Shown here: positions 1 to 64,000 of the stretch, piece by piece | Layout of the letters: every line of letters begins with the position of its first letter | Position numbering within the stretch: position 1 is the stretch's first letter | Assembly (NCBI GenBank): GCA_902466395.1 | Contig: CABQQR010000002.1 | Location: 110,184 to 174,183 of the forward strand | From: an uncultured Collinsella sp. | GTDB lineage: Bacteria > Actinomycetota > Coriobacteriia > Coriobacteriales > Coriobacteriaceae | Direction: 5' to 3' | DNA length: 64,000 nucleotides | Translations under genes and position numbers: made by a program | The notes under the pieces: generated by a model | What the model saw: only the letters and a program-made list of their open reading frames with translations | What the model was told of the DNA's origin: nothing | Databases searched by the model: none

Positions 1-972
1 ACGTGCTCGAGGGTGTCCTCGATCAGGCGGATGTTCACGTCGCCCGGGTTCTTGCCGGCGGTCAGCTCGTAGACGCGCAGGGTGCCCATGATGGCGGGGT
101 GGATCGTGAACTTATCGACGTCGATCTGGGTGAAGACCGTGTCGAGGTGCATGAAGGCGCGCGAGACGGGGATGTCGAAGGCCAGGATGCGCTCGACCTT
201 GGAGTCGGAGTTCCAGAAGATGTTCTGGGCCATGACGTCGATCGCGGCGGCCTGGGTGCGCTGGGAGATGCCGACGGCGAGGGTCTTCTCGTTGATGTTC
301 AGCACGTCGCCGCCCTCGGTGTGGAACTGGCAGTCGCGGCGGAAGTACAGGGAGACGTCCTTGTAGTCGGGGTGGTACTTGAAGACGTACTTGCCGTACA
401 GGGTCTCGCGGTTGCGGGTGACCGAGTACATGCGGTTGAGGTTGACGCCCTCGCCGACGACCGCGAACGGGTCGCGGGTGAAGTAGAGGTTGGGCATCGG
501 GTCGATGATCAGGTCGGACTCGGACTCGGAGTTGACCAGGGAGTCGAGGGTCGTGGACGCCGTGAGGGGCATGTCGATCTCGGCCTTGGTCATGCCGGCC
601 ATGGTCTTCTTGACGAACTCGAGGTTGTCCTCGATGGAGTCCAGCTTCTCGCGGACGATCTGCGGCATGTGCTGGCCGCGGATGCCCGCCTCGGCGATGT
701 ACTGGTCGGTGAACTCGGCGCGGGCGCCGGGGACCTGGTCGAACACCTCTGCGACGAGGTTCTCGAGGTAGAGGACCTCCACGCCCTGGTCCCTCAGGAT
801 CTGGGCGAAGGTGTCGTGCTCCTGCTGCGCGACCTCAAGGAACGGGACGTCGTCGAACAGGAGTCGCTCGAGCTCGTCGGGCGGCAGGTTGAGGAGCTCG
901 TCGCCGGGACGGTGCAGGCAGACCTTCCTGAGCTTGCCGATCTCGGAAGGCACGTGCAGACCTTTCGTCATG
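1..972 (-). CDS. arcA: Arginine deiminase, N-terminal about 324 aa; the C-terminus runs past the window start
   Basis: Minus-strand translation from the ATG at 972..970 reads MTKGLHVPSEIGKLRKVCLHRPGDELLNLPPDELERLLFDDVPFLEVAQQEHD..., which I recognise as arginine deiminase. The 408-aa plus-strand ORF 3..1229 is its antisense shadow (Asp/Val/Gly-rich, low complexity). Confidence 0.9.
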
Positions 973-1521
973 GCCTCCTACCTTTCTTTCGGGCCTCTCG
1001 GCCGAATCTATCAGCGCCCTTCCGTAACGGGCGCTGCTTGCTGACAGCTCTAGTTATATCCAAATTCCACCCGCAATTCCACCTCACCCCCGAACGGTCA
1101 ACAAAGTGCGATGAACGGTATATCGCATGTGATTCCCCCATGATGCACTTCGGCGCTCTAAAGTACCTTTTCAAAGGTAAACGCTCTTTTTCCTATAAAT
1201 TATCCCCCATCGCATCTATAAATCCATGATTCAGAATTGCATAGGTAAAACGGTTTTATGTATATAAATGAAGCTAGCCCACGTTTTGGACCGAATTCAA
1301 TGATATTCAGCTTGCCATCATTCTTATTCACGCATCCTTATCAGTTGAGTGAGAATATAGACCGTTTTTCACAACGCGAAGGGCGTCAGCTCTATGGCTT
1401 GTCAGCGTAAGAAGTAGGTAAAGATACCGTTCACGCGATACGTCCGTGCCATAGGTCGACTAAATTGAGACAATAGTGAATAGTGTTAGGCAACCGTCCC
1501 CCACGGGGACTGAACGGACAG

Positions 1522-3969
1522 ATGCATATGCCGAGCAAAATCGAAAAAAAGCAAGCCGCTGCAAGGCTGCGTAAGCCGCCGCGCGACTTCTCGTACACGC
1601 AGAACCGAGAGCTCAGCTGGCTGCGCTTTGACAACCGTGTGCTTGACGAAGCCTTCGACGAGACCGTTCCGCTGTTCGAGCGGCTAAAGTTCGTGTCGAT
1701 TTTCGAGTCTAACCTCGATGAGTTTCTCATGGTGCGCGTGGGCGGCCTGTCCGATCTGGCAGAGCTCAAAAAACAGCCTGTCGACAACAAGAGCAATATG
1801 ACCGCCTCCGAACAGGTCGATGCTGTCATGGCCGAAATGCCCGGGCTCCTTACCCGATGGGAGTCCATCTTTAAGAGCATCGAGGGCAAGCTCGACACCC
1901 TGGGCGTTCACCGCGCCCGCATCGATTCGCTTACGCCCGAGGAGCGCACCTTTGTAACCCGTTACTTCCAGGCCTACGTGTCGCCGGTCATCTCACCGCT
2001 GGTGATTGACCCGCGCCACCCCTTCCCCAACCTGCGCAACGGCGCACTCTACCTGGCCTGCGGCCTGGACGGCGTCACCGACGAGGAGAGTCTGCTGGGC
2101 CTTATCGAGATTCCCACCTCGATGAACCGCGTGGTCGAGATCCCCTCGCCCACCGGCACCTACTCCTACATCTTGCTCGAGGACGTCATCCTCGCCTGCC
2201 TGGACAGCTGCTTTGGCTCCTATAAGCCGCTCGACCGCGCGCTCATCCGCGTCACCCGCAACGCCGACATCGACCCGGACGGCGAGGGCGTCGAGGAGGA
2301 AGAGGATTACCGTCAGCACATGAAGCGCATCCTCAAGAAACGCTTGCGCCTGCAGCCGGTGGTGCTCGCGGTCTCGGGGTCGCTCGAGAAGGCGACGCTC
2401 AAGACCATCCGCAAGGCGCTCGAGCTTTCTCGCCGCTCGGTCTTTACCTGCGATATCCCGCTCGACCTGGGCTACGTCTTCGGCATTGAGGGCAAGATTC
2501 CCGAGCATCTACGCAACGAGCTGCTCTTTACGCCGTTTAAGCCGCAGCCCAACCCCACCATCGACATGTCCCGTTCCATCCGCGAGCAGGTGCTGCAGCA
2601 CGACAAGCTGCTCTTTTACCCTTACGAGGCCATGAATCCGTTCTTGGACCTGGTGCACGAAGCAGCCTACGACCCCGAGTGCATCTCGCTGCGCATCACG
2701 CTCTACCGCGTGGCCAAGCAGAGCCGCCTGTGCGAGTCGCTGATCGATGCCGCCGAGAACGGCAAAGAGGTCACGGTGCTCATGGAGCTCCGCGCGCGCT
2801 TTGACGAGCAGAACAACATCGAGTGGGCCGAGCGCCTGGAAGAGGCCGGCTGCACCGTCATCTACGGCTCCGAGGGCTTTAAGTGCCACTCCAAGATCTG
2901 CCAGCTCACCTATCGCGAGGGCATGGCGCTAACGCGCCTAACGCTGCTGGGCACCGGCAACTTTAACGAGAAGACGGCCAAACTCTACAGCGACTTTATG
3001 CTCATGACCGCCCACCCCGGTATCGGCGAGGACGCCAACCTGTTCTTCCGCAACCTGTCGCTGGGCAATCTGCGCGGCGATTACCGCTTCCTGGGCGTGG
3101 CGCCGGTCGGTCTCAAGCCGCTCATCATGCGCGGCCTGGACCGCGAGATCCAGCGCGCCCTCGCTGGCGAGCCCGCCCGCGTGTTCTTTAAGCTCAACTC
3201 GCTCACCGACCGCGAGGTCATCGACAAGATCGCCGAGGCATCGTGCGCAGGAGTCCGCGTGGACATGATCATCCGCGGCATCTCGTGCCTCAAGCCGGGA
3301 GTTCCTGGCAAGACCGAGAACGTGCATGTCCGTTCTATCGTCGGACGCTTTTTGGAGCATGCCCGTGTTTACGCTTTCGGCGTGGACTCGGACATGATTT
3401 ACCTGAGCTCGGCCGACATGATGACGCGCAACACCGAGCACCGCGTGGAGATCGCCTTCCCCGTGCTCGACCCCACCTGCCGCGCCCTGGTGCACGAGTA
3501 CATGGGTATGCAGCTGCGCGACAACGTGAAGGCACGTAGCCTGACGAGCGACGGCACCTGGGTTCCCGTAGAGCGAAAAGAGGGTGAGAAGCCCTTTAAC
3601 TCGCAGGAGTTCCTGTTGGAGCGCGCTTATCGCAACGCCGAGTCCGCAGCCGTGGCTTCGGAGCCCGTCGCCAAAGTAAAACCGGAATCCGCACCTGTTC
3701 TGGGCCCCAAGCCCGAGCCACAGCCGGCAGCCTCTAAGGTACAGAAGGTCCAGGCGACCGTCATCGAGCCCGACCTGGAGCCCGAGCCCGAGCCTGCACC
3801 CCAGCCTCAGCCGCAGACCGCCAAGCCCGCGCCCCAGGCAAGCGCCCGCCGCGAGAAACCCGCCGGCAAGACCAAAGCCATCGAGCGCCATCGCCCCGGT
3901 CGCGTGCGCATGGGCTTGGGCCTAATCGGCCTAGGACTCAAGACGCTCATTACCGGCAAGACGAAATAG
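1522..3969 (+). CDS. ppk: Polyphosphate kinase 1 with a roughly 115-aa Pro/Glu/Gln-rich C-terminal extension
   Basis: PPK1 N-terminal hallmark MPSKIEKK...FSYTQNRELSWLRFDNRVLDEA...ERLKFVSIFESNLDEFLMVRVGGL, with full-length PPK architecture. The start is placed at the ATG at 1522 (MHMPSK); 1483 and 1528 are alternatives. Confidence 0.9.
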   Translation: MHMPSKIEKKQAAARLRKPPRDFSYTQNRELSWLRFDNRVLDEAFDETVPLFERLKFVSIFESNLDEFLMVRVGGLSDLAELKKQPVDNKSNMTASEQVDAVMAEMPGLLTRWESIFKSIEGKLDTLGVHRARIDSLTPEERTFVTRYFQAYVSPVISPLVIDPRHPFPNLRNGALYLACGLDGVTDEESLLGLIEIPTSMNRVVEIPSPTGTYSYILLEDVILACLDSCFGSYKPLDRALIRVTRNADIDPDGEGVEEEEDYRQHMKRILKKRLRLQPVVLAVSGSLEKATLKTIRKALELSRRSVFTCDIPLDLGYVFGIEGKIPEHLRNELLFTPFKPQPNPTIDMSRSIREQVLQHDKLLFYPYEAMNPFLDLVHEAAYDPECISLRITLYRVAKQSRLCESLIDAAENGKEVTVLMELRARFDEQNNIEWAERLEEAGCTVIYGSEGFKCHSKICQLTYREGMALTRLTLLGTGNFNEKTAKLYSDFMLMTAHPGIGEDANLFFRNLSLGNLRGDYRFLGVAPVGLKPLIMRGLDREIQRALAGEPARVFFKLNSLTDREVIDKIAEASCAGVRVDMIIRGISCLKPGVPGKTENVHVRSIVGRFLEHARVYAFGVDSDMIYLSSADMMTRNTEHRVEIAFPVLDPTCRALVHEYMGMQLRDNVKARSLTSDGTWVPVERKEGEKPFNSQEFLLERAYRNAESAAVASEPVAKVKPESAPVLGPKPEPQPAASKVQKVQATVIEPDLEPEPEPAPQPQPQTAKPAPQASARREKPAGKTKAIERHRPGRVRMGLGLIGLGLKTLITGKTK

Positions 3970-4069
3970 ACGTTTGTAGAAGCGCCCCGTATTTGAGGAA
4001 TGCCTCAGGTACGGGCGCTTTTCCCTGCTACCATGGATGCGGACAACAATGCGAATGACAGGCAGGAAT

Positions 4070-5383
4070 ATGAAGCTCACCATAGAATCGATGACGTATG
4101 GCGCCGATAGTCTGGCGCACGCCGACAACGGCAAGGCCGTATTTGTGCAGGGCGCCGTGGCGGGCGATACCGTCGAGGCCGAAATCGTGCAGGACGGCAA
4201 GTCGTTTATGCGCGCCCGCACCACCGAGATTCTTGAGCCGAGCTCCGATCGAATTCAGCCTCCCTGCCCCTTCGTGGGCGTCTGCGGTGGCTGCTCGTGG
4301 GGCAATCTCTCGCGCACCGCTCAGCTTGCCGCCAAGGAGCAAAACCTGCGCTCCACGCTCGAGCGCATCGGCAAGTTCACCCCTGAGCAAGTCGACGAGC
4401 TGGTGCAGCCCATCCGCCACACCAAGGACGATTGGGGCTACCGCAATAAAATTGAGCTCGAACCGACCGTTGTAAACGGCCGCGTGCGTCTTGGCATGCA
4501 CGGCGTCGATCCCAGCAAGATCGTGACCGTCGATTCGTGCCCGCTGTTCGATAAGCGTTTTCCCAAGGCGCTCAAATCGGTCGTCGGCGCGCTTAACTAT
4601 CTGAGCGGCAGCCACGACCTGGGCTTGGAGCGCGTGGGCATTCGCGCCTCGCGTCGCACCAAAGCGCTCGAGGTCGCGCTCTGGACGCCCACGGGGTCGT
4701 TTCCGCGCTCGCAAGTCTCGCGCGTGCTGGCAGACGCCGCACACCCCACGAGCATAGTGCGCGTTATGAGCAAGGGTGAGAAGAAGGCCCGCCGCGTCTC
4801 CAAGGTTGAGATGCTCGCCGGCGAGGGCTCCTGGACCGAGAACATCGCCGACGGCCAGATGCGCCTTTCGGCCCCGTCGTTTTTCCAGGTCGACACAAAG
4901 GGTGCCGAGATTTTGATCGAGCTTGTCATGGAGGCGCTCGACCCGCAGGAAGACGAACTTGCCGTGGACCTGTATTGCGGAGCTGGAACCTTCACCCTGC
5001 CGCTCGCCCGCCGCTGCGACTTTGTTGCCGCCGTCGAGGCCTACGGCCCGGCCGTGCGCGACCTGCGCCGTAACCTAGAGATCAACAAACTCGATAACGT
5101 CGACGTCATCGGCGGCGACGCGGTGCGCGAGTTCCCCGATCAGGACGCCGATGTCCTGGTAGTCGATCCGCCGCGCGCAGGTCTGGCGCCCGAGGCTATC
5201 GACCTCATCGCCAGCACGAGCGCTCGCGATGTCGCCTATGTGAGCTGCGACCCCGCCACCCTGGCACGCGACCTTAAGCGCTTTGTCGAGGAAGGTACCT
5301 TCTCCCCCGTCAAGATCACGCCGGTCGATCTGTTCCCGCAAACCTTCCACTGCGAAACCGTCGTCCACCTCAAGCGCAACTAG
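4070..5383 (+). CDS. rlmD: TRAM-domain 23S rRNA (uracil-C5)-methyltransferase, RlmD/RumA family
   Basis: N-terminal TRAM-like segment (KLTIESMTYGADSLAHADNGKAVFVQGAVAGDTVEAEIV), a 4-Cys cluster (CPFVGVCGGCSW) and a C-terminal SAM methyltransferase fold (DLYCGAGTFTLPLA...VDPPRAG). A GGCAGGAA RBS sits before the ATG at 4070. Confidence 0.8.
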   Translation: MKLTIESMTYGADSLAHADNGKAVFVQGAVAGDTVEAEIVQDGKSFMRARTTEILEPSSDRIQPPCPFVGVCGGCSWGNLSRTAQLAAKEQNLRSTLERIGKFTPEQVDELVQPIRHTKDDWGYRNKIELEPTVVNGRVRLGMHGVDPSKIVTVDSCPLFDKRFPKALKSVVGALNYLSGSHDLGLERVGIRASRRTKALEVALWTPTGSFPRSQVSRVLADAAHPTSIVRVMSKGEKKARRVSKVEMLAGEGSWTENIADGQMRLSAPSFFQVDTKGAEILIELVMEALDPQEDELAVDLYCGAGTFTLPLARRCDFVAAVEAYGPAVRDLRRNLEINKLDNVDVIGGDAVREFPDQDADVLVVDPPRAGLAPEAIDLIASTSARDVAYVSCDPATLARDLKRFVEEGTFSPVKITPVDLFPQTFHCETVVHLKRN

Positions 5384-5689
5384 ACTGTTTGCCCCAGACC
5401 ACGCCCGATGTTTTTTCTGGCACGGGGATAAAAATAGATTTGCTCCGAATGATTATTTAATCCCCGTCCCGAAATTGAACCGCCCCTCATTTCTTGAACA
5501 TTAGAAATGGGGGCTTCTTTATGGACGGGAGAGTCAGGCACGACGCCACGCTGAGGACTCTTGCAGCAGAGCTTTGCGACAGGGGGTGCGGGCGCGCCGA
5601 AGGCCAGCGGGAGGCCGAAGGGTGCCCGGACCCGGCCGGGGCCGGCGGCGTGCGAGGGCAAGCTCATGCGACGGAGCTGCTGCCCGGGC

Positions 5690-5850
5690 GCCTGAAGGAC
5701 GAATTCTACAGGAGCCGGACGTGGCGGAGCTTCGAGGAGTTCAAGCGGGACCTCGAAGCCTATACCGTTCACTGGAACAAGAGGAGGCGGGTTAAGCAAA
5801 AGGGACTGACCCCGGAGGAGTTCCGAAATCAGTCCCCATGTGCGGCATAG
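5690..5850 (+). pseudogene. Remnant of an IS3-family (integrase-core) transposase C-terminus
   Basis: Frame +1 encodes ...LKDEFYRSRTWRSFEEFKRDLEAYTVHWNKRRRVKQKGLTPEEFRNQ, the pattern typical of IS3-type OrfB C-termini. There is no intact upstream transposase domain or start. Local GC is very high (about 68%). Confidence 0.45.
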
Positions 5851-6025
5851 GCCGCTAATTGACCCGTCCAAGTATCGGGGCGCAGTTCATTTCAGCGCCG
5901 CCCGAGAAAGCTAAACGCCTTCTGGCAGGTTGTCCCGGGCCGAGGGCGGCCACCTTGATCGCCCTCGGCCCTCACCCACCTCAACTGCCCCTCAATTACA
6001 TAGAGCTGATTGAGGAGGGCGCAGG

Positions 6026-7474
6026 CTAGCGGGTGCCTTCCTCATCGTCGTTGGGCCGGTAGGTGATGAACTCGATAACAAAGGCCAGGACGGCAGAGAC
6101 GAGCGAGGCGATGATCGCGAAGATCATGTGGGAGATCCCGGCGCCACCAGGGGTCCCGTCGATAAAGTTGAGCAGGTTGAAGACGCCGAGGCCGCCCGAG
6201 ATGTACATGAGAGCGCCAGTCATTCCCACGATGGCGCCGCCCACGGCGGAGCTCAGGCATGCCACGACGAACGCGCGCTTGTTGGGGAGGGCGATGCCGT
6301 AGATGCCCGGCTCGGTGACGCCGAAGAAGAAGGCGGAGATCATCGCGGGAAGGGCGATGCCGCGGAAGCGCTCGTCCTTGTTTCTGAGGTACATGGCAAA
6401 GATGACCGCTCCGAGCGCGAACCCGTGGCCGATGGTGGCGGCGAGCACGCTGTCGTGGCCGAGGGTGTTCAGATTCATGATGGAGATGGGGATGAGGCTC
6501 CAGTGGAAGCCAAAGATGACGAGGCACATCCACAGTCCGCCAACCAGGGCGCTGCCCAGGACGGAACCAACCACGGGGAGCTGGAAGATGAACGAGAATG
6601 CCGCGCTCAGCAGGTTGGTGATGAGGGTGGCCACCGGGCCGATGATGAGGTAGCCCAAGACGATGGAGACCGTCATCGTGGCGAGCGGGACAAGGAACAT
6701 CTTGAGCGCAGCCGGCATCCAGCTCTTGAGCCAGCGCTCAAGGATAGAGCCGAACCACACCATGAGAAGGACGGGGATCACCGAGCTCACGTAGCCGGAC
6801 ACGGGCATGATGATGGGGAGCCCGAGGGCGGTGGCGTACCACGAGAACGTGCCGGCCACGCCGAGGTCGATGCTGCCGAGCGCCTCGCCCGAGGTCAGGG
6901 CGACCATCGTCGGGTAGAGAAGCGCCACGCCGATTGCCACGCCGGTGAACTCGTTCATGCGGAACTTGCGCGCGGCACTGAACGCCAGGGCGACGGGAAG
7001 GAAGTAGAAGAAGCCGTCAGCCACGGTGTAGAGCAGCGGGTAGAGGCCGTCGTTTGCAAAGGCCGGGACGAAGTAGGTGATGAGGGCAAGCAGTCCCTTC
7101 ATGATGCCTGCGGCGGCAAGCGGTCCCAGGATGGGCTGGAAGATGCCAGAGATGAGGTCGATGACGACGGAGGCAACGGTCTTATCGCCCTGGGGCTCGT
7201 CGTCGGCGCTTGCGCCGCCCGAGAAGTTGCCGGCCTCCAGGACCGCGTCGTAGACGTCCTCGACGATGTTACCCACGACCACCTGGTACTGGCCGTTGGC
7301 CTGGATGACCTGGATGACGCCCTTGAGGGCCTCGATCTTGGCAGTGTTGGCGCGGGACTCGTCCTTGAGTTTGAAGCGCACGCGCGTGATGCAGTGCGCG
7401 ACGCTGGCGACGTTCTCTGTGCCGCCTACGTTCTCGAGTATGGATCTGGCCAGATCGTCGTATTTTTCAGCCAT
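6026..7474 (-). CDS. PTS beta-glucoside/glucose-family transporter subunit EIIBC
   Basis: N-terminal EIIB domain with the phospho-Cys motif VASVAHCITRVRFKL, followed by a large polytopic EIIC domain. It lies directly downstream of, and co-oriented with, the GH1 phospho-beta-glucosidase gene. Confidence 0.85.
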   Translation of the reverse strand: MAEKYDDLARSILENVGGTENVASVAHCITRVRFKLKDESRANTAKIEALKGVIQVIQANGQYQVVVGNIVEDVYDAVLEAGNFSGGASADDEPQGDKTVASVVIDLISGIFQPILGPLAAAGIMKGLLALITYFVPAFANDGLYPLLYTVADGFFYFLPVALAFSAARKFRMNEFTGVAIGVALLYPTMVALTSGEALGSIDLGVAGTFSWYATALGLPIIMPVSGYVSSVIPVLLMVWFGSILERWLKSWMPAALKMFLVPLATMTVSIVLGYLIIGPVATLITNLLSAAFSFIFQLPVVGSVLGSALVGGLWMCLVIFGFHWSLIPISIMNLNTLGHDSVLAATIGHGFALGAVIFAMYLRNKDERFRGIALPAMISAFFFGVTEPGIYGIALPNKRAFVVACLSSAVGGAIVGMTGALMYISGGLGVFNLLNFIDGTPGGAGISHMIFAIIASLVSAVLAFVIEFITYRPNDDEEGTR

Positions 7475-7505
7475 TATTTTCTCCTTAGTGATATTGCCCG
7501 GGCGG

Positions 7506-10202
<2,697 letters not shown>

Positions 10203-10539
10203 CTAGCGCCCAGAAAAGTCCACGCGTTTTTAGACTGGGACAAAGTACTACAACAGGTGAGATTCCGTCAAGAAAAAAACCGAGGAAAAAAGTGAGCCTC
10301 TGCCCGCCGTACCTGTGGCGGTCGTTCCCCGAACGGGGCGGTGCTGTTGGGGACTGTCTCGATCTGTAACAGTTGGGGCTAGTTTTGGTCGATGGATGTT
10401 ACAGATTGAGATTGTTGAGGATGGGTGGGGTAGCTAATTCGGACGGGGCTATTTTAAACATTGGGAAATCGAGCGTGGCAAGCGGAGGTCTTCGGGGTAT
10501 AAGACGGCTAATTGTATGCCGCCCATGAAAGGAGCCCTC

Positions 10540-11082
10540 ATGCCCAGCGTTGCCGTTCTCGCCGCCGATGGCTTTGAAACTATTGAATGCTTGACCATGG
10601 TCGATGTCATGCGTCGCGGCGGCGTGCGTGCCACGCTCGTCTCGATCATGCCCACGCGTGAGGTCGTAAGCTCGCTGCAGATCCCCGTGACCTGCGATGC
10701 GCTCTTTGATGAGATCAACTTTGACGAGTACGACTGCGTCGTGCTGCCCGGCGGCCTGCCCGGTGCCACCAACCTGCGCGCCGATCAGCGCGTCTGCGAC
10801 GTGGTCTGCGAGTTCGCCGCGACCAAGCACGTTGCCGCCATCTGCGCCGCCCCGTTTATCCTGGGCGAGCTCGACCTACTCGAGGGGCGCCAGGCCACGT
10901 GCTTCCCTGGCTTTGAGAAAAGCTTCCCCGAAGGCGCCTATACCGGCGAGAAGGTTACGCAAGACGGCAACATCATCACCGCCAGCGGCATGGCCCAGTC
11001 GCTCCCCTTTGCGCTTGAGCTGCTGCGCACACTCGCCGGCGACAAGGCCGTCGAGAAGGTCGCCGAGGGCATTCAGCTATGA
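10540..11082 (+). CDS. DJ-1/PfpI (ThiJ) family protein
   Basis: MPSVAVLAADGFETIECLTMVDVMRRGG...CVVLPGG...AAICAAP is the DJ-1 fold with the nucleophile elbow Cys. AAAGGAG RBS. The stop overlaps the maf start (ATGA). Confidence 0.8.
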   Translation: MPSVAVLAADGFETIECLTMVDVMRRGGVRATLVSIMPTREVVSSLQIPVTCDALFDEINFDEYDCVVLPGGLPGATNLRADQRVCDVVCEFAATKHVAAICAAPFILGELDLLEGRQATCFPGFEKSFPEGAYTGEKVTQDGNIITASGMAQSLPFALELLRTLAGDKAVEKVAEGIQL

Positions 11083-11660
11083 TTTTGGCTTCGCAATCAC
11101 CGCGCCGCATCGAGTTGATGCGCGAGGCGGGCTATGACATTCACGTGATTCCCGCAGATATCGACGAAACGCCTTTTGATGGCGAGGCCCCGCTTACGCT
11201 CGTTGAACGCTTAGCACGCGCCAAAGCCGCCTCCGTTGCCGCCGAGCATGCCGAGCCCAACGAACTGACCGTCGCGGCCGATACTATTGTCACCTTCGAT
11301 GGCAAGATTCTGGGCAAGCCGGCAACCGAGGACGAGGCGCGCACCATGCTCCGCGAGCTTTCGGGCCGCACGCACCAGGTCGCAACCGGCGTCTGCATCG
11401 TTAAGGCAGGCGACACGGCCGCTCCGCATGCCGCCGAGAGCCTGTCGTTTGTCGATGTGACCGACGTGACGTTCTATGAGCTCACCGACGAGCAGATTGA
11501 GCGCTACGTCGCCTCGGGCGAGCCCATGGACAAAGCCGGCGCCTACGGCATCCAGGGCACAGGCGGGCGCATGCTCGTGCATGATATTTCGGGCGACTTC
11601 TACAACGTGGTGGGCCTGCCCATCGCTCGCGTCGCGCGTGCGATTCAAAAACTATCGTAA
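11079..11660 (+). CDS. maf: Maf-like nucleoside triphosphate pyrophosphatase
   Basis: MILASQSPRRIELMREAGYDIHVIPADIDETP...YGIQG...VVGLP gives full-length Maf family identity. Confidence 0.85.
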   Translation: MILASQSPRRIELMREAGYDIHVIPADIDETPFDGEAPLTLVERLARAKAASVAAEHAEPNELTVAADTIVTFDGKILGKPATEDEARTMLRELSGRTHQVATGVCIVKAGDTAAPHAAESLSFVDVTDVTFYELTDEQIERYVASGEPMDKAGAYGIQGTGGRMLVHDISGDFYNVVGLPIARVARAIQKLS

Positions 11661-11761
11661 TTGCATCTGGCGCTGGGTATCCCCCAGCGCCTACAATTTC
11701 GGCGTACCGTACGGATCCCGACCGGGCATAAGGCCCGGCGGAAAACCGATAGGAGTAAAAC

Positions 11762-12763
11762 ATGGATACACTGCTTGAGGCCATTGACGTTTGCGATGTC
11801 GATGGCTTTTGCTTTGGCAACTACACGGACGAGGAGGCCGGCACCGGTTGCACCGTAATCGTGGCACCCGAGGGCGCCACCGGCGGCGTTGACGTTCGCG
11901 GCGGTGCCCCGGCATCGCGCGAAACCGACCTGCTGCGTCCCGAGAACACCGTCGACAAGGTCCACGCCGTCTGCCTTTCGGGCGGATCGGCCTTTGGCCT
12001 GGAGGCCGCAAGCGGCGTCGCTCGCGAGCTTGAGAGCCGCGGCATCGGCCTTCCCGTCGGCCCCACGCAGGTGCCTATCGTGTGCTCCAGCTGCATCTTC
12101 GACCTCGCCTTTGGCGACCCCGCCGTACGCCCCGACATTGAGGCTGGCATCTCCGCCGTGCGCGAGGCGCTCGACAACACCCCCACCACGCTCGAGCAGG
12201 GCAATGTAGGTGCCGGCACCGGTGCCACCGTGGGCAAGCTCATGGGCCCCGCCACCTGCATGAAGGCCGGCCTAGGCGCTGCCGCCGTGGCACTCGGCCC
12301 TGTTAAGGTGGGTGCCGTGGTCTCGGTCAACGCCTGCGGCAATGTCGTCGACCCCTTCACCGGCGAATGGGTCGCTGGTATGCGCGCCGCAGCAGATAGC
12401 GACCAGATCGTCGACATGGAGCTCGCAGCCTTTGCCGCCGCCGGATCCATGCAGATGCCGCTCGACCGCACCAACACCACCATCAGCTGCATCGTCACCA
12501 ACGTGGAACTCACTAAGGCACAAGCCACCAAGGTCTCCCAGATGGCCGCAGACGCCTACGCACACGCCATCCGTCCCACGCACACCACCAACGACGGCGA
12601 CACCATCTACACCCTCGCCAGCGGCAAACTGGGCGCCCAGGCAAGCGCCGCCGTTCCCCTAGACCTGCTGGGCATGCTCGCCGTAAGGGCCCTACAGACC
12701 GCCATCGTAAACGGAGCCAAAAACGCCAAAACCTCCCACGGCATACCCGGCGCCGCAAAGTAA
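11762..12763 (+). CDS. P1/S58 family peptidase (DmpA/L-aminopeptidase-like)
   Basis: GTGCTVIVAPEGATGGVDVRGGAPASRETDLLRPEN...HAVCLSGGSAFGLEAASGV shows DmpA/ArgJ-like fold motifs, including a self-processing Gly-Ser/Thr region. Confidence 0.75.
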   Translation: MDTLLEAIDVCDVDGFCFGNYTDEEAGTGCTVIVAPEGATGGVDVRGGAPASRETDLLRPENTVDKVHAVCLSGGSAFGLEAASGVARELESRGIGLPVGPTQVPIVCSSCIFDLAFGDPAVRPDIEAGISAVREALDNTPTTLEQGNVGAGTGATVGKLMGPATCMKAGLGAAAVALGPVKVGAVVSVNACGNVVDPFTGEWVAGMRAAADSDQIVDMELAAFAAAGSMQMPLDRTNTTISCIVTNVELTKAQATKVSQMAADAYAHAIRPTHTTNDGDTIYTLASGKLGAQASAAVPLDLLGMLAVRALQTAIVNGAKNAKTSHGIPGAAK

Positions 12764-12775
12764 ACTAGCTCGTCC

Positions 12776-13156
12776 GGTTGCCCGGTGGGGTTTGGTTATG
12801 TTTGCTGCTCTACAGTCCTGGCTCGCACGAAGAGCACATTAAGTGCTCTTCGGCTCGTGCGGAACTCGCGACAAACATAACCAAACCCCACCGGGCAACC
12901 TACCAACCAAATTCTTTTCAGCCCAGGCCCCTTTGTACCACGCGTCGAAGATCTTCAAATTCAACTTCCTGACAATCGATTCTTATAGCAGAGGCCCCTT
13001 GGCCTTTAGTTTGATACAAGTTCCGCACGAGCCGGAAAGCACTTAATGTGCTTTCCGTGCGAGCAGGACTGTTCGCAGTAGCAAACTAAAGGCCAAGGGG
13101 CCCAGTCAACCTATCAGCAGCGATTACTCAGCAGCTAGTTGAATTTGAAGATCTTT
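12776..13156. repeat. Complex nested inverted-repeat region between convergent genes, ending in an inverted partial copy of the GT2 3' end
   Basis: Pair A/A' is a 27-bp perfect IR (12776-12802 and 12874-12900) that encloses hairpin B (12811-12866). Pair B/B' (12811-12866 and 13019-13075) are imperfect inverted copies of about 55 bp. Pair F/F' is a 21-bp perfect IR (12991-13013 and 13082-13102) that flanks B'. Pair D/D' is an 18/19-bp IR (12948-12966 and 13138-13156); D' is the last six codons (KIFKFN) of the GT2 gene, and D lies in a degenerate inverted copy of that 3' end (LYHASKIFKFN). Confidence 0.8.
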
Positions 13157-14166
13157 GAGGCAAGATGGTATAGGCCGAGTGTGGTTTTGTCTCCGGCCCG
13201 TCCATGCAGGTTGGTAAAGAATCCGACCACGCCGTAGCGAGCGCGACGATACATGCGCTCGTCGTACTCCTTCAGGTCCTTCCACAGCGTCTTCAGGCGC
13301 TCATCGGCACAATCTTCCTCGGAAAGCTTGGTGAGCACCGAGCAAATAGCCATCATCATGGTGAAGTAGCCCATCATGTACGAACGCAGACGCGAGGACT
13401 CAACGTCCTGGTACAGGTGGAACGATTCCATCATGATGCGCGTTATGCGGAACTGCTGACCCAGGCGCTTGACCATCGTAGCCTCGTTGACGCTCTGGCC
13501 CTCGCGACCGATAAAGTAGCGATAGAGGTCGATGTCGGCGTAGTACATGGTCTTGCAGCGCGGCAGCGGCACGTATGCGTAGATATTATCCACGTAGAAC
13601 GTGTGTGCCGGCATAGGCAGATTGGACTCGCGCAGTACGTCGGTGCGATAGCACAGGCTGTGCATGAGCAGGTTCTGATCGGGACGGAAGTGTCCGATCT
13701 GGTCCCAAGAGAAAATCTTTTTGCGCGGCAGGGCAAACTTGTAGCCAATAGCGGTATGCGTGCCCTCGTAAACCTTCTCGTACACGTAGTTCGAGATAAA
13801 CAGGTCGACGCGCTGGTCGCGCTCCTCAAAGCCACGCAGAATCGACAGCATGGTCGAAAGCGCCGCACCGTCGAGCCAGTCGTCCGAGTCAACGACCTTA
13901 TAGTACGTACCATGCGCCTCACGCAGGCCCGAGAGGACGGCGATACCGTGGCCGCCATTCTCCTGGTGCACCGCGCGGATGATTCCAGGATAACGGGCCT
14001 CCCACTCGTCGGCCTTGGCGGCCGTCTCGTCCTTGGAGCCGTCGTCCACCACGATAATCTCGATATCGGTGGCGTAATTGCTCCCCTCCAAGATGGAGGT
14101 GATGCAATGGTCCATATCCTTGGCGGCGTTATACGAGGGAATACCGAATGTTATGACTTTATGCAT
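13135..14166 (-). CDS. Family 2 glycosyltransferase
   Basis: MHKVITFGIPSYNAAKDMDHCITSIL...IEIIVVDDGSKDET...VVDSDDWL is the GT-A fold (DxD). The start ATG at 14166 overlaps the glf stop by 8 bp. Confidence 0.8.
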   Translation of the reverse strand: MHKVITFGIPSYNAAKDMDHCITSILEGSNYATDIEIIVVDDGSKDETAAKADEWEARYPGIIRAVHQENGGHGIAVLSGLREAHGTYYKVVDSDDWLDGAALSTMLSILRGFEERDQRVDLFISNYVYEKVYEGTHTAIGYKFALPRKKIFSWDQIGHFRPDQNLLMHSLCYRTDVLRESNLPMPAHTFYVDNIYAYVPLPRCKTMYYADIDLYRYFIGREGQSVNEATMVKRLGQQFRITRIMMESFHLYQDVESSRLRSYMMGYFTMMMAICSVLTKLSEEDCADERLKTLWKDLKEYDERMYRRARYGVVGFFTNLHGRAGDKTTLGLYHLASKIFKFN

Positions 14167-15361
14167 GGCAGGCGATAATCTCATCCGAAAGATCGAGGGC
14201 AGAATTGGTCACGGCGTCCATATCGTAGTAACGATACTCGGCCAGACGACCCACCGGGTGGAAGTTCGTCAGGTTCTGGACGCGCTCAAGGTAGCGCTCA
14301 TAGAGCTCACGGTTCTCGGGCTCCAGAATAGCGTAGTACGGCGTCTCGCCCGAGCCGGGCGTATAGGCCTTGGAGTACTCCTTCATGATGGTGGTCTTGC
14401 CGGGCAGGACCTGACCAGTCATGTTCTTGAACTCGGTGATGCGCGTATAGTCCTCGCTCGTGGTGTAGTTGACGGTGCCCACGGGCTGGAACTGGTCCAT
14501 ATCGAGCGTCTCGAACTTCATATCGAGCGTGCGGTACGGCAGCGCGCCCAGGTCGAGGTTGAATAGCTCGTCGAGCGGACCGGTGTAGACGATCTCGCCG
14601 CCATAGACCTTGCCGTCGATCTTGACGGTGGTCTCGTCGATTTCAAAGAGGTCACGGGCGTCTACGTCACAGAATACGTCGATCAGATCGTGATCGAGCA
14701 TATGCTCGAACAGCGCGGTATAGCCGTCCTGCGGCATGCCCTGGAAAGGAGCCTGCGGGAAGTAGCGATCGTCATCGCCCACAAAGACGGGAACGCGGCC
14801 GGTGATCGAGGGGTCGATCTGGTCGGGCGTCTGGCCCCACTGCTTCATGGTGTAATGCAAAAAGACGTTCTCATAGACATAATCGGCGACCTCGGCAAGA
14901 TCCGGGTCGTTCTTCTTGCGCAGCTCCATAATGGGCACCTTGACGTCCTTGCCAAAGGTCTCCACGAGCTTCTGATACAGCTCCTCGCCGCGCTCATCGC
15001 CAAAGGCGAGCTTGAGGCTCGCATGGTTAAAGGGTACGGGCATGAGGGTGCCGTTGATGTTGGCGAGCACCTTGTGCTGGTAGTCCGTCCACTTGGTAAA
15101 GCGCGACAGGAAGTTATGGACGCGCTCATTAAAAGTGTGATAGATGTGCGGACCGTACTCGTGGACCAGGATTCCGGCCTCGTCAGTGCAGTCGTAGGCA
15201 TTACCCGCGATGTGGCCGCGACGTTCCAAAACGGCAACACGATAGCCGATAGTTTCGGCAAGACGGCGGGCGCAAACGGCACCGGCATAACCGGCGCCGA
15301 CAACGATCATGTCGTACGCACCGGCATTAAAGCCTTCAGGCAGGCCTGAGGTAATCTGCAT
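14159..15361 (-). CDS. glf: UDP-galactopyranose mutase
   Basis: FAD-binding N-terminus YDMIVVGAGYAGAVCARRLAE, then ...YGPHIYHTFNERV... and full-length Glf similarity. AAGGAG RBS before the ATG at 15361. Confidence 0.9.
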   Translation of the reverse strand: MQITSGLPEGFNAGAYDMIVVGAGYAGAVCARRLAETIGYRVAVLERRGHIAGNAYDCTDEAGILVHEYGPHIYHTFNERVHNFLSRFTKWTDYQHKVLANINGTLMPVPFNHASLKLAFGDERGEELYQKLVETFGKDVKVPIMELRKKNDPDLAEVADYVYENVFLHYTMKQWGQTPDQIDPSITGRVPVFVGDDDRYFPQAPFQGMPQDGYTALFEHMLDHDLIDVFCDVDARDLFEIDETTVKIDGKVYGGEIVYTGPLDELFNLDLGALPYRTLDMKFETLDMDQFQPVGTVNYTTSEDYTRITEFKNMTGQVLPGKTTIMKEYSKAYTPGSGETPYYAILEPENRELYERYLERVQNLTNFHPVGRLAEYRYYDMDAVTNSALDLSDEIIACHA

Positions 15362-15593
15362 CGATACTCCTTGTCAAAAGCCACACGCTTTTTAACTGGG
15401 CTTTTTCTCGAACATACGTCGAGACATATTTATCAGAGCGATTATAGCGCTAATGCGTCCTATAATGAGCTTGCCACACAAGGAAAGCTCAAGCACCGCG
15501 GCGTACATTATTGAAAGGTAAACCCGCTAGCAGCGGGTTTATTCGTGTACAGCCGAGGGCCTGGAGCTTAGCGAAACGCTTGTAAGGAGTATC

Positions 15594-16574
15594 ATGAGCG
15601 ATTTCCTGAACCGTATGAAGTCTGCCGCCAAGGCCGACCTTAAGACGATTGTCCTGCCCGAGGGCGAGGATCCGCGTACCATCGTCGCGGCAAACAAGAT
15701 CATCGAAGAAGGCCTGGCCAACATCGTCATCCTGGGCGATCCCAACGAGATCAACGTTCCCGGCGCCACCGTCATCGACCCGCGCAATGCCGAGAAGCAC
15801 GAGGAGTACGCACAGAAGTTTGCCGAGCTCCGCGCCAAGAAGGGCGTTACCATCGAGCAGGCTCGTGCCCAGGTGATGGACGCCACCTACTTTGGCACCA
15901 TGATGGTCAAGATGGGCGATGCCGACGGCCTGGTCTCCGGTGCCTGCCACTCCACCGCCGACACCCTGCGCCCCGCGCTGCAGATCCTCAAGACTGCCCC
16001 GGGCACCAAGCTGGTCTCGGCCTTCTTCGTGATGTGCACCGACACCCCGCAATTCGGCACCGACGGTACGCTGATCTTCGCCGACTGCGGCCTCAACATC
16101 AACCCGTCCTCTGACGAGCTCTCCGAGATCGCCATCGCCTCGGCCCACTCCTGGTCCACCTTTATGGGCAATGTTGAGCCGCACGTGGCCATGCTCTCCT
16201 ACTCCACCATGGGCTCCGCCGGTGGCGAGGTCGCCAAGAAGGTCCAGGAGGCCGTGAAGTTCTGCAAGGAGAAGGCACCCGAGCTCGCCATCGACGGCGA
16301 CCTGCAGCTCGATGCTGCTATCGTCCCCACCGTCGCCCAGCTCAAGGCTCCCGGCTCCTCCGTCGCCGGTAAGGCCAACGTGCTCGTGTTCCCCGACCTC
16401 GAGGCCGGCAACATCGGCTACAAGCTGGTCCAGCGCTTCGCCGGCGCCGACGCTTACGGCCCCATTCTGCAGGGCATCGCCAAGCCGGTCAACGACCTGT
16501 CGCGCGGCTGCTCTGCCGACGACATCGTGGGTGTCGTAGCCATCACCGCCGTCCAGGCTCAGATGGCTGAGTAG
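15594..16574 (+). CDS. pta: Phosphate acetyltransferase
   Basis: MSDFLNRMKSAAKADLKTIVLPEGEDPRTIVAANKI...SRGCSADDIVGVVAITAVQA is the Pta catalytic-domain family. AAGGAG RBS. Confidence 0.9.
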   Translation: MSDFLNRMKSAAKADLKTIVLPEGEDPRTIVAANKIIEEGLANIVILGDPNEINVPGATVIDPRNAEKHEEYAQKFAELRAKKGVTIEQARAQVMDATYFGTMMVKMGDADGLVSGACHSTADTLRPALQILKTAPGTKLVSAFFVMCTDTPQFGTDGTLIFADCGLNINPSSDELSEIAIASAHSWSTFMGNVEPHVAMLSYSTMGSAGGEVAKKVQEAVKFCKEKAPELAIDGDLQLDAAIVPTVAQLKAPGSSVAGKANVLVFPDLEAGNIGYKLVQRFAGADAYGPILQGIAKPVNDLSRGCSADDIVGVVAITAVQAQMAE

Positions 16575-16589
16575 CGGACGCACTCGCCC

Positions 16590-16720
16590 GAAGGCCGTAC
16601 GGGCTAACCCCTGAAAACGTCCTCGACCAATGAAACGCCCCCGTTCTGCTCCTTCGGAGCTACGAACGGGGGCGTTTCTGGTCTGCGGAATGTTTTCAGG
16701 GGTTAGCCCGTACGGCCTTC
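16590..16720. repeat. 29-bp perfect inverted repeat flanking an inner terminator hairpin, downstream of pta
   Basis: gaaggccgtacgggctaacccctgaaaac at 16590-16618 matches its exact reverse complement at 16692-16720. The inner hairpin is aaacgcccccgttc...gaacgggggcgttt at 16633-16676. Confidence 0.8.
16633..16676 (+). terminator. Hairpin terminator candidate for pta (14-bp GC-rich stem, weak T-tract)
   Basis: Stem aaacgcccccgttc / gaacgggggcgttt, followed by tctg. Confidence 0.45.
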
Positions 16721-16865
16721 TACCGCCACGAAGCATTCAGAACATCTGGAGTGGACGGCGGCTTGGCTACGAGCTGGGGCTGAGGATCTGAATGAATGGG
16801 TGTCGTTGCTGGGAGCGCTGGCGTTACTGGTGATGATCACTTTGGGACTCGAATTTCCGCCTGCT

Positions 16866-16904
16866 AGCAAAAAGGCCTCCTGAGCTGCTGCTCAGGAGGC
16901 CTTT
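16866..16904 (-). terminator. Rho-independent terminator after ackA copy 1
   Basis: Hairpin aaaggcctcctgagc / gctcaggaggccttt, followed on the minus strand by TTTTGC. Confidence 0.6.
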
Positions 16905-16926
16905 CGTTCAATCGCAAGCGAACGCA

Positions 16927-18105
16927 CTAGTTATTCGCGGTCAAACGCTCGACGTCGTGGGCGATCATGTATTCCTCGTCGGTGGGGATGACCATGACCG
17001 TGACGGAAGAGCCGGCGGCGCTGATGACCTGCGGGCCGTTACCCACGGCCTCGCGGTTCTTGTTGTTGTCGATGCGCACGCCCAGCCACTCGAAGCAGTC
17101 GCAGAAAGCCTTGCGGATCGACCAGTCGTTCTCGCCAATGCCGGCGGTAAAGGTAATGGTGTCCACGCCCGCCATGGAAGCGATCATGGAGCCGGCCTGC
17201 TGCATGGCCTTGTAGGCGAACATATCGAAGGCAAGCAGGCAGCGCTCGTCGCCCTCGGAGGCGCGCGTGCGGATGTCACGGGCGTCGTTGGAGATGCCCG
17301 AGATGGCAAGCAGGCCGGACTGCTTGTTCATCATGTCGTCGACTTCCTGGTAGCTGTAACCGCCCTCGCGCTGCAGGTAGCATACGGTAGCCGGGTCAAT
17401 GGAACCGCAGCGGGTACCCATCATCAGACCGTCAAGCGGCGTGAGGCCCATCGTGGTGTCGCGGCACACGCCGTCCTCGATAGCAGCAAGCGAAGCACCG
17501 TTACCCAAATGGCACGAAAGCAGACGGTGGCAGCGCGAACCCAGGATCTCCTTGGCCATCATCCACTCATAGCGGTGGCTCGTGCCGTGGGCGCCGTACT
17601 TGCGCACGTGGTACTTGTCGCACACGTCCTTGGGCAGCGCGTAGGTATAGGCGACCTCGGGCATGGTCATGTGGAACGAGGTGTCGAAGACCGCCACGTT
17701 GGGCAGCTCCGGATACTTCTCGCGGCAATATTCGATTGCCGCGGCCTCGCCGTAATTGTGCAGCGGGGCGAGCGGAGCAACCTCGAGGATCTTAGCCATG
17801 ACCTCATCGTCGACGACCGCGGAATCATCGAAGTGCCAGCCACCCTGAACGATACGGTGGCCGATGCCATCGATCGTAAAGTCGGTCTTCTCGAGCTCCT
17901 CGAGCACGCGCGCAATGGCGCAGCGATGATCGGGAAAAGGAATCTCCTCGGTCTGCTTGGCACCACCGTTCTCGGAGTGGCCAAAGATGCCCATCTCCGA
18001 GCCGATACGCTCGCAGTTGCCCTTGGCGAAAACCTCGCGGGTATCGGTATCCAAAAGCTGATATTTAAGGCTCGAGCTGCCGGCGTTGACAACAAGTACG
18101 TTCAT
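16927..18105 (-). CDS. ackA: Acetate kinase (copy 1)
   Basis: MNVLVVNAGSSSLKYQLLDTDTREV... with full-length acetate/propionate kinase family identity, 392 aa. Confidence 0.92.
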   Translation of the reverse strand: MNVLVVNAGSSSLKYQLLDTDTREVFAKGNCERIGSEMGIFGHSENGGAKQTEEIPFPDHRCAIARVLEELEKTDFTIDGIGHRIVQGGWHFDDSAVVDDEVMAKILEVAPLAPLHNYGEAAAIEYCREKYPELPNVAVFDTSFHMTMPEVAYTYALPKDVCDKYHVRKYGAHGTSHRYEWMMAKEILGSRCHRLLSCHLGNGASLAAIEDGVCRDTTMGLTPLDGLMMGTRCGSIDPATVCYLQREGGYSYQEVDDMMNKQSGLLAISGISNDARDIRTRASEGDERCLLAFDMFAYKAMQQAGSMIASMAGVDTITFTAGIGENDWSIRKAFCDCFEWLGVRIDNNKNREAVGNGPQVISAAGSSVTVMVIPTDEEYMIAHDVERLTANN

Positions 18106-18269
18106 GAGACTCCTTTGCAGTGCGATACGGTCGGCGCAGACCCCTTAAGGCGGCCGCATGTTAATAAGAAGTTATCACAACTTGATAAATAGCTATCAGG
18201 CATATCGCCCAACGAGTACAAAAGAGGAGCTGAACGGCGCTCGGTCGTCCAGCCCCTCCCCTCTTGCAA

Positions 18270-19448
18270 TTACTTGCCGTTGACGATGCGCTCGACGTCG
18301 GAAGCGATCATGAACTCCTCGTCCGTGGGGATGACAAAGATTTTGACCTTGGAATCCTTGGCAGACAGGCACCATGCGCCGTCACCACGCAGGGCGTTGC
18401 GGGCATGATCCATCTTGACGCCCATAAAGGCCAGGCGGTCGGCCACGCCGGCGCGGACGGCAGGAGCGTGCTCACCGATGCCGGCAGTGAAGACCAGGGT
18501 GTCCATACCGCACATGGAGGTGGCCATCTCGGCAGCCTTGGCGGCAATCTTGTAGACGAACATATCGAAGGCGAGCTGGGCCTCGGGGTCACCGGCAGCG
18601 GCGAGCTCCTCGACGTTGCGGCAGTCGTTGGTCTTGCCGCCGGTCACAGCCAAAAGGCCGGACTTCTTGTTCATCATCTCGTCGACCTCGTCGAAGGTGT
18701 AGCCGCCCTCGCGCTGCAGGTAGCACACGGTAGCCGGGTCGATGGAGCCGCAGCGGGTGCCCATCATGACGCCGTCGAGCGGCGTCAAGCCCATGGTGGT
18801 GTCCATGCACTTGCCGTCCTCGATGGCGCACAGGGAAGCGCCGGAGCCGATATGGCACACGACGACCTTGCGGGCCTCGCCGTTGGTCATCTCGGCGACC
18901 TTCTTGGAGATGTAGCGGTAGCTGGTGCCGTGGGCGCCGTACTTACGGATGTGCAGCTTGTCGCAGACGTCCTTGGGCAGGGCGTAAGTCTTGGCGACCT
19001 CGGGCATGTTGAAGTGGAAAGCGGTGTCGTAAACCGTGACGTTGGGCAGGTCGGGATACTGCTCCAGGCAGTACTCGATAACGTTGGCCTCGGGGTTGTT
19101 GTGCAGCGGGGCGAGCGGAGCGACCTCGCGGATCTTGGCGAGGACATCCTCGTCGACGAGGGAGGAATCGCCAAAGTACCAACCGCCCTGAACGATACGG
19201 TGGCCGATACCCTCAATCTTGACGCCGTTGGCCTCGAGGTCCTTCAGGACAACCTCGATGGCGACCTTGTGGTCGGGGAACTCGATGTTCTCGGTCACCT
19301 TCTTGGAGCCGTTGGCAGCATGGGTGAAAGTGCCGCCGGTAAAGCAGACGCGCTCGCAGGAGCCCTTTGCGGACACCTTATGGGACTTGGTATCGATGAC
19401 CTGATACTTAAGGGTCGAAGATCCTGCGTTGACGACCAGAACGTTCAT
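18270..19448 (-). CDS. ackA: Acetate kinase (copy 2, tandem paralog, about 60% identity to copy 1)
   Basis: MNVLVVNAGSSTLKYQVIDTKSHKV..., 392 aa. It is colinear with copy 1 along its whole length. Confidence 0.92.
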   Translation of the reverse strand: MNVLVVNAGSSTLKYQVIDTKSHKVSAKGSCERVCFTGGTFTHAANGSKKVTENIEFPDHKVAIEVVLKDLEANGVKIEGIGHRIVQGGWYFGDSSLVDEDVLAKIREVAPLAPLHNNPEANVIEYCLEQYPDLPNVTVYDTAFHFNMPEVAKTYALPKDVCDKLHIRKYGAHGTSYRYISKKVAEMTNGEARKVVVCHIGSGASLCAIEDGKCMDTTMGLTPLDGVMMGTRCGSIDPATVCYLQREGGYTFDEVDEMMNKKSGLLAVTGGKTNDCRNVEELAAAGDPEAQLAFDMFVYKIAAKAAEMATSMCGMDTLVFTAGIGEHAPAVRAGVADRLAFMGVKMDHARNALRGDGAWCLSAKDSKVKIFVIPTDEEFMIASDVERIVNGK

Positions 19449-19568
19449 GTGTCTCCCTACTAACAGGCGGTGTGGCGCCGCCAGGTTACATACGCTTCAA
19501 TAATAAACCCAAACGCCCTCGCGCTCGGGTTTATTGCGTTGATATATAAGTTATCGGTGCCCAAATAC

Positions 19569-20729
19569 TCATGTCCTTTGGCTTGTAAGACGAAAGAGCG
19601 CGGGGATATACACCAAAGAAGAGGTTCCGAGTGCGACAAGCAATATGACTCGAATGCCCGCGATGCTGCTCAACACAGCATTGAACAGATAGAAAAGGAT
19701 GGCGCCCACCGCCACCATCTGGCTTTGAACCGAAATCAGTGAACAGCGCATCGAAGAATCGGCTACTTTTTGAAAAATTGAGTATTTAATTGGAGCAAAT
19801 AACGAGTACGCAACCGTCTGCAGCACATAGAACACGGGCAGCAAATTAGCCGGAGTAAGGGGAATCAAAAACAAAGCTGTCAGGAAAAGGCGCACGATGC
19901 CGCAAATACGCGCAAAGCGGCCCTTGTCGACATGAGCAATCGCGCAGGGCACAATAAGTCCCATGGAGGCCGAGGCAAGGAGCTGGACCGCAATGGTGAC
20001 ACCCGAAGCGACGGCATTCATTCCGCGACCCGCAAGCAGCAGTGAGAAAAAGTCTTCCAGGGCGACAAAAGCAAATGCCTGAGAACAGTCCATGATGAAC
20101 GCTGAACGAAGAATGCCATTACCCGCAATAGCGGCACCGATCATCTTCGGGCTAATCCCATGTTCAGGTGTCGTCGCAATGCCCCCTCTTCGCATCTCAG
20201 GAATGCAGACAACGACAACCAACGTCAACACCATTGCGATGATATCTGCCGAAAGACCAATGAGATATGCACCGACGGACGAAATGAAACCGCCCACGCA
20301 AGCGGAGATGGCACAAGAGGCATAGAAAACAAATCGCTCAACGACATTAAGTCTTACGAGCTGGTCCTGAGAGACGCTGTCAATGTAAATCGCTTCGATG
20401 GATCCGCTCACACACGCAACGGCAAAACCTTTGAGAGCGAACGCACCGACTAAAAGCAGGGGAGAACGGACGAGAAGCAGGGCGGCGTAGTATCCAAGCA
20501 TCCCCACGACGCCAACGAGACCGCTTGTCTTTCGTCCAAACCTATCAGCAATATAGCCAGTGGGAACTTCAAGGATGAACTTGCTCACTTGATATGCAAT
20601 CATCATGCTAGAAATCGATACCATCGAAAGTCCGACGAACTCAAGGTAGACAGTTAGAAAATACAAGATGGTGCTGAAGTTCGACAGAAAAACGAACGTC
20701 ATATAAAGCAAAACCGTACGGTTTTTCAT
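19569..20729 (-). CDS. MFS transporter (low-GC islet)
   Basis: 12-TM MFS profile with a DRFGRK motif (PTGYIADRFGRKTSGL). GGAGG RBS before the ATG at 20729. Local GC is about 45-50% against about 64% in the flanks. Confidence 0.75.
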   Translation of the reverse strand: MKNRTVLLYMTFVFLSNFSTILYFLTVYLEFVGLSMVSISSMMIAYQVSKFILEVPTGYIADRFGRKTSGLVGVVGMLGYYAALLLVRSPLLLVGAFALKGFAVACVSGSIEAIYIDSVSQDQLVRLNVVERFVFYASCAISACVGGFISSVGAYLIGLSADIIAMVLTLVVVVCIPEMRRGGIATTPEHGISPKMIGAAIAGNGILRSAFIMDCSQAFAFVALEDFFSLLLAGRGMNAVASGVTIAVQLLASASMGLIVPCAIAHVDKGRFARICGIVRLFLTALFLIPLTPANLLPVFYVLQTVAYSLFAPIKYSIFQKVADSSMRCSLISVQSQMVAVGAILFYLFNAVLSSIAGIRVILLVALGTSSLVYIPALFRLTSQRT

Positions 20730-20848
20730 GCTCCGCCCTCCAAGAGTCAGCAATCTAAATCGGAATCTTGGAAAAGCATGAGGGCAAAGCTGTCAGCTAT
20801 GTGTTACAAGGCGTCAATAATCACTTGATGCCTCGAAGCCAATTAATC

Positions 20849-21739
20849 TCACGAAGCAAGATGACGCAATAGGTGCAGAAAAACCGTCTGGTGTCGATCA
20901 GTCCAGGAATTTTGCCGATAGCAAAAGTAGATGGGCAAGGTTACATCACGCGAACCTTCAATGGAGCACTCACTCACTTCTGACCCATCCGATGCGAGAG
21001 AGGACCCAGACAAACTCAATATCAATCCCCCGGCTTGAAGAAACTCAGTCTGAGCCCTGCTTCCGTATTCAACATCACGGAAGCGAAAATTGACGAGCTG
21101 GGCTTCGGGACATTGATTGATTGCATTGAGACAGGGTGACAAATTAATGGGAACAGCGAGCCTGCCGCCCAGTAACTCGCGAATGGTCATGGCGCCCACA
21201 GATTGATGACCCGCTGGGCATGAAAGAACCTTGAGCTCCTTTTCACCCAAATATTTTGAAGAAAGGACGCTGTCCCGTGGTTCCTCGAATGAGATAGCCG
21301 CATCCGAAATGCCAAGCACAAGTGATTCAAAGCATGTAGCCGTTGGCTGATGCCACACATCAAGGTGAATCTGAGGGTGCGAGCGTTCAAACGAGTCATA
21401 CCAGCTTTCGGCAAAAAGGCGCCCCCGCCCATGAAGGCAGGGGGCGTAAAGACGAAAGTGGCCATCGGGCGAAACGCCGTCGCCCCTCGATTGAGCGTAC
21501 TTTTTGAGATCGTCGACTTGTGCCAGGATCACGCGTGCACGACGCGCAAATTCTCTGCCCGCCGGAGACAAAACAGCCTCCCCCGCCGATCGGTCAAGCA
21601 AAACAATCTGATACTCAGATTCCAACTTTTTGATTGCCGACGAAACGGCCTGCGGACTCACATGAACGGCGCGAGCTGCTTTGCGCACGCCGCCATAGTT
21701 CGCCACCGCTTGAAGGTATTCGAGTTGAGAAAGCTGCAT
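20849..21739 (-). CDS. LysR-family transcriptional regulator
   Basis: N-terminal HTH MQLSQLEYLQAVANYGGVRKAARAVHVSPQAVSSAIKKLE plus a LysR substrate-binding domain. Confidence 0.8.
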   Translation of the reverse strand: MQLSQLEYLQAVANYGGVRKAARAVHVSPQAVSSAIKKLESEYQIVLLDRSAGEAVLSPAGREFARRARVILAQVDDLKKYAQSRGDGVSPDGHFRLYAPCLHGRGRLFAESWYDSFERSHPQIHLDVWHQPTATCFESLVLGISDAAISFEEPRDSVLSSKYLGEKELKVLSCPAGHQSVGAMTIRELLGGRLAVPINLSPCLNAINQCPEAQLVNFRFRDVEYGSRAQTEFLQAGGLILSLSGSSLASDGSEVSECSIEGSRDVTLPIYFCYRQNSWTDRHQTVFLHLLRHLAS

Positions 21740-21780
21740 AGATTACTCCAAAGGCAGCCAAGTCGACGGACCAAGCGCCC

Positions 21781-22116
21781 TCAGATGAGGTTCTCGCCCA
21801 GGTTTTTGCCGCCGAGGACGTGCATGTGGAAGTGCATGACGGTCTGGCCGGCGTTGACGCCCTTGTTGGAGATGACGCGGAAACCGTCCTCCAGACCCTT
21901 GGCCTTGGCGACCTCTTGGATGGCGTGAGCCATGGCGCCCATGGTCTCGGCAGGCACGTTGTCGGCGATGTCGCTGTAGTGCTTCTTGGGGATCACGAGC
22001 GTGTGGACCGGCGCCTGGGGGTTGAGGTCATCGAAGGCGATGACCTGGTCGTCCTCATAGACAACGGTCGAGGGGATCTCGTGGTTGGCAATTTTACAGA
22101 AGATGCAATCACACAT
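21781..22116 (-). CDS. HIT (histidine triad) family hydrolase
   Basis: MCDCIFCKI...HTLVIPKKH...HFHMHVLGG carries the HxHxHxx triad. Confidence 0.8.
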   Translation of the reverse strand: MCDCIFCKIANHEIPSTVVYEDDQVIAFDDLNPQAPVHTLVIPKKHYSDIADNVPAETMGAMAHAIQEVAKAKGLEDGFRVISNKGVNAGQTVMHFHMHVLGGKNLGENLI

Positions 22117-22165
22117 AGCTGGTTCCTTTCTCACAGACCAAGGTAATTATATTTGGTCGAGATGC

Positions 22166-22432
22166 TTAGAACGAGAGGTTGTCGTCCGTGTTGGCGGCTT
22201 CGCCGTCGGCGAGCACGTCGTTGCCGTCGACGTCCTTAAGGAGCACCGAGACCTTCTGCTCGGCATCGGACAGGCGGGTGCGCAGGCTCTTGAGGAGCTC
22301 GACGCCGCGGGTGTAGCTCTCGAGCGACTCCTCGAGCTCCATATCGCCCGACTCCAGGCTGCGGATGATGAGCTCCAGCTCCTGCGAGGCCTGCTTGTAC
22401 GTAAGCTGCTCGACCGGGGTCTTCTCTGCCAT
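22166..22432 (-). CDS. xseB: Exodeoxyribonuclease VII small subunit
   Basis: MAEKTPVEQLTYKQASQELELIIRSLESGDMELEESLESYTRGVELLK is XseB-like, 88 aa, directly downstream of xseA. Confidence 0.85.
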   Translation of the reverse strand: MAEKTPVEQLTYKQASQELELIIRSLESGDMELEESLESYTRGVELLKSLRTRLSDAEQKVSVLLKDVDGNDVLADGEAANTDDNLSF

Positions 22433-22474
22433 ATCTGTTTCCTTTCCTAAGGGTCTATCACTGCGAAACGCGGT

Positions 22475-23953
22475 CTACTCGACCGTATCGACCGTTGCTG
22501 CCACGTTGCCGTCTGCCATGCGCACGCGAATGGCGTCGCCAGGCTTAAAGGTCTTGGCACTCGTAGCCACACCATCATCGCTGTACGCGATGGAATAGCC
22601 GCGAGCAAGCACTTTGAGCGGCGACAGGGCATCGAGCGACGCTGCCGCACGGCTCAGGTCGGACGCTGGCTTGCTGAGCATCGTGCGCCCTTGATGCTCT
22701 AGGCGGGAACTCGCAAGCGTGAGCGCATGGCGCTTACCATCGAGCCCCGAGGTGCTTGTAATCAGACGCTCGGGCAAGCGCTCAAAGTTGGAGCGGAATG
22801 TCCCGACCGAGCGTACTATGGCGCCCGACAGGCGATCGGCAGTCAGCGCAAGCTCCGATTCGCGACGCTCGACCATAAATGTGGGGTCGTTGAGGCACGG
22901 GCGACACGCAGCGGCATCGAGCGCATCACCCAAGCGAGCCGTATAGGTATCCCAGGCACGGCGACCGCGCTGATCGAGCATCTCCAGGTCGACCTGGGCC
23001 GACCCAATCATCGATGCCATCGCGGCACCCAGACGCTGATGGCGCGCCTCGAGCACATCGGCCAACTCCGTCATAGCCGGCGCCACCGATTCTGCCGCCG
23101 CCGTGGGCGTGGAGGCGCGTCGGTCGCTCACCATGTCGCAAATCGAGGTATCGGGCTCATGGCCAATGCCGGTCACCACGGGCACAGGACAAGCCGCCAC
23201 CGCGCGGGCAAGCTCCTCGTCATTAAAGGTCATGAGGTCCTCAAAGGAGCCGCCGCCGCGCACCAGCAAAATACAGTCGGGCGCCGGCGTAATGGAAGCG
23301 GCGCGGCGCAAGCCATCAATGAGCTCGGCCGGCGCACCCTCGCCTTGAACCTTGGCGCCCACGCAGACAAGCTCGACGAGCGGGTTGCGACGGCGCAGCG
23401 TACGCTTGACGTCGTCGATTACCGCACCGGAAAGCGAGGTGACGACCACCACGCGTGAGCAAAACACCGGGATGCGGCGTTTGCGGGACTCGTCCATCAG
23501 TCCCTCGCGGCGTAGCTTTTCGGCCAACTGCGCCACCTGTTGACGCAGCAGACCCTCCCCCGCCAGCGAAAACGAGCGAGCGACAAAGCTCATGCGGCCC
23601 GTGGCCTTATAGAGATTGAAGCTGCCCTTAAAGCTCACCTGCATGCCGTCACGCAGATCGAAGGTACGCTTGAGATAGGCGCCCTTCCAGATGATGCAGT
23701 CGACGGCGGCCGAGTCGTCTTTAATCTGGAAGTAGCAGTGGCCGCTTCGGGCATTGGGACCACGGAAACCCGTGACCTCGCCCAGGACACTCAGCTGCGG
23801 AATGGCATCGAGCGCACCGGCGGCGATCTCTACCGCCTGGCTCACGCTGAGCTCCTTACGCTCCTGCTCGTCCGAACCGTCGAACTCGGCGGAAACGGCA
23901 TTGCCGGTTAGATTCCAGCCTGCCACGCAGCCTCCTTTCGTCATCGTGCACAA
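22475..23953 (-). CDS. xseA: Exodeoxyribonuclease VII large subunit
   Basis: OB-fold N-terminus ...VLGEVTGFRGPNARSGHCYFQIKD..., with full-length XseA architecture. The exact start is uncertain (ATG at 23953 or 23944, or a GTG after an AAAGGAGG RBS). Confidence 0.85.
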   Translation of the reverse strand: MCTMTKGGCVAGWNLTGNAVSAEFDGSDEQERKELSVSQAVEIAAGALDAIPQLSVLGEVTGFRGPNARSGHCYFQIKDDSAAVDCIIWKGAYLKRTFDLRDGMQVSFKGSFNLYKATGRMSFVARSFSLAGEGLLRQQVAQLAEKLRREGLMDESRKRRIPVFCSRVVVVTSLSGAVIDDVKRTLRRRNPLVELVCVGAKVQGEGAPAELIDGLRRAASITPAPDCILLVRGGGSFEDLMTFNDEELARAVAACPVPVVTGIGHEPDTSICDMVSDRRASTPTAAAESVAPAMTELADVLEARHQRLGAAMASMIGSAQVDLEMLDQRGRRAWDTYTARLGDALDAAACRPCLNDPTFMVERRESELALTADRLSGAIVRSVGTFRSNFERLPERLITSTSGLDGKRHALTLASSRLEHQGRTMLSKPASDLSRAAASLDALSPLKVLARGYSIAYSDDGVATSAKTFKPGDAIRVRMADGNVAATVDTVE

Positions 23954-24041
23954 GGGCTTCGGCCCTGCGCAAATTCAAGTCCAACACATAGTACAGCGCC
24001 GCGAGGACACGAATCCCCGCGGCGCCCAGCGACCCAATTTG

Positions 24042-24746
24042 TTATCGGTTGGAGTTTCTGTTGTATCGAGCCATAAGATAGAGCAGCTGAATAATCGAGG
24101 TGAGCGCCGCAGCCACATAGGTAAGCGCGGCGGCCGTCAGCACCTTCTTGGCACCGTTGACCTGCTGGGAGCTCATACCCGACTGCTCAATATACGCCAC
24201 GGCGCGCCGACTAGCATCAATCTCGACCGGTAGCGTAACCAGTTGGAACAGCACGCTAAACGAGAAGAAGATCAGTGCGAGGGTCGTGAGTCCCGCGATG
24301 TTCATAAACAGGCCCATGAGCAGCACGATGGTCCAAGTGTTCTGGGTAAAGTTGACGACCGGCACGAGGGCGGTGCGTACCTTCATCATGGCATAGCCGC
24401 TTTGACGCTGCGCGGCATGGCCTGCCTCGTGACAAGCGACAGCAACGCTTGCGACCGAGCCGCCCGAACGGTTGGAATCCGACAGATACAGATTGTTGTC
24501 CTGCGGGTTGTAGTGGTCGGTAAGCTCACCAGCGACGCCCTTGATACCCACGGCATTGCAGCCGTTGGCGTCGAGCATGCGGCGAGCGACCGTGGCGCCC
24601 GTGTCGCCGTCCGAGCGAACCTTGGACCACGTCTTGTACGTCGAATTGATATAGCTCTGCGCGGCAAGGCCAAGCACCGTGCAGACAAGCACAACCAGCA
24701 GGTACAGCGGGTCGATACCAAAGCCGTATCCATAGTAATAGGGCAT
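24042..24746 (-). CDS. Membrane zinc metallopeptidase (putative neutral Zn protease, YugP-like)
   Basis: HEAGHA (HExxH) motif, with flanking TM segments at the N- and C-termini. Confidence 0.7.
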   Translation of the reverse strand: MPYYYGYGFGIDPLYLLVVLVCTVLGLAAQSYINSTYKTWSKVRSDGDTGATVARRMLDANGCNAVGIKGVAGELTDHYNPQDNNLYLSDSNRSGGSVASVAVACHEAGHAAQRQSGYAMMKVRTALVPVVNFTQNTWTIVLLMGLFMNIAGLTTLALIFFSFSVLFQLVTLPVEIDASRRAVAYIEQSGMSSQQVNGAKKVLTAAALTYVAAALTSIIQLLYLMARYNRNSNR

Positions 24747-24810
24747 GCGAATTCCTCCGAGTCGAGTTACACGTTGGAGGCATTTTACCCACTCAACCGG
24801 CTAGGCTTCC

Positions 24811-25944
24811 TTACAGCAATTCAATTTTGCCATCTTTGACCGTCAACCCCATATTGCCGGAAAGCAGATCGTCCAGGCGCGAGCCCACAAGCTCAAAGCG
24901 CCAACCTTCGCGCAGGCGGCTCTGCTCGGGATGCTCAATGTAGTCGGCCAGGTCATCGCGCGAGGCAATGACCGAGGTCGCAACGCCTGAGCGCTCGGCA
25001 ACCAGGCGGATAAGCGCATACATAAGGTCAGTCACGCTCTCCAGCTCCGGCGAGATCTGACGGTGCCCGCGCACCATGAGCGGCAGGCGATCGTACGGGC
25101 AGCTCGCGCCGCGCTTGATGGCCATGAGCGCGCCGTCCACATCGCGCTCCCCCAACTGGTCGGTACCGCGAATGCTACGGAACTCCTCAACGCGCACGGG
25201 ATTGCGCTTAACGAGCGCAAGCAGCGTGTCGTCGGACATGACCCACTTGCGCGGGATGTTACGGCGCTCGGCGCGGTCCTCGCGCCAGGCGGCGAGCTCG
25301 CGCGCGATGCCCAACTGGTGACGGCTGCACGAATTGATGCGTTTGACCTTACGGAACGCCTCGTGGCGATCGGCGCGATAGTGCGACTCGTCAGCCAGCG
25401 GGCGCAGCTCGTCGAGCACCCAGTCCACGCGGCCCAGCTCGCGCAGGCGGCTCATCATCTCGGTATAGGCGACGATCAGGTACTTGACGTCATCGATCGC
25501 GTACTCGATCTGTTTGTCGGTCAGCGGGCGACGCGACCAGTCGGTCAGCGACTCGGTCTTGGGCAGCGAGACGCCGCAAAACGTCTGCACGAGCGCACCG
25601 TAGGAAATCTGCTGGCGTTCGCCCAAAAAGGCGGCGGCCACCTGCGTGTCAAAAATCGGACGCGGCAGCACGCCTACGGTATGAAGCATAACCTCCATAT
25701 CCTGCGAGCAGGCGTGGAAGACTTTGGTCACGCTCTCGTCGGCCATAAGCTCGGCCAACGGCGACAGGTCGTCGATCACCAGAGGGTCGACCGCGACGCT
25801 CTCGGCAGGGGTGGCAATCTGAACCAAACACAGGCGCGGATGGAACGTGCGCTCGCGCAAAAACTCGGTATCGACGGCAATCGCGTCAAACTCACGGGCG
25901 CGCTGGCAAAAGTCGAGTAGAGCCTGATGTGTGGAAATGTACAT
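24811..25944 (-). CDS. rnd: Ribonuclease D
   Basis: DEDDy 3'-5' exonuclease motifs (AVDTEF..., ...HACSQDMEVM...) plus an HRDC-like C-terminal domain. ATG at 25944. Confidence 0.85.
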   Translation of the reverse strand: MYISTHQALLDFCQRAREFDAIAVDTEFLRERTFHPRLCLVQIATPAESVAVDPLVIDDLSPLAELMADESVTKVFHACSQDMEVMLHTVGVLPRPIFDTQVAAAFLGERQQISYGALVQTFCGVSLPKTESLTDWSRRPLTDKQIEYAIDDVKYLIVAYTEMMSRLRELGRVDWVLDELRPLADESHYRADRHEAFRKVKRINSCSRHQLGIARELAAWREDRAERRNIPRKWVMSDDTLLALVKRNPVRVEEFRSIRGTDQLGERDVDGALMAIKRGASCPYDRLPLMVRGHRQISPELESVTDLMYALIRLVAERSGVATSVIASRDDLADYIEHPEQSRLREGWRFELVGSRLDDLLSGNMGLTVKDGKIELL

Positions 25945-26042
25945 ATCAACCCATCGAATAAGGTTAGGCCCGAAAAACACGGGTAGGATAACGGCATTGT
26001 CTTACAACTATACTCGGTTAGTCACAGAACGGGAACGTAAGT

Positions 26043-26960
26043 ATGCGCTGCCTTATCATCCACAACCCGGCATCGGGCCCCAGCTCAGATGAAATCTACG
26101 CATTCACGCACGCCCTCGCGCAGGGCGGCGACGAGGTCGTGATGCGTTTTATCGGCGATGGCATGGAACCCGAGGACGCCGTGGCAGACGTGCGCGAGTT
26201 TGATCGCGTGGTGATTTCGGGCGGCGACGGCACCGTCTCCAACGTGCTCGACCAGATGCGCGGATGCGGCGTCCCCACGCTCGTCTTCCCCTCCGGCACG
26301 GCCTGCCTGTTCTTCAACAACATCGGCAATGCCCCTGAGGCGGCGGCGCTTGCCAAGGCTTGCCGCGCCGGTCGCACGGTCAAAGTGGACATGGGCGAGC
26401 TCTTTTGGCTCGACGAGAACGGCAGAGAGAAGCGCCACGGCTTTATCATCATCGCCGGCTCGGGCTTCGACGCCGAGATCATGATGAAGGCCGCTCCCAC
26501 CAAAAACGACATCGGCGAGATCGCCTACTTCCTCTCCGCTCTCGCCACGCCCAACCCCACGGTGGCGCACTTTACCATTGAGCACGACGGCATTGTCGAG
26601 GAGCTCGACGGCATCTGCTGCATGGCGGGCAATACCTCGGTCATTCAAAACGACATCAACCTGTTCCCCGACTGCCGCATGAACGATGGCATGGTCGATA
26701 TTGCGGTCATCGAACCCGTGCGCACCGTTCAGCTGCTGCCTACTGTGATCACCGCTGCGCTTGACCCCGCCGGTAAGGTACTCGGGCGCCCACAGTTCAA
26801 GATCATCCAGACCAAGGAAGCCAAGATCACCTGCACCCCGTCACTGGGCATGCAGTTCGATGGCGAGATTATCTCCAGCAATTCGGGCGTCTTTGGAGCC
26901 CGCGCGCTTCCGCAATGCCTCGACCTCATCGTCGACGAATTCTCCCCGCTCGGAAAATAG
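26043..26960 (+). CDS. Diacylglycerol-kinase-family lipid kinase (YegS/DagK-like)
   Basis: MRCLIIHNPASG...VVISGGDGTVSNV shows the DAGK catalytic-domain motifs. Confidence 0.8.
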   Translation: MRCLIIHNPASGPSSDEIYAFTHALAQGGDEVVMRFIGDGMEPEDAVADVREFDRVVISGGDGTVSNVLDQMRGCGVPTLVFPSGTACLFFNNIGNAPEAAALAKACRAGRTVKVDMGELFWLDENGREKRHGFIIIAGSGFDAEIMMKAAPTKNDIGEIAYFLSALATPNPTVAHFTIEHDGIVEELDGICCMAGNTSVIQNDINLFPDCRMNDGMVDIAVIEPVRTVQLLPTVITAALDPAGKVLGRPQFKIIQTKEAKITCTPSLGMQFDGEIISSNSGVFGARALPQCLDLIVDEFSPLGK

Positions 26961-26969
26961 GAGGACCCT

Positions 26970-27062
26970 ATGAACGACAATCCCCTGATCGGCTTTATTG
27001 TCATCGTCTTGGCCATGCTCGTCGGTTACGCCATCAACGTGATTCACCGCCGAAAGAAGTAA
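26970..27062 (+). CDS. Small hydrophobic peptide (30 aa), MNDNPLIGFIVIVLAMLVGYAINVIHRRKK
   Basis: Not in the ORF track because it is under 60 aa. It has a strong AGGAGG RBS 7 nt before the ATG, immediately after the lipid kinase stop, and a single TM helix with a basic tail. A terminator hairpin follows it. Confidence 0.45.
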   Translation: MNDNPLIGFIVIVLAMLVGYAINVIHRRKK

Positions 27063-27098
27063 ATCCACATTGGTATGATATTCATCCAGTTATCGCCT

Positions 27099-27145
27099 CT
27101 CCCGCTGTTTATGCATTCGTCAAACAGCGGGGGATTTTCATTTCG
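27099..27145 (+). terminator. Rho-independent terminator after the small peptide gene
   Basis: Stem cccgctgttt / aaacagcggg, followed by ggattttcattt. Confidence 0.5.
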
Positions 27146-27368
27146 GGCATTCCCAGCTACTTTATTCGTCTACAGTAATTGCAGGGCGTCTTTATTAAAG
27201 TAAAGCTACAAACTGAGTACAATTAACCGCTCATCGCATATTTCATCACGCTTATCGAGTAGGTTTCTTTCATAGATGAATATTGTTTCCAATTCGTTAC
27301 GCTAATGGGGTGTCTTTATTGGCTGAAGCCCTCTGGCGACAGAGGGCTTTCGCACGCTGGGAGGGAAA

Positions 27369-29297
27369 ATGAGGAAAACTCACCCCGTCAACGCGCTCAA
27401 GAAGCTAGGCATAGGCCTCGCCTTTGGAGCTGCAACCATCATGTCCATGCCGACCTCTGCGCTCGCCTGCACGCAGATGTACATGGGCAAAGACCTAACA
27501 GCCGACGGCAACACGTACTACGGCCGCGCCGAGGACTTTGGCAAGCGCTATCTCAAGCACTTCGGCATCGAACCCTCACATGGTCCCGGCCATATCTACG
27601 GCTCAGACGAGTCCGAATTCGCATACACCTCGCCCAATACCACGTATCGCTATAGTTACGTGCGCGACCATCCTTCGCAGTGGCACGGACGCTGGGATGC
27701 CTACTCCGAAGCGGGCATCAATGAGAAAGGTGTATCCTGCTCCGCCACGCTGACCACATACATGAATGCAGACGCTAAGGCGGCTGATCCCCTTACCGAC
27801 ACTGGCATTGGCGAGTATAGCTACGGCAGCGTCATCTTGGGCGAAAGCGCTACGGCACGTGAGGGTGTCGAGCTCCTCGGCAAAATCATCGACGAGCAGG
27901 GCGCCTGCGGCAACGATCAGCTCATCATCGCCGATAACAACGAGACCTGGCTGTTCGCCGCGCTTTCCGGCCACCAGTGGATAGCCATGAAGCTCACCGA
28001 TGACGTCGCGTCGCTCAACCCCAACATCGGCAACCTCAACTACAAGGTCAATCTCAACGACGGTGCAAACTGCCTCCACTCCGAGGGCATCGAGTCCATG
28101 CCCGTGGAAAAGGGCTTTGCTAAGTACTTTGACGATGGCCAGTTCGACGTTGCCCAGACCTATGGTGAAGAAATTAGCGAAAAGGCCATGCATTCTTGGA
28201 CACGCTATGTCCAGGGCCGTGCCTACTTCGACGCACCGCTTGCCGAGGGCACCGACTATGAAATCAAAAAGGACACCAGTAAAAAACCGCGCGCTAAAGT
28301 TGGCGCTATGGTAAATGAAATGCAGCCGCTATTCTTCCAGCCCGGTAAGTCCAACTGGAACACCTTTGAGATGATTCGCGCGTTTGGCAACCGTGGCGAG
28401 AAGGTTCCCGGCCTCAACGCAAACACCGACGGCGCCTACGCCATCGGCACCGAAACCAACACCGAGATCAACCTCTTCCAGATTCGTCGCGGCCTTGATC
28501 CCGAAGTCGCTACCATCCAGTGGGAGATGCTCTCCCGCGCCGCGTACTCCGTCGCCATCCCCTTCTACTCCGCTCTGATGACTGAGGTCAGCCCGTACTT
28601 CAGCGATCAGACCGTCTCCTTCGATCACTGCGATGAGGCAGACATCGTAAACAACGAGGAGCCGGAGAACTCCATCAACTACGTCCTCATGGACATCAGC
28701 ACTCTCTGCTTTGAAAACCCTGACACCCTTGGCGTCGGTGTCCGCGCCTACCTCGACGCGCTCCAGAATGAGCTCATCGAGCAGAACAAGGAAGTTGACG
28801 CCGCCATGCTGGCCGAAACGACCACCGAGGGCCGCACCGCCCTGGCCAACAAGGCCGGCAATGCTGCTACCGAGAACACCTACAAGAAGTGCAAGGCTCT
28901 GCTCCAGGAGATGCGCGCCTATCAGAAGGCAGGAAACTTTGACCAGCCCTTCACCCCGAGCGACCTGAATACCGAGACCAACGGCCTCAAGGAGTCCATC
29001 ACCTACGCCAAGGACGCCCTTGCCACCGACCCGGTCACCCCGGATCAGCCCGGCACTCCCGAGCAGCCCGGTACCCCCGAGCAGCCCGCTAAGCCCGAGC
29101 AGCCCACCACCAAGCCCGAGAAGCCTGGCAAGTCGGACACCACGACCACGGTAACCACCAACAAGACGAACACCAAGGGCGGCCTGCCCACCACCGGTGA
29201 TCGTTTTGATGGCCGCGTGGTGGCTGCATTCGCCATCACTGGCGTTGCCGTCATCTCCGCGGGCGGTTACTTCCTCTACCGTCGCAATAAGGAGTAA
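27369..29297 (+). CDS. Secreted C69-family dipeptidase with a C-terminal LPXTG cell-wall sorting signal
   Basis: A signal peptide is followed by the Cys nucleophile of the C69/Ntn fold (LACTQMYMGKD). A PEQPGTPEQPAKPEQP linker repeat comes next, then LPTTG plus a hydrophobic stretch and an RRNKE tail. Confidence 0.8.
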   Translation: MRKTHPVNALKKLGIGLAFGAATIMSMPTSALACTQMYMGKDLTADGNTYYGRAEDFGKRYLKHFGIEPSHGPGHIYGSDESEFAYTSPNTTYRYSYVRDHPSQWHGRWDAYSEAGINEKGVSCSATLTTYMNADAKAADPLTDTGIGEYSYGSVILGESATAREGVELLGKIIDEQGACGNDQLIIADNNETWLFAALSGHQWIAMKLTDDVASLNPNIGNLNYKVNLNDGANCLHSEGIESMPVEKGFAKYFDDGQFDVAQTYGEEISEKAMHSWTRYVQGRAYFDAPLAEGTDYEIKKDTSKKPRAKVGAMVNEMQPLFFQPGKSNWNTFEMIRAFGNRGEKVPGLNANTDGAYAIGTETNTEINLFQIRRGLDPEVATIQWEMLSRAAYSVAIPFYSALMTEVSPYFSDQTVSFDHCDEADIVNNEEPENSINYVLMDISTLCFENPDTLGVGVRAYLDALQNELIEQNKEVDAAMLAETTTEGRTALANKAGNAATENTYKKCKALLQEMRAYQKAGNFDQPFTPSDLNTETNGLKESITYAKDALATDPVTPDQPGTPEQPGTPEQPAKPEQPTTKPEKPGKSDTTTTVTTNKTNTKGGLPTTGDRFDGRVVAAFAITGVAVISAGGYFLYRRNKE

Positions 29298-29304
29298 CGT
29301 CTTA

Positions 29305-29356
29305 GCTGAGCGGGCAAGGCAGCAATGGCAGCCTCGCCCGCTCAGCCCGCTCTTTT
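29305..29356 (+). terminator. Rho-independent terminator of the dipeptidase gene
   Basis: Stem gctgagcgggc / gcccgctcagc, followed by ccgctctttt. Confidence 0.65.
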
Positions 29357-29377
29357 GACCGGCGGGAAACCCGCCTG

Positions 29378-29430
29378 AAATCTTTTTAAAAAAGATTTCC
29401 CCGCACACACTTCGCTGTGCTATAGTGCAG
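29378..29430 (+). promoter_or_regulatory. Candidate promoter/operator: near-perfect 21-bp AT palindrome followed by an extended -10 box (TGcTATAGT)
   Basis: aaatctttttaaaaaagattt at 29378-29398, with tgctatagt at 29418-29426. It lies about 60 nt upstream of the leader peptide RBS. Confidence 0.35.
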
Positions 29431-29484
29431 CGCAACAGCAACTAGGTGCGACCGCGCCACGGCATCACGAAAGGAGCCACCAAC

Positions 29485-29553
29485 ATGAAGAACACGATGA
29501 AGTCTCTCAACAACTGGTGGTGGCGTGATGCGAATACGATCGGTCGACAGTGA
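29485..29553 (+). CDS. Trp-rich regulatory leader peptide (22 aa), MKNTMKSLNNWWWRDANTIGRQ
   Basis: AAAGGAG RBS 8 nt before the ATG. There are three consecutive TGG codons at 29515-29523. It sits in the 5' leader of the ECF S-component gene and resembles trp attenuator leaders (E. coli TrpL ...KGWWRTS). Confidence 0.6.
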   Translation: MKNTMKSLNNWWWRDANTIGRQ

Positions 29554-29590
29554 GTCCCTCACGCCTGTTTTTGCGCTCTAGGTGATTGGA

Positions 29591-29622
29591 AGGCCTCCGG
29601 TTTCGACCGGGGGCCTTTTTCT
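29591..29622 (+). terminator. Attenuator-like intrinsic terminator between the leader peptide and the transporter gene
   Basis: aggcctccgg tttcga ccgggggcct followed by ttttt. It lies 38 nt after the leader stop codon and 76 nt before the S-component start. Confidence 0.5.
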
Positions 29623-29697
29623 ATCTCGAGCCCGATCGCATTCGCATCACGCGCCTCCGCTTTTCTCTTGCACTCCCATTCCGAAAGGATTTTCACC

Positions 29698-30270
29698 ATG
29701 TCTCAGAACACCACCGCCGCCCAACCCCGCACCGTCCAGACCGCCGACCGCGGCAAACTCGATGTCCGCGCCCTCGTCCTGCTCGCCATCCTGCTCGCCG
29801 CCGGCTTCATCCTCAACTTCACCGTCGGCAAGGCCATCTCGGGCATCTCGGGCGGCATGATCAGCCCCGAGTTTATCATCTCGGCCTTCTGCCTCACCAT
29901 CCTGGTCATTCGCCCCAACATCGGCCAGGCGCTCGTCATTGGCCTCATCTCGGCTGCCGTGATCCAGATCACCACCACTTCGCCGTTCGTCGATTTTGCC
30001 GCCGAGGGCATCGCCGCCATGCTCATGGCCGGCATCGTCAACGCCGCCGGCAAGAACGGTCAGGTCAAGCCCGCGATCGCCATTGTCGCAACCTTCCTGA
30101 CCACCTTTGTCTCCGGCGTCATCTTCATGGTCATCAAGATGGCCATGCTCGGCGTGGTGGGCGAGCTCGCCGCCGCTATGCTGCCCGTCGTCGCCATGAC
30201 CGCCGTCTTTAACGCCATTCTGGTCGGTGCCCTCTACTTGCCCATCCAGAAGGCCCTTAGGCTCAATTAA
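29698..30270 (+). CDS. ECF transporter substrate-specific (S) component, TrpP-like (putative tryptophan)
   Basis: About 190-aa polytopic membrane protein with Gly-rich TM helices, immediately upstream of the ECF A1A2 and T genes. The Trp assignment is inferred from the Trp-codon leader peptide and general resemblance to the TrpP family. Confidence 0.65.
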   Translation: MSQNTTAAQPRTVQTADRGKLDVRALVLLAILLAAGFILNFTVGKAISGISGGMISPEFIISAFCLTILVIRPNIGQALVIGLISAAVIQITTTSPFVDFAAEGIAAMLMAGIVNAAGKNGQVKPAIAIVATFLTTFVSGVIFMVIKMAMLGVVGELAAAMLPVVAMTAVFNAILVGALYLPIQKALRLN

Positions 30271-30482
30271 CCCGCTCGGCTTTACGAGCCACCCCATCTT
30301 GGCGTTCATTCGTCGCTCGCGTACCCAAGTACGCTTCGCTCCTCTTTCGCGCCAACCTGGGGCCCCTCGTAAAGCCGTCTCCGCACTCCACCAACAAAGA
30401 CTGTCCCAAACAACTAGCTCTTGGGGACGTTCTTAAACGACCAGTCATTAAAGAACGTCCCCAATGACTATGAAAGGTATCC

Positions 30483-32234
30483 ATGGAAACGATCATCAAC
30501 GTCGACGATGTCTCGTTCTCCTATGGCACGCAGACCGAGCAGGCGCTCAGCCACATCTCGCTCAGCGTGAACAAGGGAGATTTCATCGGCATCATCGGGC
30601 CCTCGGGCGCCGGCAAGTCCACGCTTGCCGCTTGCCTGTCGGGTGCCGTGCCCCACCACTACACCGGCACGTTCTTTGGGTCCGTCATGGTTAACGGCCA
30701 CGACACCTGCGAAGCCTCGCTCACCGACGTGTCGCAAATCGTCGGCAGCGTGCTGCAGGATATCGACACGCAGATGGTCGCCTCGGTCGTCGAGGACGAG
30801 ATGCTCTTTGGCCTCGAGAACTTTGGCGTTCCCCACGACCAGATCGAGCAGCGCGTGAGCGAAACGCTCGAGACCGTCGGCATCAGCGACCTGCGCGACC
30901 GCGAGATCGCCACCCTCTCGGGCGGACAGAAGCAAAAGGTAGCCATCGCCGCCATCCTCGCCATGCGTCCGCGCGTCTTGGTTCTCGACGAGCCCACCGC
31001 GGCACTCGACCCCGCCAGCTCCACGTTGGTCTTCGAGACGCTGCGTGAGGCAAACCGCACACTTGGAATCACCATCGTCGTCGTTGAGCAAAAGGTCGCC
31101 CTGCTCTCGGAGTACTGCAACCGCGTGCTCGTGCTCAACCATGGCGAAATCGCGCTGCAGGGCGAACCACACGAGGTCTTCGCGCATACCGACGAGCTCC
31201 GTGCCATCGGCGTCGACTGCCCTCGCGTCACGCGTATCTTCAATAGCCTCGAGGCCGATGGCCTGGTAAGCGGTACCCCTTGCTTGGATGTCGATGAGGC
31301 CGAGCGCCTGATTTCGGGCATCGTCGACCCCGCACACGCGGCCAGCGAAGCCCAGGCGCCCGCCGGCTCACCGCACGCACCGTCGTTGCGCCCTCATGCC
31401 AAGGACGCCGAACCCGTACTCACCTTCGACCATGTTGAGTTTGCCTATCCCAATGGCGGCGCCGCCGTACACGACCTTAGCCTGACGCTCTATCCCGGCG
31501 AGCTCGTGGGCATCGTCGGCCAAAACGGTGCCGGCAAGACCACGCTCACCAAGCTGCTCACAGGCCTGCTCAAGCCCGCCTCGGGCAGCGTGCGCGTCAC
31601 GGGACTGGATACCGCGGCCGTTCCCACGAGCCGCATCGCCCGCGAAGTCGCAACCCTCTTCCAAAACCCCGACCGCCAGATCTGCAAGGATACCGTACTC
31701 GACGAGGTCGCTTTTGGCCTGGAGCTTGCCGGCATCGACCGTGCCGAGGCTCTGCGTCGCGCTCGACTCGTTATCGACCGCTTTGGCCTGCCTGCCGATG
31801 AGGCACCTTTCTCGCTTTCGCGCGGCCAGCGACAAATGGTGGCGCTTGCCTCCGTCGTAGTGGTTGAGCCCAAGATCGTCGTGCTCGACGAGCCCACGAG
31901 CGGCCTTGATTACCGCGAGTGCATGACCGTCATGGAAACGGTGCGCACCATGGCCGAGCGCGGCTGCGCCGTTATCATGGTCTGCCACGATATGGAAGTC
32001 GTCTCGGATTTTGCCGAGCGCATTGTGGTAATGGCCGACGGTCGCATCCTCGACCGCGGCCGCACGCACGAGCTATTCTCGAACATCGATCTCATGCAGC
32101 GTGCCTATGTTGAGCCGCCCCAGGTTATTGAACTCTCGCGCCGTCTGGCATCTTCCGTCTCGCCCGCTTTTGCGCAGGTGAGCGAGGTCACCGATGTCGT
32201 TCGCATTACCAAGGAGATGGTCCGCCGTGGTTAA
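30483..32234 (+). CDS. ECF transporter ATPase, fused EcfA1-EcfA2 (two ABC domains)
   Basis: Walker A GPSGAGKST and GQNGAGKTT, with signatures LSGGQKQKVAIA and LSRGQRQMVALA, 583 aa. Confidence 0.9.
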   Translation: METIINVDDVSFSYGTQTEQALSHISLSVNKGDFIGIIGPSGAGKSTLAACLSGAVPHHYTGTFFGSVMVNGHDTCEASLTDVSQIVGSVLQDIDTQMVASVVEDEMLFGLENFGVPHDQIEQRVSETLETVGISDLRDREIATLSGGQKQKVAIAAILAMRPRVLVLDEPTAALDPASSTLVFETLREANRTLGITIVVVEQKVALLSEYCNRVLVLNHGEIALQGEPHEVFAHTDELRAIGVDCPRVTRIFNSLEADGLVSGTPCLDVDEAERLISGIVDPAHAASEAQAPAGSPHAPSLRPHAKDAEPVLTFDHVEFAYPNGGAAVHDLSLTLYPGELVGIVGQNGAGKTTLTKLLTGLLKPASGSVRVTGLDTAAVPTSRIAREVATLFQNPDRQICKDTVLDEVAFGLELAGIDRAEALRRARLVIDRFGLPADEAPFSLSRGQRQMVALASVVVVEPKIVVLDEPTSGLDYRECMTVMETVRTMAERGCAVIMVCHDMEVVSDFAERIVVMADGRILDRGRTHELFSNIDLMQRAYVEPPQVIELSRRLASSVSPAFAQVSEVTDVVRITKEMVRRG

Positions 32235-32973
32235 CGTCATCGACTACATGCCAGGCGATACGCTGCTGCATCGCCTGAACCCCGTCGTCAAATTGGGCCT
32301 CGCCGCCGCCATCATCGTCGGCATCTTCTTGTCCGACACCTACGTGGCGCTGCTGGGCTTTTTGGTGCTCACCCTTGCGCTGGGTGCCTATGCCGGCGTC
32401 GTCGACCGTCTGTTCTCGCTGCTCAAGTTGCTGATTCCGCTCGCGCTTATCATGCTGGTGCTCCAGCTTGCCTTTATGCGCGATGGCAACGTTGTGTGGG
32501 GCTTTATCACCGACACGGGCCTCATCACAGGATCGAAGGCCTGTCTGCGCCTGCTGGGTGTGGCGTTACCGCTCATCCTCATGCTCATGGTGACCAAGCT
32601 CAACGACCTTGCCAACGCCTGCGTCGAGGTGCTGCACGTACCGTATCGCTATGCCTTCACCTTTACCACGGCGCTGCGCTTTGTGCCGGTGTTTGGTCAG
32701 GAGATGAACGCCATCATGGAGGCGCAGACCGCACGCGGCGTCGAGTACGACACCAAGAACCCCATCAAGAAGCTTAAGCTCATGCTGCCACTGTGCGTGC
32801 CACTGCTCATCTCGAGCGTGGGCAAGACCGATGCCACAGCCTTGGCGGCAGAACAGCGCGGCTTCTATCTGCGCACGCGCGCCAGCTCGTACAAGCGCTA
32901 CCCCATCAAGGGCCTGGACATCGCCGTGCTCGTCGCCAGCATCGCCCTCATCGCCATCGGCTTCCTGTTCTAG
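32225..32973 (+). CDS. ecfT: ECF transporter transmembrane component EcfT (CbiQ family)
   Basis: EcfT/CbiQ profile (…ALRFVPVFGQEMNAIMEAQTARGV…). The start is probably the GTG at 32225 overlapping the EcfA stop; the ORF track gives 32194. Confidence 0.85.
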
Positions 32974-33097
32974 TTCACCACCGACAGCAACCGCCCAACG
33001 CAAAAGGCCTCGGCTCGCACCAAACGAGCCGAGGCCTTTACTGTTTCACCAGATAAAACCTACCAAAATAAACCTGTCCCTTTTGGCAGGTCGGAAG

Positions 33098-33844
33098 CTA
33101 GAGGCGGTAGGGGGCGCCGCTGCGGATGATGGATTCGCGCACCAGGACATCCATGGCGTCGAGGGTAATCTCGGGCATCTCTCGGTACTTCTGCAGCACC
33201 GATAGCTCGGTGCAGGCCAGAATGACGCGGTCGCAGCCGCTACGGGCGAACTCCCACATCACGCGGTCGAACTTATCCATATCGGGCTCACGTCCGGCCT
33301 TCACATCATCGTAGATAAGCGACATCACATCGTTCTGACGTTTCTCGCTGGGATAGACAACCTCGACACCCGCAGCCTCGCATTCGCGGCCGTAGACGCC
33401 CGCGCCCACGGTGCCGTCGGTTCCCATGATACCGATCTTGTGCACCGGCTCGGCCGGCATACTCAGGTTGGGGTCGAACTCGCACTCCCCCATCACCGCA
33501 CCCGCAAGGGCATAGCGAACCGACTCGCGCGGCATGTGGATAATCGGCACCTTCGTAAACGACTGGATCTGGTCGTAAAAGTAGTGTGACGTGTTGCAGG
33601 GAATGGCAATGTGCGCACAGCCCAGCGACTCGAGTGCCTGGGCACACTCTTTCATGGTCGTCAGCAGCTTGGCATGCTCGCCGGTCTTAATGGCCAGCGT
33701 GCGGTCGGGCATGGTCGACTTGGAGAGCACCACCATGTCGATATGTTCCTGATCGCAGGCGGCCGCCGTATGACGCACCACCTGGTCGTAGTAATACGAC
33801 GTGGCCTCGGCGCCCATGCCGCCGATAACTCCCAGCTTTTCCAT
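33098..33844 (-). CDS. Aspartate racemase (Asp/Glu racemase family)
   Basis: Two catalytic Cys motifs of aspartate racemases: IAIPCNTSHYF and VILACTELSVL. ATG at 33844 with a GGAGG RBS. Confidence 0.8.
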   Translation of the reverse strand: MEKLGVIGGMGAEATSYYYDQVVRHTAAACDQEHIDMVVLSKSTMPDRTLAIKTGEHAKLLTTMKECAQALESLGCAHIAIPCNTSHYFYDQIQSFTKVPIIHMPRESVRYALAGAVMGECEFDPNLSMPAEPVHKIGIMGTDGTVGAGVYGRECEAAGVEVVYPSEKRQNDVMSLIYDDVKAGREPDMDKFDRVMWEFARSGCDRVILACTELSVLQKYREMPEITLDAMDVLVRESIIRSGAPYRL

Positions 33845-33928
33845 CGCCGCCTCCTTGGTGACGTTTGCGCAATTGCGCGTATCATACCCGCGCCCGCCCG
33901 ATGCAAACCGGACGGGCGCCGCACTCAT

Positions 33929-35185
33929 CTACTTGTAATACGTCTTGAACAGCTTAAAGTGGCGCAGCTTGGTGTGCCACATGCGCAGCCAGCGGTTAAA
34001 GACAAAGTCGCCCTTCATAAACGAAGGGTCGGCGCCCTTGCCTTCCTTGTCCAGGCGATGCACCTTAGCGCGCAGCTCGGGATCCTTGACGTATTTGTCG
34101 ACGACGCCCATGGGGACGACCATCCACAGCGCCTCGTCCTGCGCCGTCACAAACTCCGGCTCAAACGGGCGATTGAACACATACTCGTCCACAACATACT
34201 TGGCAACGTTAAAGCCACTGTTGGTGACGTAGTAGTTGCTGCGACCTTGGCGCGTGTTGAAATCGAAGAACTTAAACGAGCCGTCGCGCTCGTCGTACTT
34301 AACGTCAAAGTTGGAATAGCCCACAAAGTGAAGGTCCTCGAGCAACTTGCGCACGCCGCCCATGAGCTCGTCATTGGGCTCGGTGATGATGCAGGCGTGA
34401 TTACCGACGCCATGGGGCTGATGTTCCTCGAGCAGCACGTGACCCAGGCACATCATGCGGACCTTGCCGTTGCGGTCGGAATAGCTGGTGAGCACGCGCA
34501 TGTACTCGTCGTTGCCGGGCACGCGATCCTGCAAGATCAGGTCGTCGGTGTAGCCGCTGGCATACGAGTCGCGAATGACCTGTTCCAGCTCGGCACGGTC
34601 GGCAATCTCATAGGCCTTTTTCTGGCCCTCGAACTCGTGCTGCCACCACATGATGCCGTCAGAAGGCTTCAGAATCATCGGGTAAGGAAAATCGATCTGG
34701 TCGAGCACTTCGGCAGGCGCCTCACCCTGGGCATTGAGCATCGCCTTGGTAAAGGTAAACGTGTGCGGATAGGGCACGCCATGCTTCTCGCACAGCTCGT
34801 AGAAGATCTCCTTCTTCTGGCACTGCTCGAGCATGCTGTAGGGAGCGTAAGGCGCGACGATGTTATCCGCCAACTCATGGGCATCCTTGGCCTGAGCCAC
34901 GAGGGCAACATAGTTATCGCCACAGCCCACAAGGACAATCGTCTTATCGGCATGCGCTTGGGCAATGCCGTTGACGGTCCCGAGCATCACGGGCATGGTA
35001 TCGATATCCACGTTGGGCGTGTAGTCGATAATCTGGCTGCGGTACGCGGGACCCGTCTGATACTTGCCAAAGACCAGACTCTTGACCTGGTACTCCTCAT
35101 AGAAGGCGCGCGCCACCGAATAGGCGTTGATGTCGCCACCGAGCAGCACGGGAATGAACTCGCGCTCTGTAAACTGCAATGCCAT
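33929..35185 (-). CDS. ATP-grasp ligase, D-aspartate ligase (Aslfm)-like candidate
   Basis: 418-aa ATP-grasp fold (…PYPMILKPSDG…LILQDRVPGNDEYMRVLTSY…FNTRQGRSNY…) immediately upstream of, and co-oriented with, the aspartate racemase gene. Confidence 0.65.
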   Translation of the reverse strand: MALQFTEREFIPVLLGGDINAYSVARAFYEEYQVKSLVFGKYQTGPAYRSQIIDYTPNVDIDTMPVMLGTVNGIAQAHADKTIVLVGCGDNYVALVAQAKDAHELADNIVAPYAPYSMLEQCQKKEIFYELCEKHGVPYPHTFTFTKAMLNAQGEAPAEVLDQIDFPYPMILKPSDGIMWWQHEFEGQKKAYEIADRAELEQVIRDSYASGYTDDLILQDRVPGNDEYMRVLTSYSDRNGKVRMMCLGHVLLEEHQPHGVGNHACIITEPNDELMGGVRKLLEDLHFVGYSNFDVKYDERDGSFKFFDFNTRQGRSNYYVTNSGFNVAKYVVDEYVFNRPFEPEFVTAQDEALWMVVPMGVVDKYVKDPELRAKVHRLDKEGKGADPSFMKGDFVFNRWLRMWHTKLRHFKLFKTYYK

Positions 35186-35564
35186 GGAAACTTCCCATCA
35201 TGAACTGCCCACACAACGGGGCGGTCTTTGCGCAACTGATTTATTCTAGCGTGCCAAGCCGCCGGCGCCCAAAGCTCCACCGTATCTATGGCAATCGACG
35301 TAATCGTCCAGCATGAAATCCGCCCTCGCCGTGATGGGACCCTGTAGTTGCAAAACCCCACATGAGGCGACTTTTGATAAACAAAAACCCTCTCGACAGG
35401 GTTCCGTAACGTTAAAGTTGAACTCTATGGTTTCTCAACAATTCATCATAACTGCAGGTCAAAGCCAAAGCCTCAAGTTCAACTTGACCCTTTGGAACCT
35501 TTAAGGTTCAAGTTGAGGTCGAAAGCAGTAGTAGAATACCGTTCGAACCATAACCTACGATTGA

Positions 35565-36713
35565 TTGCAGAGGGACTGGATGCAGCATTCGAATCATCGC
35601 ACCGCAGCGCTCATTGCGTCGAAGCCGGCTCGTATCATCACGAGCGCCGCGCTCGCCGTTGCGCTGACGGCCACGCCGATGCTCTCCCCCGTTGCGGCGC
35701 ATGCCGCCTCGCAGGCAACGCAGGACCAGCTTTCCGCAGCCCAGCAGAAGATCGAAGCCGCCACGAGCGCCTACAACGACGCCCGCACCAAACTCGATGA
35801 CCTGCAAAAGCAGATTGACTCCAATGAGGCAAGCATCGAGGAAATCGAGGCTAAGCTTCCCGAGCAGCAGGCCAAGGCAAGCTCCGCCATGCGCGATCTG
35901 TACAAGTATCAGAAAGGCACCAACCCCATCGTGAGCTTCCTGGTCAACGCGCAGAGCCTGGGTGAGTTCATCACGACCTGCAAATACACCAACCAGATCA
36001 CGAGCTCGAGCGTCGACGAGATCGAACAGCTCAATAACATGCAAACCGAACTCGAGCAGAACAAGGCTGAGCTCCAGCAGGCCAAGTCTCAGCTTGAGGC
36101 AGAGCAGAAAAACGCCGAGGATGCGTTGGCTCAGGCCCAGCAGCTCCGCAGCGAGGCGCAGGCAAAAGCCGAGCAGGAAAATGCCGCCGAGCTTGCCAAG
36201 CTTGAGGCCGATAAGGCCGCTGCCGCCGAGAAGATCTCGGGCGAGGGCGTAAGCGGCAACAATTCCAGCAGCCAGGCCACCAACACCAACACCACCATCG
36301 ACACCACGGTGAACAACGCCAATACCGGTAGCTCCGATTACGATTCGTTCATTAATGAGTGGACGAGCCGCATCGACAATTATCTCGTCGGCTCCCCCAT
36401 GGCAGGCCAGGGCTATAACTTTGCCGTCGCCGCTTGGAATACCGGTGTCGACCCCCGTTGGTCCCCCGCCATCGCCTGCATCGAGAGCACCAAGGGTGCT
36501 TATTGCGCCAATTCTTACAACGCCTGGGGCTGGAGTGCCCGTGGCGGCGGTTGGCGCAGCTTTGGCAGCTGGAGCGAGGGCATCTCCGCTCACGTTGCCT
36601 ATCTGGGCGCCAACTACGGCTCCACCCTTACCCCGGCAGCGGCCAAAAAGTACTGCCCGCCCACGTGGCAGGACTGGTACAACAAAGTCGCCACTCAGAT
36701 GAACCGCATCTAG
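35565..36713 (+). CDS. Secreted coiled-coil protein with a C-terminal lysozyme-like/peptidoglycan hydrolase domain (PcsB-like architecture)
   Basis: Signal peptide, then a long Gln/Glu/Ala-rich coiled coil (QQKIEAATSAYNDARTKLDDLQKQ…), then a C-terminal domain with CIESTKGAYCANSYNAWGW (an ES…YNAxG pattern reminiscent of transglycosylase/lysozyme-like folds). Confidence 0.55.
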   Translation: MQRDWMQHSNHRTAALIASKPARIITSAALAVALTATPMLSPVAAHAASQATQDQLSAAQQKIEAATSAYNDARTKLDDLQKQIDSNEASIEEIEAKLPEQQAKASSAMRDLYKYQKGTNPIVSFLVNAQSLGEFITTCKYTNQITSSSVDEIEQLNNMQTELEQNKAELQQAKSQLEAEQKNAEDALAQAQQLRSEAQAKAEQENAAELAKLEADKAAAAEKISGEGVSGNNSSSQATNTNTTIDTTVNNANTGSSDYDSFINEWTSRIDNYLVGSPMAGQGYNFAVAAWNTGVDPRWSPAIACIESTKGAYCANSYNAWGWSARGGGWRSFGSWSEGISAHVAYLGANYGSTLTPAAAKKYCPPTWQDWYNKVATQMNRI

Positions 36714-36750
36714 GTGCAACTGCAAAGGGCCCCAATGGGGCCCTTTTCTT

Positions 36751-38160
36751 TTAGGTAGCGGAGGTATCGACGACGCCGGTCGCATTGGCAACCGCGACTA
36801 TGACGATCATGCATAGGAGCAGCACACCCAATGCCTTGAGCCAAAGTTTCGCGAGTTTCTTGCCGCGATAGCTGTCGAGCAGTGCGAATCGCCGACGAAG
36901 ACGGCGCTTATCGAGCAGCGCAAAATGCATAAGCACCATAAGGCCATCGACAAAGAAAAAATACTCGATTATGAGAAGCCACGTCGGGTAGCTTTGGTTT
37001 GCTCCCGTGGGGTGAAAGACGGCAAAGTGACTTCCGGCAAAGAACACAAGCAGTGAGAAGCAGACGAGCGTATTCCAAATGCGCCCCAGAGACTCCGGAA
37101 CGCGAGAGAGCAGACCGCATGCAACAGAGGCGGCAGGCCTAGGAAGCCCTGCGGGGTTCTGGAGCCCTTGGGGCGTCAACACCGTCTCCGAGGCCGGAGT
37201 ACGGACAAGCACAGGCGCAGGAGGCCGCACAGGGCGACTTAGATCGTATGCCGCGCGCGTCGCCCGTCCCAACGCTTCCGCGCTCGCAAAACGCTTGGCC
37301 GGGTCGAGCGGCATCGACATGCAGACGGCATCGGCAAGTGGAGTGGGAATGCCGCGCGCCTCGCATTGCTCGCGCATGTCGAGCCCTGGTTTAGGGTCGA
37401 CTCCCGTCAAGCAGAAGAACAACAGGGCGCCAAGTGCGTAGACGTCGCTTCGCACGCTCGTCTGCCCAAACCCATACTGCTCGGGCGGCGCATAGGGCCG
37501 TGTCCCAAACTTGACGGTATCGGCATCGGCGCCATCGCGCCATACGCGCGCGATCCCCAAGTCGATAATCACCAGCGATGAAAACGTCAGGCCGTCATCA
37601 GGCGTATAGTTGGCACCTGTCACGATGATATTCGACGGCTTGAGGTCGCGATGGATCACCGGCGCCGACGTCTCCCCCGCCATTGCAAAACCGGCATGGA
37701 GCTCGCCCACGGCGTCGCATAGGGCAGGATACAATTCACGCGCATAATCGGGGGTGGCTCCCAGACGGTACACCAGCGCCCCGAGCGTCTCCCCTTCGAT
37801 GTATTCCATAACCACGTTGAGCTCGTCGCCCACACGACGACAATCGACGATTCTGGGCAGGTGCTCAAAACGCCTGCCTGCCCGCTGAGCGGCAAACAGA
37901 CACTCGTATGCCCCGCCGATTTGAGCCGAAGCATCGATGCGTTTACGGACAAAGGGGCCGAGCGAACCACCGCCGGTTCCTTCAAAGTACACGAGCTCGG
38001 TTGTTTCAACGGACGAGCGCTTAAGTACACGCTCCACGCGATAGCTGTCGTCGCGATCGAGCGACGCCAGGTGCTCGGCAAGCGCTGCGGTCAGTTCGTC
38101 ATTGGAATATGTTGGGGTCTGAGTATCCATAGCCTCCATCATAGCGCAGGGCGCAGACAC
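36751..38160 (-). CDS. Ser/Thr protein kinase with a C-terminal membrane domain
   Basis: Hanks kinase motifs HRDLKPSNII, DLGIA and PYAPPE, with a C-terminal hydrophobic region of 3-4 TM segments. Confidence 0.85.
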   Translation of the reverse strand: MSAPCAMMEAMDTQTPTYSNDELTAALAEHLASLDRDDSYRVERVLKRSSVETTELVYFEGTGGGSLGPFVRKRIDASAQIGGAYECLFAAQRAGRRFEHLPRIVDCRRVGDELNVVMEYIEGETLGALVYRLGATPDYARELYPALCDAVGELHAGFAMAGETSAPVIHRDLKPSNIIVTGANYTPDDGLTFSSLVIIDLGIARVWRDGADADTVKFGTRPYAPPEQYGFGQTSVRSDVYALGALLFFCLTGVDPKPGLDMREQCEARGIPTPLADAVCMSMPLDPAKRFASAEALGRATRAAYDLSRPVRPPAPVLVRTPASETVLTPQGLQNPAGLPRPAASVACGLLSRVPESLGRIWNTLVCFSLLVFFAGSHFAVFHPTGANQSYPTWLLIIEYFFFVDGLMVLMHFALLDKRRLRRRFALLDSYRGKKLAKLWLKALGVLLLCMIVIVAVANATGVVDTSAT

Positions 38161-38228
38161 CCCATGGCATCCGCGCCCCGTTCGTTTGCATCGCTGTTCG
38201 ACAGCTCCGCCGGCTCAGATATCAGCCG

Positions 38229-38651
38229 CTAACTCACCGTCTCCTCGCCAAAGCGATACAGCTCCTCGTTGACCTTTTGGAGGCTGCACCCGCGATCGAT
38301 ACAGAAGATGATGATCGCATCGCGACGGTCCTTGCAGTTAAGGACGCTTACCCCGGCAGCCGTCAGCGCACGGTTAGTCTCTTTGAGCGTCAGCGCCATC
38401 GCAAAGGCAATCTGCAGCACCTTATTGCGGCTCGGATGACGCGCACCGGTAAAGATCTGATAGCCAAAGGTCTCATTGAGATCGGCCATACGAACCACGC
38501 GCGAGCGCTCCAAGCCCTTTTCCTGCAGCAGTTGCTTCAGGTAGTCCGAAAGCGACGGGGTGGCAAAGTCGTGCTCCTTGATATAGCCATCGATGTTTGG
38601 CGCGTCGAGAAGCTCATTGAGTAACTCGTCAGTCAGCTTTTTATCGGGCAT
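38229..38651 (-). CDS. Hypothetical protein with a possible HTH (XRE-like) segment
   Basis: 140-aa ORF with good codon usage. The segment RMADLNETFGYQIFTGARHPSRNKVLQIAFAMALT resembles an HTH. Confidence 0.4.
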   Translation of the reverse strand: MPDKKLTDELLNELLDAPNIDGYIKEHDFATPSLSDYLKQLLQEKGLERSRVVRMADLNETFGYQIFTGARHPSRNKVLQIAFAMALTLKETNRALTAAGVSVLNCKDRRDAIIIFCIDRGCSLQKVNEELYRFGEETVS

Positions 38652-38683
38652 ACGACCTCACCTCCCCCAGTGCATGCAACATG

Positions 38684-39127
38684 CTAGAAACCGCTTACGT
38701 CCGAACGCTCCCAGCTAGCAACCTGGTCGGGAGACACCGTACCCAGCGCCTCGAACTTCCAGGAGCCGCCCGCCTTCAGATGATTGGTGTTTGCAAGAGC
38801 CGTTCCAACCTGGTTGCCATCGGCATCATACAGAGCATATTCAATCTGAATGTAGCTCTTTTCCTTGTCCGTGTTATTGGTCAGCGTGCCCGTGATCTTA
38901 TAGGTAAACTGATTGGAAGTGTCTTCAGCCTCGTCAGCAATGGTATACGGTTCTTGCGGTTCTTTTTGCTCCTCAGCCTGCTGTGCCGTCTCGGCAGGTT
39001 TTGCCGAATCGCTCGCAGACGAATCGGTTGAGTTGCCGCCCATAGAGCCCACGGCACCGACAATAACCAGCACCACGATGATGCCTAGGACAATCTTGCC
39101 GATCGGCTTCTTTCCCTCTTTTGCCAT
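38684..39127 (-). CDS. Membrane-anchored FxLYD-domain protein
   Basis: N-terminal TM anchor, a Ser/Ala/Glu/Gln-rich linker, then a YIQIEYALYDADGNQVG (FxLYD) motif. Confidence 0.6.
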   Translation of the reverse strand: MAKEGKKPIGKIVLGIIVVLVIVGAVGSMGGNSTDSSASDSAKPAETAQQAEEQKEPQEPYTIADEAEDTSNQFTYKITGTLTNNTDKEKSYIQIEYALYDADGNQVGTALANTNHLKAGGSWKFEALGTVSPDQVASWERSDVSGF

Positions 39128-39290
39128 TATTCATCCTTCCTACGATCCGGCTACCGTGCCGGCACACAGCACATCGTAGGAAGGATTGAACTTGAATTCA
39201 TTAGCTGAGAGCTAAGGTTGCGGTAAACGGCCAATGCAGTTATCCAAACGCCGAGCAAACGCACTTTGCGCGACCGTCTGCCAGCAGTGA

Positions 39291-39614
39291 TCAACCCACC
39301 GTGACGGATTCCCCGGTAAAAGCACTGATCATCAACAGGACAAAGAAAACAAGGTAGCTGACACTCAGCAGGTACGCAATGATCAGAAAGACGACCCAGC
39401 CGACATTGGTTTTACCGTCGGCACGGCGTTGCCCGCGATTGCGGCAGAGCCAAATCGTCACGCCGATGGCAGTGATAAACAGCACGAGCGCCGCCGCGGC
39501 AAGCCCAGCAAGCGCAAACATCACGCCAATGCTCACAGCGATGACCGGAAGCAGCAGCAAACCGCACCCGCATCCACCCGGACTATATACGGCAGACTGT
39601 CGGCGTCGCTTCAT
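39291..39614 (-). CDS. Hypothetical small membrane protein
   Basis: MKRRRQSAVYSPGGCGCG… followed by 3 TM helices. Confidence 0.4.
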   Translation of the reverse strand: MKRRRQSAVYSPGGCGCGLLLLPVIAVSIGVMFALAGLAAAALVLFITAIGVTIWLCRNRGQRRADGKTNVGWVVFLIIAYLLSVSYLVFFVLLMISAFTGESVTVG

Positions 39615-39643
39615 CGCCGCGCCACCCCCATCATCTCTGAGCA

Positions 39644-39940
39644 CTACAGTGCGATGGCCTGCTGAACAGGAACGATCTTATCGAGTTCCGGTTCGATCCG
39701 CCTTTTCTCGGCCTCAAGGTCAAACGCCATCTGAGCGCGCAGCCAATAACCATCCGTCAGGCCAAAATAACGGCAAAGACGGAGGTCGGTGTCGGCCGTC
39801 ACGCGACGTTTTCCCAAGACAATCTGCCCGATACGCTGAGCCGGAATCCCGGTCTCTTTCGCAAGGCGATATTGAGAAATGCCCATGGGAACAAGAAACT
39901 CCTCTTTGAGAAGCTCACCAGGAGTCACTGGCGACAGCAA
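39644..39940 (-). CDS. higA: HigA-family antitoxin (XRE HTH)
   Basis: …PGELLKEEFLVPMGISQYRLAKETGIPAQRIGQIVLGKRRVTADTDLRLCRYFG… It lies 14 bp downstream of the higB stop. The start is uncertain (TTG at 39940 or GTG at 39928). Confidence 0.75.
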   Translation of the reverse strand: MLSPVTPGELLKEEFLVPMGISQYRLAKETGIPAQRIGQIVLGKRRVTADTDLRLCRYFGLTDGYWLRAQMAFDLEAEKRRIEPELDKIVPVQQAIAL

Positions 39941-39956
39941 ATCGGCCGAGGTCTCA

Positions 39957-40238
39957 TCACTTGTGATAATCGACGATTTCGACACTCCAAGCCATCTCCT
40001 GTCTCCACTCAAAACAGACCCGATAGCGCTCGTTAACACGGATGCTATATTGCCCGGCACGATCGCCCTTCAAAGCTTCCAGGCGGTTGCCCGGTGGAAC
40101 GCGAAGATCATCAAGCGAAGCACAAACCTGCAGTTGGCGAATCTTCCTCAACGCAACACGCTCAAAGGGCACGAACTTCCTGACCCGCACACCCATGGCA
40201 AAGCGTTCGGTATCCTCATCTTTATACGATGCAATCAT
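39957..40238 (-). CDS. higB: HigB-like toxin (RelE/ParE superfamily)
   Basis: 93 aa, …RFAMGVRVRKFVPFERVALRKIRQL…PPGNRLEALKGDRAGQYSIRVNERYRVCFEW… The toxin lies upstream of the antitoxin, as in HigBA. Confidence 0.8.
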   Translation of the reverse strand: MIASYKDEDTERFAMGVRVRKFVPFERVALRKIRQLQVCASLDDLRVPPGNRLEALKGDRAGQYSIRVNERYRVCFEWRQEMAWSVEIVDYHK

Positions 40239-40340
40239 AGTATCGCCTTACGTTAGTAACGTCAAACGTTTCTATAGACTTACATCTCTATTATATCGTA
40301 CGTTTGTTCGTATTTTCTAGAACAAATAGTCCTTCACGCC

Positions 40341-41528
40341 TTAGTCAAGCAAAAGCAATCGTTTGTAGACATCGAGGCCTTTGAGAAGGATTTCCTCGTC
40401 GAAGAGCATGCTATCGGTATGCAGAGCGCTTGTGGCATAGGCGGGGCAGCCATCCGAATCACTCGGGTTGTCTTGGTCCTCTGGCATACCCGTGCCCAGC
40501 AGGAAAAACACGCCCGGCAGATGGCGTTGGTAGAACGCGAAATCCTCGGCAATCAGCAGCGGCTCGTCCACGAGCTGTAACTCGGGCAGAGCAGGCGCGA
40601 TTCGAGCAAACAACTCGGGGTCGTTGTCGACCGGCGGATAGCCCTCGGCAAAGTCGAGATCGTACGTGCAGCCCGTTGCAGCGCATGCCTCATCAAGCAC
40701 GCGGCACACACCCTCGCGTGCACGGTCGAACATGTCGTCCGTAAACACACGCAGGCTTCCGGCCACATGGGCCTCCCCCGCCACCGCGTTACAAACCGTA
40801 CCGGCCTGCAACAGACCAAACTTACCGATACAGGGCTCGTCGGTGCCCAGCTCGTCCATCAGCTCGCGCTCGGTAACCAAAAACTTCGCTGCCGCCAACG
40901 CGGCATCGTGTGACTCCTCAACCGGCACACCATAAGTCTTAGCAATATGGATACTCGTACCGTGAATATGGATATGCGTCTCGCTCGAACGCGCCAGCAG
41001 CGGACCAGAACAACTCGCCAGCGTGCCGGCAGACAGATCGGGCCACACATGGAAGCCAAAAATGCGGTCGGCCCCATAGCGCTCGAACACACCACTCTCG
41101 CATACTGTCTTGGCACCACCGGTCGTTTCCTCGGCAGGCTGGAACACAAAGAGCACGTTACGCTTAATGGCACCCGGCCGCTCGCGAATCGCACGGTCGA
41201 CATACGTCGCTGCGGCAAGCGCCATGGCCATGTGCCCATCGTGCCCGCAAGCGTGCATCTTGCCGGGATGAGACGAGGCGAAAGCCGCGCCCGTCGCCTC
41301 CACAATGGGCAGCGCATCCATGTCGGCGCGAATCGCCGTGGCATGCGCGGCACCAACGCCAGCGTCGAAGAAAGCGCAGACGCAGCTGGGACACGGATGG
41401 GCCACCTCGCAGGCGAGCGGCGCCAACACACCCTCGATATAGGCGATCGTCTGCGGAAGATCGAAGTCGAGCTCCGGGATCCTGTGCAAGTCGCGCCGAT
41501 AGCGGCGGAGTTCTTGGAGCTCGGTCAT
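40341..41528 (-). CDS. M20D-family amidohydrolase, candidate N-acetyl-diaminopimelate deacetylase
   Basis: MTELQELRRYRRDLHRIPELDFD…HACGHDGHMAMAL…FQPAEE… carries the M20 metal-binding motifs. ATG at 41528 after an AAAGGAAC RBS. It is divergent from the lysA-dapA-dapB-dapH cluster. Confidence 0.8.
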   Translation of the reverse strand: MTELQELRRYRRDLHRIPELDFDLPQTIAYIEGVLAPLACEVAHPCPSCVCAFFDAGVGAAHATAIRADMDALPIVEATGAAFASSHPGKMHACGHDGHMAMALAAATYVDRAIRERPGAIKRNVLFVFQPAEETTGGAKTVCESGVFERYGADRIFGFHVWPDLSAGTLASCSGPLLARSSETHIHIHGTSIHIAKTYGVPVEESHDAALAAAKFLVTERELMDELGTDEPCIGKFGLLQAGTVCNAVAGEAHVAGSLRVFTDDMFDRAREGVCRVLDEACAATGCTYDLDFAEGYPPVDNDPELFARIAPALPELQLVDEPLLIAEDFAFYQRHLPGVFFLLGTGMPEDQDNPSDSDGCPAYATSALHTDSMLFDEEILLKGLDVYKRLLLLD

Positions 41529-41907
41529 AGAGGTTCCTTTCATGGGTGCGCGTCGGTTGCCATCTATTGTGCCGCAAGATTGCCACACCCTTATTTCCAG
41601 CATATCCTTGCATTTTTTAAACGTTATACACGAATACTCTTGTTTGGTAAAGTGCAACGTGGTAGGGTTTTTACCACTTGATAGAGGCGCGGGCACGAAG
41701 AACCGCGGGCGAGCCGGCAGGCTTTGACCCCGTGGGGAGGCGAAACCCGCCGAACCGGGTTTTTCGGGCACGAACAACCTGGTGGGCCTGCGGGAAACAC
41801 CCACAGGACTGTCTGCAGCAATGCGGGAGCGCTATCCGGACATTGGGTCCTTGCTATGCGGATTCGATGCGCAGATGGCGCCGTCTGGATAGCGAGGTTT
41901 ACGGGAC

Positions 41908-44217
41908 ATGGCACTGACTCCCAACGAGGCATATGCGGCAAAGCAGCCGTTTGTGGACAAGGAGACGCTCGAGCATATCGTCGAGCAATTCCCCACGCCG
42001 TTTCATCTATACGACGAGGCAGGCATCCGCCGCAACATGCAAGAAGTGCGCGACGCCTTTGCATGGAACCCGGGCTTTAAGGAATACTTTGCCGTCAAGG
42101 CCAACCCCAACCTGGCGCTCATCTCCATTCTCAACGAATACGGCTGCGGCTGCGATTGCTCGAGCTATACCGAGCTCATGATCGCCCGCTCGCTGGGCAT
42201 CACGGGGCATGACATCATGTTCTCGTCCAACGACACGCCGGCGGCCGACTTTGAGTTCGCTGACAAGCTGGGCGCCATCGTCAACTTCGACGACATCAGC
42301 CACATCGAGTTCTTTGAGCGCGTTGCGGGGCCCATTCCCAAGACGGTCAGCTGCCGCTTTAATCCGGGCGGCCTGTTCCAGCTCTCCAACGGCATCATGG
42401 ACAACCCGGGCGACTCCAAATATGGCATGACCACCGAGCAGCTCTTCGAAGCCTTCCGCACGCTCAAGGCCAAGGGCGCCGAGCGCTTTGGCATCCACGC
42501 ATTCCTTGCCAGCAACACCGTCACCAACGACTACTACCCCAAGCTCGCGCGCATCCTCTTTGAGCTTGCCGTGCGCCTGGAGCGCGAGACCGGCGCACAC
42601 GTCGCCTTCATCAATCTGTCCGGCGGCGTTGGTATCCCCTATCTGCCCGAGCAGCAGGCCAACGACATCCACGCCATCGGTGAAGGGGTGCACACGGCCT
42701 ACGACGAGATTCTGGTTCCCGCCGGCATGGGCGATGTGGCGATCTGTACCGAGATGGGCCGCTTTATGATGGGCCCCTATGGGTGCCTGGTCACCAAGGC
42801 CATCCACGAGAAGCAAATCTACAAGGACTATATCGGCGTGGACGCCAGTGCCGTTGACCTTATTCGTCCCGCCATGTATGGCGCCTACCACCACATTACG
42901 GTGATGGGCCAGCCGGGTGGTGACGACAAGACCACAGCGCCCGCTACGGACACCTACGACATCACGGGCAATCTGTGCGAGAACAACGATAAGTTCGCCA
43001 TCGACCGCGAGCTGCCGCATATCGACATGGGCGACCTGCTCGTGATCCACGATACCGGTGCGCATGGTTACTCCATGGGCTACAACTACAACGGACGGCT
43101 GCGCTCCGCCGAGGTGCTACTGCGCCCCGATGGCTCGGCCGACCTCATCCGCCGCGCCGAGCGCCCGGGCGACTATTTTGCCACGCTCGACGTGCTACCG
43201 TGCGGACGAGAGCTGCTGGCCAAATCGCGCGCCGAAAGCGCTCGACGTCGCGCTCAGGACGAGCGCTTGGCCGTCGCCGCCCAATGGAATAAACGCATCC
43301 AGATCGCGGAAGCGAAGGAGAAGAACATGGATATCCGCAATCTCGAGGGCTCAATCGTCGCCCTGGTTACGCCGTTTAAAAAGGACGGCAGTGTCGACTT
43401 TGACGCGCTTGGGCGCCTTATCGATTTCCACCTGCAAAACGGCACCGACGCTATCCTCACCCTGGGCACCACCGGCGAGAGCGCCACGATGACCGATGAC
43501 GAGGACAACTCCGTCGTCGCCGCCGTGGTCAAGCATGTTGCAGGCCGTGTCCCCGTCATCGCCGGCTCGGGCTCCAACTCCACGCAAACCATGCTCACCA
43601 AGTCGCTCACCTACCAGGGCTTGGGAGCCGACGGCCTGCTGCTCATCACCCCCTACTACAACAAGTCCAACGAAGAGGGCATCTATCAGCACTTTAAGAC
43701 CGTTGCCGATGCCGTAGATATCCCCTGCATCCTGTACAACATCCCCGGCCGCTGCGGCTGCGGCATCAGCGTGCGCAACGTGGAGCGCCTGGCCGCGCAC
43801 CCCAACATCATGGGCATCAAGGAAGCCTCAGGCAACGTCGCTTACGCAGCCAAGATCGCCCACCTGCTGTCCGATGACTTCCGCATGTACTCGGGCGAGG
43901 ACGCACTTACCGTACCGCTCATGAGCCTGGGCGCCTCGGGCACCATCAGCGTGTGGGCAGACGTTCAGCCGCAGCTCGTGCATGACATGTGCCGCGCCTA
44001 TTTGGACGGTGACGTGGCGCGTGCCCGCGATATCCAAATTGCCGGCCAGCCGCTCATCAATGCCCTCTTTAGTGAGGTCAACCCCATCCCCGTCAAAGAG
44101 GCGCTCGCTCAGATGGGTATGATCGAGGCAAACTACCGCATGCCGCTGTGCCCCATGGCAAACGACACGCGTACTGCACTTACCGATGCTCTGAAGGGAG
44201 CTGGTCTGCTTGATTAA
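41908..44217 (+). CDS. lysA-dapA: In-frame fusion of diaminopimelate decarboxylase (LysA, aa 1-about 440) and 4-hydroxy-tetrahydrodipicolinate synthase (DapA, aa about 474-769)
   Basis: The N-terminal half is an ODC/LysA fold (…FAVKANPN…, …GGGVGIPY…, …CENNDKFA…). A Lys/Arg/Glu/Ala-rich linker follows. The C-terminal half is DapA (…LVTPF…GTTGES…YNIPGR…). There is no stop codon between the halves, and an internal AAGGAG RBS plus ATG sits at 43327. Confidence 0.75.
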   Translation: MALTPNEAYAAKQPFVDKETLEHIVEQFPTPFHLYDEAGIRRNMQEVRDAFAWNPGFKEYFAVKANPNLALISILNEYGCGCDCSSYTELMIARSLGITGHDIMFSSNDTPAADFEFADKLGAIVNFDDISHIEFFERVAGPIPKTVSCRFNPGGLFQLSNGIMDNPGDSKYGMTTEQLFEAFRTLKAKGAERFGIHAFLASNTVTNDYYPKLARILFELAVRLERETGAHVAFINLSGGVGIPYLPEQQANDIHAIGEGVHTAYDEILVPAGMGDVAICTEMGRFMMGPYGCLVTKAIHEKQIYKDYIGVDASAVDLIRPAMYGAYHHITVMGQPGGDDKTTAPATDTYDITGNLCENNDKFAIDRELPHIDMGDLLVIHDTGAHGYSMGYNYNGRLRSAEVLLRPDGSADLIRRAERPGDYFATLDVLPCGRELLAKSRAESARRRAQDERLAVAAQWNKRIQIAEAKEKNMDIRNLEGSIVALVTPFKKDGSVDFDALGRLIDFHLQNGTDAILTLGTTGESATMTDDEDNSVVAAVVKHVAGRVPVIAGSGSNSTQTMLTKSLTYQGLGADGLLLITPYYNKSNEEGIYQHFKTVADAVDIPCILYNIPGRCGCGISVRNVERLAAHPNIMGIKEASGNVAYAAKIAHLLSDDFRMYSGEDALTVPLMSLGASGTISVWADVQPQLVHDMCRAYLDGDVARARDIQIAGQPLINALFSEVNPIPVKEALAQMGMIEANYRMPLCPMANDTRTALTDALKGAGLLD

Positions 44218-44950
44218 GACCGTCATTATGGGAACGGGCCGCATGGGCTCGCTCATCCGCACTACCGCCGAGGGCATTGTCGACGCCGCCGGTCAGCCCG
44301 TTTTCGACATCGTCGCCCAGATCGGTTTTGATCTGTCCGAGCTCGAGAGCGCCCCGGCAGCCGACGTTATCATCGACTTCTCGAACGTCGTGACCTTCGA
44401 CGCCGTTGTCGCCTATGTCGAGCGCACGAGCGCGGCGTTGGTCTCGGGCACCACGGGCTACACCCCCGAGCAGATGGATCGCCTGCGCGAGCTGGGCCAG
44501 AGCGCCCGCGTCATGCACTCCGGCAATTACTCCATCGGTATCGCAGCCCTACGTCATCTGGTGGCACAGGCCACGCACGAGCTGCCCGGCTTTGACTGCG
44601 AGATCGTCGAGACACACCACAACCAAAAGGTCGACGCCCCCAGCGGCACTGCCAAGCTGCTGCTCGACGCCGTCGTCGAAGCCGAGCCCGAGGCAGGCTA
44701 CCACCCCGTCTATGGCCGCGAGGGCATGTGCGGAGCGCGTGACCCCAAGGAGATCGGCATGCACTCGCTGCGCGGCGGTACTGTCGCCGGCGTCCACGAA
44801 GTGAGTTTCTTTGGCCAGGACGAGGAGGTCACGCTCACGCACCGCGCCACGAGCCGTCAGATCTTTGTCAACGGCGCCCTGGCAGCCGCGCAGAAGCTCG
44901 TCACCCGCGAGCCTGGCTTCTATACGTTCGACCAGGTCATGTTTGCCTAA
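44210..44950 (+). CDS. dapB: 4-hydroxy-tetrahydrodipicolinate reductase
   Basis: (M)IKTVIMGTGRMGSLI… with full-length DapB similarity. The TTG start overlaps the dapA stop. Confidence 0.9.
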   Translation: MIKTVIMGTGRMGSLIRTTAEGIVDAAGQPVFDIVAQIGFDLSELESAPAADVIIDFSNVVTFDAVVAYVERTSAALVSGTTGYTPEQMDRLRELGQSARVMHSGNYSIGIAALRHLVAQATHELPGFDCEIVETHHNQKVDAPSGTAKLLLDAVVEAEPEAGYHPVYGREGMCGARDPKEIGMHSLRGGTVAGVHEVSFFGQDEEVTLTHRATSRQIFVNGALAAAQKLVTREPGFYTFDQVMFA

Positions 44951-44989
44951 CCAAGTATCAACCGGATCTACCCAAAGGAGAGACATCAA

Positions 44990-45709
44990 ATGAGCAATGC
45001 AGCCGAGATGGATGCCCAGGAGATTATCAATTACATCGCCACCGCGCCCAAAAAGACGCCCGTCAAGCTGTACGTGCGCGAGAAACCCGGCATGAAGGTT
45101 GCCTGGGGCAACGCACATGTCTACGGCGGCCGTCGCGGCAAGACCGTCTTTGGCGACTGGGACGAGCTCAAAGCCATCCTTGATGCCAATGCCGATTCCA
45201 TCGATTACTACGATGTGGAGAACGACTGCCGCAACTCCGCCGTGCCCATGCTCGACCTCAAGGGCATCAACGCCCGCATCGAGCCGGGCGCGATTATCCG
45301 TGACCGCGTCGAGATCGGCGACCGCGCCGTCATCATGATGGGTGCCATCATCAACATCGGCTCCGTCATTGGCGAAGGCTCCATGATCGACATGGGCGCC
45401 GTGCTGGGCGGCCGCGCCACCGTAGGCAAGAACTGCCACATCGGCGCCGGCACCGTGCTGGCAGGCGTTGTGGAGCCCGCCAGCGCCACGCCCGTCATCA
45501 TCGAGGACGATGTCATGATCGGCGCAAACGCCGTGGTCCTGGAAGGTGTGCGCGTGGGCAAGGGCGCTGTTGTCGCCGCCGGCGCCGTGTGCGTCGAGGA
45601 CGTCCCCGCCGGCGCCGTCGTGGCCGGTGTCCCCGCCCGCGTCATCAAGATGCGCGACGAGAAGACCGACAGCAAGACCGGTCTCGAGGAAGGTCTGCGC
45701 CAGCTTTAA
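44990..45709 (+). CDS. dapH: 2,3,4,5-tetrahydropyridine-2,6-dicarboxylate N-acetyltransferase (acetylase-variant DAP pathway)
   Basis: N-terminal domain plus left-handed beta-helix hexapeptide repeats ([26 protein letters not shown]…), B. subtilis DapH-like. Confidence 0.85.
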
Positions 45710-45753
45710 TAGTTACGGCGTTTTACCAAACGCCGTAACGGCTCGACGCTGCA

Positions 45754-45850
45754 AACGCCCCAGAGCGGCAATCTGACGTTCAATCGTCGGGCATGACCAA
45801 AAGGTCAATGCCCTCCTCTTTCACGTCACCTTGCTCGCTCTGGGGCGTTT
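45754..45850 (+). other. Structured element: 14-bp perfect inverted repeat (aaacgccccagagc / gctctggggcgttt) enclosing an inner hairpin, followed by a T-tract
   Basis: Outer arms at 45754-45767 and 45837-45850. The inner hairpin is gggcatgacc aaaa ggtcaatgccc. TTTT follows at 45848-45851. Confidence 0.3.
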
Positions 45851-45896
45851 TCGCTGACTTATGCTCAACCAGTAGCGTAATTAAGCCCCAAGTAAA

Positions 45897-45936
45897 AAGG
45901 CCGAAGCCCTCATCCGAGGCTTCGGCCTTTGTTTTT
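45897..45936. terminator. Bidirectional rho-independent terminator (ndpA on the minus strand)
   Basis: aaaaaggccgaagcc ctcatccg aggcttcggcctttgttttt, with a U-tract on both strands. Confidence 0.6.
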
Positions 45937-45956
45937 CTGCAGCGTCCAAGAGCAGT

Positions 45957-46970
45957 TTATCGGTTCTCGATGCTGCCGATGTTTTTGAGCTCGATGGAGA
46001 TGAGGCCGTTGGGTTCGTTGACGAACTCGATGTACTCGGAGTTCGAGCCCATCTCGGCCGGAAAGCTGATCTCGATGCCCGTGTCGGTACGAATCTTGTG
46101 GTTGCGCACGGCCGCACGCTCGACCTGCTTGCGCTCCACGGGCACACGCTCGGGCACCTTCTCTTCGGTCAGCGCCGCGCGTACGCTCTCCTTGATGACC
46201 GGCTCGTCCTCAAAGACCTCATCGACGATATCCCAGGGCGGCAGCTCCTCGTCATCCTCAACCTTCTCGGCAACGGCAGCCTTAACCTTAGCGAGCGCTA
46301 CGGCCGTATTGGCACCGTGCTCCTCGGCGACTTCCTCGACCACGCGCGTCACGGTGTCGATGACCTCCTTGCCCGACACGCCCGTATCGCACTGCAGCAG
46401 ACCGTCGGGAATGAGCATGCGGTCTTCGCCGGCAATCTTGCGCTTCTTGTCCACGTAGCCGATCTCCATGGTACTCGCGCGCACGATGGCATAGCTCGGC
46501 ACCTTTTGCGAGGGGTTCGGCAGAATGGCGTAGTGGCGCGCGATGTCGTTGCGCACCTCTCCCTCCTCGCGGCCCACTTCGTGCATAAAAGCCTGCTTGG
46601 AGCCCAGCAGCATCACGGCAAACCAGCGGGCATCCTCATCGTCGTCAAAATCGGCCACGAGCACGTCGGTGGACTCGGCTTTCTCGGCTTTGGTGAGCTC
46701 GGAGGAGATAAACTCTGCAATCTGCTGCGACAGGTCCACGAACTCACGCTCGCCAAAGAAATAGCCCTTGAGCTCACCGCCGAATGCGGAGTTCTCGGCA
46801 AACGTGGCGCGCTTGTTATCGGCAGAGGTGCGGGCACGGCGCAGGTGCGTGGTCACAAAGTTGCGCACGGTTCGACTCTCGATATCGAGCTCGCGCTGGC
46901 TCATAACGTTGACGGCAGAGTCAAAGTCCAGGATATGCAGAATCGCGTGATTGATTTTCATATACGGCAT
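45957..46970 (-). CDS. ndpA: Nucleoid-associated protein NdpA/YejK family
   Basis: MKINHAILHILDFDSAVNVMSQRELD… is the N-terminal signature of the 37-kDa nucleoid-associated protein family. Confidence 0.75.
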   Translation of the reverse strand: MPYMKINHAILHILDFDSAVNVMSQRELDIESRTVRNFVTTHLRRARTSADNKRATFAENSAFGGELKGYFFGEREFVDLSQQIAEFISSELTKAEKAESTDVLVADFDDDEDARWFAVMLLGSKQAFMHEVGREEGEVRNDIARHYAILPNPSQKVPSYAIVRASTMEIGYVDKKRKIAGEDRMLIPDGLLQCDTGVSGKEVIDTVTRVVEEVAEEHGANTAVALAKVKAAVAEKVEDDEELPPWDIVDEVFEDEPVIKESVRAALTEEKVPERVPVERKQVERAAVRNHKIRTDTGIEISFPAEMGSNSEYIEFVNEPNGLISIELKNIGSIENR

Positions 46971-47072
46971 TCCGTTCTAGATCGATTTCGGCACGAACCA
47001 GTATAGCGGTCGAGCCCGCTCCAGGCGTATCGAAGATTGGCGCATCGGGGACAGGTTGCTCTGCACCAATGG

Positions 47073-48233
47073 TTAGCGCAGGAACTCGGACTGCCACACC
47101 TCGAGCTGTTCTGCCAGGCTCTTACCGCTAGAAGGCACGCTGAACTCGGGACGTCTGGGCAGCAGCGCACACTTAAGAATTGCCACGATGGTCTGCGAGA
47201 CAAAGCGTCGCGTATCCTTGTCAAAGCCTTGCGCAGCCTGGAGCATCACGGGCAGGCTCTCGCGCAGATTTCCTGCGATATCCGCAAACCGCTCAGCACC
47301 CGTAGCCTCAAACACGGAGAACAACGCATCTACAAAGCGCTCGCGCTCGCTAGGCGACACTGCAAGCAGCATCTCGCGAATGGAGCCATCAACGTATCGA
47401 GCACCGGCGGACAGGCGCTCACGGTACACGAAGTCGCGACCATCAACCACCCAGCTAAAGGGATTGTGCTGCAGCAGGCTGAACTCGGTGCTCTCAACGA
47501 TGGCATAGTCCTCCTGTGTCTCGAACATCATGCCAAAGATCGACGACCGAGGTAGCGTCTTATCGATTCGACCGGAAAGATCGACAAAGGCGTTGCTGCT
47601 CAGAAACTCCTCGACGAAGCCCGGACCATCATGGGAATACGCCCGTTCGATTCGCTCGCGGGCGACATCGGAGCACATCGCCGCACCGTACACCGCAAGG
47701 TTTCCGCCCTTGGAATGACCTCCACACAAAAGCGGCCCGTCGACTGCATCCGCTGCCTCGTCCGCATAACGCGCCGCTGATTCCTGGGCCGGCACAGGAC
47801 ACCGGAAAGCCATGTTAAAGTCCTCTTTCCAGCCCACAATCGTGCTGTCGGTCCCCCGGAAGGAAAGATAACTAAACCCCGCCGGAAACCGGAACGCCAT
47901 GGCTGCAAACTGCTCTGTCGCCACCACATCGCTCACGGCACGATAGCCGCAAACGTGCACGCCACGGTAGCGAGGGCTTGCTGCCACGGCCTCCAACAAG
48001 GCACGGCTTCCCTCTGGATTCCACAGATCGCCGACCATATCCCGATAGCACTCGGCGCGCAGCAGCTCGCGCACATCAAGCCCCTGCCAGCCCTCAAGCT
48101 CTGACATGTCCTGCGGCAGGCGCAAATACGACAACCACGCAAAGACGAGGCTATCCACCGCGCAGAACGGCCGCTCATCAAACGAGTCAAAGGCCGTCTG
48201 GGCATAGGTCAAAAAGTTAGGCGAATCAGACAT
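47073..48233 (-). CDS. DUF2974 (Mbeg1-like) alpha/beta-hydrolase, lipase-like
   Basis: Lipase-type nucleophile elbow GGHSKGG. ATG at 48233 after a GGGAGGG RBS. Confidence 0.6.
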   Translation of the reverse strand: MSDSPNFLTYAQTAFDSFDERPFCAVDSLVFAWLSYLRLPQDMSELEGWQGLDVRELLRAECYRDMVGDLWNPEGSRALLEAVAASPRYRGVHVCGYRAVSDVVATEQFAAMAFRFPAGFSYLSFRGTDSTIVGWKEDFNMAFRCPVPAQESAARYADEAADAVDGPLLCGGHSKGGNLAVYGAAMCSDVARERIERAYSHDGPGFVEEFLSSNAFVDLSGRIDKTLPRSSIFGMMFETQEDYAIVESTEFSLLQHNPFSWVVDGRDFVYRERLSAGARYVDGSIREMLLAVSPSERERFVDALFSVFEATGAERFADIAGNLRESLPVMLQAAQGFDKDTRRFVSQTIVAILKCALLPRRPEFSVPSSGKSLAEQLEVWQSEFLR

Positions 48234-48393
48234 GGCCCTCCCATCAACAACGGTGCAAGGGGGGACAGGTTGGTTTTGCAGCGTTTGCACCTCATTTGAC
48301 GCAAACAAACCTGTCCCCGATGCACCAAAAAGGCGCCCGGGTCACATGGACCCAGACGCCTTCATTGTAGCCTGTTGCTTAAACGAGCCGAAT

Positions 48394-49344
48394 TTAGCAG
48401 GAGAAGTCGACGCTGTCGATGATGTCCTTGAGGGCCTTGGCGGAGGCGGTGAGCTCATGCTGCTCGTCATCGTTCAGCGGCACGGGGACGCGACAGACGA
48501 CGCCGTCGCGGCCAACGACCGTCGGCATGGAGATGGCAAGATCGGACAGGCCATACTCGCCCACCATGAGCGAGGAGACGGGCAGAACGGTCTGCTCATC
48601 GCGCATGACGGCGGTGCAGATGCGCTTGACGGCCATGGCGACGCCATAGTAGGTGGCGTGCTTCTTCTCGATGATGGTGTAGGCGGAGTTCTTGACGTCC
48701 TCGGCGATGCGCTTCTCGGCAGCCTCATGCTCCAGATGACCGTGAAGCTCGCAGAAAGTGTTCAGCGGCACGCCGGCAACCTGGGCGCTGGACCAAGCGA
48801 CAAACTCAGAGTCGCCGTGCTCACCCATGACATAGGCCTGGACATCGCGCGGGTCAACCTCGACGTGGGCACCAAGCATCTGCTGCAGACGGCCAGTGTC
48901 GAGCACGGTGCCGGAGCCGATGACATGGCCCTCGGGCAGGCCGGACATCTTGATGGCGGCATAGGTCAGAACATCGACCGGGTTGGAGACAATGAGCAGA
49001 ATGCCGTCGAAGCCAGACTTCTTAATTTCGGGAATGATGGACTTAAAGATGTTGACGTTCTTGTTGACCAGGTCCAGACGGGTCTCACCGGGCTTCTGGG
49101 CAGCGCCAGCGGTGACGACGATCATGGCGGCGTCGGCGACATCGGAATAATCGCCGGCGTAGATCTTCATCGGCTCGGCAAACGTCATGCCGTGCGCGAT
49201 ATCCAGGGCCTCACCCTCGGCGCGGTTCTTGTCCACGTCGATGAGGACCATCTCGGAGAACAGACCGCTCTGCATCAGCGCGAACGCCGAAGACGAACCG
49301 ACGAAACCGCAGCCGACAATAGCGACCTTCTTCTCGTTAACCAT
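48394..49344 (-). CDS. ldh: L-lactate dehydrogenase
   Basis: MVNEKKVAIVGCGFVGSSSAF… has the NAD-binding Rossmann motif and substrate-binding regions of L-LDH. Confidence 0.9.
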   Translation of the reverse strand: MVNEKKVAIVGCGFVGSSSAFALMQSGLFSEMVLIDVDKNRAEGEALDIAHGMTFAEPMKIYAGDYSDVADAAMIVVTAGAAQKPGETRLDLVNKNVNIFKSIIPEIKKSGFDGILLIVSNPVDVLTYAAIKMSGLPEGHVIGSGTVLDTGRLQQMLGAHVEVDPRDVQAYVMGEHGDSEFVAWSSAQVAGVPLNTFCELHGHLEHEAAEKRIAEDVKNSAYTIIEKKHATYYGVAMAVKRICTAVMRDEQTVLPVSSLMVGEYGLSDLAISMPTVVGRDGVVCRVPVPLNDDEQHELTASAKALKDIIDSVDFSC

Positions 49345-49545
49345 TAGAAACTCCCATCTCTCTCCACAAACAAGCCACCCGGGAACGACCCGAGCGGCTT
49401 GTCGTAATCCCAATACATCCAATCGGGACTTTGATTATGCTCCTATTCGCAGCCAAAAATCGACCGTTTACCGAAATTGTTTGCAGGATTCGTAAAATAA
49501 CTGCACGAAATCGGTTTCGAGCTATTGACGAGTCGAAACAGGTTT

Positions 49546-50709
49546 CTAATACAGACCCGCCTCGCGGATGGCCTCGACAGCCAAAGCAATCTGATCGGGC
49601 GGCAGGACCAGCGCCATGCGCACGTGTCCCTCGCCCGAAGGACCAAAGCTCGCGCCCGGCGTCACCACAACGCCGGCCTTCTCCATGAGCTCCTCGCAAA
49701 ACGCCATGGAATCGGTGCGACCACCGGGAAGCTTGGCCCACACAAACATAGAGCCATGCGCGTTGGGACGCTCCCAGCCCAGGCCCTCAAGACCGTCGCG
49801 CAGGGCATCGCGGCGCTCCTGGTACTTCAGACGCTGCGCCTCGACCTCATCGCGCGGACCGTTCAGGCAGGCGATAGCAGCCTTCTGGATCGGGAAGAAC
49901 ATACCAAAGTCGATCTGGCCGCGCAGCTTGGCAAAGGCCGAGACCACATCCTCGCGACCGACCAAAAAGCCGATACGCGCACCGGTGACGTTAAACGACT
50001 TGGAGAGCGAGAAGAACTCAACGCCCACCTCGAGCGCGCCGGGATACTGCAAGAAGCTGCCGCCCGGCTCGCCGTCGAACACGATGTCGGAGTATGCGTT
50101 GTCGTGAACGATGAGCAGGTCGTGCTCGCGGGCGAAAGCGATGACCTCCTCGTAGACCTCGGGCGTGCCCACCGAGCCCACCGGGTTGGCGGGCAGCGAC
50201 ACAATCATGTACTTGGCACGATCGGCCACCTCGGGATCGATACCCGCCACATAGGGCAGGTAATTGTGCTCCGCCACCAGCGGATAGTACTCGAGCTTGG
50301 CATCGGCGATCTTGGCACCCGCCTCAAAGACCGGGTAGCACGGATCGGGAACCAGGATGGTGTCACCCGGATCGAGCAGGGCCAGGCCCAAATGGCCCAC
50401 GCCCTCCTGCGTGCCGTTGCACGACTGCACCATGGACGGTGTAATGCCCGAAACGCCAAAGCGACGCTCATAGTAATCGCACACGGCTTGTTTGAGTTCG
50501 GGCAGGTCGCGCAGGGCATACTTCCACATCTCGGGATCTTGGGCTGCATGCGTGAGCGCCTCGACCACATGGTCGTACGGCTTAAAGTCGGGCGTGCCCA
50601 CGCTCATGTTGTAAATGGTCTTGCCCTGAGCCTTCAGCGCGAGAAGTTCGTTGTTGAGCGAGGCGAAGACCTCCGCGCCAAAGCGGTCGAGACGCTGCGA
50701 TGCCTGCAT
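49546..50709 (-). CDS. PLP-dependent class I aminotransferase (possibly the N-acetyl-LL-diaminopimelate aminotransferase of the acetylase DAP route)
   Basis: PLP-Lys region SLSKSFNVTGARIG, fold type I. ATG at 50709 after an AAAGGTGG RBS. Confidence 0.8.
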   Translation of the reverse strand: MQASQRLDRFGAEVFASLNNELLALKAQGKTIYNMSVGTPDFKPYDHVVEALTHAAQDPEMWKYALRDLPELKQAVCDYYERRFGVSGITPSMVQSCNGTQEGVGHLGLALLDPGDTILVPDPCYPVFEAGAKIADAKLEYYPLVAEHNYLPYVAGIDPEVADRAKYMIVSLPANPVGSVGTPEVYEEVIAFAREHDLLIVHDNAYSDIVFDGEPGGSFLQYPGALEVGVEFFSLSKSFNVTGARIGFLVGREDVVSAFAKLRGQIDFGMFFPIQKAAIACLNGPRDEVEAQRLKYQERRDALRDGLEGLGWERPNAHGSMFVWAKLPGGRTDSMAFCEELMEKAGVVVTPGASFGPSGEGHVRMALVLPPDQIALAVEAIREAGLY

Positions 50710-50826
50710 GGTGCCACCTTTCGATATGAAAAACGCGGCGCTCCGACAAGAGCGCCGCGCGATACGGGCCATCAGATTGCAAAAGTGTAACGCTTGCACC
50801 CGCTGTTTTGGTTCAATTTGGCAACC

Positions 50827-52827
50827 TTAGTCCATCGGATTGAGCGCGTCAATCTGGGCGAGCCACAGGCGCGAGCTGGCGTCACTCGGCATACGCCAAT
50901 CGCCGCGCGGACTGAGCGTCACCGAGCCCACCTTGGGACCATCGGGCAGGCAGCTGCGCTTAAACTGCTGGGCAAAGAAGCGACGATAGAACGTACGCAG
51001 CCACGTGTGAACGGTCTTGGCATCGTAGACGCCCTCGAAGCTCTTGAGCGCCATGCGGTAGATCTTGCCCGGCTCAAAGCCAAAACGCAGTAGGTAGTAG
51101 AGGAAGTAGTCGTGCAGCTCGTACGGGCCCACCAAATCCTCGGTCTTCTGCGCAATCTCGCCGTCGCCCGTGGGCGGCAGAAGCTCGGGGGACACCGGCG
51201 TATCGAGGATGTCGAGCAGCGTCTCGGCAATACGCCCGCCAAAGACATCAGCCGCATAACGCACCAGATGACGCACAAGCGTCTTGGGCACGCTCGCATT
51301 GACGGCATACATGCTCATGTGGTCTCCGTTATAGGTAGCCCAGCCGAGCGCCAGCTCCGACAGGTCACCGGTGCCGATGACAAAGCCGCCAGCCTGGTTG
51401 GCCAAGTCCATCAGAATCTGCGTACGCTCGCGGGCTTGGCTGTTCTCGTAAGTCACGTCCTGCACGGCCGGATCGTGCTCAATGTCCTTGAAGTGCTGCT
51501 CCACGGCCGCGTGGATCGAAACCTCGCGGAAGCTCACGCCAAGGTCGCGAGCGAGCGACTCGGCATTCGACTTGGTACGATGCGTCGTGCCAAAGCCGGG
51601 CATGGACACGGCAGTGATGCCTGTGCGCGGCAGCCCCAGCGCATCAAAGGCACGCACGGTCACAAGCAGTGCCAACGTGGAGTCCAGGCCGCCCGAAAGA
51701 CCGATGACAGCCGCCTTGGTACCCGTATGGGCAAGGCGGGTCTTGAGGCCCGCAGTCTGCAGGTCGAGGATGGTCTCGCAGCGCTCGGCCAGGTCGCCAT
51801 GGTCGGCCGGCACAAAGGGCGCGCGCGGGAAAACGCGGTCGATATCGCAGGCATCGCGCAGGACAGGCTCTTCGGCCAACACACCCTCAAACGAAAACTC
51901 AACGGTCGTGTCCTCCGGCGCATCGTCCGCGCGTGTCCACGTCGTCGAGCGGCGGCGCTCGGCAACCAGGCGGTCAAGGTCAACATCGGCGACGGCCATG
52001 TCGCAGGTAAGCAGTTTGGTGGCGGCCAGCTTAGAGCCGTTTTCGTAGATCAGGTTCTCGCCCGCAAAGACCATGTCGGTCGTGGACTCGCCCTCGCTCG
52101 CATCGGCGTAGACATAGGCGCAGTACAGGCGCGCACTCTGATTGGAGATAAGGCTGCGGCGGTAATCCGCCTTGCCGATAATCTCGTCCGAGGCCGACGG
52201 GTTGAGAATCACCGTCGCACCGGCAAGCGCCATCTCGGTCGAAGGGGGTGCCGGCACCCACAGGTCCTCACAGACTTCAACGCCCAGCACCAGGTCCTCG
52301 GCGCCTTCATCACAGCAACGGTAGACAAGCCCCGAACCCAGCGGGACCGGACCCTGACCGGCAAATTCAACCCACACGGGATCCGCAGGCGCCGGAGCAA
52401 ACCAACGGCGCTCATAGAACTCGCCATAGTTGGGCAGATACTTCTTGGCCGTGAGGCCCAAAAGCTCGCCCGCGCAGCACACGGCGGCGCAGTTGTAGAT
52501 ATTCTCGGCAACTGCAACGGGAAGACCGATGGTAAAGACGACCGGCAACTCACGGGTTTCATCAAGGATGTGCACAAGTGCCGCCTCGCAGGCATGCAGC
52601 AGTGTGCGGTTATGGAACAGATCGGCCGCGGTATAGCCGCACAGATTAAGCTCGGGCAACACCAACGCGCGAATGCCGCGCTCGGCAGCTCTGCGAACAG
52701 CTGCCAGCGCAACCTCGGCATTACCCTCGACATCGGCCACGCGAATCTGCGGCGACGCCGCCGCCACACGCAAAAAGCCATCGTTCTTATTAGCCGAAAC
52801 GCAGCATTGCCTTGTTGATCTGGACAC
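50827..52827 (-). CDS. nadE: Glutamine-dependent NAD+ synthetase (N-terminal nitrilase domain plus C-terminal NadE domain)
   Basis: CN-hydrolase domain (…VLPELNLCGYT…EVCEDLW…) followed by a PP-loop (GLSGGLDSTL). The start is uncertain: GTG at 52827 or an internal start near 52770. Confidence 0.9.
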   Translation of the reverse strand: MSRSTRQCCVSANKNDGFLRVAAASPQIRVADVEGNAEVALAAVRRAAERGIRALVLPELNLCGYTAADLFHNRTLLHACEAALVHILDETRELPVVFTIGLPVAVAENIYNCAAVCCAGELLGLTAKKYLPNYGEFYERRWFAPAPADPVWVEFAGQGPVPLGSGLVYRCCDEGAEDLVLGVEVCEDLWVPAPPSTEMALAGATVILNPSASDEIIGKADYRRSLISNQSARLYCAYVYADASEGESTTDMVFAGENLIYENGSKLAATKLLTCDMAVADVDLDRLVAERRRSTTWTRADDAPEDTTVEFSFEGVLAEEPVLRDACDIDRVFPRAPFVPADHGDLAERCETILDLQTAGLKTRLAHTGTKAAVIGLSGGLDSTLALLVTVRAFDALGLPRTGITAVSMPGFGTTHRTKSNAESLARDLGVSFREVSIHAAVEQHFKDIEHDPAVQDVTYENSQARERTQILMDLANQAGGFVIGTGDLSELALGWATYNGDHMSMYAVNASVPKTLVRHLVRYAADVFGGRIAETLLDILDTPVSPELLPPTGDGEIAQKTEDLVGPYELHDYFLYYLLRFGFEPGKIYRMALKSFEGVYDAKTVHTWLRTFYRRFFAQQFKRSCLPDGPKVGSVTLSPRGDWRMPSDASSRLWLAQIDALNPMD

Positions 52828-52949
52828 TGGAGGCCCCTTCTACCCTGAGATTCAGTCTAACGGACGTTCACATATCTCTAACTAGCCAAAGCAACCTCTC
52901 AGTTTACTGAGACGCCAACCTGTGCTAAGAGCATGTATTCCAAAAATAT

Positions 52950-52995
52950 CTTTAATTAAAAAAGGAGAAATCGATAATCGACTTCTCCTTTAAGC
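52950..52995 (-). terminator. Rho-independent terminator closing the low-GC radical-SAM island
   Basis: Minus-strand RNA reads cttaaaggagaa gtcgattatcgat ttctcctttttt, about 20 nt after the 36-aa peptide stop. Confidence 0.6.
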
Positions 52996-53015
52996 GAGGC
53001 AAGTTAATTCCGAAA

Positions 53016-53126
53016 CTAATGGCAGAATTTATCCATGTAGTCCTCAAAGTCGAACACTTCTACCACGACGCCCTCTTCCTGAGACTCTTTCAGTTGCTCC
53101 AAGAGATCTTTGTTAATAACGTCCAT
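53016..53126 (-). CDS. 36-aa highly acidic peptide MDVINKDLLEQLKESQEEGVVVEVFDFEDYMDKFCH, a candidate precursor or partner peptide of the radical SAM enzyme
   Basis: Not in the ORF track because it is under 60 aa. An AGGAGG RBS lies immediately after the radical SAM stop codon (TAG AGGAGG TTTCTGC ATG), which implies translational coupling. The terminator follows. Low-GC codon usage matches the island. Confidence 0.6.
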   Translation of the reverse strand: MDVINKDLLEQLKESQEEGVVVEVFDFEDYMDKFCH

Positions 53127-53139
53127 GCAGAAACCTCCT

Positions 53140-55461
53140 CTATCTAATCAATTGTAGTATATCTGCTTTCATGCAATTATCAACCAACTTGTTTAATTGC
53201 TCCTCGTTTGTCGATAGTCCCTCTTTTTTCAAAATGTCGCGCACCTCGTTCTTAGTAATCGGCTTTTCAAACAACGAAAGCAAAGCGAACGAAAAATCAT
53301 TAACCGCACACATTCTATGGGTGGCACAACTCAGCAGTACTCTTAACCCCTCTTTTGAGCGTCCGACTTCTTTAACAAACGAACTTTTAACCAATTGAAA
53401 ACCGTTATCGTGCATTACATAATCGGCATCGATATTTGTATTCAGCAATCCATAATGCAACAGTTCTTCTATCGCCCTTGTCAGCTCGAGGTCGCCCTGA
53501 TCAAGAATAAGAGAAATGCTACAATCGGCCTCCAATAAACGGGCCAACTTAAGGTATACCAACTGGGAAACAGCATAGACATGATGGTATTCAGAATTAT
53601 AGAAGTAGGCAAATGGCTCAACGAGCACGACAGAGGTCTTGGAATCCAGCCAGATTCGATCAGCTGGATTTAGACTAGTTAGCCGTCGCTTTACTTTGGT
53701 CAAATGTCCCTTATACCTGACAGCGTGAATAGAATCTAGGATCCAGGTCACCTCTGAAATATGAAGCCGCTGGGGCAAGTCAATTGTGTCGCTACCGTTT
53801 ATGACCTCTTGCATATAAAAATCAATATGATGCTCATCAGATAAGGATTTTGCTTCATTTAAAGTTAAACCAGTGCCTGAAACATAATCCACTTCGAGGC
53901 GCAAATCCTCATATTGGGACTTCGGCATTACAGAGACACCATACTTATCGGGATGATTCCAAACATCCGACCCCATAACGAGACCAAAATTCGTAAATCC
54001 TCTCGTGGAATATGGAACACCACATACCTGTTTTGAATAATTCAAAACATTCTCTGTATAAGCTAAGGTGTTCAGAGCCTCTTCTTTAGTTTCGGTCGGA
54101 AAGCCAATCATAAAAAATAGATGAACAGGAATACCCGCATTGAGACAATCATGGACATTGCGATCAATCCAATCAACTCTCGTGTTCTTCTTCATTAGAT
54201 CAAGAACTCTTTGGTTGTATGACTCGAGGCCAAACTGAATCTGCCTACATCCACTTTGGTATATCTTGTTAAAAACTTCTGTACTTAGGGTTGGAGAGAA
54301 CCTCGTTTCTCCATGCCAGAAAAACGTTTTTCCCGATGCGTTTATTTCATCCGCGAGTTGCTCCATTCTTTTGCCTTCGAATGTTTCATCCACAAAAGAG
54401 AAAACTCTCGTGCCGTATTTTTCATTTAACCGACACATTATTTCAAATACTCTCGATATAGGCATCTTTCGGTAACAACCACCGGTGGCACCGGGAATGG
54501 TGCAGAAGGCGCAATGATTAAAACACTGCCTAGAGGAATAAACCGGCAATATTAACTCAGGCATGAAGTATTTAGAAAGGGCGAAGCCATCGAAATCGGG
54601 AACTGTATCGTTGATAAATGTTTGCTCAATCCGATGGTTTTTATATATCTTTCCACCTTTAGCATGGCAAAGGTTTGGAACACAGTCGAGATTGTCATCA
54701 CCAGAGTCAAGAGCCTCAAGAAGACGTGCAAGCGGCTCTTCGCCGTCATACATCATTATCGAATCAATGTATTCAAAAAAGGGATGCCATTCTTTCATGC
54801 AGTCATCTGCTAAACGAGTAATGTAATTGCCGCCCAATGAGACGTGTTTAACAGATGGACATTCTTCCTTAATCAGTTTCGCTAACGTAACTGCAGAAAT
54901 CAATTGGAAACAGCCGCTCACCGAAATCCCAATAAACTCGAATTTTTCCCTCTGAATACGCTTAAGAAAGGCAGTTTCATAGAAGGAAATAAACGGATTA
55001 TGCAAGGTATCCGCAAGCGATTTCATTATTTCTGGTGTCGAATAATAATCATAGGGCAGATCTATGGAGTTGAACGTGTATTTAACTCCATATGAGACGT
55101 GATTTATGATATAGAGTGCATTTCTAAAAATGTTTTCAGCATATTGTCTTTCTTTTAGATTAAAGTATCTCTTCGATCTGAAAATATCTTTTGCCTCGTC
55201 AACATTAAGTGCCGACTTTTGTATCAACTCGATTGTTAATTGAACATTCGAACTAAACGAATCCTTTGATTCCCGATACCTTTTACAGCACTCTTCGACA
55301 TGTCTAAAAGATAGGAGGTCATCGTAAAATTCCACGTTTAAGTCAACAATGTCAACTTTGTATTGTTCAACCTCTTGAAGATATGACTTCAAAACAGGCA
55401 AGGCAAGATACGGCCCCACTGGACTCCATCCTGGGGGAAATACTAAAAGCGTTTTAGGCAT
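53140..55461 (-). CDS. B12-binding-domain radical SAM enzyme (class B, 773 aa) with a roughly 210-aa C-terminal extension
   Basis: N-terminal cobalamin-binding-like domain (MPKTLLVFPPGWSPVGPYLALPVL…ISVSGCFQLISAVTLAKLIKEECPSVKHVSLGGNY). The radical SAM cluster motif is CFNHCAFC (Cx3Cx2C). There is no Cys-rich SPASM domain. GC is about 38% against a genome value of about 63%. Confidence 0.85.
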   Translation of the reverse strand: MPKTLLVFPPGWSPVGPYLALPVLKSYLQEVEQYKVDIVDLNVEFYDDLLSFRHVEECCKRYRESKDSFSSNVQLTIELIQKSALNVDEAKDIFRSKRYFNLKERQYAENIFRNALYIINHVSYGVKYTFNSIDLPYDYYSTPEIMKSLADTLHNPFISFYETAFLKRIQREKFEFIGISVSGCFQLISAVTLAKLIKEECPSVKHVSLGGNYITRLADDCMKEWHPFFEYIDSIMMYDGEEPLARLLEALDSGDDNLDCVPNLCHAKGGKIYKNHRIEQTFINDTVPDFDGFALSKYFMPELILPVYSSRQCFNHCAFCTIPGATGGCYRKMPISRVFEIMCRLNEKYGTRVFSFVDETFEGKRMEQLADEINASGKTFFWHGETRFSPTLSTEVFNKIYQSGCRQIQFGLESYNQRVLDLMKKNTRVDWIDRNVHDCLNAGIPVHLFFMIGFPTETKEEALNTLAYTENVLNYSKQVCGVPYSTRGFTNFGLVMGSDVWNHPDKYGVSVMPKSQYEDLRLEVDYVSGTGLTLNEAKSLSDEHHIDFYMQEVINGSDTIDLPQRLHISEVTWILDSIHAVRYKGHLTKVKRRLTSLNPADRIWLDSKTSVVLVEPFAYFYNSEYHHVYAVSQLVYLKLARLLEADCSISLILDQGDLELTRAIEELLHYGLLNTNIDADYVMHDNGFQLVKSSFVKEVGRSKEGLRVLLSCATHRMCAVNDFSFALLSLFEKPITKNEVRDILKKEGLSTNEEQLNKLVDNCMKADILQLIR

Positions 55462-55468
55462 ATCAACG

Positions 55469-56656
55469 TCACATCTTTCGCAAATAATTCAATTGAAACA
55501 CAACTACCATCATAATTGAAAATACACCAAGTCCTGTAACGAGAATTGAGAACATCGCGATGCTCGTGAACAGCGAAACAAGAAGTGTTGAAATAACAAC
55601 AGCAACCGATTGCAAAGACTCCCTAATTGAAAACAGGCTTATCGATTCAGATCCGTCTCTCGCCAAATCCTGCAGCGATGTTATGAGAAGCACATCTTGA
55701 ATGGCGTTTCCGGCACCGACGATAAAAAGGAAAATAAACGATATCCCAGACGCATAGCGATAGCCAAACGCCAGATACGCACCGAGCGCAAGATACGTCA
55801 CAAAACAATATGATTTAACGCAATCGGAACCACTGATTAAACGACCATATATTGTATTTCCGAACAACAGTCCGATTGTAAGACTACTCTGAAGGAATCC
55901 GTATTGTATCGATGACGAGTCAAATTGCAATTGCGCTATAGCTGGCAAAAGAGAATTCAGAGAGCCGAATGCCACGCCACTAGAAATATCGATTAATAGG
56001 AAACCAATTGCCAAGTGCTTCGCGCTAAGATCACTAAATGCAGTCCTGTTTTTTTCATTTTTGCTTATTCCCTCTTTATCATTAACCTCGATAACCGACG
56101 GAACATCTCGCAGCAACCAGAACGACGCGGCAAAAGAAAGCGCGTCTAATGCAAGAACAGCCTCCGCCCCAAATTGAGCGACAACAAAACCGCCGGCAAC
56201 TGGCCCCAGAACCATCATCAAATTCTGCAGGAACCCAAACGAATTATTAATTACGTCGCGATTGATACTATTCGTATTGGCTCTTAACAACGAGTAAAAG
56301 CAGGGCATTTCTACCGTTCGGCAAAGCGATACCGCGCACGTAATAGCAAACATACTCCATTTACTATCAACAAAAATATAGCAAACGAATAATCCCGCGC
56401 GAATTAAGTCTGCCAATCTCATGGCCTGCAGTGTCCCGATACCCATCTTCTGAGGCAGCTGCGCGAGCGCAACTGAAAACAGAGAGGGGGCAAATCTGCA
56501 GCAGACCATCAAAGCAGTTGCAGAAACATCGTGAGTTACCTCGTAAATCAGCATTGGCAAAGCAATATTCGCACACCAATTGCCTATTTCGCTTATCCCT
56601 CTAGCAATATATAGGACCCGAACCGGACGGCTAGCTCTCAATACCGTGAACATCAC
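55469..56656 (-). CDS. MFS transporter (candidate exporter of the island product)
   Basis: 12-TM MFS profile, AT-rich like the neighbouring genes. The stop lies 8 bp before the radical SAM start. Confidence 0.75.
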   Translation of the reverse strand: MMFTVLRASRPVRVLYIARGISEIGNWCANIALPMLIYEVTHDVSATALMVCCRFAPSLFSVALAQLPQKMGIGTLQAMRLADLIRAGLFVCYIFVDSKWSMFAITCAVSLCRTVEMPCFYSLLRANTNSINRDVINNSFGFLQNLMMVLGPVAGGFVVAQFGAEAVLALDALSFAASFWLLRDVPSVIEVNDKEGISKNEKNRTAFSDLSAKHLAIGFLLIDISSGVAFGSLNSLLPAIAQLQFDSSSIQYGFLQSSLTIGLLFGNTIYGRLISGSDCVKSYCFVTYLALGAYLAFGYRYASGISFIFLFIVGAGNAIQDVLLITSLQDLARDGSESISLFSIRESLQSVAVVISTLLVSLFTSIAMFSILVTGLGVFSIMMVVVFQLNYLRKM

Positions 56657-56912
56657 GATTAACCTCGTATTTCAGGCCTCGTTCATCCCTTAATAGGAAT
56701 CCATAATCAACCAAGTACCGCCTCAACACGGCATAATCAGGATAGAGCTGTGACAGCACACGATTAACCTGAAGCTCCGTATAACTTGTATTTAATTCAA
56801 AGAAAGAGACGGCCCATAGCAGCATGATTCTTTTATAGCTTTCCTTTTTTGGAATTGAAACCAGCTCGCCATTCTTGAGAAATCGTTTTTTAAAGTCTAT
56901 TAGCTCATCCAT
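56631..56912 (-). CDS. Small DUF2087-like protein (93 aa)
   Basis: …YTELQVNRVLSQLYPDYAVLRRYLVDYGFLLRDERGLKYEV… resembles the DUF2087 module often fused to ArsR-type regulators. It overlaps the MFS start by 26 bp. Confidence 0.5.
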   Translation of the reverse strand: MDELIDFKKRFLKNGELVSIPKKESYKRIMLLWAVSFFELNTSYTELQVNRVLSQLYPDYAVLRRYLVDYGFLLRDERGLKYEVNRDVHGIES

Positions 56913-57012
56913 TCACATCCTCCATTTCATACGCATCTAATACTAAAAATGCATACGCTTTAGGTCATCGCATTCAGCTTCTTTATTCGAACTAAACTCG
57001 AACTAATCTAAA

Positions 57013-57231
57013 TTATTTGCTCAGACACTCTTCGAAAGCTCGTTTTTCACTCTGAGTAAAATGCCCTTCCCAGTCAGTCCACGAACAGGAAGGCAACTCA
57101 CAACGAGCGGAGTCGAAGCCCTCTGCCGTCGGTCGCTCAAAATGCACGATAACCTTTTCAATATCGCCATCTGTAATCAGGTCAGAATGAATGACCTCGG
57201 TTCCATCTTCGAATGTCATATACGGGTACAT
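57013..57231 (-). CDS. Hypothetical 72-aa protein MYPYMTFEDGTEVIHSDLITDGDIEKVIVHFERPTAEGFDSARCELPSCSWTDWEGHFTQSEKRAFEECLSK
   Basis: GAGGTGG RBS 8 nt before the ATG at 57231. It is the first gene of the low-GC island. The longer 157-aa ORF in the track is a GC-rich read-through artefact. Confidence 0.4.
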   Translation of the reverse strand: MYPYMTFEDGTEVIHSDLITDGDIEKVIVHFERPTAEGFDSARCELPSCSWTDWEGHFTQSEKRAFEECLSK

Positions 57232-57405
57232 CACGTAAACCACCTCGCAAACATAAATCCAGTTTAGCATCAAGCTATTGCACCAAAGACAGCAGGCCCC
57301 CTTGATGAGTTGATGGTATCTGTTAAATGTCACGTATGATTCACATCTGGTGGGTACCCTGATGGCTACACGAAACGAAGCAGATTTACACCGGGAGGAC
57401 CCCGT

Positions 57406-58368
57406 ATGACAACCAAGTACACCGACGCGCCGCGCACGCGCGTCATGACGCCGGCATCGCTCAACAACGGCGTGCACGAGAACCATTCCATCGGACAGAC
57501 CATGGCCATCGCGCCCAAAAAGGGCCTGTTCGATGACATTTCCATTCCCCAGATCATCGCCGGCGCCGCAGCTGCCGCCACGAGCGTCGCGCTTGCCTCC
57601 AAGATTGGTATCGCTGGTTCAGTAATTGGCGCCGCCGTGAGCTCGGTCATCACCGTTGTGTCCTCGCAGGTCTACCGCCACTTTATCTCTGCCAGCGCCG
57701 AAGCAATCAAGGGCACGCATGCCGCTGTCGACTACCCTGCCGGCGCCTACGAGCCCGTTGAACCCGATGTCGAGGAGCACCTAGGTGGCGCCGCGACCAC
57801 GCAGGAAATGCGCCAGGTTGCGGGACGCGCGACCACGGCGCGCGTCGCCCCTAACAGTCTGCGCGCCAAGGCGGCGGCAGAGCGCAGCCAGACGCAAAAG
57901 AAGGTCATCGTCTTCTCGATCGCCATCGCCATCGTCGCGGTCATCGCCTGTACCGGCGCCATCCTTATTACCACCGCCGGTGAGGGTCTGGGCGAGCGCC
58001 CCGAGCCAATCCTTTCGTCGCGCACGACCGAGAGCGATGCAAATGGCACCACCCAGTCGCAGGATCAGCAGGCACAGACGGACGACACGCAAGACAATTC
58101 TACCTCTGCCGATTCGTCCGCGAACACCCAAAACCAATCGCAGGGTACCGATTCCTCTACGGCCAACAGTGGCACGCCGTCCGGCACGACCGACTCAAGC
58201 CAAACGACTGACGGTTCGCAGCCGAGCACGGGCGGTCAGACGAGCGACACCACTTCGGGAACGGGCACAGCAGACAGCAGCAACACCAACAGCTCGAACA
58301 GCTCGAGCGGAACCGCGTCCGGCACGGCATCCGACAACTCGAGCCAAGGCACGGCATCGGGCAACTAA
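57406..58368 (+). CDS. Hypothetical membrane protein with a Ser/Thr/Gln-rich low-complexity C-terminal tail
   Basis: Two Gly/Ala-rich TM segments and a roughly 130-aa S/T/Q/D-rich tail (…TDSSQTTDGSQPSTGGQTSDTTSGTGT…). Confidence 0.5.
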   Translation: MTTKYTDAPRTRVMTPASLNNGVHENHSIGQTMAIAPKKGLFDDISIPQIIAGAAAAATSVALASKIGIAGSVIGAAVSSVITVVSSQVYRHFISASAEAIKGTHAAVDYPAGAYEPVEPDVEEHLGGAATTQEMRQVAGRATTARVAPNSLRAKAAAERSQTQKKVIVFSIAIAIVAVIACTGAILITTAGEGLGERPEPILSSRTTESDANGTTQSQDQQAQTDDTQDNSTSADSSANTQNQSQGTDSSTANSGTPSGTTDSSQTTDGSQPSTGGQTSDTTSGTGTADSSNTNSSNSSSGTASGTASDNSSQGTASGN

Positions 58369-58508
58369 GCACATTTTCCTCTCATAGATAACCGGCCTGT
58401 ATAACGGGCGCGAATCGACAGCGGTTCGCGCCCGTTTGCCTTGGGCGCCGCCATGGCGAACGCTATGCGATGGTAAGATGCTTTACATGTGTAAAGAGGA
58501 GATTTGCC

Positions 58509-59810
58509 ATGAGCAAGACAATAGTTAGGCCCACGCTTTCGCTGGGCAACCACATCTATCTGTATCGCCTGCTACGCGATGCGATTGGATGCGGCAAGCA
58601 AACGTTTATGACGCAGGTCGAGGAGGCGCTCGCCGCCGGCGACATGGCCGCTTATGACCTGGGCTTCGAGTCCACGCGCGAGTTGCTCGAGGAACTCGAC
58701 GACTGCATTAAGCTGACCGTCTTTAAGGGCGGTCGCCTGTATGCCACCGTCATCGCCAACGAGGCCTGGGATACCGCCCTTGCCAAAGGCGAGGACAAGC
58801 CCAAGGCAGCCAAGGGCGCCAAGCAGTCCTACAAAAAGAAAAAGCGCGGCGAGAAGGACCTCAAGGCCGTACGTCCCAAGCACGTTAAGCATCCCGAGCC
58901 CGTGGCCGAAGTCGCTCCGGAACCCGAGCCCGAGACAGAGATCGAAGTCGCTATTGAGGTAACAGCAGAAGCCGAAACCGAAATCGCCGCCACGACCGAT
59001 CCCGAAGTCATATCCGAGCAGGAAGCAACTGTGGAGCTCAACGAAGCGCCCAAGTCGACAACCGAAGAAGCCGCTGACCAACCCGAGACGCCTGCGTTCC
59101 AAAACAGCGATGTCTTTGGCAACGAGGCCGAGGACGATCAGTCCGACGAGCCCGCCGATCAAGGCGCTACCGAATCGGCACCGGAGCCCGAGACGCCGCA
59201 GCCCGCCATCTCGCTCACGGTCGTCTATGACCCCGAGAACGCCAACGCCGGCATCACCACCATGGCCTCCACACCGATCGAGGCAAAGCCGTCTGTCGAG
59301 GCAGAGGACGCCCCGCAAGCCGACGCCAAAACCGAGACTGAAGACACATCCGTCTCCGTGGAACCGACAGATTCCGCAGTTAAGCCAGAACCGGCGCCCG
59401 AGTCTGCACCCGTCATCGAGTCCGCATCCGCACCTGTCTATGACCAAATTCCCGCACCGGTACCGGCTTCGGTACCCGCAGCAGCACCGGCCCCCGCACC
59501 CACAGCACCGACCATCCCCGAGGACTTCCCCGTCGATTTCGCAACCGAGGTCTTCTGCCCCGGCCCGTTGCTACACCAGCTGTCGACCTATCTCCCCTAC
59601 GGCGCCGACACGCTCGGCATCGTCGGCGAGTACTACTGGATCGCCCGCGAACGCGGCACCATCGAGGCCGCGCGAAACCGCGCAATCTTCCCCCTGCGCT
59701 ACACGCAGGCCGGCGAGCGCCACGAAGTCACCGTGCGCATCCGCCGCAACACCACCGGAGGCCTCGGAGCCACCTGGACCGTCGACAAGGTTGAAGAATC
59801 CAACGAATAG
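58509..59810 (+). CDS. Hypothetical protein: N- and C-terminal globular domains joined by a roughly 250-aa acidic Pro/Glu/Ala-rich linker
   Basis: AGAGGAG RBS before the ATG at 58509 (MSKTIVRPTLSLGNHIYLYRLLRD…). C-terminal domain …YYWIARERGTIEAARNRAIFPLRYTQAGERHEVTVRIRRNTTGGLGATWTVDKVEE. Confidence 0.5.
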   Translation: MSKTIVRPTLSLGNHIYLYRLLRDAIGCGKQTFMTQVEEALAAGDMAAYDLGFESTRELLEELDDCIKLTVFKGGRLYATVIANEAWDTALAKGEDKPKAAKGAKQSYKKKKRGEKDLKAVRPKHVKHPEPVAEVAPEPEPETEIEVAIEVTAEAETEIAATTDPEVISEQEATVELNEAPKSTTEEAADQPETPAFQNSDVFGNEAEDDQSDEPADQGATESAPEPETPQPAISLTVVYDPENANAGITTMASTPIEAKPSVEAEDAPQADAKTETEDTSVSVEPTDSAVKPEPAPESAPVIESASAPVYDQIPAPVPASVPAAAPAPAPTAPTIPEDFPVDFATEVFCPGPLLHQLSTYLPYGADTLGIVGEYYWIARERGTIEAARNRAIFPLRYTQAGERHEVTVRIRRNTTGGLGATWTVDKVEESNE

Positions 59811-59812
59811 CA

Positions 59813-59857
59813 AAACGCGACGAACGTCACAAAAACGTTCGCCGCGTTTTTTTATTT
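59813..59857. terminator. Bidirectional rho-independent terminator between convergent genes
   Basis: aaaacgcgacgaacg tcacaaaa acgttcgccgcgttttttt, with a U-tract on both strands; ettA ends at 59914 on the minus strand. Confidence 0.6.
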
Positions 59858-59913
59858 TCCCAGGTTGAGCATAAGTTCGTGTGACAAAGGGGCTGTCCCT
59901 TTGCCACATCAAA

Positions 59914-61593
59914 CTAGTCCCTGGTAAGTTTCCTGTGGATACGATGCGGCTGGGCTGCGTCCTCGCCCAGACGCTCGATGCGGTTGGCCTGATAGGCCTC
60001 AAAGTTGCCCTCGAACCAATACCAGTTGCCCGGATTCTCGTCGGTGCCCTCCCACGCCAGAATGTGCGTGGCGACGCGGTCCAGGAACATACGGTCGTGG
60101 CTGATGACCACCGAGCAGCCCGGGAACTCGAGCAGCGCCGCTTCGAGCGAGGACAGCGTCTCGACGTCGAGGTCGTTCGTGGGCTCGTCGAGGAGCAGCA
60201 GGTTGCCGCCCTGCTTGAGCGTAAGCGCCAAGTTCAGACGGTTGCGCTCGCCACCGGAGAGTACGCCAGCGCGCTTCTGCTGGTCCTGGCCCTTAAAGCC
60301 AAAGCTCGCCACATAAGCGCGGCTCGGAACCTCGGTCTCGCCGACCATCATGTGGTCCAGGCCATCCGAGACGACCTCCCACAGGTTCTTGTCGGGGTCG
60401 ATGCCGGAACGGTTCTGGTCGACGTAAGAAATCTTGACGGTCTCGCCCACCTCGAGCTCGCCCGAAGTCAGCGGCTCCAGGCCCACAATCGTCTTGAACA
60501 GCGTGGTCTTACCGACACCGTTGGGGCCGATAACGCCCACAATGCCGTTGCGCGGCAGGGTGAACGAAAGGTCATCGATGAGCACGCGGCCATCGAACTC
60601 CTTGTGCAGGTGATGGGCCTCGAGCACCTTGTTGCCCAGACGCGGGCCCACAGGGATGCGGATGTCGGTCCAGTCGAGCTTCTGGCTTGCGCGGGCCTCG
60701 GCCTCCATCTCCTCGTAGCGAGCCAGACGGGCCTTGTTCTTGGCCTGGCGAGCCTTGGGCGAGCTGCGTACCCACTCGAGCTCGGCCTCCATGCGCTTGG
60801 CGAGCTTGGCGTCACGGTTGCCCTGGGCCTCGATACGCGCGGCCTTGGTCTCCAGATACGTGGAGTAATTGCCCTTGTAGGGATAAAGGTGACCGCGGTC
60901 GACCTCGCAGATCCACTCGGCAACGTTATCCAGGAAGTAGCGATCGTGTGTGACGGCAAGCACCGCGCCCTGGTAGTTGTGCAGGAAGTGCTCGAGCCAC
61001 AGGATCGACTCGGCGTCCAGGTGGTTCGTGGGCTCGTCGAGCAGCAGCAGGTCGGGAGCCTCGAGCAGCAGCTTGCACAGGGCCACGCGACGGCGCTCGC
61101 CGCCAGAGAGCACGTTGACCGGCATGTCGGAATCGGGCAGCTGCAGGGCGTCCATGGCCTGGCCGAGCTTGGAATCGATATCCCAGCCGTCGGCGGCATC
61201 GATCTCGTCCTGGAGCTTGCCCATCTCGGCCATGAGGGCGTCCATGTCGCAATCCGGGTCGCACATCTCCTCGCCGATCTTGTTGAAGCGATCGACCTTG
61301 GCGATCATGTCGCCAAACGCCATGCGCACGTTCTCGATGACGGTCTTGTCGTCATCGAGCGGCGGCTCCTGCTGCAGGATGCCCACGGTGTAGCCGGGGG
61401 TAAGCCTGGCATCGCCGTTGGAGACTTCCTCGATACCGGCCATGATCTTGAGCAGGGTCGACTTACCCATGCCGTTGGGGCCCACGACGCCGATCTTGGC
61501 ACCGGGGTAGAAGCTCAGGGTCACGTCGTCAAGGATTACCTTGTCGCCATGGGCCTTACGAGCCTGATACATCTGGTAGATAAACTCCGCCAT
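59914..61593 (-). CDS. ettA: ABC-F energy-dependent translational throttle protein
   Basis: MAEFIYQMYQARKAHGDKVILDDVTLSFYPGAKIGVVGPNGMGKSTLLK… has two ABC domains (second Walker A GPNGVGKTT) and is 559 aa, EttA-like. Confidence 0.9.
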   Translation of the reverse strand: MAEFIYQMYQARKAHGDKVILDDVTLSFYPGAKIGVVGPNGMGKSTLLKIMAGIEEVSNGDARLTPGYTVGILQQEPPLDDDKTVIENVRMAFGDMIAKVDRFNKIGEEMCDPDCDMDALMAEMGKLQDEIDAADGWDIDSKLGQAMDALQLPDSDMPVNVLSGGERRRVALCKLLLEAPDLLLLDEPTNHLDAESILWLEHFLHNYQGAVLAVTHDRYFLDNVAEWICEVDRGHLYPYKGNYSTYLETKAARIEAQGNRDAKLAKRMEAELEWVRSSPKARQAKNKARLARYEEMEAEARASQKLDWTDIRIPVGPRLGNKVLEAHHLHKEFDGRVLIDDLSFTLPRNGIVGVIGPNGVGKTTLFKTIVGLEPLTSGELEVGETVKISYVDQNRSGIDPDKNLWEVVSDGLDHMMVGETEVPSRAYVASFGFKGQDQQKRAGVLSGGERNRLNLALTLKQGGNLLLLDEPTNDLDVETLSSLEAALLEFPGCSVVISHDRMFLDRVATHILAWEGTDENPGNWYWFEGNFEAYQANRIERLGEDAAQPHRIHRKLTRD

Positions 61594-61777
61594 TTGCCTG
61601 TTTTATCCTTTCTACCTTCTGTTTCCCTATTCTTGATTCGCTTTAGTGGAAACGAAATGAGGAAACCAGCTCTGAAACTAAACGAAAAAGGGGCATGGTT
61701 GCCCACACCCCCTAATACTACCTGGGAAAAATCCCCCGGAACATACTATGAACTGCGTACGCTAGTTTTCCGCAACC

Positions 61778-62482
61778 TTAACGAGCGGCTCGCTGCGATT
61801 TGCGCCACAGCAGATACGAATAGACGTAGGCAGCTCCAGCTGAACCAAACGCCAGAACCGCAATCACCGCGGCGACGACTTCACTCGAAAGCACGCTACC
61901 CGCCACGCCCATCACAATCAGGCCAACGCCCAGCACCATAAAGCAGGCACCGCCAAAACGCTGCGTACGGCGCCAGTTCTCGGGATCGGCAAGCGCCCAG
62001 GGCGTCTTGATACCGAGCGTGTAGTTCTGCTTTACGCGCGGTAAGTAGTTGCCCATACCAATAAAGAGCAAGCCGATAGCGCCTGATACCAGCAAATTGA
62101 CCGTTCCTACCACCGGCACGATGCCCCACACCGTTAGCTCCCCCAGCCAGCTTATGGCACACATGAGCAGCGTGAAGGCGATTACGAAGCCCTGATAGAA
62201 CTTACCCGAGGTCCGATACGCCTCGCCCTTGGGGTCAATGCGTGGCACGACGTAGAACATCGCGAGAAGTGCCAGAGGCAACACGCCGAGCGCGGAGGCC
62301 ATCCAGCTAGGGCCCCAACCGTCGACGGCGCCATTCGCGCCCCAGTGCGTGGGAATCTGCGCCGGCAGGCTCGGCATCACTATCAGATGCGCTGCGACAT
62401 TGGCAACGCACAGAGCGACCAGTGCAATCCACACGCGCGACGATACCCCCGTGGCGTGAATGCCCTTGTTTTCGTTATTCAT
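61778..62482 (-). CDS. SdpI/YhfL-family membrane protein (DUF1648 plus SdpI)
   Basis: 6-TM protein with an …HWGANGAVDGWG… N-terminal module. ATG at 62482 overlaps the stop of the upstream ArsR gene. Confidence 0.7.
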   Translation of the reverse strand: MNNENKGIHATGVSSRVWIALVALCVANVAAHLIVMPSLPAQIPTHWGANGAVDGWGPSWMASALGVLPLALLAMFYVVPRIDPKGEAYRTSGKFYQGFVIAFTLLMCAISWLGELTVWGIVPVVGTVNLLVSGAIGLLFIGMGNYLPRVKQNYTLGIKTPWALADPENWRRTQRFGGACFMVLGVGLIVMGVAGSVLSSEVVAAVIAVLAFGSAGAAYVYSYLLWRKSQRAAR

Positions 62483-62771
62483 CCTTATCACCTTCAGTGT
62501 TTGTAAAGCCCATAAACCAGCCAATCAAGTCCTGCATGACGGTGGTATTTAAGCTGTAAACGATGTTTTGGCCATGGCGCTCATCGGTCACCAGCCCGGC
62601 GTTTTTAAGCGTTGCCAGATGATGGCTGAGCGACGGTTTGCTTATGTCGAAATGCTCGGCGAGCTCCCCCGCCGTGCAATTGCCTTCGCGCAGCAACTCC
62701 AAAATGCGCCGTCGCGTTGGATCGGCAAGCGCCTTAAAACCCTCTCCCGGCATAAGACCTCCTCTCATCAT
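62475..62771 (-). CDS. ArsR/SmtB-family transcriptional regulator (SdpR-like)
   Basis: LADPTRRRILELLREGNCTAGELAEHFDISKPSLSHHLATLKNAGLV is a winged-helix ArsR motif. Confidence 0.8.
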   Translation of the reverse strand: MMRGGLMPGEGFKALADPTRRRILELLREGNCTAGELAEHFDISKPSLSHHLATLKNAGLVTDERHGQNIVYSLNTTVMQDLIGWFMGFTNTEGDKDE

Positions 62772-62932
62772 CTCTCATGACGTGCACACTATACTCGATA
62801 TTTAGATGTTTGTCTAACTATCTAATCTCAATGCTTCAAACCACATCAAAGTAAGCGCCGTCGCAACCTATGGGCGATTACCTATAATGGCGATAGCTAA
62901 AACACGATTCGCTTCCCCATCGGAGGATATCT

Positions 62933-63727
62933 ATGACCGAAACCGCTGCCGCTCTCGTCGAGACACGCGACACCAAGCTCGAGATCATCATGGGCCGCGT
63001 GGCACTCAATAAGCTCGCCGATGCTACGGTGCTGGTGCTCGGCTGCGGAGGTGTGGGGTCCAATTGCTGCGAGGCGCTCGCCCGCGGCGGCATCGGTCAT
63101 TTCGTCATTCTGGACAAGGACATCATCGCGCCCAGCAATATCAATCGCCAGGCTATCGCCTTTCACAGCACCATCGGCAAGCGCAAGGTCGATGTTATGG
63201 AAGCCATGATCCACGACATCAATCCCGCCGCCACCGTTATCAAACGCACCGAATACCTGCTGAGCGACAACATCGACGAGTTCTTCGCGAGCGTTTTGGA
63301 GCAGACGGACGGCAAGCTCGACTACGTCGTCGACGCCATCGACACCATCTCGGCCAAGCTCACCATTGCCAAATATGCTCAGGACCACGACATTCGTTTG
63401 GTTAGTTCCATGGGCGGGGCTAACAAGCTCCATCCCGAGTGCCTCCGCTTTGCCGACATCTTCGATACGGTACGTGACCCCATGAGCCGCATTATGCGCA
63501 AAGAATGTAAGAAGCGCGGAATCAAGAGCCTGCACGTGCTGTTTAGCTGCGAGGAATCGGTTAAGACCCAACCCCGCGACCCGTCCAACATCCACGAGCG
63601 TACCGAGTTGGGTACCGCCAGCTTTATGCCGCCCATCATGGGCCAGATGATCGCCGGCGAGGTTATCCGCCAGATCAGTGGCCGCGGCACCGAGCACGTG
63701 CGTGCCGATGGCCAGCGCCTAGACTAG
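62933..63727 (+). CDS. tcdA: tRNA threonylcarbamoyladenosine dehydratase (ThiF/MoeB E1-like)
   Basis: …VLVLGCGGVGSNCCEALARGGIGHFVILDKDIIAPSNINRQ… shows E1-like Rossmann and TcdA/CsdL family similarity. Confidence 0.85.
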   Translation: MTETAAALVETRDTKLEIIMGRVALNKLADATVLVLGCGGVGSNCCEALARGGIGHFVILDKDIIAPSNINRQAIAFHSTIGKRKVDVMEAMIHDINPAATVIKRTEYLLSDNIDEFFASVLEQTDGKLDYVVDAIDTISAKLTIAKYAQDHDIRLVSSMGGANKLHPECLRFADIFDTVRDPMSRIMRKECKKRGIKSLHVLFSCEESVKTQPRDPSNIHERTELGTASFMPPIMGQMIAGEVIRQISGRGTEHVRADGQRLD

Positions 63728-63741
63728 CGGAGCGCGCCGAG

Positions 63742-64000
63742 ATGGAGCCCCGGTTATTTGATGCACACTGCCATCTTGATTTAATGGCTCACCCGGACGC
63801 CGTTGCCGATGAGGCAACGGCGCTGGGCTTGGGTCTATTTGATTGCGGCGTCGATCCACGCGACTTCGCTAGCGCACACGGGCGAACCCGTCGCCTTCCT
63901 ACCGTCATCAAGGGCATCGGCCTCCATCCCTGGTGGCTCGCCGACGGCCGCTGCGGTCCCGCCGAAGTCAATCTGCTTTGCGAAGTTGCTGCCCAAGAGC
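63742..64000 (+). CDS. tatD: TatD-family metal-dependent hydrolase (N-terminal part; runs off the window end)
   Basis: MEPRLFDAHCHLDLM… is the TatD N-terminal metal-binding HxH motif. Confidence 0.7.
   Translation, partial: MEPRLFDAHCHLDLMAHPDAVADEATALGLGLFDCGVDPRDFASAHGRTRRLPTVIKGIGLHPWWLADGRCGPAEVNLLCEVAAQE

Follow-up and report, generated by a model that had tools for sequence, protein, structure and literature searches.

The structure of about 380 bp that lies between two convergent genes of this Collinsella sequence consists of two facing copies, elements A and B, of a dispersed family of intergenic palindromic repeats. We consider it probable that these elements are REP/MITE-like palindromic repeats with arms that are kept perfect, and are extended into the neighboring DNA, by fold-back template switching, and that they do not form a switch. 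The window referred to below is the whole stretch of DNA that was analysed, 64,000 nucleotides in length. The features of the locus are as follows.

11762–12763, plus strand: S58 family peptidase gene (Pfam Peptidase_S58, E = 7.7e-32), convergent, upstream.
12776–12900, plus strand: element A, a 125-nt palindromic repeat (covariance model R1, 110.6 bits, E = 3.7e-21).
12942–12988, plus strand: inverted and degenerate duplicate of the end of the GT2 gene, forming the left outer arm of the palindrome that surrounds B.
12993–13102, minus strand: element B, a 110-nt palindromic repeat (R1, 107.1 bits, E = 2e-20).
13111–13161, minus strand: the copied original, comprising the last nine GT2 codons (13138–13161), the stop codon (13135–13137) and 24 nt of 3' UTR.
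13135–14184, minus strand: family 2 glycosyltransferase (GT2) gene (Pfam Glycos_transf_2, E = 1e-22), convergent, downstream.
14159–15361: UDP-galactopyranose mutase (GLF) gene, next after GT2 (Pfam GLF, E = 2.9e-63).

Many gut metagenome contigs carry an identical S58 peptidase protein; an exact look-up of the GT2 protein of the window matched no record. Loci near-identical to that of the window are present at L028 and L033 (C. aerofaciens). No promoter-like site was found in 12764–13134, and a terminator scan gave nothing meaningful between the S58 peptidase and GT2 genes.

The original prediction described four interleaved inverted-repeat pairs of 27, about 55, 21 and 18 bp. All four are present, with slightly different sizes.

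Pair 1, 12776–12804 / 12872–12900: 29 nt, 100% complementary.
Pair 2, 12821–12876 / 13009–13064: 56 nt, 86% complementary.
Pair 3, 12993–13017 / 13078–13102: 25 nt, 96% complementary, 21 perfect.
Pair 4, 12942–12971 / 13132–13161: 30 nt, 87% complementary, with a 19-nt exact core.

These pairs are better read as two opposed and related hairpin elements plus an outer palindromic layer around B. This layer corresponds to pair 4, with the end of the GT2 gene as its right arm. The predicted folding energies of the 380-bp region are -210 and -215 kcal/mol for the two strands (z = -17.8 and -15.3), and none of 100 shuffles was as stable. Element A has perfect 29-bp arms (12776–12804 and 12872–12900) enclosing an asymmetric core (12805–12871), which holds ACAGTCCTG, an apical hairpin of 10 bp with an ATTAA loop (12828–12852) and CGTGCGGAACT. 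The arms of element B are located at 12993–13013(17) and 13078(82)–13102, with a core match at 13019–13072 and an apical hairpin at 13033–13057. A and B have in common a core of ∼67 nt composed of ACAGTCCTG, an apical hairpin of 9–10 bp with the ATTAA loop and CGTGCGGAACT, and the apical hairpins differ by compensated changes (GAAGAGCAC/GTGCTCTTC versus GGAAAGCAC/GTGCTTTCC). The outer stems of A and B are unlike in sequence and each pairs perfectly. The shared core pattern has two matches in the 64-kb window versus 0.00 expected.

The family extends well beyond this locus. A tighter core pattern located at least 119 loci in species-representative genomes, and the 140 copies extracted from these listed loci represent at least 23 groups when sorted by their flanks. 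The covariance model R1, built from 67 copies, added about ten further copies beyond the core pattern. The family is almost confined to Collinsella, and a few copies come from other Coriobacteriia; among the loci listed, nearly all are titled Collinsella or Coriobacteriaceae and a few Eggerthellaceae. Two loci from an assembly labelled Methanobrevibacter smithii (L050 and L113; CAVHBE010000088.1 and CAVHBE010000073.1) both carry the element, probably owing to bin contamination. A search of viral contigs with a loose core pattern gave two genuine copies, each with a 34-bp perfect stem, and a BLAST search of a phage collection with 12776–13161 gave no match. All of the family copies are intergenic. 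With gene calls that are crude (ORFs filtered on GC3), convergent contexts are enriched and divergent contexts depleted (42 '>E<' versus 7 '<E>'), and in tandem contexts there are 32 antisense and 16 sense copies. Rfam contained no match to 12000–14000 at E values up to 1 and, at the gathering threshold, no family matching the elements in the window and five element loci, Collinsella-1 (RF01700) included. No description of the family was found in Rfam or in the searched literature on Collinsella hairpins, inverted repeats or MITEs.

Each copy contains a conserved asymmetric core of ∼70 nt between long, perfectly complementary arms. The core motifs GTCCTG and TGCGGAAC surround a small covarying hairpin, and the consensus is a single long hairpin that has, in addition to the outer stem and the apical hairpin, a small internal loop with C.A and U.G and a bulged helix (AGU-CUG / CGG-A-ACU), both conserved, and a middle helix specific to the subfamily. 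In the alignment of the copies, 96.2% of the cells are paired compared with 69.7% after shuffling, and double changes occur in 26 of the 33 pairs. The covariation score is 0.69, compared with 0.19 for shuffles (none of 500 reached 0.69) and 0.11–0.16 for slid partners. That ACAGTCCTG and CGTGCGGAACT do not vary is due in part to the pattern used for the search, as variants found with the model retain only GTCCTG and GCGGAA; distant relatives (window 16590–16720 and L045) still hold GTCCT and GCGGAA. The asymmetric core is conserved and has fixed motifs and a bulged A, which implies that it is read by a protein or as an RNA or DNA fold. A relation to group II intron domain V, considered for a GAGCC..GGAAC-like string in the core, was dropped as Rfam gave no intron match.

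The arms are locus-specific, with G-rich 5' arms and perfect Watson–Crick runs of up to 55, 49, 44, 42 and 41 bp. Among near-identical variants, every variable site in perfect arms of at least 25 bp (24 of 24) is mirrored in the opposite arm, and these sites include a T/C change in element A of the window that is compensated in other genomes. Uncompensated intermediates also occur, for example at L033 and L099. At orthologous loci the arm identity is 0.89 and the flank identities are 0.95 and 0.89; the arms therefore evolve at approximately the rate of the flanks, yet remain complementary. An allele of element B at L006/L055 has compensated arm changes and another apical hairpin. Its divergence is restricted to the stretch between the outer arms, and L006 and the window have an identical element A at a distance of ∼100 nt from it. 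In the copy at L119 (4812–4919) the normally asymmetric core has become a perfect palindrome, with 5' and 3' halves that are exact reverse complements over 24 bp, and the model scores it on both strands; here, one half has been overwritten with the other half as template. Three copies (L024 6696–6803, L123 66–174 and L127 300–408) are chimeric, with non-complementary arms that each match an arm of another element elsewhere, which implies recombination between copies. Furthermore, one and the same locus can carry different core subfamilies in different species. The idea that the variable arms are guide-like 'spacers' was rejected by eye, as they look like diverged relatives with CCCGG / GGGGCGGG and TTAAG motifs in common and not like unrelated inserts.

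Perfect arms and a conserved core would also be accounted for by selection on RNA if the elements were structured RNAs, that is, hairpins in 3' UTRs or small RNAs acting as terminators, mRNA stabilizers or RNase III substrates. This we regard as unlikely. It accords with the strong covariation, with two conserved U.G pairs on the sense strand, with the avoidance of divergent (promoter) spacers noted above and with the placement of A and B, which have the same sense as their respective upstream genes, begin 12 nt (A, past the S58 peptidase stop codon) and 32 nt (B) past the stop codons and lie where no canonical terminator separates the two genes. However, a U-tract is absent after both stems (3' flanks TACCAACCAAAT for A and TCTGCTATAAGA for B), antisense copies outnumber sense copies in tandem contexts, and wobble is not enriched, with 129 G.T-type and 120 A.C-type mismatches. 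The two strands differ in RNA folding energy by +0.6 ± 2.4 kcal/mol (sense minus antisense), and in 33 of 81 copies the sense strand is the more stable one. Additionally, perfect Watson–Crick stems of 40–55 bp and the capture of flanking DNA described below are not predicted by RNA-level selection, and the Rfam searches gave no family. The lack of strand bias in mismatches, folding and orientation favors a property of DNA, or of both strands, over a strand-specific RNA.

The elaborate bidirectional terminator offered in the original prediction is possible as a side effect, since the convergent genes have no canonical terminator between them. However, a U-tract is missing after both hairpins. 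The elements resemble intrinsic bidirectional terminators in being GC-rich hairpins between convergent genes at a position where relatives have a canonical terminator, and differ in stems that are three to five times longer, a conserved 70-nt loop and the missing U-tract. Canonical terminators are found elsewhere in the window (16873–16905 and 33003–33038). The elements may also serve as strong transcript-end hairpins between convergent genes.

The gapped similarity between 12942–12988 and 13111–13161, of which the latter is the right outer arm of the B palindrome, extends over 51 nt with z = 15 against shuffled flanks. An inverted partial copy of the GT2 3' end had been proposed from the outset, and it is genuine as a degenerate, gapped similarity over these 51 nt. 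The copy contains the A-S-K-I-F-K-F-N codons, a stop codon destroyed by a 3-nt gap and 3' UTR; at L147 it still reads AACTAGCTG, with the TAG stop retained. The C-terminus of GT2, which ends in GLYHLASKIFKFN followed by the stop codon, is conserved in ∼115 of the 120 best homologues, including that of Coriobacterium glomerans, and the comparison of C-termini envisaged in the original prediction thus shows conservation across the Coriobacteriaceae. The C-terminus is therefore ancestral and constrained. Its conservation marks the gene end as the original and 12942–12988 as the copy. In related species, GT2 loci without A and B (L142, L143 and L145) lack the inverted copy, and an ordinary terminator immediately follows the GT2 stop codon. 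Within the palindrome, the third position of the Ser codon (window 12947 and 13156) is variable across strains in the gene arm (TCA, TCT, TCG) and also in the copy (TCG, TCC, TCT), and by eye it is mismatched between the arms in the window, L028, L065 and L128. The 5 nt just beyond the copied stop codon (12961–12965) are hypervariable.

Degenerate inverted copies of the last 35–55 nt of the adjacent gene are placed across the element at three further loci, with the genes confirmed by Pfam.

L062, L063, L069 and L082: flank copy at the end of the NrdD gene.
L085 and L104: flank copy at the end of the TsaD gene.
L108: flank copy at the end of the peptide deformylase (Def) gene.

These gene ends are native, as the Pfam matches confirm NrdD, TsaD and Def and the NRDD profile is matched to its last position. 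Inverted copies of a terminator (by a tRNA gene) and of other flanks are found at L035, L074, L138, L056, L137, L073 and L103. The presence of flank copies at independent loci makes flank capture a property of the family.

The compensated arms, the L119 core, which is the clearest pointer to a mechanism, and the flank copies fit with fold-back template switching, and in bacteria template switching has been proposed to preferentially correct imperfect inverted repeats (PMC5941160). The arms behave as DNA palindromes and not as a strand-specific RNA, and a change in one arm comes to be copied into the other. In the mechanism that we propose on the basis of these outcomes, replication or repair would switch templates within the strand at the hairpin (fold-back template switching). 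Copying would sometimes run beyond the base of the stem, placing unique flanking DNA in inverted orientation on the other side. At element B, such an overrun would have duplicated the 3' end of GT2 (nine codons, stop codon and 3' UTR) in inverted orientation; protein-level selection would keep the GT2 copy intact, leaving the non-coding copy to drift and decay. Copies also recombine or convert with one another, and the elements are probably selfish or neutral repeats that persist at the 3' ends of genes.

Some observations are less readily accommodated by this mechanism. The perfect stem of B and the copied flank are separated by an unmatched step of 4 nt on one side versus 8 nt on the other, which is not predicted by a single clean fold-back event. 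No template-switch event was caught between near-identical strains, and the perfection of the arms could instead come from strong selection for the hairpin. No empty site with clean borders was found, the matches between the flanks of other loci and the window being limited to a 42-nt motif and one piece of ∼100 nt, neither of which represents an empty orthologous site, so that mobility rests on the multi-locus distribution. Direct repeats at the borders, with the true borders being uncertain, equalled the re-paired control for 70 unique flank pairs and give no target-site duplication.

A protein could be involved instead, in the manner of REP/RAYT or of the ends of IS200/IS605 elements: a structure-specific enzyme encoded elsewhere in the genome would bind the bulged core, folded as a hairpin or cruciform, and mobilize or copy the elements, and flank capture would be a product of the reaction and not a replication error. 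The asymmetric core with its predicted bulged A, in which GTCCTG and GCGGAA are kept even in distant subfamilies, is consistent with such recognition, as are the multi-locus distribution and the shuffling of core modules between copies. We nevertheless give this reading a low probability. No transposase-like gene recurs beside the elements, the sole protein family common to more than two locus groups near them is an ABC ATPase, target-site duplication is absent, the stems are unlike REP stems in not being conserved in sequence, and the partner protein is purely hypothetical. A broader and similarly doubtful proposal is that the Coriobacteriia possess a palindrome-building system in which the bulged hairpin core is recognized by a dedicated, hypothetical enzyme or is processed at replication forks. 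If so, the perfect arms, the movement or conversion of copies and the inverted copying of adjacent gene ends would all be due to this activity, which would represent a new bacterial route to inverted duplications and to new 3' sequence beside essential genes.

The original prediction favored a phase-variation switch that replaces the C-terminus of the glycosyltransferase, in which recombination at the 30-nt arms or at the inverted cores of A and B would change the C-terminus or 3' end of GT2. Cell-surface glycan loci are often phase variable, and GT2 and Glf form such a locus; moreover, inverted repeats bracket a short segment, with one arm overlapping the last codons of GT2. The idea is nonetheless not supported and highly improbable. 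Ten metagenome contigs and nine genome loci all have one orientation, as given by assembly consensus, and a scan of metagenome contigs for inversion junctions matched only L147, which is non-inverted and has a left copy that retains the TAG stop. Comparisons of core orientation across orthologous loci were consistent in 232 cases versus 15 apparent flips, which, judged from a few cases (L055/L128, the B/A pair of the locus of the window, and copies at contig ends), look to be due to partner elements. Pfam detected no gene for a tyrosine or serine recombinase within ∼11 kb (called genes from 1480 to 24800), which upholds and extends the earlier remark that no recombinase gene is adjacent; the region holds only a truncated rve_2 fragment. 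This fragment (window 5479–5850) is a short ORF that matches the C-terminal part of an rve_2 integrase core (E = 1.5e-10), and it is probably an IS-element remnant. An inversion would do no more than append a read-through tail of ∼60 residues to the conserved GT2 C-terminus, and the same architecture is present beside genes that are not phase variable (NrdD, TsaD and Def). Compared with invertons, the locus is alike in the inverted repeats that bracket a short segment by a surface-glycan gene, and differs in its single orientation, in the lack of a recombinase and of a promoter or alternative coding end, and in the occurrence of the same architecture beside housekeeping genes.

Palindromic repeats maintained by fold-back template switching are the reading that we consider probable, and they may be compared with known repeat families. 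Like the REP/BIME and REPIN sequences of proteobacteria, the Collinsella elements are short, non-coding intergenic hairpin repeats at many loci, mostly located at gene 3' ends and between convergent genes and often in inverted pairs. REP stems, however, are conserved in sequence and 20–40 nt in length, whereas the Collinsella stems are locus-specific, perfect and up to 55 bp; REP and REPIN sequences have a conserved palindromic unit, whereas here the asymmetric loop or core is conserved and the stems vary. No RAYT-like gene was seen in the 2.5 kb around the copies, and flank capture is a feature of the Collinsella family and not of REP. The elements resemble MITE, ERIC and Correia sequences in being non-coding, 100–170 nt in length and present in several copies with long hairpins, in both orientations relative to transcription and with recombinant copies. 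The dispersal expected of a MITE is seen in the at least 23 loci and in the related-species GT2 loci that lack A and B. Unlike MITEs, the family has no conserved terminal inverted repeats or target-site duplication, no related autonomous IS was seen and no transposase recurs beside the copies, and the arms evolve in concert within a copy and differ between copies. The MITE insertion footprint suggested in the original prediction comes close to what is observed, namely two copies of a dispersed palindromic family. The elements work like intergenic palindromes of the REP/ERIC/MITE type and fail the defining tests of each of these families.

What is known of quasipalindrome correction comes mainly from mutation reporters and from inverted repeats that are short. 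The closest parallel to the arms is this process (the Ripley model; PMC5941160), which explains perfect arms, compensated changes, the L119 core and the flank copies, and the outcomes that it leads one to expect are those observed (24 of 24 sites compensated and a perfect palindrome in the L119 core). The difference is that it would here act repeatedly on a specific family and copy 35–55 nt of gene ends. No description of template switching that copies 35–55 nt of gene ends in a repeat family was found.

The elements constitute an uncatalogued repeat family in one of the commonest genera of the human gut. Many contigs end inside a family copy, so the family probably breaks short-read assemblies. 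The dozens of loci offer a natural test of whether palindromes are kept perfect by arm-to-arm copying or by selection, and the same loci could show long palindromes growing into neighboring genes. Inverted repeats that overlap a gene end mimic a phase-variation switch, and inverton finders will flag such loci.

Several further repeats and features were noted in the window and in related loci. A third long hairpin (16590–16720) begins 15 nt past the stop codon of the phosphotransacetylase gene and contains a perfect 29-bp outer stem (16590–16618 / 16692–16720) and a 15-bp inner stem. It retains GTCCT and TGCGGAA, scores weakly with R1 (27.6 bits, E = 0.0015), has a relative of the same subtype at L045 1898–2021 and probably represents a distant subfamily of the A/B family. 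The adjoining tandem pair of acetate kinase genes lies on the minus strand (16927–18144 and 18270–19496), and a lysine riboswitch is located on the plus strand at 41674–41842 (Rfam RF00168, 74.8 bits). The 42-nt motif CTGTTTCACCAGATAAAACCTACCAAAATAAACCTGTCCCTT stands alone at 33043–33084, adjoining a canonical terminator, and recurs in twelve other loci with 92–100% identity. Ten of its 15 matches are 2–55 nt from a core-pattern element, some of them between paired copies, and three more (L119 and L060) lie ∼130 nt or less from copies found only with the covariance model; the motif may be either a repeat that accompanies the family or a target that it prefers. At L143 (3620–3760), GT2 is followed by a canonical terminator and then by a different palindrome of ∼150 nt (CGAAATAGGTACCCTAAATAG ... 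CGATTTAGGGTACCTATTTCG), which suggests that the genus contains other families of long-hairpin repeats.

Follow-up and report, generated by a model that had tools for sequence, protein, structure and literature searches.

Why should a reading frame of 22 codons, three of them consecutive Trp codons, stand with an intrinsic terminator in front of a gene for an ECF transporter S component? The question arises in a 64,000-nt stretch of DNA from an uncultured Collinsella sp. (the window), whose initial annotation had proposed that the Trp-codon leader controls the terminator before a TrpP-type S component. The computational evidence supports this proposal, which came through the comparisons of both the transporter family and the orthologous leaders. 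Judging from sequence comparisons, the leader is likely to be part of a ribosome-mediated attenuator that senses charged tRNA-Trp and controls a dedicated ECF importer operon in a predicted Trp-auxotrophic lineage of Coriobacteriia. Such an arrangement looks like an attenuator used to switch on tryptophan uptake instead of synthesis.

A conserved leader ORF with three tandem Trp codons

The elements of the leader are as follows.

29470..29476 (+), leader Shine-Dalgarno sequence AAAGGAG, 8 nt 5' of the leader ATG
29476..29485 (+), spacer GCCACCAACA between the Shine-Dalgarno sequence and the leader ATG, complementary to the Trp codons (29515-24)
29485..29553 (+), leader peptide ORF of 22 codons, MKNTMKSLNNWWWRDANTIGRQ-stop, with ATG at 29485-87 and TGA at 29551-53; its pattern is shared with related loci
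29515..29523 (+), three consecutive Trp codons TGGTGGTGG, codons 11-13, the proposed regulatory codons

The 22-codon, three-TGG frame and its good ribosome-binding site are present as the initial annotation had them. The sequence TGGTGGTGG occurs once on the + strand of the 64 kb window and once more on the - strand, against a chance expectation of 0.46. A search of genome contigs gave only loci 98-100% identical to this one; wider diversity was obtained from metagenome contigs and exact-protein look-ups. The WWW leader ORF is kept in 78 of 80 close loci and in 82 of 86 more distant ones, all the loci without it being on contigs too short upstream; the loss of the ORF from orthologous leaders, which would have spoken against regulation by the leader, was thus not seen. 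The ORF persists in L171 and L172, where S protein identity is 45-46%, and is also kept where genomic GC is 48%.

Related loci with sufficient upstream DNA have in common the leader pattern N-W-W-W-[R/H]-x4-x-G-R-x-stop. The WWW motif is unchanged in 53 distinct leader cores, the lone exception being L170 (TGGTGGTGT). Its distance from the stop is a constant nine codons in the related loci, while the N-terminus is free to vary in length and sequence; variation across orthologues falls in the N-terminal 7-14 residues and in the four residues that follow R/H. The stop codon is UGA in 52 of the 53 distinct leaders. At the 3' end of the ORF the codons GGT-CGA are invariant (52/53 and 53/53, respectively) despite the local rarity of CGA, used for only 2 of 88 Arg codons, suggesting an RNA-level constraint on the antiterminator strand (see below). 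The Shine-Dalgarno sequence, AAAGGAG or AGAGGAG, is kept almost throughout the 17 diverged leader groups compared; in the L118 group it is replaced by GAAGGGGGGG. The spacer and the Trp codons make up an inverted repeat (I5; 10 nt, 90% complementary) that forms in ribosome-free folds, and a CCA/GCC-rich spacer between Shine-Dalgarno sequence and ATG is found in all lineages compared. It is possible that pairing of GCCACCAACA with the Trp codons serves to shut off leader translation.

The downstream operon encodes a TrpP-like ECF transporter

The genes following the leader are these.

29683..29689 (+), Shine-Dalgarno sequence GAAAGGA of the S-component gene
29698..30270 (+), ECF S component, TrpP-like, 190 aa with zero Trp residues, matching PF17099 only
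30483..32234 (+), fused EcfA-EcfA' ATPase, 583 aa, two ABC domains (TIGR04520/TIGR04521, E = 1e-138 / 1e-132)
32194..32973 (+), EcfT transmembrane component (PF02361 CbiQ, E = 4.7e-26)

When the S component was compared with protein families by HMM, as the initial annotation had advised for TrpP, PF17099 was the sole family returned (E = 3e-5; full-length, 2-169/169), with a score of 24.3 bits that lies below the gathering threshold of 27.2. No non-tryptophan family was matched, and seven of seven orthologues match TrpP only. In a scan of 26 proteins, comprising the window protein and 25 profile-detected relatives 28-47% identical to it, 20 matched PF17099, with a best E of 3.6e-15. By transitive homology, the S component is treated here as a probable divergent member of the TrpP family. 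Its AF2 model has six helices (pLDDT 69). The best PDB matches of the model are RibU, ThiT, PanT and other S components, with TM scores of 0.43-0.62, probabilities of 0.84-1.0 and E-values of merely 0.08-2.5. The EcfAA'/EcfT module lies directly downstream, and the order S component, EcfAA', EcfT is repeated in relatives. The operon proteins contain one Trp in 1014 residues, a modest depletion (P about 0.01) measured against a rough background.

Evidence on the substrate comes from the RNA as well. Two relatives about 34% identical, L173 and L174, have T-box leaders (E = 4e-11 and 6e-20) instead of a leader peptide, and their specifier reads AAA-UGG-A, that is, Trp. One family is thus guarded by WWW leaders in Coriobacteriia and by UGG T-boxes in Firmicutes-like relatives, which constitutes evidence for tryptophan import: two unrelated Trp-sensing RNA devices bear independently, at the level of sequence, on the substrate of a poorly characterised branch of TrpP. 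Collinsella and Olsenella account for 41.6% of the predicted actinobacterial Trp auxotrophs (PMC10665431). The leader, the T-boxes of the relatives and the predicted auxotrophy together argue, indirectly, for tryptophan as the probable cargo. Control of this kind would explain how abundant gut Actinobacteria predicted to lack Trp synthesis, such as Collinsella and Olsenella, match uptake to need, and would be relevant to competition for tryptophan in the gut and to the production of indole and Trp metabolites.

Terminator, 1:2 helix and candidate antiterminator

Between the Trp codons and the transporter gene lie three RNA segments.

29522..29528 (+), segment 1, GGCGUGA, which pairs with segment 2 and would sit under a ribosome stalled on the Trp codons
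29539..29568 (+), segment 2, the candidate antiterminator 5' strand, with UCGGUCGA, GUGAG at the stop codon and UCACGCC (29559-65)
29588..29620 (+), intrinsic terminator: A tract GGAA, stem GGCCUCCGGU / ACCGGGGGCC, loop UUCG and U5

The terminator, already recognised in the initial annotation, starts 38 nt past the leader stop, with GC-rich, 10-nt stem arms at 29592-601 and 29606-15 and the U5 tract at 29616-20. RNAfold and a pattern scan agree on the hairpin, the former giving a stem of 14 bp that includes pairs between A tract and U tract. Hairpin and U tract are present in 17 of 17 diverged groups, with covarying pairs, and RNAalifold recovers both the terminator and the 1:2 helix without prior input. 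In the 1:2 helix (29522-28 with 29559-65; A2 columns 14-20 : 52-58), 95.7% of cells are paired and three pairs show two-sided changes (UA 38 / CG 14).

The strand 29539-68 is complementary to 29590-29611, the 5' arm and loop of the terminator, and is the probable antiterminator. This pairing is absent from the initial annotation, the elements of which also required small coordinate corrections. The geometry fits a ribosome-controlled device: stalling on WWW would leave the ribosome about 6 nt short of the strand, and a ribosome that has reached the stop codon would cover it. RNAduplex gives the antiterminator -18.4 kcal/mol in L001, a close relative with a single base difference from the window, located in the A tract, and -18 to -32 kcal/mol over the 17 groups, as compared with -20 to -29 kcal/mol for the terminator hairpin itself. 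The complementarity beats shuffled controls in all 17 groups (z from -1.1 to -3.5, mean -2.1). It is weakest of all in the window's own lineage (-16 to -18 vs -24 kcal/mol; z = -1.4), where 25 of 300 shuffles do as well. The equilibrium lies on the side of the terminator in all lineages, with a margin of 2.5 to 13.5 kcal/mol (10.5 for L001), so that the antiterminator must act kinetically. In 16 of 17 lineages the 5' arm of the terminator has found an upstream partner before the 3' arm has been made. The helix UCGGUCGA:UCGACCGG displays zero covariation across the leaders because both of its strands are nearly invariant.

Sequence and comparison show the ORF with its pattern of conservation, the terminator, a 1:2 helix that covaries, an antiterminator strand of fitting complementarity and position, and the family membership of the transporter. 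From these we infer a cycle of leader translation, ribosome stalling and Trp-responsive read-through that might run as follows. Transcription would start about 50 nt 5' of the leader ATG and a ribosome would translate the leader. With ample Trp-tRNA it would reach the UGA stop and cover roughly 29537-29566; with the antiterminator strand thus covered, the hairpin at 29588-29620 would form and transcription would stop. When Trp-tRNA is scarce, the ribosome would stall on WWW (29515-23), covering segment 1 but stopping short of 29539, and the free antiterminator strand could pair with the emerging 5' arm and loop of the terminator before the 3' arm is made. With the antiterminator formed, RNA polymerase would read into the transporter genes. 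In an untranslated leader, segment 1 would pair with segment 2 and termination would be the default.

The constant distance between WWW and stop, the conserved C-terminal G-R-x and the prevalence of UGA as the stop codon are also what might be expected of a leader acting like TnaC, with the nascent peptide sensing free Trp and arresting the ribosome at UGA so that tryptophan induces the operon. However, the conservation is seen at the nucleotide level (GGT-CGA, with its rare codon), where pairing with the terminator explains it, and Trp codons three in a row are the mark of a starvation sensor. Arrest at the stop codon would place the ribosome over the antiterminator strand and favour termination, the opposite of induction, and a predicted Trp auxotroph would be expected to switch on an importer when Trp is scarce. 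Finally, the defining residues of TnaC (a single W, D16 and P24 before the stop) and its dependence on Rho are without counterpart in the window leader. A TnaC-like mode of action is, on these grounds, very improbable.

Could leader and terminator instead form an independent small gene, encoding a small protein or small RNA and ending at its own terminator, with the transporter expressed from a promoter of its own and no regulatory link between them? In favour of this, the terminator is strong, with an advantage at equilibrium, and in some lineages the untranslated region beyond it is long, up to about 270 nt. In the window, however, the gap is just 77 nt, and a scan found no promoter-like site between the terminator and the S gene. 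Across relatives the leader-terminator unit always accompanies the transporter operon, though the upstream neighbours differ, and it stays at the front of the operon whichever S paralogue comes first; no second attenuator is found between the tandem S paralogues of L084, L086 and L089. Moreover, conservation of the peptide is limited to WWW and the codons involved in RNA pairing. Separate genes are thus a most unlikely explanation, and attenuation of the operon by the leader is the reading retained here.

A long-range helix specific to the Collinsella clade

A further pairing connects the leader with the region beyond the terminator.

29523..29543 (+), arm A of the long-range helix, which shares bases with segment 1 and with the first part of the antiterminator strand
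29632..29652 (+), arm B of the long-range helix, past the termination point, found in the Collinsella clade only

The initial annotation had noted this complement and taken it as part of the classical attenuator layout. The complement exists and covaries: in a repeat search the arms are 21 nt long, 95% complementary and 88 nt apart, arm B ending 46 nt before the transporter ATG (29698). Its place in a classical layout did not hold up, nor did a role as antiterminator (see below). The helix is part of the MFE fold of 29430-29720, a region with a fold z of -4.24 (0/200 shuffles fold as well). In L001, which has both arms in the same sequence as the window, arm A pairs with the real untranslated region at -43 kcal/mol, compared with -25.7 ± 3.4 for shuffled ones. 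Within the Collinsella clade the duplex energy ranges from -36 to -52 kcal/mol, and z values are -2.7 to -5.7 in eight of nine groups (-1.2 in the ninth, L096). The 21 pairs are 93.8% paired; four of them show two-sided changes (AU 36 / GC 14) and eight change on one side only, the one-sided changes being G·U/U·G wobbles. None of 500 shuffles matched the covariation score. This pattern of substitutions argues that the complement is a genuine RNA helix, selected at the RNA level.

Olsenella-like and other lineages retain leader and terminator but lack the helix. A candidate long-range pairing in Olsenella uli (-36 kcal/mol) does not rise above shuffles (z = -1.1). In L142, a natural variant, an insertion of 33 nt interrupts arm B.

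Two roles for the complement were considered and set aside. A function as antiterminator was rejected, given that arm B follows the U tract and that RNAfold still forms the terminator under any ribosome mask. Being transcribed only after the U tract and restricted to one clade, arm B cannot provide the antiterminator. A translational switch of the S gene found no support either, as masking of arm A did not consistently alter the unpaired probability of the S-gene Shine-Dalgarno sequence and AUG in 16 lineages. The long-range helix forms only on the read-through mRNA and is a clade-specific addition to the attenuator.

Might this addition nevertheless be the main switch in the Collinsella clade, acting post-transcriptionally, with the terminator as a leaky, constitutive brake? 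A ribosome stalled on WWW would mask arm A; once it is gone, a duplex of 21-30 bp would close and lead to RNase III cleavage or to altered mRNA stability. The idea draws on the selection of the helix at the RNA level (pairing, compensatory and G·U changes, covariation above all shuffles), on the strength of the duplex in the clade, with z down to -5.7, and on the position of arm A, which is the exact segment under a WWW-stalled ribosome. It would also fit the weakness of the classical antiterminator in the window's lineage. However, lineages without the helix keep the attenuator, which rules the helix out as an ancestral or general mechanism. Predictions show no consistent change in the accessibility of the S-gene ribosome-binding site, the insertion in L142 disrupts arm B, and a helix of this sort could as well stabilise the mRNA as mark it for decay. 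A main switch at this level is accordingly rated quite improbable by us, and attenuation at the terminator remains the preferred mechanism.

The two devices might also work together in the Collinsella clade as two Trp checkpoints on one leader, a tentative scheme that we think unlikely on balance. The WWW-stalled ribosome would free the antiterminator during transcription; on the full-length mRNA, for as long as stalling went on, it would mask arm A and so keep the duplex with arm B from forming. Upon the return of Trp the duplex would close and lock the message OFF, perhaps by offering a substrate to RNase III, so that transporter mRNA already made is silenced post-transcriptionally. If true, the leader would represent a cis-acting, ribosome-gated switch of mRNA fate grafted onto a classical attenuator. 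The helix enclosing the terminator offers, in any case, a clean and testable instance of an attenuator with an extra RNA element.

Relation to known Trp-responsive systems

The closest analogues are the attenuators of trp operons (E. coli trpL; Corynebacterium and Streptomyces trpL, with WW or WWW), which likewise combine a short leader, its tandem UGG codons placed towards the end, with a GC-rich terminator and U tract. Their mutually exclusive 1:2, 2:3 and 3:4 pairings, read by the position of the ribosome, have candidate counterparts in the window. Attenuators with double or triple UGG have been described in Actinobacteria by Seliverstov et al. 2005, where the genes downstream are those of biosynthetic trp operons, or trpS2, with no transporter on record (PMC1262725). 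Unlike these, the window leader precedes an ECF importer, in organisms predicted to be without Trp synthesis. The attenuator triple gGCC-rGCy-GGCC of Corynebacterium and Streptomyces is not evident in it, and the Collinsella clade adds the long-range helix around the terminator. The switch would thus be of a known kind, leader-peptide attenuation, new in its control of an ECF importer and bearing one unexplained addition, the long-range helix. It would extend leader-peptide attenuation beyond biosynthetic operons, to an ECF importer and in Coriobacteriia. A search of the full-text literature found no description of a Trp leader peptide before an ECF or TrpP transporter, or in Coriobacteriia.

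TrpP-type transporters are tied to tryptophan supply by other RNA devices elsewhere. In Firmicutes, TrpP S components are preceded by T-boxes with a Trp specifier, so that the transporter family, the signal (charging of tRNA-Trp) and the read-through of a terminator are the same; the sensor differs, being a tRNA-binding RNA in the T-box and a translated leader in the window. An Rfam 15 search of 29250-29800 at E ≤ 10 returned only chance hairpin matches, and the T-box (RF00230) gave no match in this interval even at that threshold. The trpP gene (yhaG) of Bacillus subtilis is reportedly regulated by TRAP (a finding ascribed to Sarsero, Merino and Yanofsky 2000), which is a protein that binds to (G/U)AG repeats once activated by Trp. 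In that case too, a TrpP-family uptake gene has its expression tied to tryptophan supply via the 5' leader RNA. By the criterion of 9-11 (G/U)AG triplets spaced 2-3 nt apart, no TRAP array exists in 29430-29700, which contains five scattered triplets, no two of them properly spaced (longest chain, one triplet).

A second base-pairing function in a Trp attenuator RNA has a parallel in trpL / rnTrpL of Sinorhizobium meliloti, which acts in trans on other mRNAs, whereas arm A and arm B pair in cis, on the same read-through transcript (PMC6614838). The Corynebacterium glutamicum 'TrpP' (cg3357) shares the name and a historical annotation as tryptophan permease, and lies beside a WWW-leader trp operon; it is a leaderless member of the SdpI/YhfL family with three TM helices, to which a regulatory role is now attributed (PMC11995493). 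Neither PF17099 nor the window S component is related to it.

Upstream region and promoter

One further element precedes the leader.

29418..29426 (+), predicted leader promoter, extended -10 box TGcTATAGT, read from the sequence, with a start expected near 29432-34

The extended -10 box reported in the initial annotation can be read at this position; a strict sigma-70 scan gave no -35/-10 pair, and the promoter is accordingly a prediction. L084 shares the block TGTGCTATAGTGCAGCGCAAC without a change, and other lineages have comparable TAnnGT boxes. Farther down, the pairing of the arm A region with a site upstream of the leader ribosome-binding site, also proposed at the outset, does form in the ribosome-free fold (GCAUCACG, 29462-69, with 29524-31); the upstream partner is not conserved in other lineages. 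The AT palindrome noted upstream is present at 29377-87 / 29389-99, its two 11-nt halves (11+11 nt) being 100% complementary.

The leader and the operon behind it

Reading of the sequence from 29100 to 30500 retrieved all the leader elements that the initial annotation had placed upstream of the ECF S-component gene, with small corrections to their coordinates. The elements read there, the palindrome (from an inverted-repeat search) and the neighboring genes are as follows.

5' of the leader: LPXTG-anchored C69 peptidase gene, with its own terminator hairpin at 29305-29346
29377-29399: AT palindrome, perfect, 11+11 nt, GAAATCTTTTT-A-AAAAAGATTTC
29418-29426, +: extended -10 box, TGcTATAGT
29470-29476, +: leader Shine-Dalgarno (SD) sequence, AAAGGAG
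29485 (ATG) to 29551-29553 (TGA), +: leader ORF, encoding MKNTMKSLNNWWWRDANTIGRQ
29515-29523, +: three Trp codons (WWW)
29592-29620, +: intrinsic terminator, GGCCUCCGGU, UUCG loop, ACCGGGGGCC, U5
29698-30270, +: S-component gene, 190-aa membrane protein
30483-32234, +: fused EcfA-EcfA' ATPase gene (TIGR04520/04521, E about 1e-138/1e-132)
32194-32973, +: EcfT gene (PF02361)

On the + strand, TGGTGGTGG is present in a single copy within the whole 64 kb window. The terminator, independently flagged by a pattern scan, starts 38 nt past the leader stop codon and has a 14-bp stem once RNAfold adds A-tract/U-tract pairs. The palindrome and the extended -10 box noted initially are both present, but a strict sigma-70 scan yielded no -35/-10 pair. 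The palindrome adjoins the -35 position of the putative leader promoter and is missing from one related locus, L084; possible roles are operator, UP-like element or a piece of the termination region of the gene upstream.

Conservation of the leader

Proteins from Collinsella aerofaciens isolates and Collinsella MAGs match the S-component protein at 98-100% identity. Related loci came from a genome-collection scan (80 close loci, near-identical only), from look-ups of proteins 76-84% identical, and from 80 metagenome loci seeded with the Olsenella uli orthologue. In these loci the WWW ORF is retained wherever there is enough upstream DNA: TGGTGGTGG lies upstream in 78 of the 80 close loci, the remaining two having about 100 nt or less of upstream DNA, and the leader ORF is found in 82 of 86 more distant loci, the other four having 225 nt or less. 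The leaders fall into 17 groups that share less than 93% identity, and their cores comprise 53 distinct sequences. The peptides follow the pattern …N-W-W-W-[R/H]-x4-[I/V/L/A/N/F]-G-R-x-stop, with exactly nine codons from WWW to stop; the N-terminal 7-14 residues and the four residues following R/H vary. In the alignment of leader cores, the first two bases of the Asn codon before WWW are invariant and the third is C at 90% or more; this codon is AAC (window 29512-29514) in essentially all leaders.

This unit also stands in front of operons in which the first S protein shares only 45-46% identity with that of the window (L171, leader MNRSACMSNSWWWHDSYAIGRS; L172, leader MMTQISTSKGMNWWWRSWSSFGRL, from a genome of 48% GC). 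Upstream neighbors differ by lineage (MarR/DegV, DAGK, helicase, aminotransferase, ribosomal proteins), indicating that the leader travels with the transporter and not with its surroundings. The third Trp codon is TGT (WWC) in L170 and TGG in the otherwise near-identical L171. In three loci one leader is followed by two TrpP paralogues, the second (L084, 3639-4184; L086, 3390-3935; L089, 3164-3709) sharing 44% identity with the first; in L088 this second copy is truncated (3163-3366). No second attenuator was found between the tandem S paralogues. In L170 and L171 the paralogue-2 type is the sole S gene, and the WWW-type leader is still there. A solitary relative (L175, 1364-1500; 47% identical) has the TGTGCTATAGT promoter box and upstream DAGK gene in common and lacks leader peptide, terminator and downstream ECF genes.

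The proposed attenuation switch

Folding with the leader masked, as initially proposed, left the terminator intact: in RNAfold it forms under every ribosome mask. It was comparison, rather than masked folding of a single sequence, that revealed the predicted antiterminator. RNAalifold without prior input recovers the terminator together with a 1:2 helix, in which GGCGUGA (29522-29528, segment 1), whose first bases belong to the last Trp codon, is paired to UCACGCC (29559-29565, just past the stop). This helix is 95.7% paired across 53 sequences, with compensatory changes at three pairs (e.g., UA in 38 and CG in 14). Sequence and comparison show a selectively conserved ORF, a covarying 1:2 helix and a terminator.

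The putative antiterminator strand, 29539-29568 (UCGGUCGA…GUGAG…GCCU), spans the leader's final five codons and its stop and extends ~12 nt beyond; its complementarity to the terminator takes in the A tract, 5' arm, loop and first 3'-arm bases. This complementarity exceeds that of dinucleotide shuffles in 17/17 lineages (z = -1.1 to -3.5, mean -2.1); in the window's own lineage, which has the weakest antiterminator of all, z is -1.4. When the transcript ends at the terminator loop and a ribosome sits on WWW, upstream sequence already pairs with the 5' arm in 16 of 17 lineages. The antiterminator duplex is worth -18 to -32 kcal/mol versus -20 to -29 kcal/mol for the terminator hairpin, and at equilibrium the terminator is favored in every lineage, by 2.5-13.5 kcal/mol; the antiterminator must therefore act kinetically, as that of E. 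coli trp must. No covariation could be obtained in the UCGGUCGA:UCGACCGG helix since both strands are invariant.

Relative to the P site, a ribosome usually covers about 12 nt on the 5' side and 15 nt on the 3' side. By this textbook footprint, a ribosome with a Trp codon in the A site would cover up to about 29527-29533, segment 1 included, and leave 29539 onward free, while one on the stop codon would cover about 29537-29566, nearly the entire antiterminator strand. This geometry would account for the fixed nine-codon spacing. The Gly-Arg codons are GGT in 52/53 and CGA in 53/53 distinct leaders, even though CGA accounts for just 2 of the 88 Arg codons of five neighboring genes; what looks like a conserved peptide C-terminus is therefore best taken as conservation of the RNA. 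Antiterminator complementarity and ribosome geometry both emerge from the comparison. We regard it as probable that this is a leader-peptide attenuator through which Trp starvation induces a Trp-type ECF importer. The leader would be translated; when Trp-tRNA is scarce, the ribosome would stall at WWW and thereby bring about kinetic antitermination.

Predicted specificity of the transporter

The expected kinship with TrpP is supported. PF17099 (TrpP) is the sole Pfam match of the window S protein, full-length at E = 3e-5, with 24.3 bits against a cut-off of 27.2, and the sole match of seven out of seven diverged S orthologues. Among 1.84 billion cluster representatives, a profile search delineated a small family (233 clusters at E ≤ 1e-3). 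Among 26 proteins scanned (the window protein and 25 full-length relatives 28-47% identical to it), 20 match PF17099, down to E = 3.6e-15, and none convincingly matches another S-component family. The AF2 model (pLDDT 69) has six helices, and the PDB structures that it matches best are S components, among them RibU, ThiT and PanT.

In two distant relatives, L173 and L174, EcfA and EcfA' are encoded by separate genes and a T-box takes the place of the peptide leader. These RF00230 matches (E = 4e-11 and 6e-20) fall short of the gathering score set by Rfam; the specifier position reads AAA-UGG-A, tryptophan. Transporter family, operon context and these convergent Trp-specific T-boxes, all judged from sequence, indicate that the cargo would be Trp. 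In a survey of 26,277 genomes (PMC10665431), 41.6% of the Actinobacteria predicted to be Trp auxotrophs were Collinsella or Olsenella. The operon proteins (29698-32973) contain one Trp in 1014 residues (S component 0/190, EcfAA' 0/583, EcfT 1/241) versus about 0.63%, in itself low, in window ORFs (P about 0.01, against a rough background).

The switch would work like the trpL attenuators of E. coli and Corynebacterium/Streptomyces. Actinobacterial attenuators likewise use WW/WWW, and have been described only before biosynthetic operons and trpS2 (PMC1262725). The "TrpP" of C. glutamicum is an SdpI-family protein unrelated to that of the window (PMC11995493). The window leader shows no sequence similarity to any Rfam family, no T-box by Rfam comparison and no TRAP-like triplet array. 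Full-text literature searches found no such leader before a TrpP/ECF transporter or in Coriobacteriia; an earlier in-silico mention is possible.

A clade-specific long-range helix

The one feature without a described counterpart is a 21-nt inverted repeat, 95% complementary, between 29523-29543 (arm A) and 29632-29652 (arm B). When 29430-29720 is folded, the repeat pairs in the minimum-energy structure (z = -4.24). Over 50 distinct sequences of the Collinsella clade, the 21 pairs of the helix are 93.8% paired; four show two-sided changes (e.g., AU in 36 and GC in 14) and eight one-sided changes only. The covariation score was reached by none of 500 column shuffles, and sliding the partner by 1-3 columns lowered pairing to 12-43%. 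One-sided changes across the table are G·U/U·G wobbles, and this tolerance speaks for pairing as RNA and against a DNA operator. Eight of nine Collinsella-clade groups have duplex z-scores of -2.7 to -5.7, the ninth (L096) only -1.2. The Olsenella uli group scores -1.1, and six other lineages with the attenuator score 0 or above. By these comparisons the predicted helix is real and specific to the Collinsella clade. The terminator-to-arm B spacer ranges from about 10 to about 55 nt; in a natural variant, L142, arm B is interrupted by a 33-nt C-rich insertion.

Arm A comprises segment 1 and the beginning of the antiterminator strand, and the helix encloses the terminator. The initial annotation had made this complement part of the attenuator layout. 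The pairing holds, and covaries, but its role as the terminator's competitor is ruled out because arm B is transcribed after the U tract; the helix forms on read-through transcripts only. Conservation of the upstream partner also suggested for arm A (29462-29469) was not found across lineages. Masking arm A had no consistent effect on how accessible the S-gene RBS is predicted to be. The helix may serve as an OFF lock or RNase III substrate under the control of the stalled ribosome, may act as a 5' stabilizer, or may shut off re-translation of the leader.

Other features of the region

The SD-to-ATG spacer (29476-29485, GCCACCAACA), CCA/GCC-rich in all lineages, is complementary to the Trp codons (29515-29524); pairing with the WWW region, once transcribed, could block further rounds of leader translation. 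The terminator 5' arm GCCTCCGGTTT (29593-29603) recurs as GCCTCCGCTTT (29653-29663), immediately 3' of arm B, and the leader RBS context CATCACGAAAGGA (29463-29475) as CATTCCGAAAGGA (29677-29689) at the S-gene RBS, possibly the trace of a duplication. Between terminator and S-gene RBS the UTR is, by eye, C-rich and G-poor in all lineages so examined (window 29650-29682; L081, L084, L086, L091, L093), a composition characteristic of Rho loading sites. Within the 212 nt that separate the S gene from ecfAA' lies a perfect 14-bp hairpin (30421-30464; TTGGGGACGTTCTT / AAGAACGTCCCCAA, 16-nt loop, no U tract), which may be a processing or stability element setting the ratio of S component to ECF module. 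Elsewhere in the window, a lysine riboswitch (RF00168, 41674-41842, +; 74.8 bits, E = 1e-17) lies directly upstream of a 769-aa ORF (41908-44217).

What the first reader, a model, noticed from the sequence alone, without database searches (positions are those of the whole stretch)
53016..53126. Unannotated 36-aa acidic peptide translationally coupled to the radical SAM gene
The sequence is MDVINKDLLEQLKESQEEGVVVEVFDFEDYMDKFCH. The stop codon of the 773-aa radical SAM gene is followed directly by AGGAGG, a 7-nt spacer and ATG. The peptide ends about 20 nt before a rho-independent terminator. It has a helical acidic N-terminus that looks like a leader and a C-terminal FDFEDYMDKFCH segment containing Tyr, Cys and His, residues often targeted by radical SAM chemistry (C-methylation, thioether or C-C crosslinks). 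Acidic short precursors with aromatic or Glu-Tyr cores also recall cofactor precursors such as PqqA and MftA. It would be missed by standard ORF-length cutoffs.
Basis: seen in the sequence. Interest (0 to 1): 0.8.

Follow-up and report, generated by a model that had tools for sequence, protein, structure and literature searches.

The report
Precursor peptide of uncharacterised radical-SAM RiPP
The 36-codon ORF is a real, conserved gene that most likely encodes the substrate (precursor) peptide of the neighbouring vitamin-B12-type radical SAM enzyme; together they form a small, uncharacterised peptide natural-product cluster that is very common in the human gut bacterium Collinsella.

Summary
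The 36-aa ORF lies on the minus strand at 53016-53126: stop of the 773-aa radical SAM gene, AGGAGG, 7 nt, ATG, and a 14-bp-stem terminator 24 nt after its stop.

It is a real gene. A small ORF sits directly after the radical SAM homolog in every divergent relative examined (Coriobacteriia, Lachnospiraceae, Dorea, Lactococcus, Bacilli, Desulfosporosinus, Fusobacterium, Paraclostridium). A profile built without the Collinsella-type peptides recovers them at E about 1e-4 among 72,201 small ORFs. In the last 15 codons, substitutions are 6-9 synonymous against 0-1 nonsynonymous.

The leader varies. The tail is conserved as [S/T/D]-[K/Q]-[Y/F]-x(1-4)-end. Cys and His are not conserved.

The enzyme models as a cobalamin-type radical SAM protein with two C-terminal RRE-like domains. 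An MFS exporter and a DUF2087 protein always or often accompany it. The most likely mechanism is leader-guided C-methylation of the tail followed by export, but the chemistry is unproven.

No curated family or paper covers the peptide. GenBank lists it as an uncharacterised protein.

In passing: the island is 99.5% identical across Collinsella species while its flanks are 91-96% identical. The radical SAM gene is broken by at least 36 independent lesion patterns. It is intact in this window.

The parts
53016..53126 (-). Precursor peptide gene (36 aa plus stop). The putative leader is residues 1-21 (53064-53126). The putative core is residues 22-36, VEVFDFEDYMDKFCH (53019-53063). The family-conserved K33-F34 lies at 53025-53030.
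   Evidence: sequence; called in public assemblies; conserved next to radical SAM homologs; codon-level purifying selection; variants only in the leader.
53134..53139 (-). Shine-Dalgarno AGGAGG, directly after the radical SAM stop codon and 7 nt before the ATG.
   Evidence: SD-like sequences also precede the small ORF in L091, L092, L093, L095, L097, L099 and L183.
52961..52991 (-). Intrinsic-terminator-like hairpin (14-bp stem, 3-nt loop, T-rich tail) that ends the operon 24 nt after the peptide's stop.
53140..55461 (-). 773-aa B12-binding-type radical SAM enzyme, the putative maturase. It has an N-terminal Rossmann/B12-like domain (about residues 1-290) and a radical SAM core with C313-x3-C317-x2-C320 (54502-54525). 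Two RRE-like beta3-alpha3 domains span residues 588-772 (53146-53700).
   Evidence: Pfam and NCBIfam; AF2 pLDDT 93.5; Foldseek top hits OxsB, TsrM, MgmA, TokK, CysS; C-terminal model matches ThcOx, TigE, TbiB1, PbtF RRE, lasso B1, CteB, MccB; PqqD Pfam hit in 3 of 23 homologous C-termini.
55469..56656 (-). MFS transporter (MFS_1/MFS_3, EntS-like), the putative exporter and/or self-protection.
   Evidence: An MFS gene is adjacent in every related locus examined.
56631..56912 (-). 93-aa DUF2087 protein, first gene of the operon and putative expression modulator.
   Evidence: E=4.6e-20. DUF2087 is present in L091, L092 and L183. It is fused to GerE in L093 and to HTH domains in L097. BtmL (DUF2087) raises precursor transcript levels in the bottromycin cluster (PMC7113386).
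53156..53183 (-). Promoter-like hexamers TTGATA-16-TATACT (10 of 12) inside the 3' end of the radical SAM gene, about 30 nt before the peptide's ATG. This is a possible internal promoter for the precursor and is weak evidence only.
   Evidence: The total number of promoter-like sites in the region is not above the shuffle expectation.

Best explanation
The ORF encodes the ribosomal precursor (substrate) peptide of a four-gene RiPP-type operon: DUF2087, MFS transporter, B12-type radical SAM enzyme and peptide. The operon sits on a 4.4-kb low-GC island in Collinsella.

Proposed mechanism:
1. The operon is transcribed from upstream of the DUF2087 gene and ends at the hairpin after the peptide. 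Operon structure is shown; transcription is inferred.
2. The acidic, helical N-terminal half of the peptide (about residues 1-21) acts as a leader. It is bound by the tandem RRE-like domains at the C-terminus of the enzyme. The fold is shown by prediction; binding is inferred.
3. Binding places the C-terminal tail in the active site, where the conserved [K/Q]-[Y/F] pair (K33-F34 here) or its neighbours are modified. The most likely reaction is cobalamin- and SAM-dependent C-methylation of one or more unactivated carbons. This is inferred from the closest named families, which are all class B methyltransferases. A radical C-C cross-link is the alternative.
4. The MFS transporter exports the product, with or without leader removal by a protease encoded elsewhere (inferred).
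5. The DUF2087 protein modulates expression of the precursor, by analogy with BtmL.

The product is most likely a secreted signal or antimicrobial, not an intracellular cofactor.
For: Real gene: it is called in more than 21,000 assembly blocks.
- Codon test, window vs L091/L092: 6-9 synonymous and 0-1 nonsynonymous differences in the last 15 codons. The other five frames carry stops or about twice as many amino-acid changes.

Substrate role: a co-directional small ORF lies immediately after the radical SAM homolog in all 13 distinct loci examined.
- All share a Leu/Glu/Lys-rich leader and a tail [S/T/D]-[K/Q]-[Y/F]-x(1-4)-end.
- The HMM is specific: family hits E <= 1.4e-6, best non-family ORF E = 30 among 72,201 ORFs.
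- Leave-one-clade-out recovery: E = 5e-5 for the Collinsella type, 1.6e-4 for Lachnospiraceae, 7e-3 for Dorea, 0.05 for Desulfosporosinus.
- The core is the most conserved element of the island. It is 14/14 identical where the radical SAM protein is 60-74%, MFS 44-59% and DUF2087 40-58% identical.
- Natural variants map to the leader only.

Enzyme: the AF2 model (pLDDT 93.5) matches the cobalamin radical SAM structures OxsB, TsrM, MgmA, TokK and CysS.
- The best NCBIfam hits are RiPP C-methyltransferase TIGR03975 (E=1.5e-34), PhpK P-methyltransferase and ApyD.
- The C-terminal 194 residues (pLDDT 92.4) match RRE-bearing RiPP enzymes: ThcOx with two RREs, TigE, TbiB1-leader complex, PbtF RRE.

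Context: an MFS gene is found in 13 of 13 loci. Regulators of the peptide-signal type are often adjacent: Rgg in L095 and L182, LytTR in L093, HK/RR in L098.
- Bottromycin is a precedent for DUF2087 plus MFS plus class B radical SAM plus precursor.

No known RNA family overlaps the ORF.
Against: There is no experimental evidence of translation or modification.
- The enzyme scores below the curated cut-offs of every named family (TIGR03975 119.5 vs 281.85 bits; ApyD 84.9 vs 750).
- The Pfam B12-binding match is below the gathering score (19.9 vs 32.1 bits).
- The only PDB hit by sequence is AprD4, a non-methylating radical SAM diol-dehydratase (NCBIfam name). To my recollection AprD4 does not use cobalamin, so cobalamin use and methylation are not assured.
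- B12-type radical SAM enzymes can also form C-C cross-links (PbsB, PMC12257519).
- No leader peptidase is encoded in the island.
- Two clades (L. lactis, Fusobacterium) are linked by position and the TKY tail only (leave-out E > 100).
- The radical SAM gene is inactivated in about 30-50% of Collinsella copies, so the pathway is dispensable and may be decaying in this genus. It is intact in the window.
Confidence: 0.75

Rival explanations
1. The assignment as precursor peptide is the same, but the enzyme forms a radical carbon-carbon cross-link instead of methylating. One example would be a link between the Lys/Gln side chain or a nearby residue and the Tyr/Phe ring, giving a small C-terminal macrocycle.
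For: The invariant pair joins an aliphatic-chain residue (K/Q) to an aromatic one (Y/F). This recalls the Lys-Trp and Arg-Tyr cross-links made by radical SAM enzymes (PMC9389541). A B12-type radical SAM enzyme, PbsB, makes a biaryl C-C bond (PMC12257519). Phe can replace Tyr (Collinsella, L182), as expected if the ring and not the hydroxyl is used.
Against: All the nearest named families are methyltransferases. The known Lys-Trp and Arg-Tyr cyclases are SPASM enzymes with auxiliary clusters, and no conserved extra cysteines are seen here. The partners are adjacent residues, an awkward geometry for a side-chain cross-link.
Confidence: 0.2
2. The peptide is the precursor of an intracellular redox cofactor or small molecule excised from its C-terminus, in the manner of PqqA/PQQ or MftA/mycofactocin.
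For: It is a short acidic peptide with a conserved aromatic residue close to the C-terminus. The radical SAM enzyme has a PqqD-like RRE. No leader peptidase is encoded in the cluster.
Against: The enzyme is a B12-type, not a SPASM-type like PqqE/MftC. No homologs of PqqB/C/F or MftD/E/F and no partner dehydrogenases were seen in any of 13 loci. An MFS efflux-type transporter is present in all of them. Neighbouring regulators are of the peptide-signalling type. The pathway is lost in many strains, which is unusual for a cofactor.
Confidence: 0.06
3. The small protein is not a substrate. It could be an accessory subunit, chaperone or regulator of the radical SAM enzyme or the transporter.
For: Its adjacency to the enzyme is conserved. 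There is no direct evidence of modification.
Against: The bipartite pattern of a fast-evolving N-terminal half and a near-invariant extreme C-terminal tail is that of a RiPP precursor. Leader-binding RRE folds in the enzyme also fit a precursor. A structural partner would be expected to co-vary with an enzyme that is only 60% identical, yet the core is identical.
Confidence: 0.04
4. It is a chance ORF in the 3' untranslated region, with no coding function. Only the nucleotide sequence, for example the terminator region, is conserved.
For: A 36-codon ORF in AT-rich DNA is not rare by itself. Within Collinsella the whole island is 99% identical, so conservation there says little.
Against: Between the divergent islands (window, L091, L092) synonymous sites are saturated, while the core has 0-1 amino-acid changes. 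All other frames carry stops or many changes. The ORF, with an SD, recurs in eight other phylogenetically distant clades with a shared tail motif.
Confidence: 0.02

Closest known systems
Aminopyruvatide pathway enzyme ApyD (B12-radical SAM with fused RRE; methylates the beta-carbon of a Tyr near the precursor's C-terminus; PMC11002830, PMC10635010)
   Same: It is a B12-type radical SAM enzyme with an RRE fused to the same chain. It acts on a short precursor whose conserved aromatic residues lie 2-4 positions from the C-terminus. It is the closest functional analogy for 'methylate the Tyr/Phe of the tail'.
   Different: The HMM score is far below the cut-off (84.9 vs 750 bits). The apy clusters also encode an MNIO, its partner, a P450 and a methyltransferase, and need a C-terminal Asp. 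None of these is present here.
PoyB/PoyC-type RiPP C-methyltransferases (NCBIfam TIGR03975, rSAM_ocin_1)
   Same: This is the best-scoring named family (E=1.5e-34 over residues 6-519). It is a class B radical SAM enzyme acting on ribosomal peptides.
   Different: The score is below the curated cut-off (119.5 vs 281.85 bits). Those precursors are, to my recollection, long NHLP/Nif11-type peptides with many methylation sites, whereas this one is a 33-37-aa peptide with a single conserved tail. The C-terminal tandem RRE region (residues 580-773) is not covered by the match.
Bottromycin cluster (btm): class B radical SAM methyltransferases, MFS transporter BtmA (recalled from memory), DUF2087 modulator BtmL, precursor BtmD (PMC7113386)
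   Same: It shares the quartet of gene types (DUF2087, MFS, B12-type radical SAM, short precursor). BtmL specifically raises precursor transcript levels and btmD has an internal transcription start. That is a possible parallel to the promoter-like site inside the radical SAM 3' end here.
   Different: Bottromycin also needs YcaO proteins, hydrolases, a P450 and an O-methyltransferase, and its precursor has a follower and not a leader (from memory). None of these genes is present here. No sequence similarity between the precursors was found.
Clavusporin MpcB/MpcC (B12-radical SAM plus DUF5825 partner, MFS, S9 peptidase; PMC10849626)
   Same: It has a B12-type radical SAM enzyme, an MFS transporter and a short precursor, and performs iterative beta-C-methylation. 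Streptomyces B12-radical SAM proteins are distant hits of the window enzyme (33-35% over about 70% of its length).
   Different: MpcB has a CX7CX2C motif and needs a separate DUF5825 partner. The window enzyme has CX3CX2C and fused RRE-like domains. No DUF5825 or S9 peptidase gene is seen in any locus examined.
Streptococcal RaS-RiPPs (Rgg/SHP-controlled radical SAM RiPP operons such as streptide, tryglysin, ryptide; PMC9389541)
   Same: The logic is the same minimal operon: precursor, one radical SAM enzyme, one exporter. The Lactococcus and Bacilli members of this family have an Rgg regulator directly upstream.
   Different: The characterised enzymes reviewed there (StrB, WgkB, TqqB, NxxcB, RrrB, GggB, QmpB) are, to my knowledge, SPASM/auxiliary-cluster radical SAM proteins that make cross-links. 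None is described as B12-dependent. The precursor there precedes the enzyme gene; here it follows. The window's island has DUF2087 and no Rgg.
PqqA/PqqE/PqqD and MftA/MftC/MftB cofactor systems
   Same: Each has a short acidic precursor, a conserved aromatic residue near the C-terminus, and a PqqD-type recognition domain that guides a radical SAM enzyme.
   Different: These systems use SPASM enzymes, further dedicated tailoring genes, an intracellular product and no exporter. None of this is matched here.

Membership tests
Radical-SAM-modified RiPP (precursor plus maturase pair) | A short ORF is adjacent to and co-directional with the radical SAM gene, and is kept across homologous clusters. 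| tested here: met
   All 13 distinct loci in at least 11 clades have a 32-37-aa ORF directly after the radical SAM gene. The HMM is specific and the leave-one-clade-out test recovers the peptides.
Radical-SAM-modified RiPP (precursor plus maturase pair) | Bipartite precursor: a variable leader and a constrained core. | tested here: met
   pN is 0.18-0.36 in the leader and 0-0.03 in the core, with saturated synonymous sites. All 13 Collinsella single-residue variants lie in residues 1-21. The tail [K/Q]-[Y/F] is invariant in 15 sequences.
Radical-SAM-modified RiPP (precursor plus maturase pair) | A RiPP recognition element (PqqD-like winged helix) is present in the maturase or a partner. | tested here: met
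   The AF2 model of residues 580-773 (pLDDT 92.4) has two beta3-alpha3 modules. Foldseek top hits are ThcOx, TigE, TbiB1 with leader, PbtF RRE, lasso B1, CteB and MccB. Pfam PqqD hits 3 of 23 homologous C-termini. This is prediction, not binding data.
Radical-SAM-modified RiPP (precursor plus maturase pair) | The peptide is demonstrably modified post-translationally. | not testable with these tools
   This needs co-expression and MS/MS, or peptidomics.
Class B (cobalamin-dependent) radical SAM enzymes | An N-terminal Rossmann-type B12-binding domain precedes a CxxxCxxC radical SAM core. | tested here: met
   C313-x3-C317-x2-C320 is present. The Pfam B12-binding match is weak (E=6.6e-4, below the gathering score). 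However, the full-length model aligns over 570-700 columns with OxsB, TsrM, TokK, CysS and MgmA.
Class B (cobalamin-dependent) radical SAM enzymes | The enzyme actually binds and uses cobalamin. | not testable with these tools
   The only PDB hit by sequence is AprD4. It is a relative that, to my recollection, does not use cobalamin, so this cannot be assumed.
TIGR03975 rSAM_ocin_1 (PoyB/C-type RiPP C-methyltransferase) | The score reaches the curated NCBIfam cut-off. | tested here: not met
   119.5 bits vs a cut-off of 281.85.
ApyD (aminopyruvatide B12-radical SAM) | The score reaches the curated cut-off, and MNIO, partner and P450 genes co-occur with a C-terminal Asp precursor. | tested here: not met
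   84.9 bits vs 750. The neighbourhoods lack these genes. The peptide ends in His.
Clavusporin MpcBC type | A DUF5825 partner, an S9 peptidase and a CX7CX2C motif. | tested here: not met
   No such Pfam families appear in any neighbourhood table. The motif here is CX3CX2C.
PqqA/PqqE or MftA/MftC cofactor systems | A SPASM-domain radical SAM enzyme with auxiliary Fe-S cysteines, plus dedicated partner genes. | tested here: not met
   No SPASM hit was found. The only cysteines conserved in at least 90% of 64 homologs are C313, C317, C320 and C405. No pqq or mft partner genes are present.
Streptococcal RaS-RiPPs | An Rgg/SHP quorum-sensing regulator lies next to the operon. | tested here: inconclusive
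   Rgg is present upstream in the Lactococcus (L095) and Bacilli (L182) members. It is absent from the window's island. No SHP-like ORF was recognised in L095.

The most novel reading that the evidence does not exclude
The peptide founds a new RiPP class in which a B12-type radical SAM enzyme with tandem RREs performs a reaction other than simple methylation on an invariant [K/Q]-[Y/F] tail. The product would be a secreted signal or narrow-spectrum antimicrobial of the human gut. The island recently swept through many Collinsella species. The producer gene is now being lost again and again while the exporter is kept, a producer/cheater dynamic visible in metagenomes.
Probability: 0.2. Interest if true: 0.8.

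Novelty: new variant of a known kind. Interest (0 to 1): 0.6.

Why it matters
Collinsella aerofaciens is among the most prevalent human gut Actinomycetota, and this exact peptide is present in more than 21,000 blocks of public assemblies. A conserved precursor, a single maturase and an exporter make a minimal, directly testable pathway of three genes to clone.

The pathway defines a precursor family with no curated model. Its conserved [K/Q]-[Y/F] tail points to the site of an unknown B12/radical SAM reaction. Relatives occur in Lactococcus lactis (food strains), Fusobacterium nucleatum, Dorea and Lachnospiraceae.

The population pattern gives natural knock-out strains for comparative metabolomics. 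The island is near-identical across diverged species, and the maturase carries at least 36 independent lesion patterns. The pattern also suggests that the product has a social or ecological role.

Tried and rejected
- phmmer of the single peptide against 1.84 billion representatives found only Collinsella-type clusters. Plain sequence search cannot link the family; context was needed.
- The genome-contig scan returned only Collinsella loci. It was useful for host identity and population analysis, not for divergent relatives.
- The metagenome scan was also mostly Collinsella. It added only L147, L156 and a second copy of the Desulfosporosinus-type locus (L101).
- A profile of the enzyme's C-terminal region against PDB sequences found nothing. 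The RRE assignment rests on predicted structure and 3 of 23 PqqD hits.
- tblastn against plasmids gave only a distant Rhizobium hit, so there is no evidence that the island is plasmid-borne in PLSDB.
- Rfam found no riboswitch or other RNA in the island or in 12 related loci, so there is no cobalamin riboswitch to support B12 use.
- No direct or inverted repeats flank the island, and the window has no duplicated nadE fragment.
- No SHP-like ORF was seen next to the Lactococcus rgg.
- My crude lesion counter failed on nadE because that gene is too diverged, so that control is invalid. The gene calls serve as the control: nadE, MFS, DUF2087 and the peptide are full length in 10 of 10 loci, the radical SAM gene in 3 of 10.
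- The opposite-strand 42-aa ORF (53019-53147, plus strand) was considered and rejected. Its frame carries stops in L091.
- Literature searches for the core strings, for Collinsella plus radical SAM plus RiPP, and for B12-radical SAM RiPPs found no description of this family.
Full report
**1. Observation**

It encodes MDVINKDLLEQLKESQEEGVVVEVFDFEDYMDKFCH.
- The TAG stop of the 773-aa gene (53140-55461) is followed directly by AGGAGG, then 7 nt, then ATG.
- A hairpin with a 14-bp stem and a T-rich tail (52991-52961) starts 24 nt after the peptide's stop.
- The upstream protein is a radical SAM enzyme with C313-x3-C317-x2-C320.
- The segment from about 52.9 to 57.3 kb has about 40% G+C in a window of about 60% G+C.
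- Its genes, all on the minus strand, are DUF2087 (93 aa), MFS transporter (395 aa), radical SAM (773 aa) and the peptide.

**2. Host and annotation status**

The exact peptide is encoded in more than 21,000 blocks of public assemblies. All 80 genome loci retrieved with the enzyme are Collinsella aerofaciens or Collinsella spp..

Gene callers do call the ORF. GenBank and UniProt hold it as 'Uncharacterised protein' (CUP28592.1, CUN48868.1, A0A174LWN9). So it is functionally unannotated, not missing. Neither it nor nine relatives match any Pfam or NCBIfam model.

**3. Is it a gene?**

I retrieved the surroundings of divergent homologs of the enzyme, from 68% down to 34% identity. In every one, a small co-directional ORF with an SD lies directly after the radical SAM gene. 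Several of these ORFs were not called by the source annotation.

| Locus / source | Peptide |
|---|---|
| window | MDVINKDLLEQLKESQEEGVVVEVFDFEDYMDKFCH |
| L091 | MLPIDLEIIEKLKETCEEGVKIEVFDFEDYMDKFCH |
| L092 | MDVISRDLLEKLKDSQKEGVKIEVFDFEDYMDKFCH |
| L093 (Lachnospiraceae/Hungatella type) | MDKQLLEKLKELEEKEIIAESLENQDYVMKYAT |
| L147 | MEKELIERLKELEAQDIFAENLENEDYVVKYST |
| L095 (Lactococcus lactis) | MDFEKIKSLAEVMEVQSTKDSAQAVDSEMNTKYC |
| L182 (Bacilli) | MDFEKIKELSKNMEVKSTKESTRAVESEVNTKFV |
| L097 (Desulfosporosinus acidiphilus) | MSKEILKQLQEEALTKEVTAEVFDTCSNSTQYV |
| L098 (Dorea) | MLELLQEIKEMVNEEIKFDVMANQSVNDAMNTTQYSP |
| L099 (Fusobacterium nucleatum) | MKKLILIEIKKLSEKEGVEVKNCDLGSSLTTKYA |
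| L100 (Paraclostridium ghonii plasmid) | MSQSKLNKLKNYKEKTIKFDKNIVSQSTTQYCLK |
| L181 | MSMEQLRSLVVEESIEFEEIDVKEPNSTKYTSPE |
| L183 | MSKEMIELLEEKENNENTSLEFEDLDSNTNSTKYC |

The common pattern is a Leu/Ile-Glu-Lys-rich N-terminal half and a tail [S/T/D]-[K/Q]-[Y/F] followed by 1-4 residues and the stop.

Three tests support a coding gene:
- **Profile specificity.** An HMM of nine peptides was searched against all 72,201 ORFs of 15-80 aa in 181 sources. It hit only ORFs directly after the radical SAM gene (E <= 1.4e-6). The next ORF scored E = 30.
- **Leave-one-clade-out.** This removes circularity. A profile without any Collinsella-type sequence finds them at E = 5e-5 to 5e-4, ranked first. Lachnospiraceae scores 1.6e-4, Dorea 7e-3, Desulfosporosinus 0.05 and Paraclostridium 1.4. 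L. lactis and Fusobacterium are not significant by sequence alone and rest on position plus the TKY tail.
- **Codon test.** Among the three Collinsella-type islands, synonymous sites are saturated. The last 15 codons carry 6-9 synonymous and 0-1 nonsynonymous differences. Leader pN is 0.18-0.36. The five other frames have stops or about twice as many amino-acid changes.

Thirteen single-residue variants in the Collinsella cluster all lie in residues 1-21.

**4. The enzyme**
- NCBIfam places it nearest to RiPP C-methyltransferases (TIGR03975, E=1.5e-34), PhpK-type P-methyltransferases, HpnJ and ApyD. All scores are below their cut-offs.
- An AF2 model built on 64 homologs is confident (pLDDT 93.5, pTM 0.92).
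- Its best PDB matches are the cobalamin radical SAM enzymes OxsB, TsrM, MgmA, TokK and CysS.
- Residues 588-772 form two beta3-alpha3 modules. Modelled alone (pLDDT 92.4), they match RRE-bearing RiPP enzymes: ThcOx (which has two RREs), TigE, TbiB1 with its leader, the PbtF RRE, lasso B1, MibB, CteB and MccB.
- Three of 23 homologous C-termini hit Pfam PqqD.
- No SPASM domain or conserved auxiliary cysteines are present.

**5. Context**
- An MFS transporter gene is adjacent in 13 of 13 loci.
- DUF2087 is present in six loci, free or fused to an HTH or GerE domain.
- Other neighbours are Rgg (L095, L182), a LytTR regulator (L093), a histidine kinase/response regulator pair (L098) and ECF sigma factors (L100, L183).
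- No protease is consistently present.
- DUF2087 has one studied precedent. BtmL of the bottromycin cluster specifically raises precursor transcript levels, and that cluster also encodes class B radical SAM methyltransferases (PMC7113386).

**6. Mechanism proposed**

The leader is recognised by the fused tandem RREs. The enzyme then modifies the C-terminal tail at or next to K33-F34, and the MFS transporter exports the product.
- C-methylation is the first choice because every nearest named family is a class B methyltransferase. ApyD gives a precedent for beta-methylation of a near-C-terminal Tyr (PMC11002830).
- A cross-link remains possible (PbsB).
- Phe replaces Tyr in two clades, so the phenol oxygen is not required.
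- The PQQ/mycofactocin analogy is weak (see the rival explanations).

Shown: the gene is real, the conservation pattern, the domain architecture and the operon context. Inferred: binding, the chemistry, export and the biological role.

**7. Comparison with known systems and novelty**

No paper in the searchable library holds any of the family's core strings. None describes a Collinsella radical SAM RiPP or this Lactococcus cluster.

The system belongs to the broad, known kind 'radical-SAM-modified RiPP with a B12-type maturase'. It fails the membership tests of every named family. I rate it a new variant of a known kind.

**8. Population observations (outside the original finding)**
- **Island identity.** The island is 99.1-100% identical (median 99.5%) across 90 Collinsella loci, 80 of them different GTDB species representatives. 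Flanking genes have median identities of 92.6% (nadE), 95.8% (aminotransferase) and 90.8% (right flank). This points to a recent spread at a fixed site.
- **Older allele at the same site.** A more distant relative (L092; nadE 86% and aminotransferase 90% at the protein level) has a much more diverged island allele at the same site (radical SAM 68-74%, MFS 59%, DUF2087 58%). Its core peptide is identical.
- **Maturase lesions.** The radical SAM gene is disrupted in 44 of 148 complete Collinsella copies by 36 distinct lesion patterns: many different nonsense codons, frameshifts and IS insertions. MFS is disrupted in 6 of 157 copies, DUF2087 in 4 of 153 and the peptide in 1 of 150.
- **Sample chosen without regard to the enzyme.** In L001-L010 the radical SAM gene is intact in only 3 of 10 loci, while the neighbouring genes are intact in 10 of 10.
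- **Interpretation.** The window's copy is intact. Loss of the producer enzyme with retention of the exporter would fit a secreted, socially exploitable product. This is a hypothesis.

Noticed in passing
window 52,900-57,350 (island) vs 49,546-52,767 and 57,406-58,368 (flanks); loci L001-L090: The low-GC island is 99.1-100% identical (median 99.5%) across 90 Collinsella genomes of many GTDB species. The flanking core genes have median identities of only 91-96%. This suggests a recent sweep or horizontal spread of the island at one fixed chromosomal site.
   Followed up: partly
window 53140-55461 (intact here); L001, L002, L004, L007-L010 and many of L011-L180: The radical SAM gene is inactivated in 44 of 148 Collinsella copies by 36 distinct lesion patterns: nonsense codons at more than 20 positions, frameshifts and IS insertions. 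MFS, DUF2087 and the peptide are rarely hit. Lesion density per kb is about four times higher in the radical SAM gene than in MFS.
   Followed up: partly
L004 5611-6929: An IS element (IS1595-family DDE transposase with a zinc ribbon) and a RelB-like gene are inserted in the middle of the radical SAM gene of one Collinsella genome, GCA_008679405.1.
   Followed up: no
L012 8336-8446: One MAG carries a core variant...VVVEELDYEDNKHKFCH. It has six nonsynonymous point changes clustered within 24 nt of an otherwise identical island, and KFCH is kept. Whether this is real diversification or an assembly artefact is undecided.
   Followed up: partly
L092 2600-2806 (best match 2663-2782): In a related Coriobacteriia genome, the far side of the island carries a 40-residue fragment 80% identical to the N-terminus of nadE, the gene on the near side. 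This looks like a target duplication left by integration into the 5' end of nadE. No such fragment is present in the window. The radical SAM gene of L092 is also split (229 + 537 aa).
   Followed up: partly
L095 8766-9681: In Lactococcus lactis the cluster is followed by a DUF4430 lipoprotein-like gene and an overlapping 187-aa gene of no known family. I recall DUF4430 as the transcobalamin-like C-terminal domain. That would fit cobalamin supply for a B12-dependent enzyme in an organism that does not make B12. This was not verified here.
   Followed up: no
window 53156-53183, minus strand: A good sigma-70-like promoter match (TTGATA-16-TATACT) lies inside the 3' end of the radical SAM gene, just upstream of the peptide. 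It recalls the internal start site before the bottromycin precursor gene. It is a consensus match only.
   Followed up: no
window 57013-57219 (up to 57270), minus strand; L091 2263-2511: A small ORF of 68-85 aa with no family match lies just upstream of the DUF2087 gene, at the GC transition on the island's edge (about 42-46% G+C). It is called in most Collinsella loci, and an ORF of similar size sits at the same place in L091. Its role is unknown.
   Followed up: partly
L098 1-1700; L181 5648-8448: Two members of the family sit next to lanthipeptide genes: a LanM-like gene in Dorea and a LanB dehydratase in L181. These may be RiPP 'hot spots' or hybrid clusters.
   Followed up: no
proteins P0002-P0007: Six rare 1053-aa proteins combine MFS and radical SAM domains in one ORF at 98% identity to the window enzyme. 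They are probably read-through fusions caused by a small indel at the 7-nt MFS/radical SAM junction.
   Followed up: no
L156 4652-4750: A more distant radical SAM homolog is followed by MEQKILDALKKETDNTIDIDGYDDNTSHKDKE. It has a similar leader but no [K/Q]-[Y/F] tail. It may be a sister family with a different core.
   Followed up: no
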